The notes beneath the pieces were generated by a model. It saw only the letters and a program-made list of their open reading frames with translations. It was not told the DNA's origin and ran no database searches. The position numbers and the translations under genes were made by a program. Positions 1 to 64,000 of a stretch of 64,000 nt of DNA are shown here, in pieces (positions within the stretch are counted from its first letter, which is position 1; every line of letters starts with the position of its first letter). The stretch is from positions 496,001-560,000 of the forward strand of contig BQFW01000005.1 of the NCBI GenBank assembly GCA_020891255.1, given 5' to 3'. This DNA comes from Entomortierella parvispora E1425 (taxonomy: Eukaryota > Fungi > Mortierellomycota).

Positions 1-2
1 CC

Positions 3-263
3 AAGTACAACAGCACTGCTCACAAAAAACCATCCACGAAAGAGGATGTTGAGCTTGTCAGAGACAATCTCCAGTTCTGTGGAATCCTTTGGGCATCCAA
101 GCAAGACACTCGGCCTTCTCCATCCGTGGTAGTTGACCTTCAAACTGTTGGCGCGCACAAAATGGCAGAGAGTGCTATAGCATGTTTTCTCAGAAAAAGC
201 GATAGCTACGATACTGTGGATATGGAGGAAGTCGAGGCCAACGACCATGTTGTAGCTGAATGA
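3..263 (+). CDS. 3' end of a gene running in from the left edge; putative Academ-type transposase C-terminus
   Basis: Read by hand: stop-free frame from nt 3 to TGA at 261-263 (KYNSTAHKKPSTKEDVELVRDNLQFCGILW...DHVVAE*), not in the ORF track. It converges on the RecQ-like helicase. The H-x-x-P-x(4)-D-V-x-L-V-x-x-x-L pattern resembles C-termini of fungal Academ/DUF6589-type proteins as I recall them (weak). Confidence 0.4.
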   Translation, partial: KYNSTAHKKPSTKEDVELVRDNLQFCGILWASKQDTRPSPSVVVDLQTVGAHKMAESAIACFLRKSDSYDTVDMEEVEANDHVVAE

Positions 264-429
264 TATTTTATGACAATAATAATACTAACTAAAGAAGAAT
301 GAATGAATGGGACCTGGGCTCGTGCGATGTTAAATGGCCCGGCCGGCTGTAAATGTTTGGTTGTGCAGGGTCATCAGATGCAAGCAGTGACTCCATCTCC
401 TTGTCATCTTGGCTCGGTCAATTGATGGG

Positions 430-3338
430 CTATTCTTCGACTACCAAGGAATTTTGATCATTTTTCGTACTTTCTATCTCGCCCAGGGCTTTCGCCACAA
501 CCTCAGCGATCATTTCAAAATGATCGCAATCCACTGGCACAAAATCACAGCTGTCAGCTATCAACCTCACCATTTCAGTAGTGGTGGCCGCAAAGAGCTT
601 GTAGCACAACCTTGCGAGTACTTTATCGGGCAAAACGCAAAGCTCGAAGTCCACGAAGGACACTTCTTCTCCTGTCCATTTTTTGCACTCGTTCTTCCTC
701 CACTCCAATAACCTGTTCCTCCCTACATCCTGATCTTTGTCCGCGCTCTTCCCCTTTGGTATAGTCAGTTCGGGCCCAATTTGACCAGTAAGTTCGGTCG
801 TCTTGCGGCGACAAGACTCACCGAGACATACATCACAACATTTGGTACGAGAGGATATTTTGTTCCCTAGATATTCATCCACCACATGCCACCGACATTT
901 CCTCCGACTGTTGTCCTTGTCCTTTTCCTTGTCCTTTTCCTTGTCCTTGTCCTTGTCAATTGGGGGGGCAACGAAATTTAAGATGTCAGGTCTCTTGTTG
1001 TATTTCCTGCTGGTAGTTGGAGGCGCCAAGAGGATCCCAAAGCCTTTAGTTCCAGGACCCCTCGCTGCTCGACCGAACCTCTGCACAAGACTCGTCAAAT
1101 CGTGAGGCAGACTTCATATCATTGAAAATATCTTGAAGTAAGTAAGATCGTCTCTCATTTCATCCGCATTGTCCAACCTTAGTTACGTTTCAACTTACTC
1201 ATATTGGAACACAGTGATAACATCTGAGATATCGCATCCCATGCCGCAGGCATCAGTAGCCAACAGGACATCAATCTCGCTATTAATGAACTTGAGCAGG
1301 ACTTTATCCTTGGAAGAACTAAGGCGGGTTGAGAAAAATGCGTCCATTCGCAGATCAGGCCTCAATGGCCTTAACTTGTCCTGTACATCTCTGAGAAGTG
1401 CGATGCTGTCAAAATAGACAATCGTCTTTGTATTGTCCAGCAACTTCGCCAGTTGTCTGACTCGATTCCTTAGTGAAAAGGTATGAACTTCGAGCTGGAT
1501 GTTATCACGAATGTCATCCACACGAATGACATGAACGGTGGACGAGGCGAGAAAGACGCTATTCTTGATTTCCTGGAGCGAATCGGGTGGGAGGGTTGCA
1601 GTCAGGCCTACGATCGGCACCCCAGGTACCTTACCACGCAATGATCCAATTTGCGAATAATACGGCCGAAAATCTTTCCATTTATCTACACAGTGGACTT
1701 CATCTACGACGATGGAGCATAGTTGACTTTTCCAATACTTATTGTTCCAAAGGTCCTGAACCTTGCATGCAGTAGATCCTTTCCCGAAAATGACTTCTGG
1801 CGACATGAACACAGCTCTGTAATGTCCCTCCTTAACTAATTTAATGTCACTGTCGTTAACTCGATTGCCGTTGTAGGTCGAGAGTAGCAAACAAGTGACA
1901 TCCTTTTCTTTGAGTTTCTAGAGTATTAACACAGGGTCGCATTGCGCGATATGTTAGAAAAAAGTATACCTGTTAGACTGGTATATTGTATGCTGGCATA
2001 CCTTTATCTGATCCTGCATCAGGGCAATCAACGGCGAAATGACGACCGTAATCTTGTCCTTCCACATCACCATTGGCAGAGAAAATACAAGTGTTTTTCC
2101 CCACCCGCAGGGCGCAAGCAGTAAGCAATCCTGCTTGTTGTATATATGTTTGACAACACGAAGCTGCTCCTCCTTTGGTGAGTGATGAAAACGCTTTCGG
2201 CAAGCTTGAATAGCCTCTTTACATAATGGATCCTGCAGTATGAAGATTACAGACATATATGCATTTTAATGTGAGAGTTAATGCAAGTCCAGAACATCGC
2301 CATTTCATAATTAAACTCGACTTACCTGGACATCACTCTCGTCTTCGCGTTCATCGCTTTTTTGTATAAACGGTAAAGGTTGGCTAAGAACCGCATTTGA
2401 TGGTGACGAGAATGACTGCAACGGAGAGCCGACAGAATTGGCGGGTGAAGAAGGAGCTGATGACGATGGCTGCATCGATGACCACTTTTTCCTCAAAGGG
2501 GTTCTTACATAATAGTTATCAGAACCCCACGTCATGATTGGTTCTCCATCAGTGTTATCACAGAAAGGATCGAACGTCAACTCCTCCGACGCATTGCTGG
2601 GTCGCGGCGATTCTTCTCCAACATTGGATCGCGTCAAATTCTCTCCAACATTGAGTCGTGGCGGTTCTTCTCCAGTGATGGGTGGCGTCGAATTTTTTCC
2701 AATGTTGAATTGCGTTGATCCTCCAATGTACGCAGCCTGAGAAGTCGGAGAAAGAGCCTGTGCCTCCATGACAAAGGGTAAAGGTTGGGCCATATCGGTA
2801 GCACCAGAACCATTGGTAGTTCCCTAATCGATATGAATGGGAGGAGGTGGATACATCTGTTAGAAAAGAAAACGCGAGCAGCACATATTTTTTAACGATT
2901 TTTTTCATACTTGGTTGGCCACAATTGGTGACTGTATGAATCTTGGCGTTTGTAAGGTTTGTGAGGTGCGCGGGGTTCGTGGAGTTCGTGGTGCTCGTGG
3001 TGCTCGTGGGGTTTGTGTTGTTTGCGGGGTTCGCGGAGGAGCACCTGGGGAATCAAGACGAAATCGTCCCTCACCCTATTGTAAATCACAGAGTTAGAAG
3101 AGGCCACACCAGGAAGAGGCCACCAGGCACCACATCAAGCTACTCACCTTGGTGCTACGCGATCTTCTCGGCGTTCCCGGGATATCTTGATCAGATTTGC
3201 TAAGAGCATCATGACTACAACAGAAAATATGAAGAGATGAAGAAAAATAGAGCAGATGGACGCGTGGGCGACTCTGAGCATCATGGACACCCGAGACGCG
3301 TCTCCTCACCTCTGCTCGATTGGTCTTTTGCTTGCCAT
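430..3338 (-). CDS. RecQ-like superfamily II helicase with disordered N-terminus (six exons), transposon-associated type
   Basis: Motifs: Walker A APCGWGKT, ISPLIALMQDQ, SPE, DEVHC, GLTATL, LLATDACGMGCD, QRFGRAAR, and a C-terminal CR...CCDVC Zn module. Spliced by hand with GT-AG introns that keep the frame: MASKRPIEQS|HDAL...STK|GEGRF...VANQ|GTTNG...SDVQ|DPLCKE...QDQIK|KLKEK...VFQYD|LPHDLTSLVQRFG. The last two introns are 1918-2001 and 1112-1198. That splice path has six junctions, so seven coding segments if every one is real. Confidence 0.85.
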
Positions 3339-3645
3339 CTTTGTCATTTAATCAGATGAAGGGTATAAAGAAGAGGTGGCAGGAGCTGAATGCAAGATCG
3401 GAACGCGGGGTTTATGAAAGAAAGTGGTGGCATTGAAAATGAAAAAATGGAAGAAATTAACCCCATTCAAGCCGGGCGACGAGCGATGGCATGGCTGCAT
3501 GGCTGGCATTACTCTCACTATTTTATTATTATTAGAGTGAATTTATTTAAAGTTTTTAAATTACACTATTTATCAGAGAATTTTTTTTCCTTTTTTGGAC
3601 GAAAAAATTATTTTGGGTCATCCATAGGAAAGGGTGAGATTTGCG

Positions 3646-3688
3646 CCCAGCCCCTCTGAAGTGAAGGAGTGAGCAAAGAGGGGCTGGG
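3646..3688. repeat. 12-bp perfect inverted repeat (hairpin, 19-nt loop)
   Basis: CCCAGCCCCTCT (3646-3657) and AGAGGGGCTGGG (3677-3688). Confidence 0.85.
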
Positions 3689-3848
3689 TTCAGAGCTTCT
3701 ATGAGTGCTTTAAATTTTTGGTGGCGCACACCCACTGGTTCCAACGCTGACACGTTGCAGATGACACGAGCGGTGCAGTATCTTTCCCTTTTTTTTTCTT
3801 CTTTCTCTGTTTTCCTTTCTTAATCTTTCCACCCCTCCTACCAAGAAC

Positions 3849-4617
3849 ATGATCTCAAGAAACGTACGCTTGATGTCGCCCATTATCCGACCATCTTACA
3901 TCACAGACTAAACCCAGCGTTTCACTTATAGTACCTAAACAACGGCCTGAGGGTTCTCACAATGGTCATTGGAGTGCTCGGACTCTACAAAAGCTGGGGC
4001 CTATATGCAAACTGTGAGTCCCCTCTTGTCGTCGTACTAAGGTATTCTCCTCAAAGTATCATCGTTCTTTTGACATTGTGCAATCTACTCGATCCCGATC
4101 TAACGTTTTCTTTTTTTTTTTAAAAAAAAAAAGCGAGAGCATGGAACCAGCATTTGCAAGAGGAGACATCTTGCTACTAAGCAACCCCAGAACGGCCATC
4201 GACATTGGAGAGATTGTTGTTTTCAAAGTCCCAGGACGTGAAATCCCTATCGTACACCGTGTTCTCAACCGTCATGACTCGTAAGTTTCTGTCTCTGTTC
4301 TGTTTGTCAATGCGCCACAAATCTCCAAATTTTGCTCATGCTCTTCTCATTTTATAAACGAAAACAAAAGTGGGTCGGAACCAGGGAGGCAATTGCTTCT
4401 CACCAAAGGCGATCATAACGCTGCCCATGACCGGCAAATATACCAGGAACTCCCTCAAAACAGAGACAAGATGTGGGTCGCAGAAGACGAGATCGTAGGT
4501 CGCGTTCAGGGACACATTCCTTATTTGGGCTACGTTACCGTGGCCATGGCTGATTACCCGCGGGTGAAATACGCACTCCTAGCAATTGCGGGCCTAGTGG
4601 CGTTTTTCTACGACTAG
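3849..4617 (+). CDS. SEC11: Signal peptidase complex catalytic subunit SEC11-like (S26B), four exons
   Basis: Spliced product ...[10 protein letters not shown]|[13 protein letters not shown]...EIPIVHRV...LLTKGDHN...[16 protein letters not shown]; catalytic Ser and His present. The first exon/start is tentative. Confidence 0.85.
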
Positions 4618-4683
4618 GGTGGCATTCTCAAATTGTTGGGAAATAAAACGAATCAAAATAAGATCATCTAAAATCCTTGGTGT

Positions 4684-6692
4684 TTATTCCATGCGATGCT
4701 TGCCCGCACTATCCGTGACCTGAAAGTCATCTGGAGGATCAATCATCTTGTGACCAAAGATCGTTACGCGTTCTCTCTGGAGTACTTCGTGCATGTTCTT
4801 GCGCCACTGCTCGCCAAAGACCTTTTCAGAGAACCGCTCCTGGACACTGTCACGAGCACGGCGCTGCATCTCCACCAGAGTTGAGTCGTCAGCTGACAAA
4901 ACCTTTTCCATCGCATCCGCAAACTCTTTGGGCGTCGTAGCCAAATAACCCGTGGGTTCGTTGTTGTAAGGTCGAACAATATCCATCTTTGGTCCCGCAG
5001 AGTTGTGGGCCACGGGGATCAGGCCAGCAGCCTATAGTCGTAGCAAAAAAGGCAAAGCAACATTCGTCAGTGATCAATCTGGTAGCAGGGCCATGTGAGT
5101 ATTAAGGATGCGTTTCTCCCACTTTACCATATATTCTACAACACCAATTCCAAAATGCTCATCCAACATGGCATGGATGCCAATTTTGGAACGAGCAAGC
5201 CATGCTTGGAGGTCGCTGAATGGGGCATTGATGACAAATGTGACATTATCCTATGGAGTAGAAAGTTCGCTTCAGACGTCAGAAAAACAATCCAGAGCCA
5301 GATAAAAAACAAGACAATAAGAGATAATGCCTTTACCGAGATACCGAGTTCAATGCTCTTGTCCTTCAGTTCCTGAATCCTGGCTTCATCTCCAGCGTTT
5401 CTAGCACTACCAACCATGACCAGTTGCACACCCTTGGCATTTGGCGTCTCTCCCTTCCTTGCCTGACGGTATTCAGGGTGATCTTTGAGTAATTGAGCAA
5501 TTGCCTCCAACTGCAGTCCATGTCCCTTTTCGGGTCTGAATTGCGCCACGCTAACAATGATTCTCTCACGACCCCGGAGAGGGGAATCCTTGAAAGCCTC
5601 GGTGTCACAAGGTGGATACACGACGGCTGATTTGATACCCCAGAGGGAATCAATATGACCTTTTGTCCACGAGGAGTTGACCATGACAATGTGAGCAAAG
5701 CTACCAACAACTGAATAAACGAGCGCAAAGATCTTGTAGTAAATCAGCTTCAAGTGAGTGAAGATGGGACTCTTGGCGACATGGTCGGAATTGTTGTGAG
5801 AACTCTCCCGACTGGCCACACGTCCAATCATGTCCGAGCTGATAGTTGGGTAGTGAACATAAGCCGCCACTTGGCATCCTCCGAAAAGTCTAGCTGCTGG
5901 GTAGGTGAAGGCGTATCCCATGGTATCTAAAGTTGCAAATTACAGTCAGTCTTCGATTCATCTTGCGTATAATGGGAGAAGGTAGGCATATCCAATCTTT
6001 ACCGATCCAGATGTCAGGTACAACCAAGCGAAGAGCCTCCCAACCGAGGATCAAGGAACCGAAACTCTGACCGATCAATGTAAACCGAGGCCATTTCGCG
6101 CCCTCGACCCAGATACGTTTCTGAAGGAAGCGGAAACCTACGCGGGATGGATCCAGCTCAATGCTGAATCGAGATCGGACCTTTTCCAAGATCTGCTCCT
6201 TATTCGCGTCCGTGTCGCCCGTGTAGACGATTGAGATGACGCCTGGATAGCTTTCCTGAATGTCCCTGATTGCCGTCCATAATACACGTTCACCACCGCC
6301 CCCAGCATTGCTATTTTTGTCGAGTGAAAAATTTGGTCAGAGGGTTGTGGGGAGACGCGGAGGAGCAGAAAAAAGACACGATTTTGTGTCGATATATACC
6401 AATAGGGGTGGAAAAAACCTGCAATCATGTAGGGTTCATCTTCCTTCTCGCCTTGGTCCTTGTCCGCGCCTGCACTGACAGGGGTCTTTTCTTTGGAAGG
6501 TTTTGGCGAGTTTTCTCGTGCCACCTTCATCTCGTCGAAGACTGCATCTCTGTTAGCCTTCCATCCATTAAGAATCTTGGAGCTAAAGTAAGCCATGACT
6601 ACGACGTAGGTGATCAGGACAGCCGAGAACGTAATGGCTACGAGCACAAGAAGTCCCATCACGATGGTGTGTGTCCATCCTTGAAGGGCCAT
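4684..6692 (-). CDS. ALG11: GDP-Man:Man3GlcNAc2-PP-Dol alpha-1,2-mannosyltransferase (multi-exon)
   Basis: AGFFHPYCNAGGGGERVLW, FTLIGQSFGS, DTMGYAFTYP, YVHYPTISSDM, SVAQFRPEKGH, AHNSAGPKMDIV motifs across the ORFs 6138-6692, 5890-6189, 5136-5921 and 4684-5013. Confidence 0.95.
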
Positions 6693-6778
6693 GATGAGGA
6701 GAGAAGGAGGGTTACGACAGGTTGGACCAGAAGCTGCAACGTGGAAGTCGAATGGGCAAATTAAGGGGTACTTTCACT

Positions 6779-7669
6779 TTATTGGCCGTCTTTGTCACCA
6801 GCCGTTGCCTGCTGGACAATCTTTGGAAGCCATCGTTCCTCTGGTATGCTTCGGGCCCAATCTGGAGCAGGTAAAGAGAAGGAGCTCATGACCTGGGCAA
6901 TTGTCTTCAGGTCTTCGTCCGGGATCTTCTCAGCAGCGGCGTCGTTTTGTTCGATTTCAATCTCAATGGCGGAAGGTATGACAGGTACAGGTATATTTCC
7001 GTTCTGTAGAGGTGAGTGCAGATATCCATCATACCCTTGGCCATCGTCGTCATCGTCGTTGACACTCTCTTCACCAAGGCTGCGACTTGAATCCTGATCA
7101 CTTCCTTCGCCCCTTCTCCTACTCGGATGAGATGCCCCTGCCGACTCCTCGACCTCGCTCTGCATAGTATAATATGCGTCTTGACCTCTATCTTCCTCCT
7201 CTTCCTCCCCGTCAATATCGTCACCATCATCGCCCTGGTCCAAGGGTATATAACCAATTGGCTGAGCATCATATTCTTCATCCTCATCTTCGTCATCTTG
7301 CTGCATGTCTAAGCGGCCTGAAGTCTCCTCGCTATCGTGCATCTCCATATCTTCAGAGGAGTTGCCCCTCCGATCATGTGTGTGGTCGTGATATTCATTG
7401 ATTTGAGATGCTGACATGGCTTGTCCTTGCTGCCGCTGCTGTTCAAGTCGCTCAATAATTTGGAATGCGGCCGGAACTATCGAAGGAATAAGACAATTCA
7501 AGGGTCAGCCTTTTAGAATAACGTGAACAAAAAAACTCATCATTCGTAGTTGCATACCTCGGTCTAGATGCTCATCCATGTCGAGCTCTTCCAGCATCCT
7601 GTCTACAGCATCGAGCTGTTCCTGACTGACCTCATAGTCAATGTCATCTCCTTGTTCCTGTCGTAGCAT
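6779..7669 (-). CDS. MEA1 (male-enhanced antigen 1)-like acidic protein, two exons
   Basis: Acidic disordered body with C-terminal IPDEDLKTIAQVMSSFSLPAPDWARSIPEERW, which resembles the MEA1 motif (M.gvsLP...PaWAreIsd.qW). Exon 1 starts MLRQEQGDDIDY at 7669, with a GTATGC donor and a TAG acceptor. Confidence 0.6.
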
Positions 7670-7954
7670 GGTAGTCGTGTGAAAGTGTGGGTCATGCAAT
7701 GAAGCTGGCCAGAAAAAGAAATGGTGGCGCGATGGATCACGTGCAATTTCTCGACCACTGGTGCCCCTGCCGGTTCTCCTGCCCCCGATACCGCTCATCC
7801 TGGCGCTGTTCTGAAGTTTATATCTTTTATTCCAAACGACAAAAAAAATGGCGATGTGTTTACCGACCGGGTATTTAACAAATGAAATAAGAAAACAAAT
7901 GACGAGTGAAGAATATGTTAAGATGTACGGGTGAGAGGTTGATTAGCCCGTAAT

Positions 7955-9419
<1,465 letters not shown>

Positions 9420-9834
9420 GGCTGTGGGGTATGGGTGGGGGATGAGGTGATGAGAATGAGAGAAAGAAGGTGGAAAAGATGATGATGGAAGGCAAAGAAA
9501 TAGCCTGTTGACTGAGAACAAGATAAGAGCAGCCGCGGCCTGCGATTGGACAGATCGCTGAAAAGAAGACAGGGACCCCAGTCGGTGGCCGCTGGTCGTG
9601 TCTGAGGCCCTGGGCCTGGAAATGAAATTCCCTTTCTTTATTTTTAGCCAGGTCTTGCAGAGCTTTGTGCTGAAGACTTGGATCTCCTCCCAGCTACTCA
9701 CCCTCCGAAGGTCCGAAATTCACTCATCGTAGCAAGTTGTTCTTGTAGGTATTGTTTTTTCTTTCATTTTTTTTTATTTTTTATTCCATTGGTACATGAA
9801 AGAAACCAGGTCGGTCCTATGTGGCTTTTCTCGT

Positions 9835-11654
<1,820 letters not shown>

Positions 11655-12530
11655 ATCGCTTGGGGGAAGTTGCTAGTCTGATGTGGGTGGCGGCGGTTGT
11701 AGTCGAAGTTCGAATTGTTGGCTGTGCTGAATGAAGAGATGTAAACTTGAGGAAGGAATGCGTTGTGTTGCGTGTCTCTGCTGCGTGTCCATCGTGAAGT
11801 GCATCTGTTGGACGCGCAAGGCTGAAATGAGAATCGAAAACGTAGCCGGAAATATTCTTATCGCATAATTAACGATATCACGTGCTCAGGACTTTTGCCT
11901 TGACGGCCTCCAAAAAAAAAAAAAAAAAAAAAAAAAAAAACACTCACGACATGGAGTCCGGCAGTATCATGACGAACAGCTTGAGCATAGACGGTTGTAT
12001 GAGAGCTATTCAAACTGTGTGTCAAAGTCACTCGTGAAGTTGGATTGTTGATCTGATATGACACCATGGCGATCCATGCATGCACTCCTGAGGAACAAGA
12101 GACCACAGTGAAGATTTGCAAACAAAAATTGATCGACATCGCAAACCTCGGCTGAGCAACAAAAGGTCCAAGAAGAGGGCACGACAAAGGTGCACGGGTC
12201 TGCGGTCCAAGAAAACCGAAAGCAAAGCAGGGCCCAGGAGCCTGTTTCTTTCAGGTAACATCAGTCGGGGGTCGAAATAAACATTGTTTTTACTGTTGAC
12301 TTCACCACCTAGTTCGTGACAACGATCCACGTTCTTCAGCTCTTCAGATGTGAGGGCAGAGGGGACACGCATGTTGGATTACACCCCCCCTCACTTTTTC
12401 AGGTTGAGCAAAAGGCGGAGGGAAAGATCCCCTTTCCTCTTTTTTTTTTCTTCTTTCCTTGTCCTCACTCTCACGCCCTCATCTTCTCTGAAGCTGGTCA
12501 ACTCTCTTTCAACTCACTCTCACCACCACA

Positions 12531-13917
12531 ATGGAGGCAGATACTGGAGATAACTCCCAGCCCGCACTCTTGGCCTTGTTGTGTCTGGGAATTCACCTTG
12601 TATACTTTTTTCTTATCAAGACCTATGTCCCCTCAATCAACAAGGACCGTCGAAGGCTCTCTTGGATCTTAACACTTGTAACTGCCATCGTCGTGTCGTG
12701 CGGAGGATACTACGTCCTTTTCATGCATGTTCGTACTACTCTCTCAAGGCCAATTCTGTATGAAGAGTACAGTCATACTCCTGGGGTAGGTTTCTATCGG
12801 TACGATATCGCCTATTCTCCAGCAGCTTTCCGGAAACTCTTGGCTGTGGGGCCTTTGCAGCATTTGGAGGTGCAAGACAATGGGGACGGAGGAATACAGG
12901 ACCATGTTTCGCTAGCGGAAGCTAGAATCGCATTTTATAAGACGTACGACCGTGCCCATGCAGCAAAGCCGTGGTATCGTCGGGCGATCTTTTTTGATAC
13001 TCGATTCCAACCCGCGGACAGTTCAGCGGGACTTTTTTTCACAATCTTCTTCGCCATGTACCTGGTGACCGATATTCTTTGTGGCACCCGTTACTACAAG
13101 GAGAGAATCACTTTTTTAGCGGGATGGGTGCACCACATTGGTTACCTCATCGTAGCCTACTATACGGTTGTCATTGCCAAGGAAGCCCATAGCTTTTCTG
13201 CGTACCTGATGATAGAGGGTAGGTACTCGTGTCTATCCAAACTGCTTGGGCAACCAAAGCGAATTACCAACTCTTTTTTTTTTGTGCTTGCCCTATGTCT
13301 CCTCTACATTTCAATCAGTCCCAACCGTGTTCATTGGGTTGGGGTTCGTCGACAGGCGCCTTAGGAACGATATGCTCTTTGGCACAGTCTATGTTTTCTT
13401 TCGGATCCTTTTTGACTTTTCTCTTACACACGAATATATCTTTGGACGACCCGACATGCACTTGGTGTCCAAGATTATTATCTGCTCAAAGTCTCTTTTG
13501 CACATCCAGTTCTTTTCTGATTGGGTTAAGCAACAGAGGAGACTTCGAAAAAAAGCATCCTTGCACGCTGTCACTGCGGAGTCTTGCGAATCCCTCATGC
13601 TCGATACCAAGGACGCGTCTTATTTGGAAAAGTCAACTTTCTGCATGAGTGACGTCGACCAGCAGAATGAACCGATCCCCATTTCAGCGCAGAGAATCCC
13701 AGTGGCGCAATATAGAAGGCGCGAGCAAGGCGAAGTGCCTAACAAAGAGGCGGTGGCGATAGATTCGTTAGCTCAAAGGACAAAGTCCGGGAGGGGTGTT
13801 GAGTCCACTACGACACGTCAGCGCGTCGCGAGCAAACAGTCCGCGGGAGCAGGTAGTGCAGCCTCGATTCGGATAACGGAGGGTATCATTCTCCAACACC
13901 CTGTTTCTATGAGATAG
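12531..13917 (+). CDS. TLC (TRAM/LAG1/CLN8)-domain membrane protein, copy 1 (intron 13219-13318)
   Basis: Multi-TM protein with YLVTDILCG, GWVHHIGY, IE|VPTVFIGLG and FRILF motifs typical of TLCD4/TMEM56-like proteins. Confidence 0.75.
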
Positions 13918-14906
13918 ATGTTGAGATTCCAAGGGAAAACGTAGACTTCGATGTAATACCACCTTCCTATCAAGTCAAGGTCCAACTTTCTCACAATAAT
14001 AATAGCAGTATTATTATAACCCATTTTTTTTTGTTTGAAAAAAGAAATCTTGGCGTCAAGAGAGCAGCTCAAATCGTAGGGGAGATAAGGAAGTTCTGTC
14101 GCTCTGGCATGTGGGTTGAGCTCTGTAGTTGCTTGTCAACTTGCGGCGGTATGGTCATTTTCGGATGCAGAGGATGACATCCCCCGTCGCCGGTCGTTCA
14201 TTGACGGTTCCGGGCATTCTCAATTTTATAACTGGTGGGTTGGTGTGGTCTACTCTCTTACCTCTCTTACGGGCAGTAAAAAGGAAGAGTCTCTTATGGC
14301 GCAGTCTTTTTGGCGCATGGCAATGTGAGGGATTGTAGGTAGCTCAGAAAGTCAGATCGCCATTCCTTGACGACAGGCGTGTCAGACTGTTTAGATAAAT
14401 CCCTTGCACCCCTCTTCACTTCAGCCGATCGCTCCTTTTGTTCAACCTCTAAGCGAGGTAGACTTTCAAACTGTGGTTTAGCCATTGTCGTGGATAAAGG
14501 CGATAAGAGTCTGCACATCTTACCCCTGCCTTGAAATCGTTGACGAGATCAAACCATCCTTGGATGAAGCCCCTCACTCCCTTAAGTTGAATGTATCGCG
14601 CTGGAGACTTGAATTTCTATAATCATACTACTTCTGAAATCTTGCTTTTTCTCTGCCCTCCCCTTGAGCCACAGCATGCACGTCGAACTATGCACGACTG
14701 GCAACAAAAGGGGTTCACAATGCTTCCATGTTGACATATGTTTATTGAAAAATATCTTTCAAAATTGAGCAAGTCAAGGACAAACTTCCGAACACCATAT
14801 TGACTATCTTCGCCATTCTTGTGTTCGCTCCTCTCTTCCTGCAATGAGCTTTCAGCTTCAAAAGTAATCTCCATTCCCACAATTTTTTTTTCTCGCTCTT
14901 GACACA

Positions 14907-16273
14907 ATGGCATCGAATTACATACCCACGTCCGAGCAAGGACTCACCGCACTAGTTTGTCTAGCTTTTCATTTCTCATGCTTCTTTATCGCGAAGACTT
15001 TTATCCCCTTCTTCGGCAAGGATCGTCGCAACCTCTCTTGGGTCTTAACCCTGGTCAATGCCATCGTTATCTCCATCGGGGGGTTTTACGCCCTGACACT
15101 GCACACCCGCACGATAGTCTCAAGTCAGATTCCGTATGAAAGCTACAGCTCTTCTCCGGGCTCTGGATTCTACCGGTACGATATTGCCTACACCCCAACG
15201 AATCTGCAAAAATTACCGATTGCAGGTGCGCTGGAGGGTTTGGACTACGTGACCTTGGATCCATCGCTGATGGAGCTCCATTCCGAGGCCCAGGACCAGG
15301 TTTCGCTGACCAGGGCCAGAGCTGCGTTTTACAGGGAGTATGACCGCGCCCGATCAGCAATGCCATGGTACCACCGTGTCATCTTTTTCGACACCCGATT
15401 TCAGCCCGCAGATAGTCCCACGGGCCAATTCCTAGTGACCTTCTTGGCAATGTACCTCATCACGGATCTTTTGTGCGGCATTCGATACTACAAGGAGAAG
15501 ATCTCGTTTTTGGCAGGATGGGTTCATCACATCAATTACATTGCCATCTCCTACTACGCCTGTGTAGTTGGGAAAGAAAGCCATAGTATCGCCTGCGTGC
15601 TTGTGATTGAGGGTATTATAAATATTTTGGGAGCTGTAGAAGGAATGCATTCGCGCTTTTTTTTTTCCACTGACGGAGAGCTTCTTTTTTTTTCTCAAAT
15701 CCTCAAGTCCCAACTGTGGTCATTGGTCTTGGATTCCTCAACAAGCGACTCAGAAACGACATGCTCTTTGGGGCGACCTATATGATCTTGCGAATCTTGT
15801 TCGACTTCGCGCTCATGCATGACTATATCTTTGGCCGACCCTCTATGGGCTTGTCTAGCAAGATGATTGGCTGCTACAAGTCCCTCTTGCACGTAAAGTT
15901 CTTTTATGACTGGGTCCAACAGCAGATCAGGCTTCGCAAGAGAATACCCACCATTCCCGGCCACTGCTCAGCTAAGGACGCGAAGAAGCCTTTGAAAAAT
16001 GAAACCGCGTTGCCTCAGAGTGCTACGGACCAAGAGAAAGGGTCGTTGCCTGTTTCACTACGGGCTAGAGTCGAGAACTCCAAGGAGCCCATGGAGGGAT
16101 CAAATATTGAGGTGGACTCGCCTTGCGTCCAAGCGATTCTCTCCACAGAAGCATTTGTAACAGCGACAATACCACGGCGTCGCGTAGACAAGCAGCACAG
16201 AAGATCTGGCAGTGCTGCTTTGGCTCGAGATGCAGAGAATCACAGCGCTTGGAGCCCAATCGCCGTCCGTTAG
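14907..16273 (+). CDS. TLC-domain membrane protein, copy 2 (intron 15613-15707)
   Basis: Colinear paralog of 12531-13917 with the same intron position and phase; YLITDLLCG, GWVHHINY, IE|VPTVVIGLG. Confidence 0.75.
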
Positions 16274-18412
16274 GACATGAATGGTGGATCGACTTAGTTG
16301 GTGCTAACTGAACGTGAAGATTAAAATATGTCCCAAAGCCTTGTCATTTGTGGCCAAGAGGACATACTGTTCAATTCGAGAGAGTGCAGGGACACCTACA
16401 TGTGGAAGGCATCCGCTGTTCGCTCCCCTCCCCCCTTTTTTGGAATCGTACAAATTGTGGAAACAGACTCAAGAACACGAGTCCGCGGGGGCTCTTGCAC
16501 TCGTACCATGTGCACTGATGCTCAGGCCGTGAATTGTCTGGCAAAGATATGTCAGCACCTGAAAGCCAGTGACAAGATCGGCACTCTGCCGACCAAAGGG
16601 GACAGAGAAATTCGCCCTGGTTGTGTCCCGAGCCTTTCTGTGCAGGATCAAAATGATACAGCAGTGGTTTTGACATTGATCCCTGGGCTTCTGCCGCCGC
16701 TTGCTGTTGTTGCTTTGCATAGATATCCTAATTTCAACCATCAACTCACCTCTTATCCCTCCTTCTGTCTTCATCCTTACTCTCACAGCTTCCCAAATGA
16801 CCTTGATGACACTGGATACAACTCCTACTTTCGAACAAGGCATGGTGTAATGTTGAAAGCAGCTCTTCCAGAAAAGGTCGGGAAAAAATTGGATCTGGTA
16901 TCAATGCCTTTGGGAGAGTGATGGCAAGGTTGTACACTCCGCTACTTTCATCCGTATGGTTCAAGAGTGTACATCGGCCCTGATCCGAAGCTCCAGACCG
17001 TGCCCGTTTTACTGTACGACTGTCTGTTTATCCTTGCCTCGCTGCTCTCCGTGGGGAAGAGTAGTGGCTCAAACCTCTAAGAAATCAAGGCCCTTTGTGT
17101 CTACTTTTCGGGATAGGGCCAATCCATGGGGCATGGAGCATGGGGCATGTGTCAGCAGGGATGTTTGTCAAGCTTGCTTTAGGAGAAGCACACACTTTAG
17201 GATCTGACGCTGCGTGAATTTGTTTGGGTCAAACAGAAATGACCTTGTGGCTGTAGCAGACCATCGTCGGAAATACTTGACCTTGAAGTGACGACAAATT
17301 GATGGCGTGAGAAATCGCTATAATTCCCTTGGACGATCCGCGTGTCTTCATCTAATCCACTTTCTTCTATACCGTTGCTCTTTTCGGATGGGCTCTCACG
17401 GAGCAAGACGAGATTCTTAGTTCTTTTTTCGCGTCTGACTTTGGAAGGAAAGATGTTTTTCCCCAATGCTTTGGATTGAGGGAAGATGGGGAGCATGCGA
17501 TACGAGGGAGGGCGAGAGTTGTCATGCGGGTTTATCAGCTTTTTGGTCCAATCGGATATAGGTCTTGGGTCCATTTGAAGTGTTTGTTCGGAAGGGCTCT
17601 GCTGAAGGAAAAAAACCGAAAACTTGCTCGGTGTCTACCAATGTCGTGTGTAATAGCCGGCCATGGGTCGCGCCAGACATTCTACTCCTCCGCAATGAGG
17701 TTTTGTGTCTCTTTCCTCTTTTTTTTTTTTTTTTTTTTTTTTCATCTTGTTGTGCCTAGACGTTTTTTCGTTTTTGATCTTCCGTACTTCGCCCGTCATC
17801 CATGTAACGTAGCACCGTGGAAGCCTCTCTAAAACTGCTCTCTTTTCAGTAGTCCTCAGTAGGTCCATTTGTCGAGCGCAACCAAATCGATCACCAAACG
17901 GATCTGGGTAGATGGGGGCGAAATAAAAGTTTTAATGTAGATTGACAGATCGTCGTCTCTTCACAGAAACCATATATGTCCTCTCAACTTGTGCGGGCCT
18001 TGCAATAAACCTGTAGTGTAGCTTGAAGTAAAAAGTCGAAAGTTATGACGCGTTTTCTAAACATGAGCCATGGTGATGAGACCCAGTCTAATGAAAACCA
18101 AAGCGTTTGATGATGTCTTTTATGTCCTCCACTGTGGGCGCTATACTCTTCGATCCACTAGAATTTTTGCTTCCATGCCGGATGCACGGGCACATCTTGT
18201 GAACGATGGACTTTCTGCTGGTTTTACAAATCTACGCTATGTGGGATGGTGCTCAAATTTCATGCTCTAGTCAGCTTTTCACTGCAGAATCTATTGTCGT
18301 TGACGAACCCAAAGGAGAGCTATGCGCATCCAATATATCGATCCTGAGCGAGATGAAAACTAGTGGCCAGGCACAAGCGCGAGAAGATGTCTCCTCTCAG
18401 CCCTCAAAATCT

Positions 18413-18420
18413 TATAAGTA
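18413..18420 (+). promoter_or_regulatory. TATA-like box of peptide gene 1
   Basis: TATAAGTA 101 nt upstream of the ATG at 18514, followed by a pyrimidine/CA-rich leader. Confidence 0.4.
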
Positions 18421-18513
18421 GTGCTTCCTCCTCCCTGTGAACTCTTCATTCGACTCAACCCATCACCAATCACTTCAACCAACCTCCCTCCACCACTTCA
18501 ACTAATTCTCAAC

Positions 18514-18654
18514 ATGCGTTTCTCCGTCGTTGCAGTCATTATTGCCGCCGTTACTGGTCTTGCCTTGGTCCAGGGCGCCCCCGTTGTTGACGCTGAAGCT
18601 TTGGGAGGCAACAACTGCGAGTGCGGTTGCTTCGGTGCCCCCAAGATCTGCTAA
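18514..18654 (+). CDS. 46-aa secreted Cys-rich prepropeptide, copy 1
   Basis: MRFSVVAVIIAAVTGLALVQG-APVVDAEA-LGGNNCECGCFGAPKIC*. Signal-peptide-like N-terminus; a paralog lies 1.4 kb downstream with the same length and stop position. Confidence 0.85.
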   Translation: MRFSVVAVIIAAVTGLALVQGAPVVDAEALGGNNCECGCFGAPKIC

Positions 18655-19802
18655 ATGCGATCTCACGATATCCCCTCGATAGGTCCTCTTTTGTCTCCTT
18701 CGTTCTCACAAGATATCAATACCTACCCTCAAGAACAACGATCGAATGTGGTCCTGGAAAACACCTTGTGCAGTCCCTCATGCAGCTACTCCGTCGCTAT
18801 CTTTGAGAATATAAGTTACAAACAAAAAAAAAATCTGCTCAAATATTCAGTAATGACCACCGCCTGCTCGCGAATGACGTTGTAAAACGAGGCACTGTGC
18901 AGTTTGGACAATGCTCCACAGCCCACCAAACAGCTTACCAAGAAATTTGTGGGGAGGGGTGTTTTTGTGGTTCTCACCTTCATCCGTCATATACCTGTGC
19001 TCTGTTGACAGTGGATGGAGCGATCGAAGGGAAGAGAGTTCAATCTCTTGGACCGAGAATGGCCTTCAGATCAAGGCAGGATATAAATCGTATTTGATCA
19101 TTACAGCCTTGTCAACGGTCAGTTAATGCCTCATTTGAATTGAACCTCGTGGATGGATGGATGAAACGAAGGGAGAAAACAAACAAATTGGTCACAGTGC
19201 TACTGACATTTTTCCCGCAGTACTAAAGGCGCAAAATGAGAAGAGGAGCCCAGTATCCTTTGCTGATGGGTTGCATCTGCCTCGGTATCATTGATACAGA
19301 CAGGTTTGCGTGGCCTTTTCACAGGGGAAGACGGTGGGAACCCCAATGGGAAAGGTGCGTCTTGATTCGCAAACACGCTTTGTACCACCATGTGAAATGA
19401 TGCTGAAGAGCTGTCCGAAATTGGCGCAGACGCTTGTCCTTTCGAAAGAAAAAAAAACAAAAACACGTTGACAAAACAAAACGGGATAGATCTTTGCTCT
19501 GGTGCCCGAGGGTTGCTTCAGTCTTTTTTGGCGCAATCAATCCTGAGCATATTCCCTTTTTTGGCGCCCACCATTGGCGTACATCCATCCGCCTTGCTCA
19601 TTCTTTTTGTTCTCTCTAGACAGCCTGATCCTCCAAGGTCAGAACCTGGCCTGTTGACATTACACAGGAGGGAGGAGAGAAGCCAATAGTATCCAGTGGG
19701 CTGGGGCAGACTTGTGTTGCCACTAGACGCCCTAGGTTGCACGTTAAACTGCGGATACGCTCCATCCTGACTTGTCGTGTTTACGAGGCCGCTTCATTTT
19801 CA

Positions 19803-19810
19803 TATAAAAA
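19803..19810 (+). promoter_or_regulatory. TATA box of peptide gene 2
   Basis: TATAAAAA 103 nt upstream of the ATG at 19906, nearly the same spacing as copy 1. Confidence 0.5.
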
Positions 19811-19905
19811 CCAGGAGTTCCACACCTTTGGCCACTCGTCCTTCAAGCTAAGTCCTTCCTATCCCCTCCACTCCTCCAAACCAACCCCACCCTCAACCTT
19901 CAAAA

Positions 19906-20046
19906 ATGCGTTTGTCTGCCGTCGCTCTCCTCATCTCCACTGTCGCCTTCTTGGGTTTGGTCCATGGTGCCCCTGTCGTAGCCGAGGGAGAAGCTATCAT
20001 CAACCCCTGCGAGTGTGGTTGCTTCGGCCAGCCCAAGGTCTGCTAA
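19906..20046 (+). CDS. 46-aa secreted Cys-rich prepropeptide, copy 2 (below the ORF-track size cutoff)
   Basis: Hand translation: MRLSAVALLISTVAFLGLVHG-APVVAEGEA-IINPCECGCFGQPKVC*. A-rich start context (CAAAAATG). 26/46 identical to copy 1 ungapped, with synonymous changes in the Cys core. Confidence 0.85.
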   Translation: MRLSAVALLISTVAFLGLVHGAPVVAEGEAIINPCECGCFGQPKVC

Positions 20047-20705
20047 GCGAATCCCCAAGGCCCCAAAAGGAACCTATTGAGAAAAATGTGCCTCGCTTTC
20101 TTTTCTCTCTCTCTCTCTCTCTCCCCTCCCCTTTTCACTGAAAAAGTACCGGGTGAAAATAAAAGGCATGAGGAATGCAGTTCAAAAGCATGCTTTTTTT
20201 TTTTTTTTTGTTTTTAACCCTTCTCTTGCTCACACAGAAAGTGTGGAGCTGAGACCAGTGGGTGATTTTCTCTCGCAAGACACAAAGACTGGTGGGAATG
20301 AGGTTAATAGAGTGGCTTTTGCCACAGGAAAAAATGAACTAGGCAGACCCTACCTCACATATTCGTAGAATGAGGGATTCCAATTTGAACTTGGGACCCT
20401 GCGCGCGCATGCACGTGAGGGCGCGACTCTGCGGTCTGACCCCCAGACAACTGCTGAGGTGATCCTTGCGCTGCTGGAAAGGATACTGTCAAATCAGCGG
20501 GATGCATGATGGTCGGTGGGACAAAGCTTCCCCTCTCTCTCTCACGATCGTCCACAAATGCTCGCAGTTCCCACGAGTGTGGTGCAAGCGCCAACAAGGT
20601 CTCGTGTCGTCCGTTTCATGAAGTGGATGCATTCAATTTATTTGGGCGAGACACTTTGAACATGGTATACCAAAAATACAGATAGAGACAGACTATAGAT
20701 GACAG

Positions 20706-21706
20706 CTAATAAATGTACTGTTGCACCTTGATCCAGTAGTTCCGAATGACCTGGTCATCAAACGCGTCCAGGACGCCCTCTTGAAAGTCGTTCGGCGAAC
20801 AAGCATTGAACCAGACAAAGCTCGACGCCAAAACAAAGTCTGCCCAGCCAGCTAGAAGATGGGTAAGATAAATACCAAAAAAAAGGGCAGGCCTTTCTGT
20901 TAAGTTCGGCATGATAAAAACGCGAGAGCAGTGTCGTTCTGGCTTTACAAACAAAACTGGGTCTACCACTTACGATGGCTTCCCAGGATCCAACCACCTG
21001 GCAGGAGGGCTCTGTGGATCAATCCCAAATTGTCCTTGAGCTCCTTCAAGTTCTCTTCGCGATCGCCTGCGATCTCCGCGTGGGGTCGACCTGAGCTCTT
21101 TTCGCGGGAGGTCCGGAAGTAGTGCGCGTTGTCTTCGTCTTGCATCTCGTACATATCATGGAAAACCATGCGTTGAATGGCAGGGTGCACCTTTGTCTGC
21201 ACGTACGACTCAAAGAAGCGCTGAAGATTCTTCTCGGAAGGAGAGCCAAAGAGCGAGGGGCGATCGGGGTATTTCTCTTCCAGGTACTCTGCAATGGCGA
21301 AACTGTCCGCTAATCCGGAACCGTCCTCTAATTGAAGGGTTGGCACCGTTGGTGCAGGAACATTGGGGCTAAGTAGTAACGGTGTTAATGAAAGCCCAGG
21401 TACAGTTAGACTTTATTCGGTCATAAGGAAGCGAGGAATGAACGCGGTGCTCTCCTGAGTGTGGTTGTTTGTTCTTGGAGGAGGTGGAAACAGTAGCAAA
21501 TTACTTTTCTGTCTTTTAGTACAGCATCTTGTTTCTTACCACGCTTTTGGGATCTGAATGGGAATCTCGAGGAAGGTGAGTGGGATCGAGTCATAGGTGA
21601 CATTCTTGTAGTTTAGTGCAAATTTGGCTCTCCAGACAGCGGGAGAGAACGAGATGCAACGTGTCTTGCCGTCAACAAGTTCAAAGAGCTTCAAGGTGAT
21701 GGTCAT
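20706..21706 (-). CDS. Glutathione S-transferase (GST_N_3; LigE/UstS-like subfamily), three exons
   Basis: MTITLKLFELVDGKTRCISFSPAVWRAKFALNYKNV...|PTVPTLQLEDGSGLADSFAIAEYLEEKYPDRPSLF...|WADFVLASSF. The SP.vWR, VPTL and DSFAIAEYLE motifs are present. Confidence 0.85.
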
Positions 21707-22645
21707 GGTGGGAAAGTAAAAGGTGTAGAGGGGAGCTGAGGAAACAAACGAAAGGACAAGAAAGAAAAAGAAAACCCGAGTGTCTTTTTGAGATTGTCCC
21801 CTCCTTTTGTTCGTTGCGCAGGGGTGGGAATCGGAAGAAAGAGAAATGGCGGGCTAACGTGCGCGAGCACAAATGGACGAGAAACGAGAGCTTTCAAGGA
21901 GGAGGAGGGGGGGTGAAGGGGAGAGTGCGTTCATGCAAAAAACGAAAAGGCATCCCTGTGCACCAAATCTCAACGCCTGTGGCCACGTTCCTCGGAAGAA
22001 TGCTCTCCATCTGCATGACCAGACGAGAATAGAAAAGAACAAACGAAGAGCGTTTCTTTGCCACCAAAACAGAAAAGCGCGCGCTGCACACGCGAGAGCG
22101 ACCACCATCCGATCCCCCTTCTCCGTCTCGCGCAAGTAGAGGAGAAAGAAAGAAGAGAGCAAGGGAACAAGGGAAGCCATAAGCACCCACGGCAACCACG
22201 GTCATTCCCCGCAGGGTTTCATAACGGCCGCGCAGACAAGAAGCGTGGCAGTCGGCCCCCTCATCGTCCTCCTGTTCTTTTCCCGCCGGGCGTGAGTGTA
22301 TGCCTCCTTCTTCTTCTCTGTCTGCCCCGTGCAATCAATCTTTCATACCTCCCAAAGTCGCCTCCCACCCAGCCAGCCCGCCTGCGAGCCACACAAGGAC
22401 ACAGACAATTCATTTTTAAACAATGTTGCTCCGTCTCCGTGTTCTCCTTTTGTCTGTCCAAAGGTGTCCCTCGTCTGCCCCCTTGGAGCCACAGTCGTAG
22501 CAGCAGCTGTTTGTTGCTGTCTTTTCTGTGTCATCCATCCATCCATCCTTGTCATGGCTGCCATCCCAGCTTGTCCACAAGCAATCCAATCTTGGGTCGA
22601 TGGTCTGTCCGCGTTTGCTTGCTGTCTGTCCGCGTTTCTTGCGGT

Positions 22646-22717
22646 CTCTGTCTGTCTGTCTGTCTGTGTGTGTCTGTGTCTGTGTCTGTGTCTGTCTGTG
22701 TCCGTCTGTCTGTATCT
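22646..22717. repeat. (CTGT)n/(GTCTGT)n microsatellite
   Basis: Direct reading of tandem TCTG/TCTGTG units. Confidence 0.85.
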
Positions 22718-23863
22718 AACCAACAAGGCGAGCGAGTGGCGAGATGGTTGATTTCACATGTGTATTGTGCGAATCAGAGTCAAAAAAAGACAAAAAAGAC
22801 AGAAAGAGACACGCACCCATTCCAACATGAGACAATCTGCGTTTGAGAAATGGGAAAAAAAAAACTGTTTTTGCTTGGCTTCATGGCATGACCATTGCAT
22901 GTCCCCATTATTGTCCATCCTCTCCTTCATCCATCCTCTCGTCTCTCCCTTTTCCATCACCCCCTCCCAGTTCGGCGACTCTCAAACAGAAGCCACCCTT
23001 TTCTACGTGCCCCCCTTTCTCTTTCTCTCTCTCTTGACTCCAACTCCACTCCACTCCACCCCACTCCACTCCAGACGACCTCTCCCCTCCTCTGACCCCG
23101 CTAGAAAAAGACCCTGCACCCTCTCTCTCTCTCTCTTCTCTCTCTTCCCATCCTTTGCACAGCTGAAGGTGGACACCTTTGTTACCTTTGTCGTCGCATC
23201 TTTTCTATCCAGTCCAGTCCAGGGTACATGCTCGCCCGCACGGCCAATATTCCTCCGTGCGTTTAGTCTTTTGTGATCGCCCTGTGCTACAGTTCCTTCC
23301 TTCGTTGAGTTCCTCTTCCCCCCTGCTCTCAACAACATCAACAACCTCCTTTCACTGCCACTTCCATCGTCCACACACTCTCCATTGTCATCGAGTCGCG
23401 TCTGTCGTCTAGCAGCAACAGAACTGCGGCACACAGTGTTGGATGACCTGTTGATGTCCAACCATGGCCCAAGACGCCATAGTCGACCAGGCCGAGACTC
23501 GAACACCATCATCACCACCACCGTCATCACCACCACCACCAGCAAAGACACAAGCTCTGATCCTTTGTAAGTCGAAAAGGAAGCCACACCGCACGAGGAG
23601 CTTGATGATTGTATCTGATCCAAGGGAGCCCTTCAACTGACCTGGTTTTCTGCTCTCGCTTACTCTTTTGCACTCTTGCACTCTCCTTCATACTTGCTCT
23701 CGCTTGCTTTTTTCTTTCTTTATCGTGCTGGTTCGGGAACATATCTGCTTCCTGGGAAACCAGAATATCTTTGCAGGGCTCACCCATTGACAGAGCAACA
23801 CACGGGAGCGCAGCAGCATCCATATTTTCAGCCGTCGATTCTGCGCGGCCACATCTAGGGACA

Positions 23864-26800
23864 ATGTCGCATGGCGATCCTATTCGAGGACGACCGGCGG
23901 GACCAGAATCTAGGAAAGGCACATGGTCCACCTCCCCCACCTCTCCCCCACATGCGTCTCCTTCAGCCGTCCCCACGAGCAAAGGCAGACGAAGAAGAAG
24001 AAAAAAAGGCCACGCGACTCCCAAACAACTCTCCATCTCCACCTCGTCTTTGGTGACCCCATCGAACATCCTCTCCTCAACGCATCCCAGTAGCGATATA
24101 CCACCCATCACGCCGACTGGCGATCTGGATCATCATCATGACCTCTTTGAACGGCGCTTTCACGCCACCGTGACAGATAATCTCAGCGACAGCGATTGTC
24201 AGTCTACGATCTCTCAGACTTCTGCGCCGTATTCTTCCTCTACGAGCACCGCACCTATTCGTCGAGGAAGAGTCTTTCGAAAAGCGTCGCGCGACCAGCT
24301 CTCCATGCCCATTACCATGTCTCCGCTAGACTCGACGAGCTCACTCTCTCGCACACATACACCGGCCTCCTCTTGTTACTCTTCCTTGGCCCCTTCCCGA
24401 TCTGGATCTCCATTACCAAAGCCCGACATCCAAATGCCTAGCTTACCGTCAGTATTAGAGGATGGGATCAACGGGATCAAGAATCAGAAGAGCGTATCTG
24501 CTCATTCCAAACCACCACAGCACGCGCCTTTACCACCTACTGGACATGCGCTCTCTACAAAGTCTGCGGCCTCCACGAACATGTCAACCTCAACGCCGAG
24601 CCAGCGGAAACGGAACAGGAGGAGAAAGAAGCGGCTGAGCAAAGGGAGCGGCGCCGAGGGAGAGGACGAAGCAGAAATGATCCGAAAACCCCTGAACTTG
24701 CTTGTGATGGCAGGAATGGACATGCCAGAGCAAACTGGAAACTACAGGAGAGGCATGGACGATGCACTCTACTCGTCGTATGACTCGTCCTGTGCGCCAT
24801 CGCCACCAAAGAGTGCCAACAGTATCCAGAGTAATCATGCAAGTCGACCTCAGAGTGGAGGCTTTGCAGGAAGAAGGGGGATGGGGATCGTTGCAGAGAT
24901 GCCACCCCAGATGATCCTCGCTGCAAACTCCAGCAACGAGCACGGGAAGATCTCGACACCGTCAGTAGAAGCAACCACGGCAGACGACGTGGACCGAGAT
25001 ATGCATCCACGCACTAGCACCCGTAGCAACAAGCCACCGCGTCACTCTTCACGATCCAAAAAGACAGTTGGCGCTGCAGATCCCTCTTTCAAGGACACCT
25101 CCAACGCCACTCGACCAGCACTGCCTCCTGCCGTATCATTTACAGGAACGATCGACACGACGTTGGGATCCCCTGCAGTAGGTGCCGGCCTCCTTATATC
25201 TCCACCGCCATCAGCGACGCTGGGGTCGATGCAGACGCAACTGACTACATCCACATCCAAGCGGCCGTCGCTCGGCCATGCCGGGTCCATCTTGTCGTCA
25301 ACACCGTCAGCCTCAACAGCCTCTTCACCAACCCCACTTTCGCACACGCCCACTCCAGAGGTGTCGCCAGTCCTTGGTCCATCTGCGTCAGAATCAAAGA
25401 GCGGTCGTGAGTCAACATTACGGAAAATAGACCTTGCGGTCGAGACAAAAGAACCCTCGTTGTACTCAACACCGTTCCCTTCCACGAAAGGCTATGTGCA
25501 GTCAACTGGTTCGAACATTCCTCCACCCAAGCCTGTGCGAGCAGAGATCAAGTCCACTAGGCTGAGATCCCCTCCTCGAGCAGCGAAGGTCGCAGCGCAG
25601 TCTGTCTATTCGCGAATCCCTTCACCTCCACCACCACCTCCATTTGTGAGGGCTGAGGCAAAACCAAGTGTTGGATCGAGTATCCCCCTACCTCCACCGC
25701 CACCTCCGTTTGTGAGAGCTGAAGCAAAACCAAAAGATGTGTCGAATATTTCCCTGGCTCCTCCAGCACCCCCGTTTGTAAGAGCCGGAGCAAAGATTGC
25801 CGGTGGGTCCAGCATCCCCCTTCCACCGCCACCGCCTCCATTTGTAAAAGCCGAAGCAAAACCGAGTGGTGGCTCAACCATCCCCCCGCCTCCACCACCG
25901 CCTCCATTTGTGAAAGCTCTGACAAAGCCTGGTGGTGGTTCTACTATCCCCCCGCCTCCACCACCACCGCCATCCACTCACATGTTGAACAGGAAAGGGT
26001 CATCCGACACAGCGACGGCTCTTCAAATATCCACAGCCGGCTATGCAGAAGGAACTGCAGCTTCTGTTCCACTAACACCCACTCGCAGCATCGTTGCAAA
26101 GCACGTCTTACGCTGGGATGCTCTTTCCCATGGCGATATCACGCACACAGTCTTTGACATTGATCATCATCACTCTCATCGTCGTGGCCACCGCCACCGC
26201 CATCACCACCGCCTTAGTTCAGAAGACGCTTCAGGATCCGCTTCACTCCAGTCACCTGTTGAATCACCCAGTGTGGATGCAGTCTTTGAGAATAACTTGG
26301 AGTCAAGACTTGAAGGTCCATTGGAGCATACACACGCTTCGGTCAGGGAAGGGGTTACCTATGCAGAAGCTGTGTCAAAGGAGGTACTTGAGGGGGCATC
26401 TTTGCAGGAAGAAACTGCTGGACACGACGAGGCACTACCTGAGGACGAACCAGGACCAAAAGAAGGTCCTTTGCCCACTGCAGGTTCAGCCCTATCGGGA
26501 CCGCAGGAAGAATCAGGACCATCGGCAGCACCGTTCACAATCGAAATGGACGTGCAAAGGTTTGAAGGTATGTTTTGCAATTATTCTTGATATTATGATA
26601 TATTATATCCTTCTGTGAATAGCCTAACTCAGAAGTCATTTTTGCATTTACAGAGCTGTTCTGTATCGATCCTGCAGAGGAGCAGAGGAGACAGAAGGCC
26701 AAGGAGGCGAGTTTGCAGGCAAAGTAAGTTGTCCAACGTGTTCCAACACTGACAGCCCGGCCTAAAAAGCTAAACTAATATGACTGGTAATCGCTAGGAT

Positions 26801-29261
26801 CAAACCCAAAGAAGTAGCCTTGCTAGATGTCCGAAGGGCGACGAACGTATCCATCGGACTCTCTCGGTTAATGAAACGCTACGAGTCGTTCGAGTCCCTC
26901 AGGTCCATGATTCTGTCATTAGAAATTGATCTGGTGTCCCAAATCCCAGCACCAGCCTTTCAAAGTAACATTTCCGACCGATCTGCGTCCACTTCGAGCC
27001 CAGCGTTTGCCTCTTTGTCATATCCAGTGAAACGAGGCAACGATATGAGTGTTCTGGGTCATAGAAGAAACGCCAGCGCAGCAAGTCTCGGTTCATTAAG
27101 CAGAATGCCCATGGCCATACGACCCAGTGGTCCACCCCTCATATCCTCTGCGCGATCCTCAGTAATGATTACCAGGTCCTCATCCGCATCTGCAATGTCC
27201 CGTGGATTGGAGGAGGCTGCTTCCCAATCTGTACCCGATCTGTCCAGTCTTGTCTCCTCCTTTTCAGGCCTGACGTTGAGATCGCCTCCACTTTCTACAA
27301 CCTCTTCAGCATTTTCGGCTCATCCTCTGTTTGCCTCTCGCCCGACCTCTCCTACCCTGTCGGCCACAGATACCAACGGCTCACTGTTTACGTCGCGATC
27401 AGAAACGCCTATTGTTTACCAGCAGCATCTCTCATTGGAGGACCTATTGACTTTGGAGCCTCTTTTGCCAACAGATAAGGAGCGCACCATGCTGGAGGTC
27501 TACCAACGCCAGAACAAGGCCGAATTCTTAGCAAATGAGACGGACGCCGTCCAAAAGCTGGGTCTGTCGGAGAGGTTTATGTATGCGATGAGCAAGCCCA
27601 TCTTCTCGCCGCCCCCAGTGCAACCACCATCAAGGCCTGAAAGTCCAGTGGCTCATAAGAAGGTTGGATCCGGTGTCTTTCAGTTGGCCAGGTCGGCAGG
27701 CAAACTTGGACTGACTAACTTGTCCTCCTCCGACGAAGATGCGCTCAAGATGGACGACTATTTGTTTGCGTCGATTTGCATGCTCCGATTTGATTCTGAT
27801 CTAACGTCGACAGAGTCGCAGATTCAGGAACTTATTGAAGGATGCGATGCTCTGCGGATGAACGAAAACCTAAAAACTCTTTTCCTTGGTGTCTTGAAGG
27901 TTGGCAATTTGCTCAACACCGTATATGGCCGCAAGAGATCGTCATGGCACCATCCACAGACGCCTCTGGCCCCGCAATCTCAGATGCCCCTGCGCTCGAC
28001 TCTGACGGCTGCAAAGTCAATGCCGAATCTCTCGCGTGAATACGCTCAATCGGCATCAGATTCAGCAAATGGATCAGGTCCCCCTCCTCCTCCGCCACCG
28101 CCACCACCAGTCAAAATGACACCTGGTGTCATCCCTCCTCCTCCACCACCTCCACCAGTCCGACTTCCAGGAACTGCAGGCCCACCTCCGCCACCACCTC
28201 CTCCACCTCCAAGCCCACTTCCTGGAGCGATTAATGCAATGTCGTCGACGCCTGGCCCAGCAGAAAAAGGCGCATCCCCATCTTCCCAAAGCTCTCCACA
28301 TCTTCCTGGAGGTCATTTGCACTCGCCACAGCAGCAGGGAGCAGCAGGATTCCGGCTACACAGTCTTTTGAAGCTCAGAGATGTGCGCAGTCTGGACAAC
28401 AAATCCAACTTGATGCACTACCTTGCGACCATGGTTGCAAACAATAACCCCGAGTTGCTGGACTTGCCGGAACAGTTTGGGTTCTTGGCTAAACTGGAGC
28501 AATACCGAACCAAAGAAATTCTGGATCAGGTCTTGGAGCATCAAAAGGCGATCCAAAAGCTCACTGATTTTCGATCAAAGCTGGAGGCGAAAATAGAGTC
28601 GATGAAGGAATCGATGCGAACAGCTAAGAAGGCGGACATTGGAACTCTTGAAGAGAACGAAGACGAGGGCGAGGACGCAAATGACAATAACGTCGATGGA
28701 ATCTTGAGTGACGATGAGGAGAGTGAAGAGATGGTGACAGCTAGACGTGTTGTGAGCAAGCTGGAAAGGTTCTTGACGGAAGCCCAGACTCGATACGATC
28801 GTCTTGTGGACTTGGTAGCCACTTTGGATAAGAGCTGGCGATCCACCGCCAGCTACTTTGGCGAAAAATCTGCTGGAGACCCTCGTCCACCCTCAGGTCC
28901 CAACAACACTGAGAGTGGTGATGATTCAGCAGCAAACTTGCAAATGCAGCAGCAACAGATGGTCACCAGTATGACCTCAAGCCCTCGCAAGCCCCCAGAG
29001 GAGATCTTTTCGGTCCTACACGAATTTTTCCGACACTTTCGAGAGGCTCATCTCCAGAACGAGGATATTTTGATTCGTGAGAAGCGTCAGGCTGCCATGG
29101 CGAAACGGATGGCGGCCTCCTCGCCTACTCCAAGAGGATCCGCGTTTAGGAGGACACCGACCCCAGCTCTGACTGATGGCAATGGCTCGACTGCGCCTAG
29201 CACACCATCGTCTACCATGTCTCCTGCCCCCTACCTGTCTTCTTTCTCCAAACTGCCTTAA
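23864..29261 (+). CDS. Formin-like protein: FH1 poly-Pro repeats plus an FH2 domain fragmented by long insertions (introns near 26570-26653 and 26723-26797)
   Basis: FH1 repeats PPPPPPFV(R/K)AEAKP; FH2 motifs LRWDAL...HTVF, FE|ELF, LLDVRRATNVSIGL, LSERFM, LKVGNLLN, AGFRLHSLLKLRDV, NLMHYL, YFGE, EEIFSVLHEFFRHF. The start ATG at 23864 is inferred. Confidence 0.85.
25600..25975 (+). repeat. Coding tandem repeat, ~60-nt unit (FH1 region)
   Basis: About six units of IP(L/P)PPPPPPFV(R/K)AEAKPxGGSx. Confidence 0.85.
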
Positions 29262-29503
29262 TACGAGATTACTGATATCTGAAGATTTTTTGCTTTTTCT
29301 CGACTCTTTTTTTTTTTCCCCTCTCTTTTTCCTCCTCCCGTTTTCTCTTGTACTTTTTTTCTTTTACCCCTTCCTCATTCATTCATGATTTGTATCCACA
29401 CCTTCCATATCATCCGTTCGCTTGTACTATACACTAATAAAAACCATCGACCCACCCTTCAGAACTTTTTACTTTTGCACCCGTCAATTCACTTTTTTTT
29501 TTA

Positions 29504-31082
29504 TTAATCCAAACGTTGACGCTTACGCGACAATTCTCCCAAGGTCTCTTTCTCCTGGACAGCTATCTTCTCATGCAAGTAAGGTCTCTTTCCTTCTCCA
29601 GCACCATAGTCAGCAGAGGCATGTCCGTTTCCATGCAATTGGTACTTGTAAATCACCAAACCCTCCAACCCAACAGGCCCACGGGCATGCGTCTTGTTGG
29701 TGCTGACACCGACCTCTGCACCGAATCCATAACGGAAACCATCCGCGAATCGGGTGCTGGCATTCCAATAAACGCCCGCTGCATCCACGCCAGCCATAAA
29801 CTGTTTGGCCTCCTTCTCTGACTCTGTCAAGATGGCATCTGTATGTTTGCTTCCGTGTTCATTGATATGCTCCATGGCCGCCTCTACCGAATCCACGACC
29901 TTGACTGCCAAAGTGAGTTCCAAGAATTCGGTATCATAGTCTTCATCGTTGCTGGCCTGGATCTTGTCCGAATGCTCCTTGAAGAGCGCAGACGCGTTCA
30001 AGTTCTCCAATGAACGCGCGTCGCATTTGAGGGTGACGTTGTTCTCGACCAAGATCTGCGCCAATTGCTGAAAGAAATCCGTGTCGAGATGGGAGCTGTG
30101 CACGAGAAGCGTCTCGGTCGAGTTGCAGGCGGCAGGGTAGGTCGTCTTGGCATCCACTACGACCTTTTTAGCCAAGTCCAGTTTTGCAGAGGCTGCTACA
30201 TACGTCGAACACAGTCCATCCGCATGTCCAAGCACAGGGATTCTAATAGTTTGTAGGGAAAAAAAGGGATATCAGTCAACGTGGGAGGGTCGAAGTGGGA
30301 TCATGTTCCATCCATCCCATCCTTCCTTCCTTCCTTCCTTCCTCCCTTCCTTTGAATCTCTCCTACCTGGTGTTCCATTGGATATACTTGACAAGAGCAT
30401 TGCTTCCTCTGGGAATGACCAAGTCAATATATTTGTCCTGCTTCAACAAGCCATCGATATCCTGTCTTGATTCCACAATCTGCACTGCATCTTGCAACTG
30501 GATCGCCTTCTTTGAACCCTCCTTTGTCTCGGCTTCTGAATCTGCCTCCTCATCTCCCAAGACAGCGTCCTCCAAAGCTTCTCGGATCGCCTTTGAGATG
30601 GCAGAGCAAGTATGAAAACTCTCTTTGCCACCTTTCAAAATCGCCGCATTTCCAGACTTGATCGCCAACGCCGCAATATTCACCACGACCTCAGGTCTCG
30701 CCTCAAAGATCACCAACAAGACGCCGACAGGGCAGCTGACTCTATACAACTCCAATCCGTTGTCGAGTTTCGTGGCCGCCTGGACTTTGCCGGCAGGGTC
30801 TTCCAATTGATCAATGTCCAAGATGCCCTGGAGCATAGTCTCGAATTTCCCGGGGCCTTCCAGATCCAGACGTTTGTAAAGCGACGACGACAACTTGCCG
30901 GCTTGGACTTGTTCGAGAGCGAGATCCTTGTCGGTCTTGTTGGCGAGGAGGATGTCGGGTTTGGCCGAGGCGAGTTTGGAGTGGATCAGGTTCAGGGCTT
31001 TTGATTTCTGAGCCGTGGAGATGGTCTGCAGGATATTGGCGGCCTGGCGGGCGTTGCACGCGATCTGGGTGATAGCGTCCAT
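29504..31082 (-). CDS. PRO2: Gamma-glutamyl phosphate reductase (glutamate-5-semialdehyde dehydrogenase), two exons
   Basis: PVGVLLVIFEARPEV, LKGGKES, DLVIPRGSNALV, AACNSTETLLVH, NASTRFADGFRYGFGAEVGVST, RGPVGLEGL. Confidence 0.97.
30310..30350. repeat. (TTCC)n/(CATC)n microsatellite within the PRO2 intron
   Basis: Direct reading. Confidence 0.7.
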
Positions 31083-32375
31083 TGTGATGTGTTCGAAGTA
31101 CAAGGGAAGGGGGTAACAAAGAGAGGGAAGGAAGGAATGAGAAGAATGAGAAGAAGGGAATGAGAACAAGATGCAAAAGGAGAGAAAGGAATCTCAAAAG
31201 CAAGAAAGAAAGAAGTGGCACACCCCAAATCCGCAGGGGAGAGATTGATCAGTGATTTTGACTCACACGTGTCACGTGCAGGTGAGGTGTGCCTCCATGG
31301 TTGTGTGTGTGAATGCTTGCCTGCTCTCTGTCTTTCTCCTCTTTTCTCTCTCTCTCTTTCTTTCTCTTACTCTCTCTTCTTGCTAACAACTGCTCCAGGT
31401 TGACAAAGGTCTTTCTTACAGAAGTGCACTATCACTGTGCACTGTCAGGCTCAGCTCAGTCCAAGAATGATGGATGATAATAATTTCAGACTCCCTTCCC
31501 CCTTCAGGAACGCGTCTTTGGTTCATCGAGAACCACTCGCAACACGCGACGATGCAACGGCCCTTCCCTTTTCACTCCTTTACATCCCCTTCCATTCCTT
31601 CCCCTTCTTTTTGTGCCCCCAATCACCTACCAACAACAACAACCAGCAACCTTCCCGTAGATAGTCCATTGGCCCCCTTCAATCGATACAAACACACAGA
31701 CCATTCAGAAAGCGACCAAAGCCCTTGCCCCCAACTGCTCTTTACCCACGCCATCGTCCTCTCCTTGTCCTCCGTTCGTCCCTTTTGCTGACAGAACAGA
31801 ATCGGATCGACTTCAACGCCCAGCCCCAGTTCCCACACTAGCGTGCGGTTTTATCCCAAATCTTACCTACAGTACTCTGTCTCCTTGTGTGTGCGTGTGT
31901 TGACGACATTAAACAACACCTCCTCGAATCTCCAAAGGGGGATCTCGCTCAGTAGCTCTTCTCTCTCTGTCTGTCTGCTGGTCTTTCTCTTTCTCTACTG
32001 TCAAGTTTACGGCCGGCTGTACCCATCCATTTCTTCTTTCCTTCCCTCTCTTTTTTTTCTCTCTCACTCTCTCTTCTCCCTTCTCCCTCCTTTTACTCTC
32101 TTTTTTTTCTCTCTCTCTTTCTTCTCCCTTCTCCTGCTTGTCTCCTCCCATTTATTTTTTCATTTTTTGCACGTCTCCCGCACGGCATCCTGCATTCCTG
32201 CCGCGTTGCTGTCCCCCTTGACGGCCAACATCCGCTTCCACAAAGAAAGATAAAAAGACCTGGAAATAGCCCCATCGAAAGTCCTGTCGATCATACACCA
32301 ACCTAACGGAGGCCTCTTTGCTCTGAAACTCCGTTTCTTGTTTCCCTTTTGAAAAAGAATAAGAGAGAACTATCA

Positions 32376-34223
32376 ATGAGGTCCCCACTTTCTCACATCT
32401 TGCTTCTCTGGCAAGCCATTCGCCAAACTGCCATGTTTCCCAACCTCCCTCCTGCTGAGCTCGGTCTTCCCGTGCGTGTCATCCCCCCTTCGACCCAACT
32501 TCTCGCCCCCACACCCCCCATGGGCTACAACAATTGGGCCCGATATGAGTGTAATCTAGACGAAAAGCTGTTTACAGACACGGCCGATTGGATGGTCGCT
32601 CATGGTCTCCTCGCGGCTGGATACGATACCATCACGGTGGACGATTGTTGGATGACCATGGACCGTGACCCCGTCACCAAGGCCTTGGTTGTGAACACGA
32701 CCTTGTTCCCGCAAGGAATGGGCTGGCTCGGGCAATATTTCCATCGACGTGGGTTCAAATTTGGCATTTATGAAGACGCGGGTGAGAAGACCTGTGGGGG
32801 TTACCCAGGTAGTTTGGGTCATTTTGACCAGGACATTGCTCAATTTGTGGCATGGGAAGTCGACTATATCAAACTGGACGGCTGTTATATCTACAGAAAC
32901 GAATCCTTGCCCGAGAGTGAGACTTTGGAACCCACCTTCCGACAGCTATACGAAGGGTTTGGCGAGGCGCTTCGAGCCCAACCGCGGCCCATAGTCTATT
33001 CCGAATCTGCACCTGCCTATTTCGCAGGACTGTCTGCAGGCACGGGCGATCGCGTTGGGCGAGATTGGTACAAGGTCATGACCTGGGTCGGTCGCTTTGG
33101 TCAGCTCTGGCGACACTCGACCGATATCGCTGTTTACAAAAAGGATGGCCAGAGTCGGTGGCCGAGTGTCATGACCAACTATAGGTTCAATATCCGGTTG
33201 GCGCGCTTTCAAAAACCGGGCAACTGGAACGATCCCGACTTTATCATCACGGGCGACGATGTGGGCTTGACGATCGAGGAGCAGAAATCTCAGTTTGCTC
33301 TGTGGACCATCATGGCCTCCCCCTTGATCTTGAGTACGAACGTTAAGGATCTCACTTTCGAACAGATCGCCTTCCTGACCAACAAGGAGATCATTGGCAT
33401 CAACCAAGACCCCGTCGGCATCCAGGGGCGCATCGCCTGGAGGACCGAACTCAGTGACGTTCTCGTTAAACCTTTGCAGGACCCCACCGTCCGTGCGGCC
33501 GCCGTTTTGAACAAACAACATTCTGTGGCGAACGTGACCGTGTCGTTTGCTAGACTTGGTTACACATTCCCTCTTTCCTCCCAGGGTTGCCAATATCTTG
33601 TTCGGGAGCTATTCTCGCAGTCAGAGGAGACACTGACTGTCTACAACCCTCGCAATGAGACCATTACCAGTCTTTTGCGTCCCCATGCCACAGCCTTGTT
33701 CAAGATCACATCCATGTCCAACTCTGCGTCCTGTCGTGCAAGTATGCCCACGGGAAGCATCTACTTGACCTCGTCCTTGTTGTGCCTGGACGTTTTCAAC
33801 TCTGAGACAACCCCAGGAACCCCTGCCCTCGCTTTTCCGTGCACGGACAATGACAATCAGCTCTGGCAAACGTCTTCCGTCCCACCTCCCTTCACCTCCA
33901 CCCCCGAAATTGCAGCTTTCCCAGACCCAAAAACTTTACTGTGGATCAAGACCTTGGACAACTTGTGCCTTGATACAGAGCTGACAGTCTCTATTCCTGT
34001 CCCAGGCTCCCAGGTGGTCGTGAACCCTTGCGATGTGTCTCGGGAAACACAGCAATGGACATATGATCCCATGCAGGGCACCCTGTTCCACGCTTCCTCT
34101 GGTTTCTGTGTCGACGCCCCCGGGGCCACGACAGTGACCTCAGTGGAGGACCCATTAATTGCTCTGCGCCTTTGGAAGTGTGGCGAGCAAAAAGACAGCC
34201 AGGTCTGGTCCATGCCTGCCTAG
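32376..34223 (+). CDS. GH27 alpha-galactosidase / alpha-N-acetylgalactosaminidase with C-terminal ricin-B lectin (CBM13) domain; intronless
   Basis: TPPMGYNNW, DDCW, YIKLDGC (nucleophile), SESAPAYF, WRHSTDI, WNDPDF; QxW ricin repeats (CLDV..C..NQLW, CLD...C...QQW, CVD...C...SQVW). Architecture matches Aspergillus AglA and actinobacterial GH27-ricin enzymes. Confidence 0.92.
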   Translation: MRSPLSHILLLWQAIRQTAMFPNLPPAELGLPVRVIPPSTQLLAPTPPMGYNNWARYECNLDEKLFTDTADWMVAHGLLAAGYDTITVDDCWMTMDRDPVTKALVVNTTLFPQGMGWLGQYFHRRGFKFGIYEDAGEKTCGGYPGSLGHFDQDIAQFVAWEVDYIKLDGCYIYRNESLPESETLEPTFRQLYEGFGEALRAQPRPIVYSESAPAYFAGLSAGTGDRVGRDWYKVMTWVGRFGQLWRHSTDIAVYKKDGQSRWPSVMTNYRFNIRLARFQKPGNWNDPDFIITGDDVGLTIEEQKSQFALWTIMASPLILSTNVKDLTFEQIAFLTNKEIIGINQDPVGIQGRIAWRTELSDVLVKPLQDPTVRAAAVLNKQHSVANVTVSFARLGYTFPLSSQGCQYLVRELFSQSEETLTVYNPRNETITSLLRPHATALFKITSMSNSASCRASMPTGSIYLTSSLLCLDVFNSETTPGTPALAFPCTDNDNQLWQTSSVPPPFTSTPEIAAFPDPKTLLWIKTLDNLCLDTELTVSIPVPGSQVVVNPCDVSRETQQWTYDPMQGTLFHASSGFCVDAPGATTVTSVEDPLIALRLWKCGEQKDSQVWSMPA

Positions 34224-34381
34224 GCTTCTTTGATTCATTCAACTATCTTTCAAATCTACATCTCAAAAAACACAAACTTTTATCTTTGTCACCATTAAAA
34301 AAGAACAGGTCATTCCCCCAATGGTCCTTTGCAAGTGGTTTTAAAGTAGTTTTTTTTTTAGGATGGCTTTCTAGTAGGGTC

Positions 34382-36093
34382 CTAGTCTTCAGCCCACTTG
34401 AGGCTTCCGAGCCACCAAAACTTCTTGGGTATCCTTCCTGGACAAGGAGACAACACCGTCAACTTTTTACGGGCCTCATGGACTTCAGATACATAGATGA
34501 ATCCCGCCAAGTTGGTCTCCAAGATCTCGGGTTCCTGCATCTTGTCTGCGTTGGAAACCGCCAAGACCGAGTGCAATAGGTGCTCGCCTGGCTCCACCTT
34601 GACCACATGGGTTTCGCTCACTTTACGATCTTCTCCAATGGGCAAAGCTGAAGACGGCGCAAGAGATCCCTCGCCTACACGGAGAATCTCCACGTCGTGA
34701 TAGTTGATCATGGTCGAGTAGGGCGCCAACTCGGATTTGGCCGTTCCATAGAAATATTCTCTGATCTTTTGGTTCTGAGTCAGACGACGGAAGGAAGAGT
34801 CTCTTTCAACAACGCCTCCGGATTTGGCGAGTTTGACGACAGACACGCCTGGTTTTTGATGTAATCGAGTCATGTCACTGAAGAGCCTCTCGTGTCCTAA
34901 TACGATAATGACATCCACTAATAACGAAAGAGAAAAGAGGAGCCCATAGTCAGTCAACAGCATCCCACTAACCTATGACCAGTATAATCTAGGGCTCAAT
35001 AAATTACACCCACCTGCAAACTCCTTGATACAATTGGCAATGATCTCATATCCCGTTGCGTCAATCAATCCATTCGTGTCAATCACAATTCCAGACTTTT
35101 TCGCTATTGTCCGTTCAAAGAAAGGAAATGGGCGCCTGTTAGGAAAACTGTGGCTCAAATGTCGTAGAGGCATGCCTATATAGCCTCTAGTCAAAGTCCT
35201 ACCAGCCTCGTCCTCGTCCAAACGTCTCTTGACAGACTTTGCCAATCTTGCGAGTAAAACATTGTAGAGCTTGGTATTGTCCTTAGGCGAAGGGAATCCA
35301 TAGTAATAAGCTAATGGCATAACGGCTGATCCGGCTGTAGGTGCTGAGGTAGCTGATGATCCAAAGCCCTCCTCCACGTCAATCATTTCTGTGAGGGGAG
35401 TCGCTGTCAAGCATCCAGGCATTGTGATGGATCCCTACAAGCAACATGAAGAATATTGATAAAACATGTCAACCACCGATGAGATCTGCATTACCCTATG
35501 ACCAACGGACCTTACGACACTGTATCCATCTTTACCTCACTGCAGTCCAGGTCAACATAGATTGGCTGTCTAGATTGACGCAGTCCATAGCTCAGGAGCA
35601 TCTTTGAAAGAGATGTCTTTCCGACATCGTTGGGTCCAACAATTAATACCCGAGGTCCTTGCCCATTGTTGTTGCCTTGAGAAGCCAAGACTCTTCTTTG
35701 TTCCAAAGCCAGATGCATGTTGAGGTAGCTGACCATAGGTGTCTCTGCGGCGAAATATTCAACGCTGCAGGTACCAGTGACAAGAAGCTTGCATCCATGC
35801 CATGTAAAGATAGCAATCTTTCTCCCAGAGAACTCGTAGTCCACATTCTGTCCAAGCTCTGTTCCAAAGATCTCGGCTGTTCCTGTGACGAGCTAGAGGA
35901 ATAAATGATAACAAAAGGACATTGAGATTCGTGCCAGGGGAACAAAGGAATAATACACCCAGAGGACAAAGGTCGAGAGATATCAAACCATCTTCCTTAC
36001 GCGCAGTTTGACTTTTGTATCAAAGTCGATTTCAATACGGAGTTCATTCTCCTCGTCGAGAATCCATTCCTTGGGCTCGGGTGTTTGTGCCAT
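34382..36093 (-). CDS. CLP1: mRNA cleavage/polyadenylation factor, polynucleotide 5'-kinase Clp1 (multi-exon)
   Basis: ELRIEID, AIFTWHGC, ETPMVSYLN, GPNDVGKTSL, PLAYYYG, GIVIDTNG, VLGHERL, KSGGVVER, APSSALPIG, LSPCPGRIP. Confidence 0.95.
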
Positions 36094-36528
36094 GCTCATA
36101 AGTCTACTTCAACATGAACCGTTGAAAAAAAAATAGTCAGCATCCTCCATCTGTTGGAATTCAACGAGCTGTCCGGGCTGGCAATGTCTTTTGCCATTGT
36201 CTGCAATGTACCGTTGCTGTTGGTGAATCCGTCCTTGCTCCTGCTCCTGTCCTTTCTACTTGTCCGTGGCAATGTCGTGCTGAGTGGATGCAAACTTCCT
36301 CGCCACAAAGGCATCCTTGAGAAAAGTGGGCAGATCAGAAGCACAGTCACACTTTTGCTGAGAATGTGCCCCATGGCGGCCCTTAACGGAAAAAACGAAG
36401 CGCGCGCGCCCCTGACGCCTTTGGCCTGTCCTTTCCTGCCCTCCTTTTGTCCCTTGCTCTGCCTCCTTCCTTTCCGCATCCTTCCTTCCACCTTCAGGAT
36501 TCAAAGAACAAGGACAAGAAGTCAACAG

Positions 36529-38181
36529 ATGCCTCGACTCAGGACCAAAATAAAGCACCTTCTCATCCTGCTCTTTCTTGGCTATGGCTACTCGGTCTGG
36601 CTCCTTCACAAATCGGCCAAAAAGCCCGCTCGACATGTCTCTTCCAAATTCAGTGTCCAGCCTCGTGAAGCCGATCCAACCCTGAAAAAGTTCATCAAGA
36701 AGCTACCACTCAAAGAGCGGTTCGAGATTGAACGACGCCACATTGGATACAACCTCAAGCTCGACCAGAAGGATGCCTTTGACTTTTCATCATGCGGCAT
36801 GTGGCCAGCCCAATATCTAAAGAACAAACAGAATCAGGCACCAAAGTCCAATAACCAAGCAGGGCAACAGATTGCAGCAGACTACTCGACACGAAGGATG
36901 ATCGTCCATAGCTGTGGTGGAGCAGGACGCGAGGATGAGGATGGTATCCTCATTCAGGAAGAGCCGTGTGGTCAAATATCGGATCGGCTATTGAGCACAG
37001 TCAGCTTGTTTGTCTATGGACTGTTGACAGATCGCGAGTTTTTTATTGACTGGCATGGACACCCTCTCCGATCTCTACTTCGGACACCTTTCATGAACCT
37101 GAGCCCTCCACCAGATCCCCCATCACCCAAGGATGCAAAGAAAGCCTCAAATGGCCAGTCTTGGGATCCAGTGTCCGTATCTCTCCAAGACTGGGAAGCT
37201 GAAGAGTTGGATGCTACTTTCAGGATCCAATCCACCAGTGTCTATCTAGATACTCGTAAGAGTGTCCTACGAGGCGAGTCTTATGGACCTCAATCACAGC
37301 AGCAACCAAGTCAGCATGTTGTAAGGACAAGGGATCAGATCATGACAGCTCCTCAGCTCAGAGTACAGTTGAATCGAGGACTCGCCCAGCGATTTCTCAC
37401 AGATCCCTCTTATGCAGACCAGCTCGAGAGCATAGGGCTTCGACAGCACAACGCCTACGAATGTGTCCTTTCTTTTCTATTTCGACCTACTCAGAGCATA
37501 CAAGAGATGATCCATCAATATCGGGCCGTATTTAAGACGCCAGGAGTCGTCACAGTGGGAATTCATCTCCCTTCCAGGATTGAACATGTGCATTCACTAC
37601 AGCGATCACAGAAAAGTCGGCTTGATCTCGCTGATTTCGAACAGTCTATACCTTGTGCACAGGAACTATCCCAAGCTATAAGCAAGAAGAACCAGAGCCC
37701 CGGCATAAGGTTTCTTTACGTGATCCTCACAGATACTGAGCATATTCGGCAACAGGTTCAGGATCAATACGGTCAACATCTAGACCTCATCTTCCCACCA
37801 TTGTCTTATCAGCTGCATCAGCTCTCTCTGCAAGGCAACAATGAGGACGAGAATGATAAATTCAAGAGACGGGATGTTACTTACCAGCATGGAGATGGGC
37901 AAGAGTACCATGAGAACGAGAATGAAGAATCAACCCTCCTGCAAAGCTATCTCTTCTCTGAAACGGACTATCAAATCGTCACAGCCACAGGGTTTAGCAA
38001 ACTGGCGCTTTTCAGGAAGGGTGTTGCAGGTCGAAGGACGGCAGTCTTGATGCCATCAAATGATGAAGCAGAACTTTTCAAAGAGGGTAGCAAGAATGGG
38101 ATTCGATTGCCAAAGTGTTCCCGGCTAGAGGATGCTATCGCGCCCTGGGATCTTATCGCGTCCTTTGGGTCTCTTGGGTAA
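36529..38181 (+). CDS. Type II membrane glycosyltransferase-like protein, fucosyltransferase-like (GT-B)
   Basis: Short N-terminal tail and single TM (HLLILLFLGYGYSVWLL); GQISDRLLSTVSLFVYGLLTDREFFIDW, VTVGIHL, FLYVILTD, ESTLLQSYLFSETDYQIVTATGFSKLA follow the motif order of alpha-1,2/1,6-fucosyltransferase folds. Confidence 0.6.
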   Translation: MPRLRTKIKHLLILLFLGYGYSVWLLHKSAKKPARHVSSKFSVQPREADPTLKKFIKKLPLKERFEIERRHIGYNLKLDQKDAFDFSSCGMWPAQYLKNKQNQAPKSNNQAGQQIAADYSTRRMIVHSCGGAGREDEDGILIQEEPCGQISDRLLSTVSLFVYGLLTDREFFIDWHGHPLRSLLRTPFMNLSPPPDPPSPKDAKKASNGQSWDPVSVSLQDWEAEELDATFRIQSTSVYLDTRKSVLRGESYGPQSQQQPSQHVVRTRDQIMTAPQLRVQLNRGLAQRFLTDPSYADQLESIGLRQHNAYECVLSFLFRPTQSIQEMIHQYRAVFKTPGVVTVGIHLPSRIEHVHSLQRSQKSRLDLADFEQSIPCAQELSQAISKKNQSPGIRFLYVILTDTEHIRQQVQDQYGQHLDLIFPPLSYQLHQLSLQGNNEDENDKFKRRDVTYQHGDGQEYHENENEESTLLQSYLFSETDYQIVTATGFSKLALFRKGVAGRRTAVLMPSNDEAELFKEGSKNGIRLPKCSRLEDAIAPWDLIASFGSLG

Positions 38182-38251
38182 ACGCTTTTGAAAACAAAAT
38201 AAAAAAAAAGAAAAACAGAAAAAAACTGTCCAGGGGGCAAAATGAGCAACT

Positions 38252-39871
38252 TTATTGTTCATTTTTCATTGCATCACATCGGTAGAAGACATCTTTTCTC
38301 GTCTCCCAGAGCTCATTTCCAGCAATCGTCCTGATAATTGTCTGGACAGGCTTGCCCTCTAGCATGTCGCGGATATTGTTGGAAATATCATCAATGAACA
38401 TGTACTCTGGGCCCTCCGGTGTCCTCTTGATATTGACCACGATATCAAAAATAGGGCGTGTGGTACGCGGGTGGACCACCTTTCTTCCGTCGACAGCATT
38501 CGTATCCGAGACGAGTGCCTTTGTCGACCCTCCCAGGACCTTGTTCAGTACGGGGTTGTACAATACGTCTTCGATATCTCCATGAACACAAGCAATCGTC
38601 TGAATCGACCTCATCGCCACCGTCTGACAGACCTCGACCTCCTGCTTCGTGTTCAATTCGTCAATCGCGATGATATCGGGTGAATGGCTCCGGATACAGT
38701 CCACGAGGGTTGTATACTGCTGGTCAGGGTCCTCTGGACGAAACACACGGGAAGTGCCTGTATACTCCTTTCTCGTCTCGGCGTCTCCACACACCTCCCC
38801 CGAGGTGTCGATCAAACAAAGACAGTTTTGCTGCGATAGATACAAGCTCAGGTCGCGAAGGGTGGTCGTCTTGCCCACGTTGGGTGCGCCACACAAAAGG
38901 ATGCTCTGTCCTGGCTTCACCAGGCCTGAAAACGCTTGCAAGAGTCCCGATACTTTTCGACCCACTCGAATTGTAATACCTGTGACCTCGCCATTGTACA
39001 ACACAGCGGCGGCCCGATGCAAGGTCTTTCCAAAAATCACACGGTTTTGTTTCGTTGGCACAAGGCCAGGTAATCGATCTACGATGGAATCCAGGTCCAG
39101 ATATTCAATCGCCTGACTCAATTGAACCGTCCGGCCCTTGATTTTGGCAGACAGGTTGAATCCCACATCGATGAATATGTCGGTCAGGTCCAGGTCGTCC
39201 AAGTCGAGGTCCTCGATATCCAAGTCCCCGAGAACATAGCGCAGAGCCTCTGTGTCGCACTGAAAGGACAGAGGTTCGATGCTCTCTTTTGTCAAGGTGG
39301 GCTTAGGGATGACGTTGGTGACGCCTGTTGAAAACGATGGTCCCTCGGCTTGTTTGGCTGGGGGTGTTACTGACCCCTCGTCCGGTATTACGGTCCGTGT
39401 TTTGTAAGGGACATGTGTCCCGTTCGAGGTAGAATGGTTGGCAACATGATTGCTGATCGCCGCAGGAGGCGGAGGAGGGGGAGGAAAAGCAGAGGGATGG
39501 AGAGGTGCTGATGCTTCTGATGGTTCCAGTTGGGCGGTCTTTACTACAGTCTCTGAAGTCGCATTCACGCCAGAAGCAGCTGCTGCTGCAGGGGGAGGAG
39601 GAAGAGGAGGAGCTTTGATGACCGGTTTGGGCGTAAACGTCGGCCTAGTCAGCGTCACAGTATGGGCATTCAACTCCATATAGCCCGAGGATTCAATGAT
39701 GTACTTGAGTTGTCGAGCCGTATCGATTCTACGATCCTGAAGCGCCTTGGCGAAAACGGTAGCGTCCACATGCCGGGTGTTCTCGAAACATTGCTGTGCG
39801 GCGGCCCTGATAGCAGCGGCCCTTGCCTTCTTGCTCTGCGGAGGGGTGGTGATGGGAGCCAACATTCCCAT
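38252..39871 (-). CDS. Ycf45/SpoIIIAA-family P-loop ATPase, copy 1; intronless
   Basis: DIFIDVG, NRVIFGKTLHR, GITIRVGR, Walker A GAPNVGKTT, IDTSGEVCGD, HSPDIIAIDE (Walker B), CVHG, NPVLNKVLGG, PIFDIVV are colinear with Ycf45. Pro/Ala-rich linker after a small N-terminal domain. Confidence 0.85.
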   Translation of the reverse strand: MGMLAPITTPPQSKKARAAAIRAAAQQCFENTRHVDATVFAKALQDRRIDTARQLKYIIESSGYMELNAHTVTLTRPTFTPKPVIKAPPLPPPPAAAAASGVNATSETVVKTAQLEPSEASAPLHPSAFPPPPPPPAAISNHVANHSTSNGTHVPYKTRTVIPDEGSVTPPAKQAEGPSFSTGVTNVIPKPTLTKESIEPLSFQCDTEALRYVLGDLDIEDLDLDDLDLTDIFIDVGFNLSAKIKGRTVQLSQAIEYLDLDSIVDRLPGLVPTKQNRVIFGKTLHRAAAVLYNGEVTGITIRVGRKVSGLLQAFSGLVKPGQSILLCGAPNVGKTTTLRDLSLYLSQQNCLCLIDTSGEVCGDAETRKEYTGTSRVFRPEDPDQQYTTLVDCIRSHSPDIIAIDELNTKQEVEVCQTVAMRSIQTIACVHGDIEDVLYNPVLNKVLGGSTKALVSDTNAVDGRKVVHPRTTRPIFDIVVNIKRTPEGPEYMFIDDISNNIRDMLEGKPVQTIIRTIAGNELWETRKDVFYRCDAMKNEQ

Positions 39872-40414
39872 AAAGAACCAGCGATTTTTGCCTGGCCTGA
39901 GGCAAAGTGGACGGACGGACGGGATGGGATGGGATGGGAGTCAAGAAACAAAAAACAATAAAGAAAAAGGAAAAAGGAAAAAGAAAAAGACGGCAAGAAA
40001 GCTGTGCAACTCTTTTTTTTTTTTTTTTTACTTTTTTCCCTTTGCTTTGAATCACTTGCAAATTGATGCTCACACGCTGACGGGGAGGGCAATGTGATGG
40101 TTGGCCACCCATTGCATGTGTGGTTTGGTGTGGACACAGGTTGTTTGACACAAGGCAAGGTCTTGGTGTTAGCTCTGGGCTGGCTGCTATTCTACTGACA
40201 AAATGACGAACAGACTCACTGACATGTAAGAAAAAGAAGGGTTCTTTCGAGCACGCAGGGTCCCCTTTTGCTATTCTGTTTGTGGGGGGATTTCGTTTTC
40301 TTCTTTTGTGCAGGCCAGCTGCTCACAGATTCGATTGTTTTTTTACTCAGTGGGCTTGGGAATGAACAGAGGGAGAAGGGTATAGACTATGAATGATATT
40401 TAACTCTTGGTGGA

Positions 40415-41785
40415 TTACCAGGCTGAATACATGGGAGGCGCGCCTGGTGGCAGGTCGAACTCCGGCTTCAAAATCTCTGCATACATGGGAGGATCGACAG
40501 GGTACACAGACGACAACAAGTCCTCGACCACCATACGTTCACAAACTCGTCCGTGGACATCAAAGAACCCGACATGGGGATTGAATCGAGCCACTCTCTC
40601 CAACTCGATCGCATGCGAGTGATGATGAGGACAGTTCTCCATACCCACCAACGCAATCGTCACATAGGCCCAGGTCTCGCCCAGGAGCTCTAGTTCAAAC
40701 TCGTCCATGTCCAAGGCCTCACCATCCAAAAAGATCAGGAGCGACAGCTTGGGCATACCGGGCGTGGGCTGCCATCCATAGACGGGATCCCATCGTCCAT
40801 GACCATAGTTGCGGTTTTGATGCTCAAAATAAGTGTTCTTCACCACCTGCCAGCCCCGCATGACCTGGGTGCCGCCTCCGACACGGACACCGTTCCTCCA
40901 GTCGCGTGGGAAGTTGTGGGCCGAGATCTGACCGACATACTTGCCTGAGCTCGAGAATGTCACAGTGTCGATGCCGTGTTGGGTGGGGTGCTCTTTCTGG
41001 GCACGGGGAACCATGTGGTGGAGGACACGGTGGACAAGATGCTCGACCAGGGCAATGTTGGAGGGCTGGTCATGGTAACGGATCCTACCATCCGGGCCCC
41101 AGACACCATTGCGTGGATCCCAACCCATAGAACCCGAGACATCGATGAGCAGCATGGTCTCCAAATGGTCTGTGCCATTGTGAAGTCCCTCTGCCAATTG
41201 ATGCAGTGCCTCTCTTCTGGCCTCGTACACCACGTTCGTGACTTGACTCGAGTACTCGTGGGACTTTGTTCGGGGGTCGTACTGGAAGATATCGCCGGGA
41301 CTCTGATACATAGCCAAGCGACCAGGGTCAATCGGCACTTGCAAGGACATGCGCATATTAGCCTGCATCATGATAGTGCTCAAGTCACGTCGGATGTTGA
41401 GGGGTCGTAAGGTAGGGTGCTTCTTGCCATCGGGCGATTTTCCATTGTTGAGCACGAAGTAGAGTCTCTTTTCGGCGGCGTTTTCCCAATAGGACCCCTC
41501 CGAGTAAGGCGCTGCGAGACGTCGGTCCGAGATCCATAGAATCGGGATTGGTTCCATGTAGCCCTTTTTGAGTCGTCGTCGGAACTCGTTAGGATGGCTT
41601 TGACGAAGTCGCTCCCAATACTCTTGCATCCTTGTGGAAGCCCAGTAGCGCATGACCATATCATAACGTGGGGACCCGGGTGGTCCCCAGTGTTGCTCCA
41701 TCAACTGGGTGGACTTTTCCAAGTTGATTTTGTTTTTCTCTTCGCTGGGAATGATCCCAAAGAACGTTGATAGTCGTTTGCTCAT
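40415..41785 (-). CDS. von Willebrand factor A (vWA) domain protein with uncharacterised N-terminal region; intronless
   Basis: MIDAS motif LLIDVSGSM, later TVTFS, GGGT and LLIFLDGE, and VTIALVG. Confidence 0.8.
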   Translation of the reverse strand: MSKRLSTFFGIIPSEEKNKINLEKSTQLMEQHWGPPGSPRYDMVMRYWASTRMQEYWERLRQSHPNEFRRRLKKGYMEPIPILWISDRRLAAPYSEGSYWENAAEKRLYFVLNNGKSPDGKKHPTLRPLNIRRDLSTIMMQANMRMSLQVPIDPGRLAMYQSPGDIFQYDPRTKSHEYSSQVTNVVYEARREALHQLAEGLHNGTDHLETMLLIDVSGSMGWDPRNGVWGPDGRIRYHDQPSNIALVEHLVHRVLHHMVPRAQKEHPTQHGIDTVTFSSSGKYVGQISAHNFPRDWRNGVRVGGGTQVMRGWQVVKNTYFEHQNRNYGHGRWDPVYGWQPTPGMPKLSLLIFLDGEALDMDEFELELLGETWAYVTIALVGMENCPHHHSHAIELERVARFNPHVGFFDVHGRVCERMVVEDLLSSVYPVDPPMYAEILKPEFDLPPGAPPMYSAW

Positions 41786-41874
41786 TGTGGGATGAAGTCT
41801 GTAGAGGTGTGTTAAGGTGATGAATTCAAGTGTCGATCCGAGTAAAAAGAAGGGGGGAGGAGAGAAGGGGGGAG

Positions 41875-41946
41875 GGGAAAAGAGGAGAAGAGGAGAAGAG
41901 GAAAGAGGATAGAGGAAAGAGGAAAGAGGATAGAGGAAAGAGGAAG
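41875..41946. repeat. Purine-rich (AGAGGA/AGAGGAA)n tract in the vWA gene 5' region
   Basis: Direct reading; CT-rich on the coding strand, as is typical of fungal leaders. Confidence 0.7.
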
Positions 41947-42280
41947 AAAGGAGGGAAAGCGACGTAAACGGCTAAAGGAACAGGGCAGGAGAATAAAAGG
42001 TTTAAGAACCTTCCACAAAAGTCGACTCAAAAAAGGGCGGCAGGTGACTGGAGGCCGCTTAAATCGAGGGCTCTCGGGCTGTTGCTGAAGGGTCGAGTGG
42101 ACCAAGGTTGCCTTTTGTTGATAATGAAGTACCTTCCTGTCTTTGAGGGATTTTTGGCCTTCTTTCAACAGTCGACAAGTTGTCACTCGCCAATGGGATG
42201 AATGGAGATCTAGCCCGCCCTTCAACACTGTTTATTTCCATCTTTCTCTTGCTAACAGGTCGATGTGTTTTCCATTTTTA

Positions 42281-43711
42281 TTACAATGCACAAGGAAACA
42301 GGGTCTCCTGGGTTGTCTCTCTCAACTCGTCTCCGATGATGGTCCGTGTGACGGTCTGGATCGGCTTGCCCTCCAACATATCCCGGACATTGTTGGAAAC
42401 ATCATCAATAAATGTATATTCCAATCCCTCGGGCACTCTCTTGATATTAATCACGACATCAAAGACGGGACGTGTGCTACGCTGGTGGACCACCTTTCTA
42501 CCGTCAATAGCCTTCATATCCGAGACGAGGGTCTCGGTGGAGCCTCCCAGGACCTTGTTCAGCTTTGAGTTGTACAACAGATCCTCGATATTACCATGGA
42601 TACACGCGAGCATCTGAATGGATCGCAGGGCAATGGTCTGACAGACTTCGACTTCCTGTTTGGTATTCAGTTCATCAATGGCGATGATATCGGGCGAATG
42701 GTTCCGGACACAGTCGACCAGCGCAGCATACTGCTTGTCAGGATCCTCTGGCCGGAAGACGCGTGTGGTGCCCACGAACTGCGTTTTCATCTGGGAGTCA
42801 CCACAGACCTCGCCCGAGGTGTCGATCAAGCAAAGACAGCTGTCCATCGAGAGATACGAGCAAAGGTCACGAAGGGAGGTCGTTTTTCCGACATTGGGAG
42901 CACCGCACAAGAGGACATTCTTTCCCTCCACCAATCCCTCAAACAAAGGCAAAAGCCCAGAGGCTTTGCGGCCGACTCGAATCGTCAGCCCCGAGATCTC
43001 ACCGTCGTACATCACAGCCGCCAATCGATGCAGGGTCTCGCCAAAGATCACTCGGTTCTGTTTGTCGGTCGGGATGGCCCTGGGCAGTCTCGCCATGATC
43101 GTTTCCACATCCGAGAGTTCAATCCTTTGTCTCAATTGAACAGTCTTGCTATTGATCTTGGCCGATAAGGTACCGCCCACATCAATGAAAATGTCGGTTA
43201 ATCCGAGGTTTTCCAGATCAAGATCGTTGATATCCAGATCCTCAAGAATGTAGCGAATGGCTTCTGTATCGCACTCAAAGGATACAGGCTCGATCCTTCG
43301 CGTAGTGGTGGTAGGCTCAAAAGCATCATCATCATCATAATCATCCGTGACCACGGTTGAATAGTGGGACTCGACTGTTCTCAAGGAGAGGTTGGGTACT
43401 GGATTGCTCTGGAGAGGTTGGGCAGCAACAGGTCTAGGTGGATTGTTTGCAGCCGTGGAAGAAGGAAGGGCCCTGGTGAAGCTTGGCCTGGTGAGGTACA
43501 CTTTGTTGTCATCGAACCGGAGATAGCCTGTGGATTCGATGATAGACTTGAGTTTTTGGGTCGTGTCAATACCTTTCTCGCGGAGTGCAAACCCAAAGAT
43601 GCCGGCTTCGATAACGCCCGTGGTTTTCAAGAGGGCTCGAGCTACACCGAGAACGATAGTCGCTTGTCTTTGTTGTGCTGCTGAGGCGGAAGAGGAAGAG
43701 GAGCCGAGCAT
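42281..43711 (-). CDS. Ycf45/SpoIIIAA-family P-loop ATPase, copy 2; intronless
   Basis: Same motifs as copy 1 (GAPNVGKTT, IDTSGEVCGD, NHSPDIIAIDELNTKQEVEVCQT); shares nucleotide tracts with copy 1 such as TCCCAGGACCTTGTTCAG. Confidence 0.85.
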   Translation of the reverse strand: MLGSSSSSASAAQQRQATIVLGVARALLKTTGVIEAGIFGFALREKGIDTTQKLKSIIESTGYLRFDDNKVYLTRPSFTRALPSSTAANNPPRPVAAQPLQSNPVPNLSLRTVESHYSTVVTDDYDDDDAFEPTTTTRRIEPVSFECDTEAIRYILEDLDINDLDLENLGLTDIFIDVGGTLSAKINSKTVQLRQRIELSDVETIMARLPRAIPTDKQNRVIFGETLHRLAAVMYDGEISGLTIRVGRKASGLLPLFEGLVEGKNVLLCGAPNVGKTTSLRDLCSYLSMDSCLCLIDTSGEVCGDSQMKTQFVGTTRVFRPEDPDKQYAALVDCVRNHSPDIIAIDELNTKQEVEVCQTIALRSIQMLACIHGNIEDLLYNSKLNKVLGGSTETLVSDMKAIDGRKVVHQRSTRPVFDVVINIKRVPEGLEYTFIDDVSNNVRDMLEGKPIQTVTRTIIGDELRETTQETLFPCAL

Positions 43712-44255
43712 AGTGAATTATAGGGGTGGGGAGTTTCCGGGGGAAGAAAAGTCACTGAGAAGGGAGAAGGAATAAAGGACGATAAAAGGAGGAAGTACGA
43801 GTGAGATCTGGGAAGATGCCATGCTTTTATGGCGAGATAGCTTTTTGGCGAAGTAAAATTCTTTGCCAGGCATGCGTGTGGTTTGAACAGAGGCCGGCTG
43901 TGCGCCTGCAGTTGACTGGATACAAGCAGAGAAAGAAAGGGTTTCCTTTCGAACATCCCTTGCCTTTCCCGACTTGGTTGTGCCCCCATGGGTTGAAAAT
44001 ATATCATCACCAGACCAGCAATTTTTACTTTTCCCATTTTTTTCTTTGGAACGCACCCCACTTTCTGCTTGAGCATGCGCAATGACAAAGTGCTCTCTTT
44101 CTTTTTTTTTTCTTTTCTTGTTTTTCTGCTTTTCTTTTACTTGCCATCGACTGAATTTAAAGGATTGCATGCTAGATGGAAGAACACGATTCAAGGATGC
44201 TTCTAAAAGAAATTGGCATGCAATTTTAATTCATATTTTTGAAAGGTACATCAGT

Positions 44256-47200
44256 CTATGCACGCTCGCTCAATGTTTGCACAGCAGTACCCACGACCCG
44301 CCAGGCCATCAGATCCCATGGCGCAGCCAACACAGCCCTCTGTGCCACTGTCAATGCTTCGCCTAATTTCGCTGCACTCTGTCGACTTTCCTCCTCTAGT
44401 TTCTCCTTCTTTGCAGATTTCCATGCAGCAACCTTTAGCTGCCGCTCCTGGTCCTCCAATAGGATCGTGCCCGCCACTTGAGCATAGGCTCTTGCCAGAT
44501 CCACGGCCGACACAAACGATTGATTGTCCTTATGATGCTGTCGCTTCGCCAACAGATCCAAACCTGTCCTTGCATTCGACAGTGCCACCGAGTACTCTGC
44601 CTCGCCCGTGGTCGCCAACGTCGTCGAAATGTGTTCTGAAAGCCGGATCCAAAGATGTGCCTCCGAGGGCGCTTCATGAACCGATTTTGAAATGGCTGCA
44701 ATCGACAACTTGGACTCGTTCAAGAGCGAGTAGTATTGACTGATTATCCTGTCCGATCGTCTTTCAGGATCCAAGTCTGCCAATTCCTGTCGCGAAAACT
44801 TGAGAATCTCTTTCAAGGCTGCTGTGGCCAATGTTTCGTCGTTTTGGACAAGACCCATGGCACCCAATCCAAAAATGGCTGGCAAATGAGTCGGCGATTG
44901 AGCAATGCAGCGGAACAGCTCGTCCTTGGCTACTGCGCGCTGCTCATCCCCTCCTAATGCCCAGAGGACTTGACTCAATAGAACCATGACATCATCCCGA
45001 GACTTCTCCATGCCTTCGACCTGCTCCGTCTCTGCCAGTGCCACCTCAAACATTGCCAAACTGCGTTCCAATTCGCCTGCGTAGTAGAGAGCCAATCCTG
45101 CTCCCAAATGCTTACAAGTCCTGACCACACTCGGTTGGGCGTCTGGGCCCTCGAGCTCCAATGAAATCTCGTATGCCTCCACAGCTTGTGCGTAATCCTC
45201 GATTGCAAGCAGAGCTCGTGCCAAGTTGTGGTGAAGCATCATACGACGTCTCGATTGATTCGATCCAATGTCGTGAGTCTCACCCTCATCCTCATTCAGA
45301 ATCCTGATTGCCCTCAAGAAACACTCTGCTGCACCAGCTTGCTGCAAGAATCTCTCACGGATCAGTCCCAAGAGGTTCCATGCTGCGATATCTCGTGGAC
45401 GTTGCTCCAAGTACTTGGATAGAGCAAATGCTGGTGTCACCAGCAGTGTCGATGGGTTTCCAGAGGAGGAAGCCGAAGCAGCAGACCGAGGTGAAGTCTT
45501 GTGGAGGGTATTGAGAATGTCTGTGAAAGTGTTGACAGCGTAACCGTAGTTGGCCTCAAGCACCGAGGAGGTACTCGATTCACAGGCGTGCGCAAACAGG
45601 GCCGTTGACTCGGCACTCTCCCAAAGACTAGCAACACAAGCCTGTCCTGTCCATGCTTGGGCAAACGAGGGGTCCAGTGTCTGAGCAGTTTTGAAAGCAT
45701 TGTTGGCGAGCTCCAGTTCTGCGTTGAGTAGATACAAGAAGCCCAAGTTTGACCAAGGAGCGGCGTTCTAAATTTCGATGAATAAAAGATGAGAATGTCA
45801 TATAAGTATCCGGCTTTCTTTTTCGTGAGCTGTTGAGGCTCGACCATCAGACAGCAGCATCTTTCGTACCTTGGGGTCATATTCAATGGACTTGATGAAG
45901 GCGTGTTGACTGATCTTGACATTGGTCGACAACGTGACAATACCGAGGGCGTTCCATGTCATTGGGTTTTCCTCTTCGATCAGCAACGAGGCTTTCAGGC
46001 AACGAGTGGCAACCATTAGCCATTGGTTCGCCAGCTCTAACGCCGATAGTGCACGGTTCTTCTTGAGTGCACTCTCGTACCGATAGTAATAGGTCAGAGC
46101 AATATCAAACCAAAAGTCAGCGGCCTGGTGTCCCTCGTTTCCGTTGATAATGTTGGCACGCTTGTAGGCCAATCCTGCTAGAGTATAGATCGCGTCAAGA
46201 GCTTGCGAGGCCTCCTCTGTGCTTGCATCGGTCAAGTTGGATTGCTCCATGACCCACAGGTGTGTGATTAGATCCTTGTCCATCTTTTCTGGGAAGTGAA
46301 GCAGCGAGTTGGTGTCTGCAGGCAATATATCCAAGATAGAGGTCAAGGTCGTGATTGGGCAAAGTCCAAGATACTTCGGGACCAAGCGATAAGCCACACA
46401 GGCATCGCCAATCAGCTTCCAGGCCGCCATGATCTGACCATCCAGGGATACCAACTGCAGCGCATAGTAAAGCGCATGCCCGTAAGATTCCGCGGACCGT
46501 CCATAGTATCCCAAGACAAAAAACTCCTTGCCCTGTTCAAAGTAACTCTCTGCTAATCCCATCAGCGATGGAATGTGCGCTGGCTCCTGGTTCCGCTCAG
46601 CCAGCACCAGAGTTGCCTTGTAATGCTCAATCGCCTCTGGATACATGCCGAGCTTCTGATGCACCCGCGAGATGTGATAGGATGGAATTGTAGCTTCGGG
46701 TTGCAAATCGCGAGCGCGTCCGAAGGCTTTGAGCGCAGCCATGTAACGACCCTCGTGCTGATACGCCTCGGCAACACCTTCCCAAGCAAGGGCATTGTTG
46801 ATATCGTTTCGTAGCAGCTTTTGGAAGGATGTGATCGCCTCATTGTTGTTGCCTCGAATGAGCTCGGCAAACCCCAATCTGCTGAAAGCCCAGTTGGCCT
46901 TTCCATCTGCGGCAATAACTTGCTCGTAAATATCCATGGCTCCCTCCAAGCTTCCGGCATTTAAAAGGTAGTCGCTCAAAAGGCGCCCTGCCTCTCCTTC
47001 CCGTGGATCCAAAGAAAATGCATGCTGGTAACACTTTTCAGCCCTGGCGTCGTCTTCAACAACCTCGCGATAGTAGTGACCTAAATACGTGAAGGCTCCA
47101 GCACAGTGAGGGTCCAGTTTGGCAGCAGCAATAAGCTGACCATAACTGTACTCGGCGTTTTCACGGTACTCGCCTATAAAGTGAAAGCTGGGTTGTTAGC

Positions 47201-49212
47201 AATAGCATCATATTTATGAAATACGAATTAAATCATCATAAAAAGACCACATACCACCCATGTCATAGTAGGTTCTTCCTAAGCGATACAGATCAATGGC
47301 TCGTGCCTCTTCAGACAGCTCAATCACGTCTCGGAGTTTTTCCTCTGCTCCCTCAAAGTCCTCTTGAAGATACGCGATCCAAGCCAGTTCTGATCTTGCA
47401 GAAATATTATCGGGATCCAATACAAGCACATGCTCGAATGAAGCCGACGCGTTCTCAAAGTCGCCTTCTGAACAGTAAACAAAGCCAACACCCTTGTGCG
47501 CGTCAATATTACTGCTGTCCGCCTTGATGATTTCTTGATACAACGCAAGAGTGTTTGGATTCAACTTTGGGCTGATCTTGAATTGGCAGTTGGCCGCACA
47601 GAGTTGGAAAGAGCGGTGCATTCTGAGAAAAGATGTTTTTTTTGTTAGAAACTTCATATGAATAGCATACCTCGAGCATATTGCATAAACGCTTTGTCCT
47701 TACTGCGAAAATTTGAATCCAGATGCAGCAGTAATGGAACTAGTCTTCTCGAGACCGAGTGTTGCATGATCCAGTCCAGCGTCGTAATTCTGAGTTTCAT
47801 AATCCATCCAGCACGCCACCAAATACCCATAGGGTGAGTTGGGCTCCATTTTCAAGCCAGACTCAAGTTGCTCAAACACCTCTTCTGTGGACTCGCCGTT
47901 AGAATAGTGCATCTGTGCCTGAATCAACTGTGATAAGCCAGTCTCGGGAAACTTGGAGATGTAGAGTTCCTGAAGACCAACGTCATAATCTGATGGCGAG
48001 TCTGCATCTGTGAACTTGAGAATAAACTCGTAAGGTGTTGGACTGGTGCAACCGTCTTTGGTCATGGTACGGGCAAGCTTTGAAGCCTTCTCACGAAGGG
48101 CTAATTTTTGATCTGCGGCTGAAGCATCCATCTTGTTGATATAAAAATCCAGCAGTTTCGACTCCAAGTCCCTGTTGTTTTGATGGTCTCTCTCCAAGAT
48201 TGATTCATAAGTTGATCCAAGCTAGAGAAAGAAAAAAGAGGTCAATACTCTATCATGGCTAAAAAAAATATATATAAAAAAAAAATCCTTTTGATTCTGA
48301 AAGGCAGAGTTGATTCAGAGATCGCTCACCTCAGATTTGCTGTACAGCTCTCTCCTGACGGTAGCTTGGACCTGCTCCAGAGTTCCACCTCCCAAGCGTC
48401 CTCGGCGCGCCTTCACCTCCCGTTCAAAAAACTCCTTGTCGTGTGTTTCTTGCAAAGACGCCAGCGTCTTTAGCGTGTCCATGGTATCTGGAAAGTTACC
48501 TCCGAGCTCGTACACAGGTCCGCCGGGAAGTAATGACTTCATCTTTTCGATAGCCTTGTCGCTCTGGCCCTGATCTTTGTAGAGCTCAATTAACCGCTCT
48601 GTTGTAGACTGTGCTTTCTTGGCGTCTTGTCTATTGAAACAATTATGGACGTACTATTAGCATTTCGAAATGGCGCCAAAACGAGGTATATTCTCCAGGG
48701 TCCTGTGTCTTACGCATTGATATGAACCAGGAGCATCTTCTCCAGCTGGTTAATCAGCTCAGGCCACTTTTTCATTTTGTCATAAAAGCTGATAAGACCC
48801 TAGCAATAACAAAAATGGTAAGTTCAGCGAATGCATTCTTCAGAGGGGCAATCCAATAATCAGTCAGTCATGAAAGGTCGCCTCATTACTTCTTGCGCGA
48901 GAGGAAGCTCTGGATTACTGGCAATAGCTTTCTTGAAGGACTCTTCTCCTTTGTCAGCCTGTCCTAGATTTTGGTACGCCAATCCTGAGAATACAAGGCT
49001 GGAAGAGTCATTGAAATAATGCTCAGTTAGGTCCTTTTCTGACATGACGCCACTGTTGAAGGTGATCCAGAATAGTACACTCAATATCCATACCCCATGT
49101 AATTGTTCGAGTCTGAGTCCAAGACCTTTTGCGTCCAGTTCAAGGCGTCGTCATAGTTCTTGTTCGCGATGGCCTCGCGCGCATTCTTAAGATTGATCTT
49201 TACAGTCGACAT
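44256..49212 (-). CDS. SKI3: Superkiller complex TPR protein (multi-exon)
   Basis: Starts MSTVKINLKNAREAIANKNYDDAL; many TPRs; AFSRLG, AWEGVAEAYQHEGRYMAALKAF, QHAFIKSIE, W.NLGFLYL, AWTGQA, LEANYGYA. Confidence 0.9.
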
Positions 49213-49481
49213 TGCGCCAGTGTGTCCAGTCCCGTTCCTGGTAGAGTCTGAATCAAGCTTGTCAGTCGAGATCGAATGAAGGCGTTCCCTACGATTATGT
49301 CTGTCGGGAATATAGCTCGTTGTTGAATGGATGAAGAGTACGTTCCTTTTTTCCATGCGCCAGAAATGTTTCAATGTTCCAACCTGCAGGAGGTCACGTG
49401 CGCTAAGAGGACCTCCGGTTGTTGAGTCTCCTTTTGCGCCGTCGTCTTGAACTACGACCCGTAGATCATCCCTCCTCCAAG

Positions 49482-50725
49482 ATGTCAAGTGCACCACGCG
49501 TAGCAGGACCTGCATGCCGAGCAGCATTCAACTCCAGACGGACACACCTTCCTAGGCTTGCCATTACCAATGGAATCAGGACATCAGGAATATTGACACG
49601 CTCTCGCCTTTACTGCTCCGAATCCACCCCTCGCCAGTCTTTGCATCCCTCGTCCACATGGTGGCGCGATCACCCGGAGAGTACCTCTCCTAGGAACAAT
49701 CCAGAAAACGAGCAGGACAGTCAGCACCATTACGACAATCTGCGTACCAGCTCCTCTATCGCGTCGACCTATATTGATCTTTCTCGGATCCCCACAAACG
49801 AGCATGAACAGATCCTCAAGGACTTTATTTTGGTCCCAAACTACCTGTCGCCACCAGAACAAGAGATGATGATTCAAGCCGCGACAAAGAAGCTGAAGCG
49901 GGCTCTAGGAAAGCAAGTGCGGTATGAGGATGGACATTTTGATGGGGTCATTACCAGATACCGGGAATGTTCTGCCTCGGACTGGGGCACTGGCGCTCCC
50001 TCACTGGACAAAGATCAACAGCGAACGACTCCAAGCGAGATCATGCAGTCAATCAAGCATGAGTTTTTCCCACACCAATGGTCATGGGTAGCGCCTCACT
50101 TGCTGGAACTCGAAGCCGGTCGAGGAGGGATCAAGCCCCATGTGGATCATCTAGAGGCATCGGGCGAAGTGGTTGCAGGACTCTGCCTTGGATCCGACGC
50201 AGTCATGGAGCTGATCCACGAAGATGAGCCTGAACGGTTATTCAAAGTGTGGCTACCCAAAGGAGCATTTTACTTTCAGAGGTAAATGCAAAGTCAAAAA
50301 AAACGTGGACCCTGTTCAGTTGTGCTTGACACGAGGCGCTGCCTCTCGCTCTATTCTCGTTTACCTTTATTTTTGGATCGAGGAACCATTGTTCGCTGAT
50401 CGTTCTCTCCACTTGTCCTGGCTTTGCTTAGAGGGTCTGTTCGATACCATTACAAACATGGGATTCCTGTTGAACCTGCCGATCACCAGTTTCGAGGCCA
50501 GGTCATTCCCAAGGAGAAGCGCATATCTGTGATGCTTAGGGTAGGTCCACGCGCAGGGGAAAAGTTGCATTGATCGAGCAGTAACAGGCACGGACTAAAA
50601 TAGGGCGTAATGCATATCCTTTGCTTTTTTCTGCGCGGTAACTGATCTTCCCCTAGAATGCCCTGGATTCAAGGCTTCGGGAGTCGAGTCCCAGGTCGAG
50701 TATTAGCCACGGAATGGGCATGTAG
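49482..50725 (+). CDS. AlkB homolog 7-like 2OG-Fe(II) dioxygenase with mitochondrial-type presequence, three exons
   Basis: YEDGHFDGVITRYRE, HLLEL, IKPHVD (HxD), VAGLCLGSDAVM, LPKGAFYFQR|GSVRYHYKHGI, KRISVMLR. Exons spliced by hand. Confidence 0.85.
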
Positions 50726-51619
50726 AAGACGTGACGCATCCATTGTCTGATTAAAGATTGTCCGAGCCGATGGCATTAGTTCATTGTTCATTTCAGGCAT
50801 TACCGTTAAAGAGAAGGCACCAGTTGAGGAAGGGAGTGGAGTCAGAGGGAGTGACGAATTGAAGGGAGGTATGAGTAACACACCCCAAGCCCAGTGCGCA
50901 AGCAAACATGCAGGCCAACAAGCAAGAAAGCAGGCGCGCAGGCGAGCGAGTGAACAATTGGGAACCAACTCGAGTCAAGGAACAAAGGGCGTGAGAGCCC
51001 CTTTCGATTTTTTTTTTTTTTACTCACCTTATTTCTTCGGGGAAAAGTCCCAAAATGGACAGGCGATCGTGTGTCCGGGGACAATGAGGCGACGGGGCAA
51101 GGGAAGAGAAGGAAGGGAGCGCAAAGAGAGCGAGTCACAGAGATGGTGATGACTGAGGCCGTGCAAACTAAACTCTGTAAAGCGACCCCGCACTCTTGAC
51201 AAAAAGTGCCTTGATTTGGGTGCGGGGTAAAGCCGTGCCAGCCCCGCGCCACGGCCAGCCAGGAAGAGTCAACAGGACAAGCATGTGATATTACATTTCC
51301 GTGATCCAGGCCGTGCAGGCCGTGTCCTCAAAGTCTAAGGACCATAAAGACATCGTTCCACCAGTGACACACATCGCCGGTCCACCACAGCACGCTCTCT
51401 CCAGTCTGACTGAACACATCATTCTTGTTGTGCGTGTGTGCCTGGGTGATCAAAGTGCGTTTTCTACTGCCCTTTTTTTATATATACCCCTTCGTCATCC
51501 TCCTTTCCCTCTCTTCTTTTTCTTCTCTTCTTCTTCATTCCCTCTCTTCTCTATTCTCTCATCACTCCCCTCCACTCCGATCTCCCCTCTCTCCCTTTTC
51601 TCCATACATATTCCACATC

Positions 51620-53429
51620 ATGGTTGTCCACACTAACACCTCTACCCCCGCCTACGTTGACGCCGAGGAGGCCCGCTTCCAACAGGAGGTTGAGAAGGTC
51701 AAGGCCTGGTGGGCTACCGAGCGCTTCAGCCTTATCACCCGCCCTTACTCCGCAGAGTCCATCGTCTCCAAGCGTGGAACCATCGAGACTGACTACGCTT
51801 CCAACATCCAGGCCAAGAAGCTCTGGAAGTTGCTCAAGAACCACCGCAAGAACGGAACTGCCTCCCACACTTTCGGTGCCTTGGATCCCATCCAGGTTGC
51901 CCAAATGGCAAAGTACATTGAGACTGTCTACGTCTCCGGCTGGCAATGCTCCTCCACCGCCTCGTCCTCGAACGAGCCCGGTCCCGATCTGGCTGATTAC
52001 CCCATGGACACCGTCCCCAACAAGGTCGAGCACCTTTTCTTTGCCCAGCTGTTCCACGATCGCAAGCAGCGTGAGGCTCGTTTGACTGCCCCCAAGGAGC
52101 AGCGCACCAAGATGGCCAACATTGACTTTTTGCGCCCCATCATCGCCGATGCCGATACCGGTCACGGTGGTATCACTGCTAACATGAAGCTCGCCAAGAT
52201 GTTTGTCGAGCGTGGCGCTGCCGGTATTCATCTGGAGGATCAGATGGCTGGAACCAAGAAGTGCGGACACATGGCCGGCAAGGTTCTCGTCCCTATCTCG
52301 GAGCACATCAACCGTCTCGTTGCCAGCAGAGTCCAGTTCGATATCATGGGTGTCGAGAACCTGATTGTTGCCCGTACCGACTCTGAGGCTGCCACTTTGA
52401 TCACCTCCAACATTGATCCCCGTGACCACGCCTTCATTCTCGGAGCCACCAACCCCAACTTGAAGCCCTTGGTCGTCGAGATGGCCGCTGCTCAGGCTGC
52501 CGGCAAGAACGGAGATGATCTCCAGGCTGTGGAGGATGACTGGGTCAAGGCTGCCAACATCAAGTTGTACCGTGACGCTGTTGCCGATGCCCTCAAGGCC
52601 AAGGGCAAGGACACCGCTGACTGGCTCGCCAAGTCCGAGTTCATGTCCAACCCCGAGGCTCGCCATCTCGCCAAGTCCCTCGGTGTCGAGGTTCACTGGG
52701 ACTGGGACCTCCCCCGTACCCGCGAGGGATACTACAGATACCAGGGCGGCACCCGCTGCGCCATTAACAGGTAAGGACTGACCCTTCTCTTCATAAGTTC
52801 TTTCGCCACTTTCGCCACCGGTTTTGATCGGTGGTACAAGAGACATAAGAGCTTATTTTGTTGTCACCTTGACGAGTCACACTGTGTGTTCTTACTAACG
52901 TGGTTTTACCTCTGACTCTTTTTCCTCTCTGACTCTTCCTCTCTGTAGAGCTGTTGCCTTTGCTCCTTACTCTGATTTGTTGTGGATGGAGACCAAATCG
53001 CCCATTCTTGCTCAGGCCACCGAGTTCGCCAAGGGAGTTCTCGCCCAACACCCCAACATCATGCTCGCCTACAACCTGTCGCCCTCGTTCAACTGGGATG
53101 CTGCTGGTATGACCGACAACGACATGCGCGCCTTCATTGGTCAGCTCGGTGCCCTTGGATTCTCTTGGCAGTTCATCACCTTGGCTGGATTCCACTGCAA
53201 CGCCCTCGGAGTCGATGTCTTTGCTCGCGAGTTCGCCGACAAGGGTATGTATGCCTACGTCAACGGCATCCAGCGTCAGGAGCGCACCAACAGCGTCGAG
53301 ACCTTGGCTCACCAGAACTGGTCTGGTGCCAACTACTATGACAACTTGATCAAGACTGTCAGCGGTGGTGTCTCTTCTACCGCCGCCATGGGTAAGGGTG
53401 TTACCGAGACCCAGTTCGGTGCTCACTAA
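51620..53429 (+). CDS. ICL1: Isocitrate lyase, two exons
   Basis: [50 protein letters not shown] (signature), [27 protein letters not shown]. Strong codon bias. Confidence 0.98.
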
Positions 53430-54539
53430 ATTATATATCCCTGTCCCTTGGCCGGTTTCTTTGTCCTCCAAAGTCCTCCAATTGCCTTGGGGTGATTCAA
53501 AAATAGTCTTTTCCATTTGCATCAATGACTTTTTTGAGCCTCCCCTTTAGCGATTATGATGTTCGACGACGATAGCCCCACACTCCCCCCTCACTCGTAA
53601 AGAAAAAGTAGCAAAAAAAACTTGCATCTACCACTACCTTGTATAAAATAAAAAAATTCATACCACTACTCAGTAGAACCATGGCCACTGTCTTGGGAAA
53701 GAGAGAGAGAGAAAAAGAGAGAGAGGTCTCAAAGGACTGTGTGCCTGCGAAGCTACACGCCTGGGATCGAATCCGGGCTCGGGCAAAGACTTTATCCACC
53801 TGCATTGGTACACAATAGTCTCTCCTTACATCAGCAGGGCGTTGAGGGAGAGCTGTGTCGTGCTACGCGTCCATTTCTGTGAAAGCTGAGTAAACGTAGT
53901 ACGCGCTGAAGGGGGAATACTAGTCATCGTCGAGAGGTGGCTAGGTTTCTCGCTCCAGAATGCAATTTTTCATCCATCCTTGTCGTGTTCTTTTTTTTCC
54001 CCTTTTTACCCATGCATTCTTCTTGATCTCTGAATGAAAAACAAATTAATTGTCAATTTGATGCAACATGAATTTTGGTGGCGCTCTCTTTTTCTGTCCG
54101 GGCTCACAGGCTAATCTTCAAATGACCCCAAAAAGTGACATTGCTCGATGCCTTTGAGAATGAAAGGACCCTGTTGATTGTGCACATGCTCGTTGTTTTA
54201 TTCACCGTCAATATTTTCAACTCTCCATTTGATAATAAGTAAGTGAAACAGGCCGCGTCCAGAAACGGGCGTCAACGAGCAAGCGGCGGACCGTCGCATC
54301 TTGAAAATTGGTGTGTCTACTGTGAAGTGTATGTACTGTACATTACACTGGTATGGAAACCTCTGAGAACCATTGCACCACTGACTGTTGGTCCAGGAAA
54401 CGTGTCAAAAAAGTTTGTGTTCAAAATGGGCCTCAAAAGGCTTCTTAAGGGTTACCGCTGCGCCCATTCGGCACATGGAGTTTTTGTCAGGCAATGCAAC
54501 AATGCATTTGCTCTCCCTGCTTGCATTCATTTTACCTCT

Positions 54540-56227
54540 TTCCTACGCGCCATCCTGACATGCGACCAACAGATACTTCTCATGATTGGGGAATTTCTGC
54601 CCCGTCACTCTCTACCATCCTGTCTCCGTGTGTGCAAATCGTGCCATCAACTTCTGGCACCGCTGCTCTATTGGTCTTAGTTTTCTAGTCAAGCCATGGC
54701 CGTCCGAGGAGGCGATTTTACGATATGCCGAGCACATCCGACATCTCAGGACCCTACTAGTCGATGAAGATCCCAACCGCAGCAAGGTGCCTCTAGCCTT
54801 TGGCCGGAACCTCTCTCTCCAGTGCCACAATCTCCGGTCTTTGAATATGCTCTCCGTAGACTTTGACCAGCAGGAGAGTCGCTCTTGCTGTGAAACCCTG
54901 ATTCTTCAGAATCAACAGCTCTGTGAACTCTGGATATTCGGCAGCGCTAGCTCAGCCCGGCCTCAACTTTCGTGGACCGTGGGGTTTCCGCAGTGCAGCC
55001 CATTTTTGCAGATATTGACACTTGTTGGTTGTCATCTCGATGAACAGGACACGACTGCGCTCATGAAAGTAGGAAGAAGGCTGAAGGAGCTTTATATCCG
55101 TAGCAGCTCTCTTACCGGGACGGAGCTTGCGGTCCAACCACAGTTTCCACTGATGGAGCGCATCACGCTTTATAATGCTTTCGATGATCCTGCGCAGGAG
55201 CTCCGTTGGATGGCTCAATGCCCTCAGCTTCGAAGAGTAAATTGGAAGGCGCCTCCTATCTGGCTCCTGAACACGTTGGCAACAAGGCTGGCCTTCAAGA
55301 ATCTCCAGAGTCGGCCATGGATTCAGCTACAGGAGATTGCCATATCCGACTACCTGAGTGACAGTCAATTGGCGCAGATGTTGAACGCCTGTGGGTCACT
55401 CCGATCGCTGGTTATCGACCATTCCGGGATCTGGTATAGGTCTTTGGTGGCGTTGGGGAGGCACTCCAGGTCCTTAGAATTCCTGAGGCTGGATAGATGT
55501 GACAATCTACGGAGCTGGAATGGTTCAGAGGATATTGGCCTCTTTTCCGAATCTCTTTTCTCTCACAACCGCACCTATTCTGGCCCATGAACTGGTGACC
55601 AGTCCTGAATCAGAGGGAGCTCGAACACATTATTTAAAGCAGAATGTCGGAAGAGATAAGGAAACACGCCAGATGGAGATTATACGTAAAGAGTATGAAA
55701 TGGTAGACGAGTTGAACAAGATTATGGCACAGCTTGCAGGATCACACGACGTCCAGCGAGTGAAGCCTTGGGTTTGCTTGAAGCTGGTCCATCTTGAAAC
55801 GTCCATCGAATTTCCATCCGGACATAAGTTGGTGGACTGGGATGAGCAGGTCTTTCAACAGATCTCAAAACTTAACCATTTGGAATATTTGGATATCGGT
55901 CGGCCCAGCAGCGTCCGGGGACATAAAGACGGCGTACGAGGTCTTCAGCTAAAGGTACGGTATGGTATGGGTCTCTTGGCGCTTATCAAGGACTTGCACA
56001 CCTTACACTTTGTCGATACATGCCAACGCATGGACGAGCAAGATTTGCTTTGGATCTTACATCAGTGGCCAAACTTGAAATCGATGACCCGTAGCCTTCA
56101 TGAGGACGAGGGTATCCGCAGAACGTTGAGGCGATTGGCGCTTGAGACAGCCCCAAAGCTGAAGTTTTCTAGCAATAAATTCCACGACTGGGACTGGGAT
56201 AACGATGATGCACTTGATGAAGAATGA
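54540..56227 (+). pseudogene. F-box/leucine-rich-repeat protein, frameshifted (pseudogene or assembly indels)
   Basis: F-box ILLMIGEFLPRHSLPSCLRVCKSCHQLLAPLLY stops at 54678-54680. LRR-like text continues in the +1 frame (54586 ORF) and shifts +1 again near 55520 (…LRSW|MVQRILASFPNL), ending with PWVCLKL...DEQVFQQISKL..L.YLDIG...GLQLK, typical of Mortierella F-box families. Confidence 0.7.
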
Positions 56228-57584
56228 TTCTTCTGGGGAGCTTTGAATAAAATGTTTTTTTTTGGGGGATTGTTGTCAATGCAGCCTTGGATCTTTTCTA
56301 CTGGATTACCATCTGATACCATTGACATATCGGCCATTTCAACCATCACCCGGAGTTCATTTCGAAGAGTTTTGAGCTATTTTTGTTCTCAGGCAGTGTC
56401 TTTTATTATCTTTTGCATCATAAATGTAAAATGTCTAGCCACAAATGCACCATAGCTGGATATCCTGATCATTACTCTACGAAACACACATCGCGAGCAG
56501 TCTACTCTTTACCATTCATGTCGCGATAACACATATTTTTTTAAAATAGAACTGATGGCAAGAAACCCGCTTATCCTAAGAGTAATCTTAGGCACCCAAG
56601 CACACAATTGGTCCAAGCGGCGGTACGTTCATACGATGGCAAGTGATCCCGAGTCGATATCAGCGATAGGTTTAACAACGATAGGACAATGAAAAAAAAA
56701 ATCTCACGACTTTCAATCTATCTTCTGAAAGTCGTTTTTTCTTCTATTCAGCGAGAAGAAGGAAGATGGTCCTAGCGAGGATCTATCGTCCTGATGGAAA
56801 ACGAAGAGGCACTTTTTGGACACGCTGGCAGGCCCACTATCGAAAGCAGCTTTTGAGCAAAAAAAAAGGGAACGATCATAAAAATAAATGAAAAGATATT
56901 TTACCACTTGTAATGAGACAGCACACGGTTTTGCATGTTTTTTTTCTTGGTCCTTGGGAGAAGAGAAAGAGTTCTCAAGGCACGCTCTTTTTTTTTTCTA
57001 AACAAACAAACAACAAAACACACAAAAAAAATAAGCAAAGAAAAAATGAAAAGAAAAGATGCTTGTACAAATTTCAGGTACAGAGCGGACGAGTGAATGA
57101 TCTTCAGGGACCGAAACGGTCTCGGATCCCCTGTTCCTGAGCCTTATTCAGCAAATGACCAAATAACCCACCGCGGAGATCTTGATAAGGGCCCTGGGAA
57201 GAGACAACCGTGGATGACAGCAGGAGAATACAAGCAAGGACTTGCGCTTTGATGCGTCCGCTGCCCAACGGGAGAGCGAGGGCCAGGAATTGTGGCATGT
57301 TGAGAGTTGAGAGCCGATGGACTGTGGACAAAGACCACACACAGGGGTCGAGCAGAAACACGAAGATGCCAAAACAGAGAAAGAGAAAAGGACAAAAAGA
57401 GAGACCGTGGGCGGGTGGGCTGTGCGAGGGAAGGAAGCAAGGAAAGACAAGCGGAAGAAAGAAGGCAAGGAAAGACAGGAGAAACGTGGGGGCGCAAACC
57501 GGACGACCGACGGACGACAGAGTTTTTTTTCCTCTTCTCTTTTCTTCATTCACTCTATCACTCTCTCTCTCTCTCATTCTCTTT

Positions 57585-57615
57585 AATCATCCATCCATCC
57601 ATCCATCCATCCATC
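57585..57615. repeat. (CATC)n microsatellite
   Basis: Direct reading. Confidence 0.8.
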
Positions 57616-57835
57616 CCTCTCCCTTTGCATTGCCTACTTGTAGGCATCCATCTTTCCCTCTCATTCCTCCTCCTCCTCCTTCTCCTCCTCCTCCTCTTCT
57701 CTCTCCTCTCCTTTCCTCTCCCTTCCTCTCCCTTAGTCTCTCCTCCTCTTTTCCTCCCGTCTCCCGTCCGACAGCCCCACTTCACTTTCCTACTCTCACC
57801 TCCCAGGGGCCAACCAACCCTTCTCTTCCCATTCA

Positions 57836-59918
57836 ATGCCGGCCCACACCGGCGGGTATGAGGACTCTACCCAACCACAGTACCAGCAACAACAACGGCA
57901 GCAGCAGCCTTATCCGACTTTCCCTTCGGCCCAGGCCCAGACCCGACAACAGCCCACTGCTGCTGGCACTACTGGCGGCTATGACTTTGACTTTGACTTT
58001 GACTTCTCTGTAAACAGCGACAGTCCTTCTTCCTCCAGATACCCTGACCAACGCTCTGCGCAGGAGCCACTGCAGAGTGGCGGCAGTGCCGGCAATGCGA
58101 CGTATAATGATCCCTCCTTGGATTACCCACGCCATGCGTACCAGCAACAATCTCAACAACAGCAGCAATACCCTGCTCAGGCTGAAGACTCTCTTCGGCA
58201 AAATCTTCAGCACTACAGTATCAACAGCAACAACTCCACTTATAATAATAATAATCCTGGCATCCTGCAGCTGCAGCAGCACGATCCCAACCAGAACAGG
58301 GTCCCAAGAGTAAAAAAGTCAACAAACCAAAGACAGGAAGAGAAGGACCTTCCCCCGACCTACTACCAAGACCAACCCAATGCGTCCCCTAGCTCTGCTG
58401 AGGAGGAGGTCACTTTCGGTGGACGGATTCAGCGTCTCTACCGGTTCCCATGCTCGACCAACGGCAAGGCCCTGTTGTCTCTGATAGCCGTTGAAGCCTT
58501 GATTGTCATTGCGATGCAGGCAGTTATCGTAGGCCTCTATTTCCAACACCTTGTCAAGGAACCCGTCCCCAATCCGGACGACCCCACAGCACCTCTATTG
58601 CCCCCGTACCTGGACATCCAGAACGTGTCCCGCTCAGTTCCTGCGTACCTGATTGTCTTTGTCTTTGCGCAGATCTTCCAGTGGGTGATGACCTGGGATG
58701 CAGTAAGTCGCGTTGCTGGCTTTCTTGTCTTGTTGAATGATGAACAGTTATTATTTTGACTGGTGTGCTTGACTGGCAGATTGATTCTCTCTGTTTCCTC
58801 TTGACTCACCTCCCTACCTCCTTACCTCTCTTTGCATGTGCAGGTTCGTGCCCAGAACACGATCGAGCTGATTGGTATCGTGGCCTTCAACCTGTGCTGT
58901 TTGGCGTATTCCATTTTTGAGATCTCTCAAATCAGAAATGCCCTCTGGACGTCTGCCGAAAAGGGATTTTTTGTATCAACCACCATCGCTATGGATTTCA
59001 ATGACACAGTCAAGCCCTTTCTCATCGTAGTCGTGGTGATTTTGGCCCTGACCCAGATCCTGTGTACTTGGTTTGCGTACCAGCTCTTCCAAGAATTTGG
59101 ATGGAAGATTTACAAAAAGATTGGCGCGGATCCCAACATGAAGAGTAAGTCAGCGCAAAAAGGCTGTTTGGACTCGATTTTTTTGGGTTCTAGACCCATG
59201 GAATGAGAAACAGGGAGGGTTTTTTGAACCTTGGAGAAAGAAAGGACGGGCAGACTTATTTTTTGCGCCCAAACTTTTTTCCTTTGGCATGATTTAGAAA
59301 TGTATCGCGCCTATCAGATTTACTTGGTCCTGATCAAGTTGGACCTGTTCTTCTTTGTCGGGTTCTCTATCCAATTCATCTATCTGACACTGACAAAACG
59401 TTCTGAGGATCCTGAATACTGGATCACGATCTTTGTCTTACCAGCGACCTTGCTGATTCTCTGGGTGGCTGTGTATGCAGTCAGGCATGAGAGTCGGAAG
59501 TGGATGTGGACCTTCCTGTTCTCAATGCTTTGTGGCGTCGTTTATTGTGTGTTCAAGGTGGTGCGCATGTACTATGGCCCCAAGGTCCCCAACTATGATG
59601 GCGTCCAAAAGTTCTTGACCCTCTTTGGTAAGCGACAGGAAAGAGTAGAGAGACGGCGTTATTTTTCCCTCTCTTGTTCTGAGCACCGCGTCATTTGGTT
59701 TCACTTCTTTTTTTCCCTTCATTTCTGAGTCTAACGTCTTCTTCGTTCACCTGGCTTTAGCGTCGCTTTGTTTGGTCACACTCCTGTTGACCATTGTCAA
59801 TGCCGTCATTTGTTTCCGCAACTTTGGAAAGGGTCTCAAGCCCCACCTCATGAGAGACAATCGTCAAGCCCAGAATGTGACCTCGAACAATACGGGACGC
59901 GTCCTGGAGATTGATTGA
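57836..59918 (+). CDS. Multi-pass membrane protein, UPF0658-like, with Gln-rich N-terminus (four introns)
   Basis: QNTIELIGIVAFN, EFGWKIYKKIGAD, MYRAYQIYLVLIKLDLFFFVGF, AVRHESR, CFRNFGKGLKPHL; last exon ends RVLEID* at 59918. Confidence 0.7.
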
Positions 59919-61736
59919 GAAGATCTCTGTTTTATTTAAACCTGTTATATTATATATCGGAATAAATTATGTTCTTCTACAAGCCATATGGTCACTCAGC
60001 GTTCGCGACGTCTATTCTTGTGGCAGAAAGAGAGGAATGAAGAGGAACAGGCGGTAGAGGAGGAGAAGGATGACCTGTGGAAAGAGAGCAGCAAGAACTA
60101 GATGAGGTTGAAAAAAAAATCAATTTATCAATTTAAGGATTGCTGACTAGGGTACCTGGTGCCGTATATATTTTTGTCCAGCCCATTGTCAGGGCCAGCA
60201 GAGCGAAGGATCAAAAGTTCTGTTCTGAAAGTCTGGCACCAAGGTAAGGTGTTTGAGTATTGACCACGCAAACTTGTTAGAGTTGACTTTGGTGGCAATA
60301 CAACCGGGAAAAAAAAGATAAGTCTCCGTTGTTCCGTTCACTTTCTTCCCATCTTTCGACCAGGTAGCTAGATAGCATTTTGGACTTATTTCCTTGTGCC
60401 CCTCCATTACCTTTCATTCTATTTCAAGTCCCTCCCCGCCTTTTGCCGCGGAAAAACAACCCTCATTGACATACAGTCAATACGTTTCACCCTACTCTGT
60501 CCACACAAAGGGAACTGCCGGAAAACCAACGGGGGATCGATCGGTCAAAAGTCATGACACGGATTGATCGAGCGTCCTCTGGTCCTGGAGATTATCAGGG
60601 GTGCGAACGTGCCAAGTTGATCATCAGATTGACTCTCAAGTAGACGCGCTTGCTCGTACCGTACCAACCGGTCTTTGCCCACTGGTCTAATCCTCTTAGA
60701 TATATTATCCTCTTATTCTTTTCTTGTCATTTTTCTCTACATCGTGAGCCTCTCTGCATGCTCAAGCACCGATCCATCATGAACGGATGCTATTATAATC
60801 GAGCACCAGAACTTATGGTGGCTCCTCCAAGTACGGCGATTCCTCGTCGCAAGCTGGGTCATCGACCCAGACGAACTTGACACCTGGATCGTATCATATT
60901 CTGAAGGTTACCCACTCCAAGAATGCACAAAATCGGCAGAGACACTGCAATTCGAGCGACAATTTTTAAACAATGGCCACTCCATGGGACCTCCAAGGGC
61001 AAAGTCCCTGCAACATAACCCCCAGCCGGCCGGCTCAAGTGCCTTCCCCCGTGATGAGCAAGAGATGCATGTCATCATGAACTGGGTAGTACCGGCTGCA
61101 ATGCCAAGCGTTTGTTCAAAGCGGAGGGTGGTGCTCAGGGACATAGTACTACAGAAAAAGAGAGACACTAGGCACTTGCAACTTGCAGGGGTCCCTACCT
61201 ACGGACGACCATGGAAAATCGTGGATAGAACGAATGCTTACCATCTTGGATGTGAGTGCCCAGTTGGGTCTAGCAACATCGGCAGTAACGTGGTTATTAA
61301 AAGTAGCACTCAGCATCGACAAGCACCATAGCTAGCCCCCCAGCTTTACATCGCAAACGAAGGGCGAATTCGGACGGTGCTCAAGAAGCCAACAAACATC
61401 GCAAGGAGTGTCGATAGTCATACTAGTTTCGTGTGTCCGGAAACACACCCCAAGTGTGGTTTATTTTTGTACTTTACACTTTCGAGTGGGGCGGCTTAAG
61501 GACACCCTTATTGCCTCGCCTCTGAAGGACTTGACAGAAAAGTTCATGCTAACTTTCGAGAGGGCCTCACTTCTGAAGGACTTTGACTGAAACGTTCATC
61601 GAACTTTTGAGCATTGGCAATAAATATAGTCACGTGTGCTCAGAAAAGGAAAAAAGAGATTCAATTCATCCGTCTTTGTCCTCCCTCTTTCTTCCCAACC
61701 CCAACTCCATCCAATCGACATCCATTTTCACGAAAG

Positions 61737-61981
61737 ATGCGGCCCTTTGTACGCAGGTCAAGTAAGCGCGCCGCCATGGCTGTCGGTCTGCTAGTTGGAA
61801 CTGCCTACGTGCTTGAAGCACTCAAGATCAAGAAGAAGGTAATTGATTAATTCAATGCTGCCAAAGCGGGTTCATGGACTGGTCTTAAAGCTCCATTTTT
61901 CTAATCATGTTTCCTGTCTTTTAGGAGGAACGCTTCTCTGTCATCATTGAGAACGAATCTAAACTGTGGCAGGGCGCATGA
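61737..61981 (+). CDS. 52-aa spliced micro-protein with one hydrophobic segment (intron 61839-61924)
   Basis: MRPFVRRSSKRAAMAVGLLVGTAYVLEALKIKKK|EERFSVIIENESKLWQGA*. GTAATT donor, CTAAT branch site, pyrimidine tract and TAG acceptor, phase 0; CT-rich leader upstream. Confidence 0.55.
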
Positions 61982-62755
61982 GAACCAAACGGGGGACAGT
62001 AATGATAGCGACTCAACCCACCCCCCCAATCACCAACCGCGCTATTCTCTGGTCGGAAAGACTCGGACGGAAAGAACGGCTGTCACCCCCAATCCTCACG
62101 GAGTAATTGACGACAATAAGCCGTGCTCTATTCAACCATTGAGCGAGAGGGACAGATGTAGCTCACCGAGGAGGATCAGTCCCAGGATGAACTGCCGAAG
62201 GCGTCTTTGTCTCAATCTCCAATCCAAACCTCCTTTATTGCATTTTTTTTTCGCATTTTTTTTCTTTCTTTCTCGGTAGTCGACTACCAGTACCCAGGAG
62301 CACCAGGATCAGCATGAACGAATGATTCATGGACCTTTCTCCTCGTCCGTCAGCCGGGTTATATCCTTCTCAAAACTGGTTTATCAGTATCATTGGCACC
62401 TCAGACTCGAACCAGCTGAAGAGACTTTTGGCGTTTTCGGCCAATTGGTGTCTCCCCACATCTTTGAGACAGAACGTGCTTGAGGCTCCCTAGATGGTCA
62501 GCTGCGCTGCTCAAGACTGTGAAGGATGAAGAGCGCACTGCCTTCAATTGCAGTAACTATATCCTTGAACTACCGAAAATAAATCCTCAGCCCCAAGTCT
62601 GTTGCACTCGTTGTACCTGTCATAAGTCCATTGCTCCCTTTACCCCCTGCTTTCTCTTCAAATTTTGACGACGGAACATGCAATGGGTTGTCACCATAAC
62701 AGGAAAGAAAAAATGAACATATATATTGGAGTAGCCGTCTTAAGCGACATGCGGT

Positions 62756-63821
62756 CTATTTCATCATCTTCCAAATGACACATCCAGCGACGACAGCGAG
62801 GGCGAGGACGTATTGAAGGCTATTTTGGACGAGCGATAGTGACAAGGAACAAAAAAAGAATACTTTGCATGAGTCCAATGCTCCGGGATAGAGGACAGTG
62901 AACAAAAAAAAAAGAATGACAAAAATTATCTGTCCCAGTGGGCGTACCTGCTCGAGGACTCTGTGGGCTCGGAGGCGGGGATGGGCTTCGGGGTAGATTG
63001 GTAGGAGGACTTTGGCTTGGTGGTAGATGCGCCCTGTAATCGTTTCCAAAGAATCCAAGAACCGGTTAATGTCAGAGATCCCGTTCGTATCACTTCACAT
63101 GTCATTTTTGTTTACTTAAACAAGTCAACAGTGGATCAAAAACAGAAAAAAATAAGGAAAACTCAATCCTTCCCAAACGCGCGATCTTCATCGGAGAGGA
63201 GGAAGAGGGAAAGGGCGTCTGCACGTAGATGCAGCAAATTGCCGCTTTGGACGAGAACCCCGTGCAGAATTGAGACAGTGGGAAAAAAAAGCGAAAAAAA
63301 AAATTGGGGACAAGGGAGAGTAGCGCAGTGGGATCACATTTACCTCAGCGTTCAATTCTCCGACGTACAACTTGGACATGATATCGCGAGCCTCGTCCGA
63401 GTGACCAACATCCTCAAAGGACTCGGTGGCGTCCTTGCCAGCCTCATCGAGAAGGACTTCCTCTCCACCAGGATGCTAAGACGAGAGAGATAAAGAGCAT
63501 ACGAGTAAGAAGCTTTCCAAGGTGAATCCTGAAGTAGACCCCAATCACTTGGAACTGGAGAAAAAGTTCTCATTCGCCTTCGGAATGGACTGACATCAGC
63601 CCTTTCCTCCTCTCCAATGGACTGTCAAAGTAGAAAGTCGAGCAGCATTCGGAGGTCCGAGCCGAAGAGTGGAACAAGAAAGAAGGAGTAAGGGGTGTGG
63701 TCCTCACCTCGTCGATGAATCCTGTGACGTCGTAGACCTTTCCATGGATGGCAACCAAGAGGCTGGTTTTGGAGGTGTGTTGGGATAACTCGGCGAGGGT
63801 ATAAGTCTTTGGGGGAGCCAT
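62756..63821 (-). CDS. CYB5: Cytochrome b5 (tail-anchored), four exons
   Basis: [15 protein letters not shown]...[13 protein letters not shown]|[39 protein letters not shown]...|...|[20 protein letters not shown]. Confidence 0.95.
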
Positions 63822-64000
63822 TATGAGCGAATGTGAATGAAGAGTGAAATGAATGAATGGACGGAAAAAAAGAATAAAGAAAGAAAGTTGTCCGAGAAAC
63901 CGAAAATGCCGAGGGGGGGTCTCTTTCTTCCACACTCCGATCCGCGCAAAAAGCGCGCGGCAGGCGTCACACAGGGCGGGAAAGGGACGCGCACCTTCGC

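Follow-up and report, generated by a model that had tools for sequence, protein, structure and literature searches.

A tandem gene pair in Entomortierella parvispora belongs to a new family of short, predicted secreted four-cysteine peptides of Mortierellaceae

The peptide gene pair and its surroundings

The stretch of DNA analysed here (the window) corresponds to 64,000 nt of the genome of Entomortierella parvispora (Mortierellaceae). Downstream of a gene encoding a TLC-domain membrane protein, it carries two intronless ORFs of 46 codons that lie on the same strand, their starts being 1392 nt apart (Table 1). The initial annotation had described them as two co-oriented single-exon genes, and both ORFs were recovered. 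It had also reported that copy 1 only appears within a longer ORF and that copy 2 has no ORF of its own in the ORF listing. The former is correct, copy 1 being listed only inside a 77-aa ORF with a GTG start, whereas copy 2 does appear as its own 46-aa ORF.

Table 1. Coordinates of the peptide genes and associated features in the window
Feature	Position	Strand	Remarks
TLC-domain membrane protein gene EMPS_03651	14907..16273	+	98% identity to E. parvispora EMPS_03651; upstream of the peptide genes; synteny anchor
TATA-like box, copy 1	18413..18420	+	TATAAG, 101 nt upstream of ATG; putative function
Leader, copy 1	18421..18513	+	Presumed 5' UTR; G-poor, pyrimidine-rich
CDS, copy 1	18514..18654	+	46 codons + TAA (18652-18654); reads MRFSVVAVIIAAVTGLALVQGAPVVDAEALGGNNCECGCFGAPKIC
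Predicted signal peptide, copy 1	18514..18576	+	MRFSVVAVIIAAVTGLALVQG; residues 1-21; cleavage predicted from the (-3,-1) rule
Spacer, copy 1	18577..18600	+	APVVDAEA; from alignment; invariant APV, E-x-E-A-type end
C-terminal core, copy 1	18601..18651	+	LGGNNCECGCFGAPKIC; Cys at residues 35, 37, 39 and 46
TATA box, copy 2	19803..19810	+	TATAAAA, 103 nt upstream of ATG
CDS, copy 2	19906..20046	+	46 codons + TAA (20044-20046); reads MRLSAVALLISTVAFLGLVHGAPVVAEGEAIINPCECGCFGQPKVC
Predicted signal peptide, copy 2	19906..19968	+	MRLSAVALLISTVAFLGLVHG; layout as in copy 1; predicted cleavage
Spacer, copy 2	19969..19995	+	APVVAEGEA; from family alignment
C-terminal core, copy 2	19996..20043	+	IINPCECGCFGQPKVC; from sequence and family alignment

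Each precursor terminates with a CECGCFGxPKxC tail. As initially reported, 10 of the last 12 residues are identical in the two copies, and the core codons show synonymous differences (TGC/TGT and GGT/GGC). At the DNA level, copies 1 and 2 only align well within the CDS. The back-translated CECGCFG motif is found at exactly two places in the 38.9 Mb genome, whereas the control with the reversed pattern is found at none; therefore, its presence in both copies is not due to chance. A protein-level search of the same genome also matched only these two places. The two copies are a tandemly duplicated pair and, judging from their sequences, are very probably real protein-coding genes. A looser genome pattern (CxCGCxGxxK) retrieved one further place, antisense inside a 114-aa ORF and attributed to chance, and the generic pattern C-x-C-x-C-x6-C-stop was swamped by TGC/TGT triplet repeats. 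None of the neighbouring genes suggests a function for the peptide pair.

Homologues in other Mortierellaceae

Gryganskiella cystojenkinii carries two unannotated copies (14404-14532 and 16252-16398 of locus L159) and a decayed third one. A soil-metagenome contig (L156) carries a complete copy (14172-14306) and a second one that starts at 15558 and is cut by the end of the contig. In both cases, the homologues are located downstream of the orthologue of the TLC gene, with the same position and orientation as in E. parvispora. No family member adjoins the TLC orthologues of Dissophora (L160 and L161), and none was found at PRS7-anchored loci (L171-L179; Linnemannia zychae and several isolate or metagenome contigs); these negative results, which are explained by the loss of synteny there, apply to the loci themselves and not to whole genomes. 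As far as seen, the family is restricted to some Mortierellaceae. A search across Mucoromycota had been suggested; the host belongs to the phylum Mortierellomycota.

In the DNA alignment of the three taxa, conservation extends from the ATG to the TAA while the flanks are barely alignable, and all CDS gaps (9, 3 and 3 nt) are multiples of three. Pairwise dN/dS ratios of the whole gene range from 0.10 to 0.57, with an excess of third-position changes; the ratio exceeds 1 in the core, which comprises 12 codons only, so that this value is not significant. Furthermore, the precursor is better conserved than the neighbouring TLC protein: the signal segment of copy 1 shares 18 of 21 residues with its metagenome orthologue, whereas the TLC proteins of E. 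parvispora and of the metagenome relative are 57% identical. The family is thus under purifying selection, and the proposal that the pair represents a previously unrecognised family is borne out by these syntenic homologues.

Copy 1 of a second E. parvispora-like strain displays five synonymous and two amino-acid changes (T14A and A22V). No substitution affects the 51-nt core or the last 53 nt of the gene, while the flanks differ by about 8%. The offsets of the alignment indicate one extra letter somewhere in 18602-18658, which could either shift the reading frame within the core or lengthen by one A the TAAA run downstream of the stop.

Organization of the precursors

The five complete members, which come from three taxa, share a consensus made of an MRFS signal, APV, ExEA and then CxCG(G)CxGxx[K/R]xC. 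The invariant positions of the alignment are M1, R2, S4, A7, V13, V19, A22, P23, V24, C35, C37, G38, C39 and G41. The layout described for the two copies, i.e. signal, acidic spacer and Cys-rich core, is therefore that of all family members. The tail, which had been presented as invariant, is so in copies 1 and 2; across the family, conservation is limited to C-x-C-G-(G)-C-x-G plus one basic position.

All five members begin with M-R, followed by a 17-residue hydrophobic stretch, a small-x-small site (V-Q-G, V-H-G or V-Q-A) and then A-P-V. For a signal peptide, this stretch is long and conserved to an unusual degree. In the AF2 model, a hydrophobic helix at residues 3-21 is the sole modelled feature, the core having no confident fold. 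Four cysteines are found in all five members, within the framework C-x-C-G-(G)-C-x5-6-C. The cysteine scaffold is invariant while the residues between the cysteines differ between members. The lengths of the core loops also vary, one form having CxCGGC, and the last cysteine shifts, one member ending with ...PKCL. In four of the five members, the core has a net charge between about -1 and 0.

The E-x-E-A motif is kept directly before the core. It had been proposed that such spacers are trimmed stepwise by a Ste13-type dipeptidyl aminopeptidase, but this does not agree with the register of the dipeptides. After residue 21, these read AP-VV-DA-EA in copy 1, AP-VV-AE-GE in copy 2, AP-VE-AE in the metagenome copy and AP-VE-VE in G. 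cystojenkinii copy 1. Three of the five members are therefore out of the X-Ala/X-Pro register that would follow the predicted signal cleavage; at best, two members, namely copy 1 and the second copy from G. cystojenkinii, fit it, and only past non-canonical dipeptides such as VV. No Lys-Arg site is present upstream of the core in the family members.

Promoters and codon usage

The TATA boxes reported 101 and 103 nt upstream of the two genes are indeed present. In the metagenome orthologue, a TATAAATAG box occupies the place equivalent to that of the copy 1 TATA-like box. More generally, five of the six copies have a TATA-like box 80-115 nt upstream, and the leaders are G-poor in all six, with a common pyrimidine-rich make-up (for copy 1, the 100 nt preceding the ATG contain 6% G and 67% pyrimidines). 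No 7- or 8-mer is common to at least five of the six promoters.

The codon adaptation index (CAI), computed against EF-1alpha/GAPDH, is 0.57-0.61 for copy 1 and 0.58-0.64 for copy 2. Among the 162 ORFs of 40-60 aa of the window, the two copies have the top two values, copy 2 being the highest. The ORFs for GDP-mannose dehydratase and isocitrate lyase have comparable values, against 0.2-0.3 for ordinary genes of the window. The product of both copies is therefore predicted from codon usage to be abundant.

Searches for relatives outside the family

The initial annotation had recognised no named family, and the searches agree with this. No Pfam family matched any of the five members at E up to 10, metallothionein families included, and no PDB sequence did so at the same threshold. 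The ESM Atlas gave no usable match. In the 5.8-billion-cluster protein collection, neither copy 1 alone nor the five-member alignment had a match. A two-member profile searched against 1.84 billion representatives had a lone match, to a 1742-aa protein, which is spurious and due to low complexity. The CECGCFGxPK DNA pattern had no match in JGI metagenomes, and the DNA pattern scan of related loci gave a single one (L005, reading GNPCECGG), attributed to chance. CECGCFG has at least 120 matches in bacterial and archaeal genomes; the 120 examined are all due to chance, none having xPKxC-stop and most lying outside ORFs. No paper containing the core motifs was found in the full-text literature, and the literature searched describes no ribosomal peptide of Mortierellaceae. 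The peptide family is new, lineage-restricted and previously unannotated.

Possible functions

The best explanation, which we favour with moderate confidence, is a secreted and processed two-disulfide peptide that targets other organisms extracellularly; its secretion, processing, disulfides and extracellular target are what we infer. Each gene would encode a prepropeptide of 42-48 residues, whose MRFS-type N-terminal signal would promote entry into the ER before being cut after residue 21. The spacer, with its invariant APV and its E-x-E-A end, would probably be removed by an endoprotease, so that the mature C-terminal product would have about 12-17 residues, and 25 at most. The four cysteines (C-x-C-G-(G)-C-x-G-x-x-[K/R]-x-C) would then form two disulfides. 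The product would be abundant, as codon usage predicts, and would most likely be directed at other organisms as an extracellular defence or competition peptide. This external target is suggested by the invariant scaffold, the variable residues between the cysteines, the tandem duplication and the decayed third copy of G. cystojenkinii. Indeed, invariant scaffolds, variable loops, duplication and decayed copies are the pattern of toxin and defence peptide families.

Conotoxin- and defensin-type prepropeptides, which give rise to defence peptides of animals and fungi, likewise combine a signal, a short pro-region and a C-terminal cysteine framework, with conserved signal and scaffold, variable inter-cysteine residues, tandem duplication and decayed copies. 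However, the family described here has no similarity to Pfam families or solved structures, its C-x-C-G-C-x6-C framework has no counterpart among Pfam or PDB entries, and its non-cationic core has 12-13 residues and four cysteines, compared with about 40 residues and six cysteines for fungal defensin-like peptides. As the cores are not cationic, they are unlike typical membrane-active antimicrobial peptides. Sillucin from Rhizomucor pusillus is an antimicrobial peptide of 30 residues with four disulfides, active on Gram-positive bacteria (PMC8583803). Like the E. parvispora peptides, it is small, cysteine-dense and of zygomycete origin, but its 30 residues and eight cysteines, compared by description with the 12-17 residues and four cysteines found here, set it apart, and homology is not expected.

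A possible but clearly less probable alternative is that the peptides are secreted autoregulatory, quorum-type or mating signals, whose maturation from a short pro-peptide would take place extracellularly. In Cryptococcus neoformans, the 11-residue peptide Qsp1 leaves the cell as a pro-peptide, is processed by the wall protease Pqp1 and re-enters through Opt1 (PMC7537855). Copies 1 and 2 likewise encode tiny precursors, in which the active segment would be C-terminal, but Qsp1 belongs to a different phylum and has no sequence relation to the family, and Pqp1- or Opt1-type partners are not linked to the E. parvispora locus. To our knowledge, Qsp1 is devoid of cysteines, and we know of no fungal signal peptide with four of them. 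Variation of the core between species on a fixed scaffold would fit ligand-receptor co-evolution, and a signal would be compatible with the high expression predicted by codon usage. However, genes for a receptor, a transporter or a protease are all absent from the neighbourhood of the locus, and an exon-by-exon search of the genome, run without a positive control, matched no Ste2- or Ste3-family receptor (PF02116 and PF02076). Furthermore, trisporoids are generally regarded as the mating signals of zygomycetes. Kex2-processed repeat precursors and alpha-factor pheromones also have Glu-Ala-rich spacers before the mature peptide, but the family has neither Lys-Arg site nor repeats, its single core lies at the very C-terminus and its X-Ala register is inconsistent. 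A role as a diffusible self-signal (quorum or mating cue), or as a cue exchanged with the Mycoavidus endobacterium of the strain, is slightly less probable still; self-signalling, if true, would be the first example, among non-Dikarya fungi of zygomycete grade, of a gene-encoded peptide signalling system.

It is unlikely that the product is instead a secreted thiol-rich peptide, either a metallothionein-like chelator binding Cu(I) or Zn(II) through CxCGC and the distal cysteine, or a redox peptide with an active CGC disulfide. In favour of this, the four cysteines lie within 12-13 residues, the CxC and CGC units and the glycine are invariant, and the core is neutral or acidic instead of cationic. 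Metallothioneins typically contain CxC units, and redox activity is known for the CGC motif. Fungal copper metallothioneins are also short and Cys-rich, with CxC and CGC-G units like those of the family core. However, metallothioneins are cytosolic and have no signal peptide, whereas the family has a predicted one, only four cysteines and no match to metallothionein families. The predicted signal argues for an oxidising route, the cysteines of proteins transiting through the ER normally forming disulfides. Conservation of the loops would also be expected of a chelator, but their lengths vary, as does the position of the last cysteine, and the six promoters have no common motif.

Less probable again, the products might be uncleaved signal-anchor micropeptides, in which a single membrane span would expose a short Cys-rich tail either to the lumen or at the cell surface. 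This would fit the hydrophobic stretch, its conservation relative to the TLC proteins and the continuous helix of the AF2 model. However, in all members a canonical small-x-small site and then the invariant A-P-V close this stretch, which is preceded by a single basic residue, and conserved signal sequences are the rule in toxin-type peptide superfamilies. Finally, that the ORFs are untranslated (a conserved non-coding element or a decaying pair open by chance) is very improbable, since the lack of annotation in the deposited genome, the absence from the protein collections searched and the possible frameshift of the second strain are set against the same start, stop and open frame in five complete copies from three taxa, in-frame CDS gaps, excess third-position changes, a CAI far above that of other small ORFs and the lack of any Rfam match.

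Impact of the finding

Annotation pipelines drop genes this short, and a cross-genus, apparently highly expressed family is absent from the annotation of the deposited genome and from the protein collections searched. Synteny-anchored searching is a way to recover such small genes in other fungi. Among soil and root-associated fungi, Mortierellaceae are some of the most common, and they often harbour endobacteria. The new four-cysteine mini-scaffold of 12-17 residues would be easily synthesised and could be tested as an antimicrobial, a nematode-active agent, a signal or a chelator.

Gene layout and neighbourhood

Entomortierella parvispora (Mortierellaceae, Mortierellomycota), whose strain E1425 is presented in its genome announcement as a carrier of a Mycoavidus endobacterium (PMC8759367), possesses two neighbouring small ORFs, hereafter copies 1 and 2. 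The initial annotation had described them as co-oriented 46-codon ORFs with a signal, a spacer, a cysteine-containing tail and TATA boxes, and the sequence reads exactly so. Both begin with M-R, followed by a 17-residue hydrophobic stretch closing in V-Q-G or V-H-G, then by A-P-V-V and an acidic spacer. Their tails, CECGCFGAPKIC and CECGCFGQPKVC, are identical at 10 of 12 residues and show two synonymous differences, while TATA-like boxes start 101 nt (copy 1) and 103 nt (copy 2) upstream. The DNA of the two copies can be convincingly aligned in the coding block only. Protein searches of the 38.9-Mb genome, using two different family members as queries, matched only these two copies, and a back-translated CECGCFG pattern occurs twice in this genome versus zero times in the control. 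The looser pattern CxCGCxGxxK hits one further place, a chance match lying antisense within a 114-aa ORF.

The neighbouring genes (a TLC-domain protein gene upstream, glutathione S-transferase (GST) and formin genes downstream) give no functional hint for the peptides, and the genes downstream of the family differ in other taxa. Next to the peptide genes, the ORF at 14907-15785 shares 98% identity with EMPS_03651, a TLC-domain protein of E. parvispora. Divergence of the TLC gene is rapid, with identities of 60% to the paralogue EMPS_03815, 49% in Gryganskiella and 36% in Dissophora, and the gene is tandemly duplicated on a metagenome contig. The GST gene, convergent and 0.5-1.5 kb downstream of copy 2, is not beside the peptide genes in other taxa. 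GT/CT-rich simple repeats precede the formin gene.

Features of the E. parvispora window and of the contigs of relatives (L159, Gryganskiella cystojenkinii; L156, soil metagenome)
Feature	Sequence	Coordinates	Strand	Remarks
High-CAI ORF	window	7958-8524	-	
TLC gene	window	14907-16273		EMPS_03651
Copy 1	window	ATG 18514 to TAA 18652-18654	+	46 codons
Copy 2	window	ATG 19906 to TAA 20044-20046	+	46 codons
GST gene	window	20600-21700	-	three exons; GST_C_7, GST_N_3
Large formin gene	window	22058-29261	+	FH2 domain, long proline-rich FH1-like repeats
High-CAI ORF	window	51620-53426	+	
Family ORF	L159	14404-14532	same as TLC gene	MRFSVVAILIAAVAGVAFVQAAPVEVEAANCDCGCYGDHKPC
Decayed family copy	L159	15214-15400		
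Family ORF	L159	16252-16398	same as TLC gene	MRFSSIAVIVAVVALLAYVQAAPVVPLEVEAERRPICVCGCAGMPKCL
TLC gene, tandem duplication	L156	7881-11404		
Family ORF	L156	14172-14306	same as TLC gene	MRFSVVAILIAAVAGLALVQGAPVEAEAYDHCACGGCFGSPRIC

Homologues and family anatomy

The search for homologues was anchored on synteny, through contigs encoding orthologues of the TLC gene, and led to L159 (GCA_015852425.1) and to L156, which belongs to an uncultured relative. On L159, a gap annotated as gene-free follows the TLC gene and contains two ORFs, both on that gene's strand; on L156, a second copy starts 1386 nt beyond the first and is interrupted by the contig end. As the copies are paired in both, the tandem pair predates these lineages. 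Between the two intact L159 genes lies a decayed third copy, in which the signal-like stretch is devoid of an ATG, the frame is broken ahead of ...PVCLCGCPDQHQPKTC and the last Cys is not followed by a stop. Such a remnant testifies to the birth and death of genes within the cluster. Across the own genome, a second Entomortierella strain and the synteny-anchored contigs, members were seen in Entomortierella, in Gryganskiella and in one uncultured relative; they are ORFs of 42-48 codons that occur in tandem pairs. Searches extending 10 kb from the Dissophora TLC orthologues revealed no member, and neither did the surroundings of PRS7 in Linnemannia zychae and in several further contigs of Mortierellaceae type, whose synteny is broken.

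The positions M1, R2, S4, A7, V13, V19, A22, P23, V24, the first three cysteines, G38 and G41 are invariant. The consensus reads MRFS-(hydrophobic)-V-[QH]-[GA], A-P-V, a spacer closing in E-x-E-A (DAEA, EGEA, EVEA, EVEA and EAEA in the five complete members), 0 to 5 residues and C-x-C-G-(G)-C-x-G-x-x-[K/R]-x-C. In one member an additional Gly stands between Cys2 and Cys3, and one ends in ...PKCL, so that its last Cys is displaced by one; therefore, the tail CECGCFGxPKxC, initially given as invariant, is so only within E. parvispora. Non-scaffold residues of the core are less conserved than the signal segment, which has 18 of 21 residues in common between E. parvispora and the metagenome relative; the TLC proteins of these two share only 57% identity. 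AF2, run on the family alignment, predicts an N-terminal helix (3-21) only, the remainder being of low confidence.

The proposal of a new, previously unrecognised family is supported by all collections compared. Neither copy 1 nor the five-member alignment matched a collection of 5.8 billion protein clusters, from which it follows that the E. parvispora genes were never annotated. There was likewise no real match among 1.84 billion representative proteins, none in Pfam (E up to 10), PDB sequences or the ESM Atlas, and no overlapping Rfam family. Pattern scans gave chance matches only in JGI metagenomes and, among the matches listed, in bacterial and archaeal genomes; a bacterial origin, for example from an endosymbiont, is therefore without support. 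Judged from its sequences, the family is new and, as far as seen, lineage-restricted, and it belongs to the known class of small, cysteine-rich secreted prepropeptides.

Evidence for genuine coding genes

The case that both ORFs are genes is strong and draws on evolution and codon usage; they very probably are real, translated secretory-peptide genes. In a three-taxon DNA alignment, the conserved block opens at the ATG and closes at the TAA, with gaps of 9, 3 and 3 nt inside and poorly alignable flanks. Homologues under purifying selection, a point raised by the initial annotation, exist on L159 and L156: for the complete CDS, pairwise dN/dS lies at 0.10-0.57, and differences are over-represented at third positions. 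Core values scatter above 1 and, on 12 codons, are only suggestive. Synonymous divergence between genera is low (dS about 0.4), which fits the codon constraint seen in the CAI. Measured against the genome's own EF-1alpha and GAPDH, copies 1 and 2 (CAI 0.57-0.64) take the top two ranks among the 162 ORFs of the window that start with ATG and encode 40-60 aa; the third reaches 0.40, the median is 0.18, and ordinary window genes are at 0.2-0.3. Two larger ORFs reach the same level (0.61-0.66) and, from their sequences and the Pfam matches of their neighbours, resemble GDP-mannose 4,6-dehydratase and isocitrate lyase. Furthermore, a TATA-like box lies 80-115 nt upstream of five of the six family copies, and leader G content is only 2-9% in all six.

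The locus is also present, at about 92% identity, in a second strain bearing the same organism label. Its copy 1 shows five synonymous changes, T14A and A22V; the last 53 nt are free of substitutions, versus about 8% difference in the flanks. Alignment offsets imply one extra letter in this strain's contig somewhere within 18602-18658, which spans the copy 1 core and the first four bases past the stop, site of a TAAA run. Possible causes are a harmless alteration of the 3' UTR, a mistake in the assembly and a frameshift in this strain's copy 1.

Putative maturation and function

By established rules, the N-terminus, with its small-x-small site, would act as a classical signal peptide and direct the product into the secretory pathway, and the four cysteines would pair into two disulfides on passage through the ER. 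Directly ahead of the core, the conserved E-x-E-A points to a processing event that would release a peptide of 12-17 residues. Stepwise trimming by a Ste13 dipeptidyl aminopeptidase, as initially put forward, is out of register in three of the five members.

In toxin and defence peptide families the signal is conserved and the scaffold fixed, the loops vary, and genes duplicate and die. Since this family combines the same traits, an extracellular peptide directed against other organisms ranks first among the readings, albeit tentatively; that the cores are not cationic counts against defence. A self-signal would also be conceivable, as the precursors have the same architecture as that of Qsp1, a self-signalling peptide (PMC7537855), although a search of the genome that lacked a positive control detected neither a Ste2 nor a Ste3 receptor. 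Through its CxC and CGC units, the product would otherwise be a secreted metal-binding or redox peptide. The long and conserved hydrophobic segment would also suit an uncleaved signal-anchor micropeptide. A non-translated element is very unlikely. The interest of the family is moderate to good, because nowhere in the collections covered is it annotated, its expression appears to be high, and synthetic peptide lends itself to direct tests.

Follow-up and report, generated by a model that had tools for sequence, protein, structure and literature searches.

The window analysed here, a 64,000-nucleotide stretch of contig BQFW01000005.1 from the soil fungus Entomortierella parvispora E1425, carries on its minus strand three co-oriented, uninterrupted open reading frames: ATPase A (38252..39871, 539 aa), a vWA protein (40415..41785, 456 aa) and ATPase B (42281..43711, 476 aa). 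A 543-bp spacer (39872..40414, minus strand), containing an A-run and then a CT-rich tract, separates the stop codon of the vWA gene from the start of ATPase A. The spacer between the stop of ATPase B and the start of the vWA gene is 495 bp long (41786..42280, minus strand) and includes a low-complexity tract at ~41862-41948 that differs between strains. An earlier note on this DNA had described three consecutive, co-oriented and intronless genes, in agreement with these reading frames and spacers. Its picture of intron-rich surroundings held only in part, as the XG_FTase-like and alpha-galactosidase neighbours are intronless in the GenBank models. The annotation of assembly GCA_020891255.1 carries ATPase B exactly, as a 476-aa gene. 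No compositional anomaly was found across the triplet region.

Two Ycf45-type ATPases with an N-terminal winged helix

Identity between ATPases A and B is 54% overall and ~70% in the core, and the motifs GAPNVGKTT, IAIDE, IDTSGEVCGD and DELNT are present in both translations. Against the Pfam family PF19568 (Spore_III_AA), ATPase A scored 33.1 bits and ATPase B 28.3 bits, a narrow margin over the cut-off of 27. The AF2 model of ATPase B (pLDDT 86.7) has a winged helix (residues 11-73; 43493-43681, minus strand), a disordered linker (residues 81-130) and a Ycf45-like core (residues 134-470; 42302-43312, minus strand). ATPase A is similarly laid out, with an N-terminal winged-helix-like domain, a Pro/Ala-rich linker and a Ycf45/SpoIIIAA-like P-loop core. 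The best Swiss-Prot model matches to the fold of ATPase B were Ycf45 of Porphyra, Trieres and Cyanidium, followed by SPD1 and SpoIIIAA (E 1e-27 to 8e-17), and the core also structurally resembles ATPases of the PilT/VirB11/PINA class. Among 41 ATPase sequences, there is no variation, or almost none, at G275, K276, T277, T278, D297, E301, D346, E347, R363 and H372, and the Walker A/B motifs and the Asp and His boxes of secretion-type ATPases are intact in both proteins. Family score, fold matches and Walker motifs all uphold the earlier assignment to the Ycf45/SpoIIIAA type. The string IDTSGEVCGD, which had been read as idiosyncratic to the local duplicates, belongs instead to a family-wide pattern, IDTSGE[VI][CA]G, seen in bacteria too.

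The N-terminal domain shows winged-helix topology in the model and also gave winged-helix leads. The C-terminal PTPase-like (PF25516) and R3H (PF01424) domains are absent from both ATPases and from other Mortierellomycota members; two relatives (P0199 and P0203) bear both, and a third (P0204) bears the PTPase-like domain alone. Against the SpoIIIAA equivalog model TIGR02858, the two ATPases scored 44.4 and 38.4 bits, below the cut-off of 281.3, so they are not SpoIIIAA orthologues.

In a phylogenetic tree, ATPases A and B group with their orthologues in a single clade (SH-aLRT 100%) nested in the Mortierellomycota radiation, where species-specific ATPase duplicates are frequent, and A and B are each other's nearest paralogues. 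A Podila locus holds four tandem ATPases and no vWA gene. A Basidiobolus protein is sister to the Mortierellomycota clade, and the fungal ATPases lie on the eukaryotic side of the tree with exonuclease-fused relatives; the architectures of the relatives are either R3H plus PTPase or LOTUS/winged helix plus exonuclease. The closest bacterial matches are only 30-38% identical. ATPase A and its orthologue from the metagenome (P0122) share 71% identity and flanking synteny. The dN/dS ratios are 0.20 for ATPase A, 0.18 for the vWA gene and 0.14 for ATPase B, at dS of ~0.7-1.0, indicating that all three are under purifying selection. A local duplication with both copies kept intact, as had been proposed, is borne out by the tree and by these ratios. 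The stem of the A/B clade is long (0.61), which could reflect neofunctionalisation. Literature searches on ycf45, on SpoIIIAA with Mortierella, on SPD1 and on R3H found nothing on fungal members.

An old fungal vWA protein with an intact MIDAS

Searches of Pfam and NCBIfam (at threshold) and of PDB sequences with the vWA protein returned no match, and its identity was therefore taken from the fold; two paralogues (P0112 and P0116) match the VWA_2 and VWA models, sub-threshold. In the AF2 model (pLDDT 91.7), a helical N-terminal domain (residues ~1-200) precedes a vWA domain (residues ~205-430), for which Foldseek returned BABAM1, Rea1-MIDAS, RGLG1, Rpn10 and VWA5A at probability 1.0. All five MIDAS residues (D215, S217, S219, T306 and D354) are present. 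The DxSxS motif (D215-V-S217-G-S219; 41129..41143, minus strand), located by alignment and in the model, sits at the end of strand 208-215, with T306 ahead of helix 308-327 and D354 past strand 346-353. Across 31 vWA homologues, D215 and S217 never vary, and conservation of S219 reaches at least 90%. The MIDAS is thus intact as a predicted metal site, as the earlier note had it. Close to the C-terminus, alignment and consensus place a PPxY motif, PPMY, at residues 450-453 (40427..40438, minus strand), which we take to be a putative WW-domain binding motif. PPMY occurs again at residues 432-435, and the family consensus has (L/P)PxY two to three residues ahead of the stop.

We collected 135 homologues of the vWA protein, all of them eukaryotic and the majority fungal. 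Several of their genes contain introns, and some paralogues carry UBA, UBZ or SH3 modules. The tree order is Mortierellomycota, then Bifiguratus, with chytrids basal and the branching of Dikarya unresolved. As judged from these sequences, the vWA gene is an old fungal gene of vertical descent. Horizontal transfer among fungi was considered in view of ~68% identity across phyla and a patchy spread, and was rejected as the main reading on the vertical tree order.

The gene order is confined to close relatives

A close relative from a bog metagenome has the triplet too, with its flanking synteny (contigs L001 and L030; nucleotide identity 76-84%). The alignment of a sequencing run placed the whole triplet in a second strain at ~96% identity. 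Indels in that strain cluster in the 543-bp spacer and avoid coding sequence with two exceptions, one in-frame 3-nt deletion and one 2-nt insertion five codons before the stop of ATPase A. Mobile-element context was rejected on the conserved flanking housekeeping synteny in the relative and the unremarkable composition.

Elsewhere, no ATPase was found near the vWA gene at any of ~25 loci (Dissophora, Gryganskiella, Bifiguratus, Lipomyces, a 1.4-Mb ENA contig and 20 metagenome loci), a sample in which many metagenome contigs are short. Conversely, neither of the two other Mortierellomycota ATPase loci examined (Podila and Linnemannia) has a vWA gene, a count that leaves out the second annotated ATPase locus of E. 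parvispora (L112). A vWA reading frame lies within 4 kb at 1 of 80 bacterial Ycf45 loci, in a screen by MIDAS motif regex, with Pfam applied to the candidates, that misses vWA domains lacking a MIDAS. The phyletic distributions of the two families are largely independent. The earlier note had proposed an operon-like system and had named unlinked homologues among the grounds for rejecting it; the families are unlinked in nearly all other lineages sampled, and the proposal fails on that ground. Its statement that no Ycf45-vWA pairing is described in fungi still stands, as our literature search found no paper describing one.

The neighbours of the vWA gene in Gryganskiella differ from those in E. 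parvispora. That the triplet was kept over dS of ~0.7-1.0 while these neighbours differ is compatible with selection for linkage.

A fused gene model for the vWA protein and ATPase A

The GenBank record BQFW01000005.1 models the vWA protein and ATPase A as a single 1003-aa protein, by way of a 522-nt intron (39897-40418, minus strand) that starts inside the vWA stop codon. If real, this model would link the vWA protein and ATPase A directly. Inclusion in the 1003-aa entry accounts for the lack of an exact public match to the vWA product and, along with a length filter in the homologue search, for the lack of a self-match there. A GTAATC or GTAGTC donor, a CTCAG|G acceptor and the reading phase are available in both E. 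parvispora and its relative. No RNA run is listed among the sequencing runs matching a 5.8-kb stretch, and a run search with the vWA gene gave runs of DNA or unknown type. Four runs were aligned: one contains the whole triplet, and in the other three, matches were confined to low-complexity or short conserved stretches. The more likely explanation of the 1003-aa protein is a merged gene model.

Discussion

We favour, with a probability of roughly 0.6, the reading that the triplet consists of three separate nuclear genes with their own promoters in a local, lineage-specific order, and is neither an operon nor a transferred cassette. ATPases A and B would be tandem-type paralogues from a family that local duplications have repeatedly enlarged in Mortierellomycota; each combines a LOTUS/OST-HTH-like winged helix, a disordered linker and a PilT/VirB11-class Ycf45-type core predicted to be catalytically intact. 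They may work as ATP-driven ring motors to which the winged helix recruits a nucleic acid or RNP substrate; we infer such a role because bacterial and plastid relatives bear R3H and other eukaryotic relatives combine LOTUS/winged helix with a 3'-5' exonuclease. The vWA protein is probably a cytosolic adaptor that joins proteins in a metal-dependent manner, in a pathway related to ubiquitin or Rsp5. Once the lineages of Entomortierella and Gryganskiella had separated, a duplication in the former would have left ATPase genes on both sides of the vWA gene, and the resulting ATPase-vWA-ATPase order would then have been kept in the sister species and the second strain. The biochemical roles proposed for both families are drawn from domain associations, neither family having a characterised member. 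Functional coupling is not required by the data, and a coupling limited to Entomortierella is possible given the triplet in the sister species and second strain and the fused public gene model.

Such coupling would amount to a lineage-specific module in which the ring ATPases on either side use the vWA/MIDAS protein as an adaptor for substrates or partners, or even to a single spliced vWA-winged helix-ATPase polypeptide. We consider this rather unlikely. The same order and orientation in the sister species and second strain, purifying selection on all three genes and the long stem of the A/B clade are in its favour, and so is the fused 1003-aa prediction, an AUGUSTUS model that had RNA-seq-derived cDNA as input. 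The modelled intron itself has a GT over the stop codon, a conserved acceptor and a preserved phase in both species, and a CT-rich tract before the acceptor like that of the ICL intron. However, the GT arises automatically from the junction of a conserved Trp codon with a TAA or TAG stop, and the chance of phase conservation was estimated at ~0.2. The donor lacks the +5 G of the sole homology-mapped intron (GTAAGG), and at 522 nt the modelled intron is ~3 times the length of that 170-nt intron and as long as the entire spacer between the two genes. The vWA homologues share one C-terminus, and the ATPase homologues all begin at the winged helix. A vWA domain occurs in none of nine long Ycf45-like proteins scanned, and the two families are unlinked, with independent distributions, in all the other lineages sampled. 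The further claim that, in the Entomortierella lineage, the vWA protein became an adaptor serving only a winged-helix ATPase ring of the Ycf45 type, possibly as one spliced 1003-aa fusion with an intron opening within the ancestral stop codon, is quite improbable; if true, it would describe a newly born eukaryotic ATPase-MIDAS machine and offer a first way into the function of Ycf45-like ATPases encoded in the nucleus.

The earlier note had also entertained an operon-derived ATPase/adaptor or defence cassette that came from bacteria by horizontal transfer; this reading is largely refuted and scarcely tenable. Three intronless genes and an ATPase fold class (PilT/VirB11, SpoIIIAA) that is chiefly prokaryotic might suggest one, as might the Burkholderiaceae-related endobacteria that the host fungus carries (PMC8759367). 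Yet bacterial ATPases are at best 30-38% identical and have R3H/PTPase tails absent here, the fungal ATPases group with eukaryotic exonuclease-fused relatives, and the vWA homologues are eukaryotic only, several bearing introns, with a vertical tree. The single vWA reading frame at 80 bacterial Ycf45 loci, the normal composition and the conserved flanking housekeeping synteny argue the same way. As for innate defence, the sole PADLOC match was to mad8, whose 17.6 and 19.4 bits over the P-loop region amount to P-loop-level noise; the vWA protein matched nothing. It is also very unlikely that one or more of the reading frames is a decaying, unexpressed duplicate whose intactness is fortuitous. 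Such decay would fit the lack of any listed RNA run for the region and the other runs under the same species label, which do not contain the region at ≥85% identity. It does not fit dN/dS of 0.14-0.20 at dS of 0.7-1.0, intact catalytic and MIDAS residues, or second-strain indels that spare coding sequence save for the 3-nt deletion and 2-nt insertion.

On the preferred reading of three separate genes, the two families were brought together recently and locally, with no counterpart elsewhere, and the claim of a new ATPase-adaptor or defence system mostly deflates. What emerges is an uncharacterised family of winged-helix plus Ycf45-like ATPases, expanded in Mortierellomycota and tied to an architecture widespread among eukaryotes, in which LOTUS/winged-helix, 3'-5' exonuclease and Ycf45-like ATPase domains are joined. 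The function of Ycf45-type ATPases is obscure, even in plastids, and this tie points to a nucleic-acid-related role. Beside it stands a conserved fungal vWA family, marked by a helical N-terminal domain that is novel and by (L/P)PxY at the C-terminus. For the annotation of BQFW01000005.1, the analysis poses a specific question, a vWA-ATPase fusion versus separate genes.

Comparison with known systems

In MoxR-vWA and other AAA+/vWA chaperone pairs, as here, a P-loop ATPase gene adjoins a MIDAS vWA gene. Unlike in those pairs, the ATPase is of the PilT/VirB11 class and not the MoxR AAA+ class, and the adjacency seen in E. parvispora is not conserved across genomes. MoxR-vWA pairs and Rea1, an AAA+ ring with its own MIDAS domain, would be the analogues of a lineage-specific module. 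Bacillus subtilis SpoIIIAA shares the Pfam family and fold of the ATPases (E 8e-17, TM by hit 0.73), but their equivalog scores are far below the cut-off and no SpoIIIA operon partners were seen. Ycf45/SPD1 (SEEDLING PLASTID DEVELOPMENT 1 of Arabidopsis) matches the core with a TM of 0.6, an rmsd of ~3 Å and 25-27% identity over ~330 residues, with Walker A/B motifs, Asp/His boxes and PF19568 in common. In contrast to bacterial-type Ycf45, the fungal ATPases have an N-terminal winged helix and disordered linker instead of the C-terminal PTPase-like/R3H domains, and they differ from Ycf45 in being nuclear-encoded in a non-photosynthetic host, multi-copy and tandemly duplicated. The uncharacterised LOTUS/winged-helix, 3'-5' exonuclease and Ycf45-like ATPase proteins of Rhodelphis, Rhodomonas, Salpingoeca and Basidiobolus lie on the same side of the tree and share an N-terminal winged-helix-type domain, but have an exonuclease domain where the Mortierellomycota ATPases have the disordered linker. 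The vWA protein resembles intracellular eukaryotic vWA/MIDAS proteins (BABAM1/MERIT40, Rpn10, RGLG1, Rea1-MIDAS and VWA5A) in its fold (probability 1.0, E 1e-5 to 1e-4), its intact MIDAS residues and the ubiquitin-binding modules of its paralogues. Identity to them is just 8-16%, with no Pfam VWA match, and the fungal family is set apart by a ~200-residue helical N-terminal domain that matches nothing and by its own conserved C-terminal (L/P)PxY.

Organization of the ATPase-vWA-ATPase triplet

The minus strand carries a head-to-tail row of three ORFs, none of them interrupted: one for ATPase A (38252-39871, 539 aa), one for a vWA protein (40415-41785, 456 aa) and one for ATPase B (42281-43711, 476 aa), with spacers of 543 and 495 bp between them. 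This agrees with the three genes described in the earlier note, and profile scores and fold matches show that its family assignments, Ycf45/SpoIIIAA-type ATPases and a vWA protein, were correct. From 38 to 44 kb, both GC content and skew resemble those of the remainder of the window. Within the vWA-ATPase B spacer, an AG/CT-rich low-complexity tract (41862-41948) draws spurious matches from other sequencing runs; in a second strain (run X3, same species label) it is replaced, with 85 nt skipped and 52 other letters present. Convergent with ATPase A is an intronless plus-strand gene (36154-38181) with a faint match to xyloglucan fucosyltransferase (PF03254), a family unusual in a fungus, and its synteny is kept in the relative or sister species found in a bog metagenome (L030:1888-3525).

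Gene calling for strain E1425 relied on AUGUSTUS with cDNA derived from RNA-seq, and the reads have been released under accession DRA013164 (PMC8759367). In the GenBank annotation (BQFW01000005.1, ~528-550 kb), ATPase B is identical to our ORF, and the vWA protein and ATPase A are merged into a single 1003-aa product (window 38252-41785; L113:11927-15460 in the GenBank-annotated locus). The intron that joins them (40418-39897, minus strand, 522 nt) starts inside the vWA stop codon: the modelled donor, G|GTAATC, overlaps TGG-TAA, the G of its GT closing the Trp codon and the T opening the stop codon, and the modelled acceptor, CTCAG|G, precedes the ATPase A ATG by 25 nt. The resulting protein retains W456 and has PGKNRWFF inserted between the two parts. 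The metagenome relative has an equivalent donor, GTAGTC, with the same CTCAGGCCAGGCAAA block, a compatible phase and 12 extra codons. A genuine fusion would also fit the CT-rich tract that precedes the modelled acceptor, as at the intron of the isocitrate lyase (ICL) gene (the window's isocitrate lyase shares 94% identity with the Mortierella alpina enzyme), and the stretch of ~158 nt preceding the ATPase A ATG that can be aligned between E. parvispora and the metagenome relative. However, a Trp codon followed by TAA or TAG always creates a GT, and the modelled donor does not have the +5 G of the ICL intron (donor GTAAGG, ~170 nt), the only intron mapped by homology for this comparison. The modelled intron is moreover the entire vWA-ATPase A spacer, and homologues of both families all end or begin at the same termini as the separate vWA and ATPase A ORFs. 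We thus regard a real fusion as unlikely, and the 1003-aa product is probably a merged gene model.

The vWA protein

Sequence searches of Pfam, NCBIfam and the PDB returned no match for the vWA protein. A structural model built from 31 homologues has a pLDDT of 91.7 and a pTM of 0.91, and its residues ~205-430 match vWA domains with probability 1.0, including those of BABAM1/MERIT40, Rea1-MIDAS, RGLG1, Rpn10, INTS14, complement factor B and VWA5A. In both alignment and model, all five MIDAS residues (D215, S217, S219, T306 and D354) occupy the canonical loop positions. Residues 1-200 form a helical domain for which structural searches gave no match. An (L/P)PxY motif is conserved at the C-terminus of the family, two or three residues from the stop; it is present in this protein as PPMY, in two copies, and more distant paralogues bear UBA, UBZ or SH3 modules, some with a sub-threshold Pfam VWA match. 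We infer that the protein would be a cytosolic MIDAS adaptor tied to ubiquitin or Rsp5-type pathways.

Homologues are eukaryotic only and almost all fungal, with a patchy distribution from chytrids to Dikarya, and several contain introns. In the vWA tree, the window protein groups with that of the metagenome relative, followed by those of Gryganskiella, Dissophora and Bifiguratus, with chytrids basal, a branching order that indicates vertical descent with losses. One homologue with 62% identity, P0052, is labelled as the rotifer Didymodactylos carnosus (3.1-kb contig) and takes a basal position in the main clade of non-chytrid fungi, which points to contamination or transfer into a bdelloid-type genome.

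Linkage of the two families

The earlier note proposed an operon-like, possibly horizontally derived ATPase/vWA system, so the question was whether the two families are neighbours in other genomes. Linkage was found only in the Entomortierella-lineage relative and the second strain. Two contigs from the same bog sample share the gene order of the window, with nucleotide identities of 76-84%. On L001, an ATPase tail is followed by the ATPase B orthologue and then the vWA orthologue; on L030, the ATPase A orthologue is followed by the xyloglucan fucosyltransferase-like gene and then Clp1. In the second strain, the entire triplet stretch lies on one contig at ~96% identity. Elsewhere the families are apart. 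No ATPase is linked at the vWA loci of Dissophora ornata, Bifiguratus, Lipomyces starkeyi or a 1.4-Mb ENA contig, nor at 20 further metagenome vWA loci, several with 3-10 kb flanks; in Gryganskiella, the closest named relative, the gene upstream of vWA encodes a kinase rather than an ATPase. Conversely, no vWA gene is linked at the ATPase loci of Podila and Linnemannia, and many genomes contain just one of the two families. When the surroundings of 80 bacterial Ycf45 genes were screened by motif and candidates confirmed with Pfam, a single vWA ORF lay within 4 kb, and PADLOC gave no meaningful match for the triplet proteins. The proposed system is therefore unsupported, and the distribution of linkage indicates that the pairing arose within the Entomortierella lineage. 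Three other runs under the same species label (X4, X9 and X10), one of them an assembly-like set of ~37 Mb, do not contain the triplet at ≥85% identity; the label may cover quite divergent lineages.

ATPase duplication and constraint

ATPases A and B and their orthologues form a single clade with 100% support within the Mortierellomycota radiation, so the A/B duplication is older than the split from the metagenome relative, yet lineage-specific. Between orthologues, dN/dS is lowest in B (0.14), followed by vWA (0.18) and A (0.20), with dS of 0.7-1.0. A local duplication with both ATPase copies kept intact, as the earlier note had it, is thus upheld. Indels in the second strain cluster within both spacers. 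Just two affect coding sequence, both of them in ATPase A: the linker has lost 3 nt in frame, and 2 nt are inserted five codons short of the stop. Together, the low dN/dS and the concentration of indels in spacers indicate that all three genes are being maintained.

The ATPase family is multi-copy and nearly restricted to Mortierellomycota, and tandem arrays are frequent in it. E1425 itself holds another tandem pair (EMPS_03835 and EMPS_03836), and Podila verticillata has four consecutive genes (L006:5066-18213), the third broken by an apparent frameshift near 14600. On L001, an additional ATPase 3' end (positions 3-126) immediately precedes the ATPase B orthologue, a place taken by the TPR gene in E. 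parvispora, so array copy number varies between close relatives. Most likely, the triplet reflects tandem duplication in the ATPase family, the two youngest copies lying by chance on either side of an old fungal vWA gene. Coupling of ATPase and vWA, whether functional or physical, limited to the Entomortierella lineage is a minority possibility.

Fold and descent of the ATPases

Identity between ATPases A and B is 54% overall and ~70% across the C-terminal 340 residues, and the two have GAPNVGKTT, IDTSGEVCGD and IAIDELNT in common. Both narrowly exceed the Pfam cut-off of 27 bits for PF19568 (Spore_III_AA), with 33.1 (A) and 28.3 (B), and at 44 and 38 bits fall far below the SpoIIIAA equivalog cut-off of 281. 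In an AlphaFold2 model of ATPase B (pLDDT 86.7), the core spans residues 134-470, and its top fold match is plastid Ycf45 (E 1.4e-27, TM 0.61, rmsd 3.1 Å), with Arabidopsis SPD1 and B. subtilis SpoIIIAA also among the top matches. Solved structures resembling this core are PilT, VirB11, DotB, FlaI and the archaeal branch-migration ATPase PINA. Walker A, Walker B, Asp-box and His-box residues are invariant among 41 homologues. Residues 11-73 are modelled with a winged-helix topology (helix-strand-helix-helix-strand-strand), for which the Atlas matches, leads only, are also of the winged-helix type, OST-HTH/LOTUS and that of Egalitarian among them; residues 81-130 are disordered.

In an exhaustive search, identity falls sharply outside the Mortierellomycota clade, with Basidiobolus next at 44% and the rest at ~30-40%; the top bacterial matches have 30-38% identity. 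The sole Mucorales member, P0141 from Apophysomyces ossiformis, nests deep within the Linnemannia/Mortierella clade, which suggests assembly contamination or recent transfer. A 3'-5' exonuclease and a Ycf45-like ATPase occur in one protein in Basidiobolus, Rhodelphis, Rhodomonas, Salpingoeca and metagenome contigs (P0247, P0251, P0271, P0279, P0328, P0341 and P0196), two of which (P0247 and P0279) have a detectable LOTUS or Egalitarian-type winged helix. This architecture is widespread in eukaryotes and apparently uncharacterised. A vWA domain was found in none of nine long Ycf45-like proteins scanned. In the ATPase domain tree, the clade of Mortierellomycota plus Basidiobolus falls with the eukaryotic sequences and is separate from a bacterial/cyanobacterial R3H group, with moderate support and long branches as a caveat. 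Given this placement and the low bacterial identity, a recent bacterial import seems unlikely. From the tree, the fused architectures and the identity profile we favour descent from a eukaryotic family with winged helix, exonuclease and ATPase, in which a linker would have replaced the exonuclease in Mortierellomycota. Nucleic-acid modules (R3H, LOTUS, exonuclease) recur as fusion partners of the ATPase core, which suggests that the substrate may be nucleic acid or an RNP. Unlike their bacterial-type Ycf45 relatives, which carry PTPase-like and R3H tails, the fungal ATPases are free of both.
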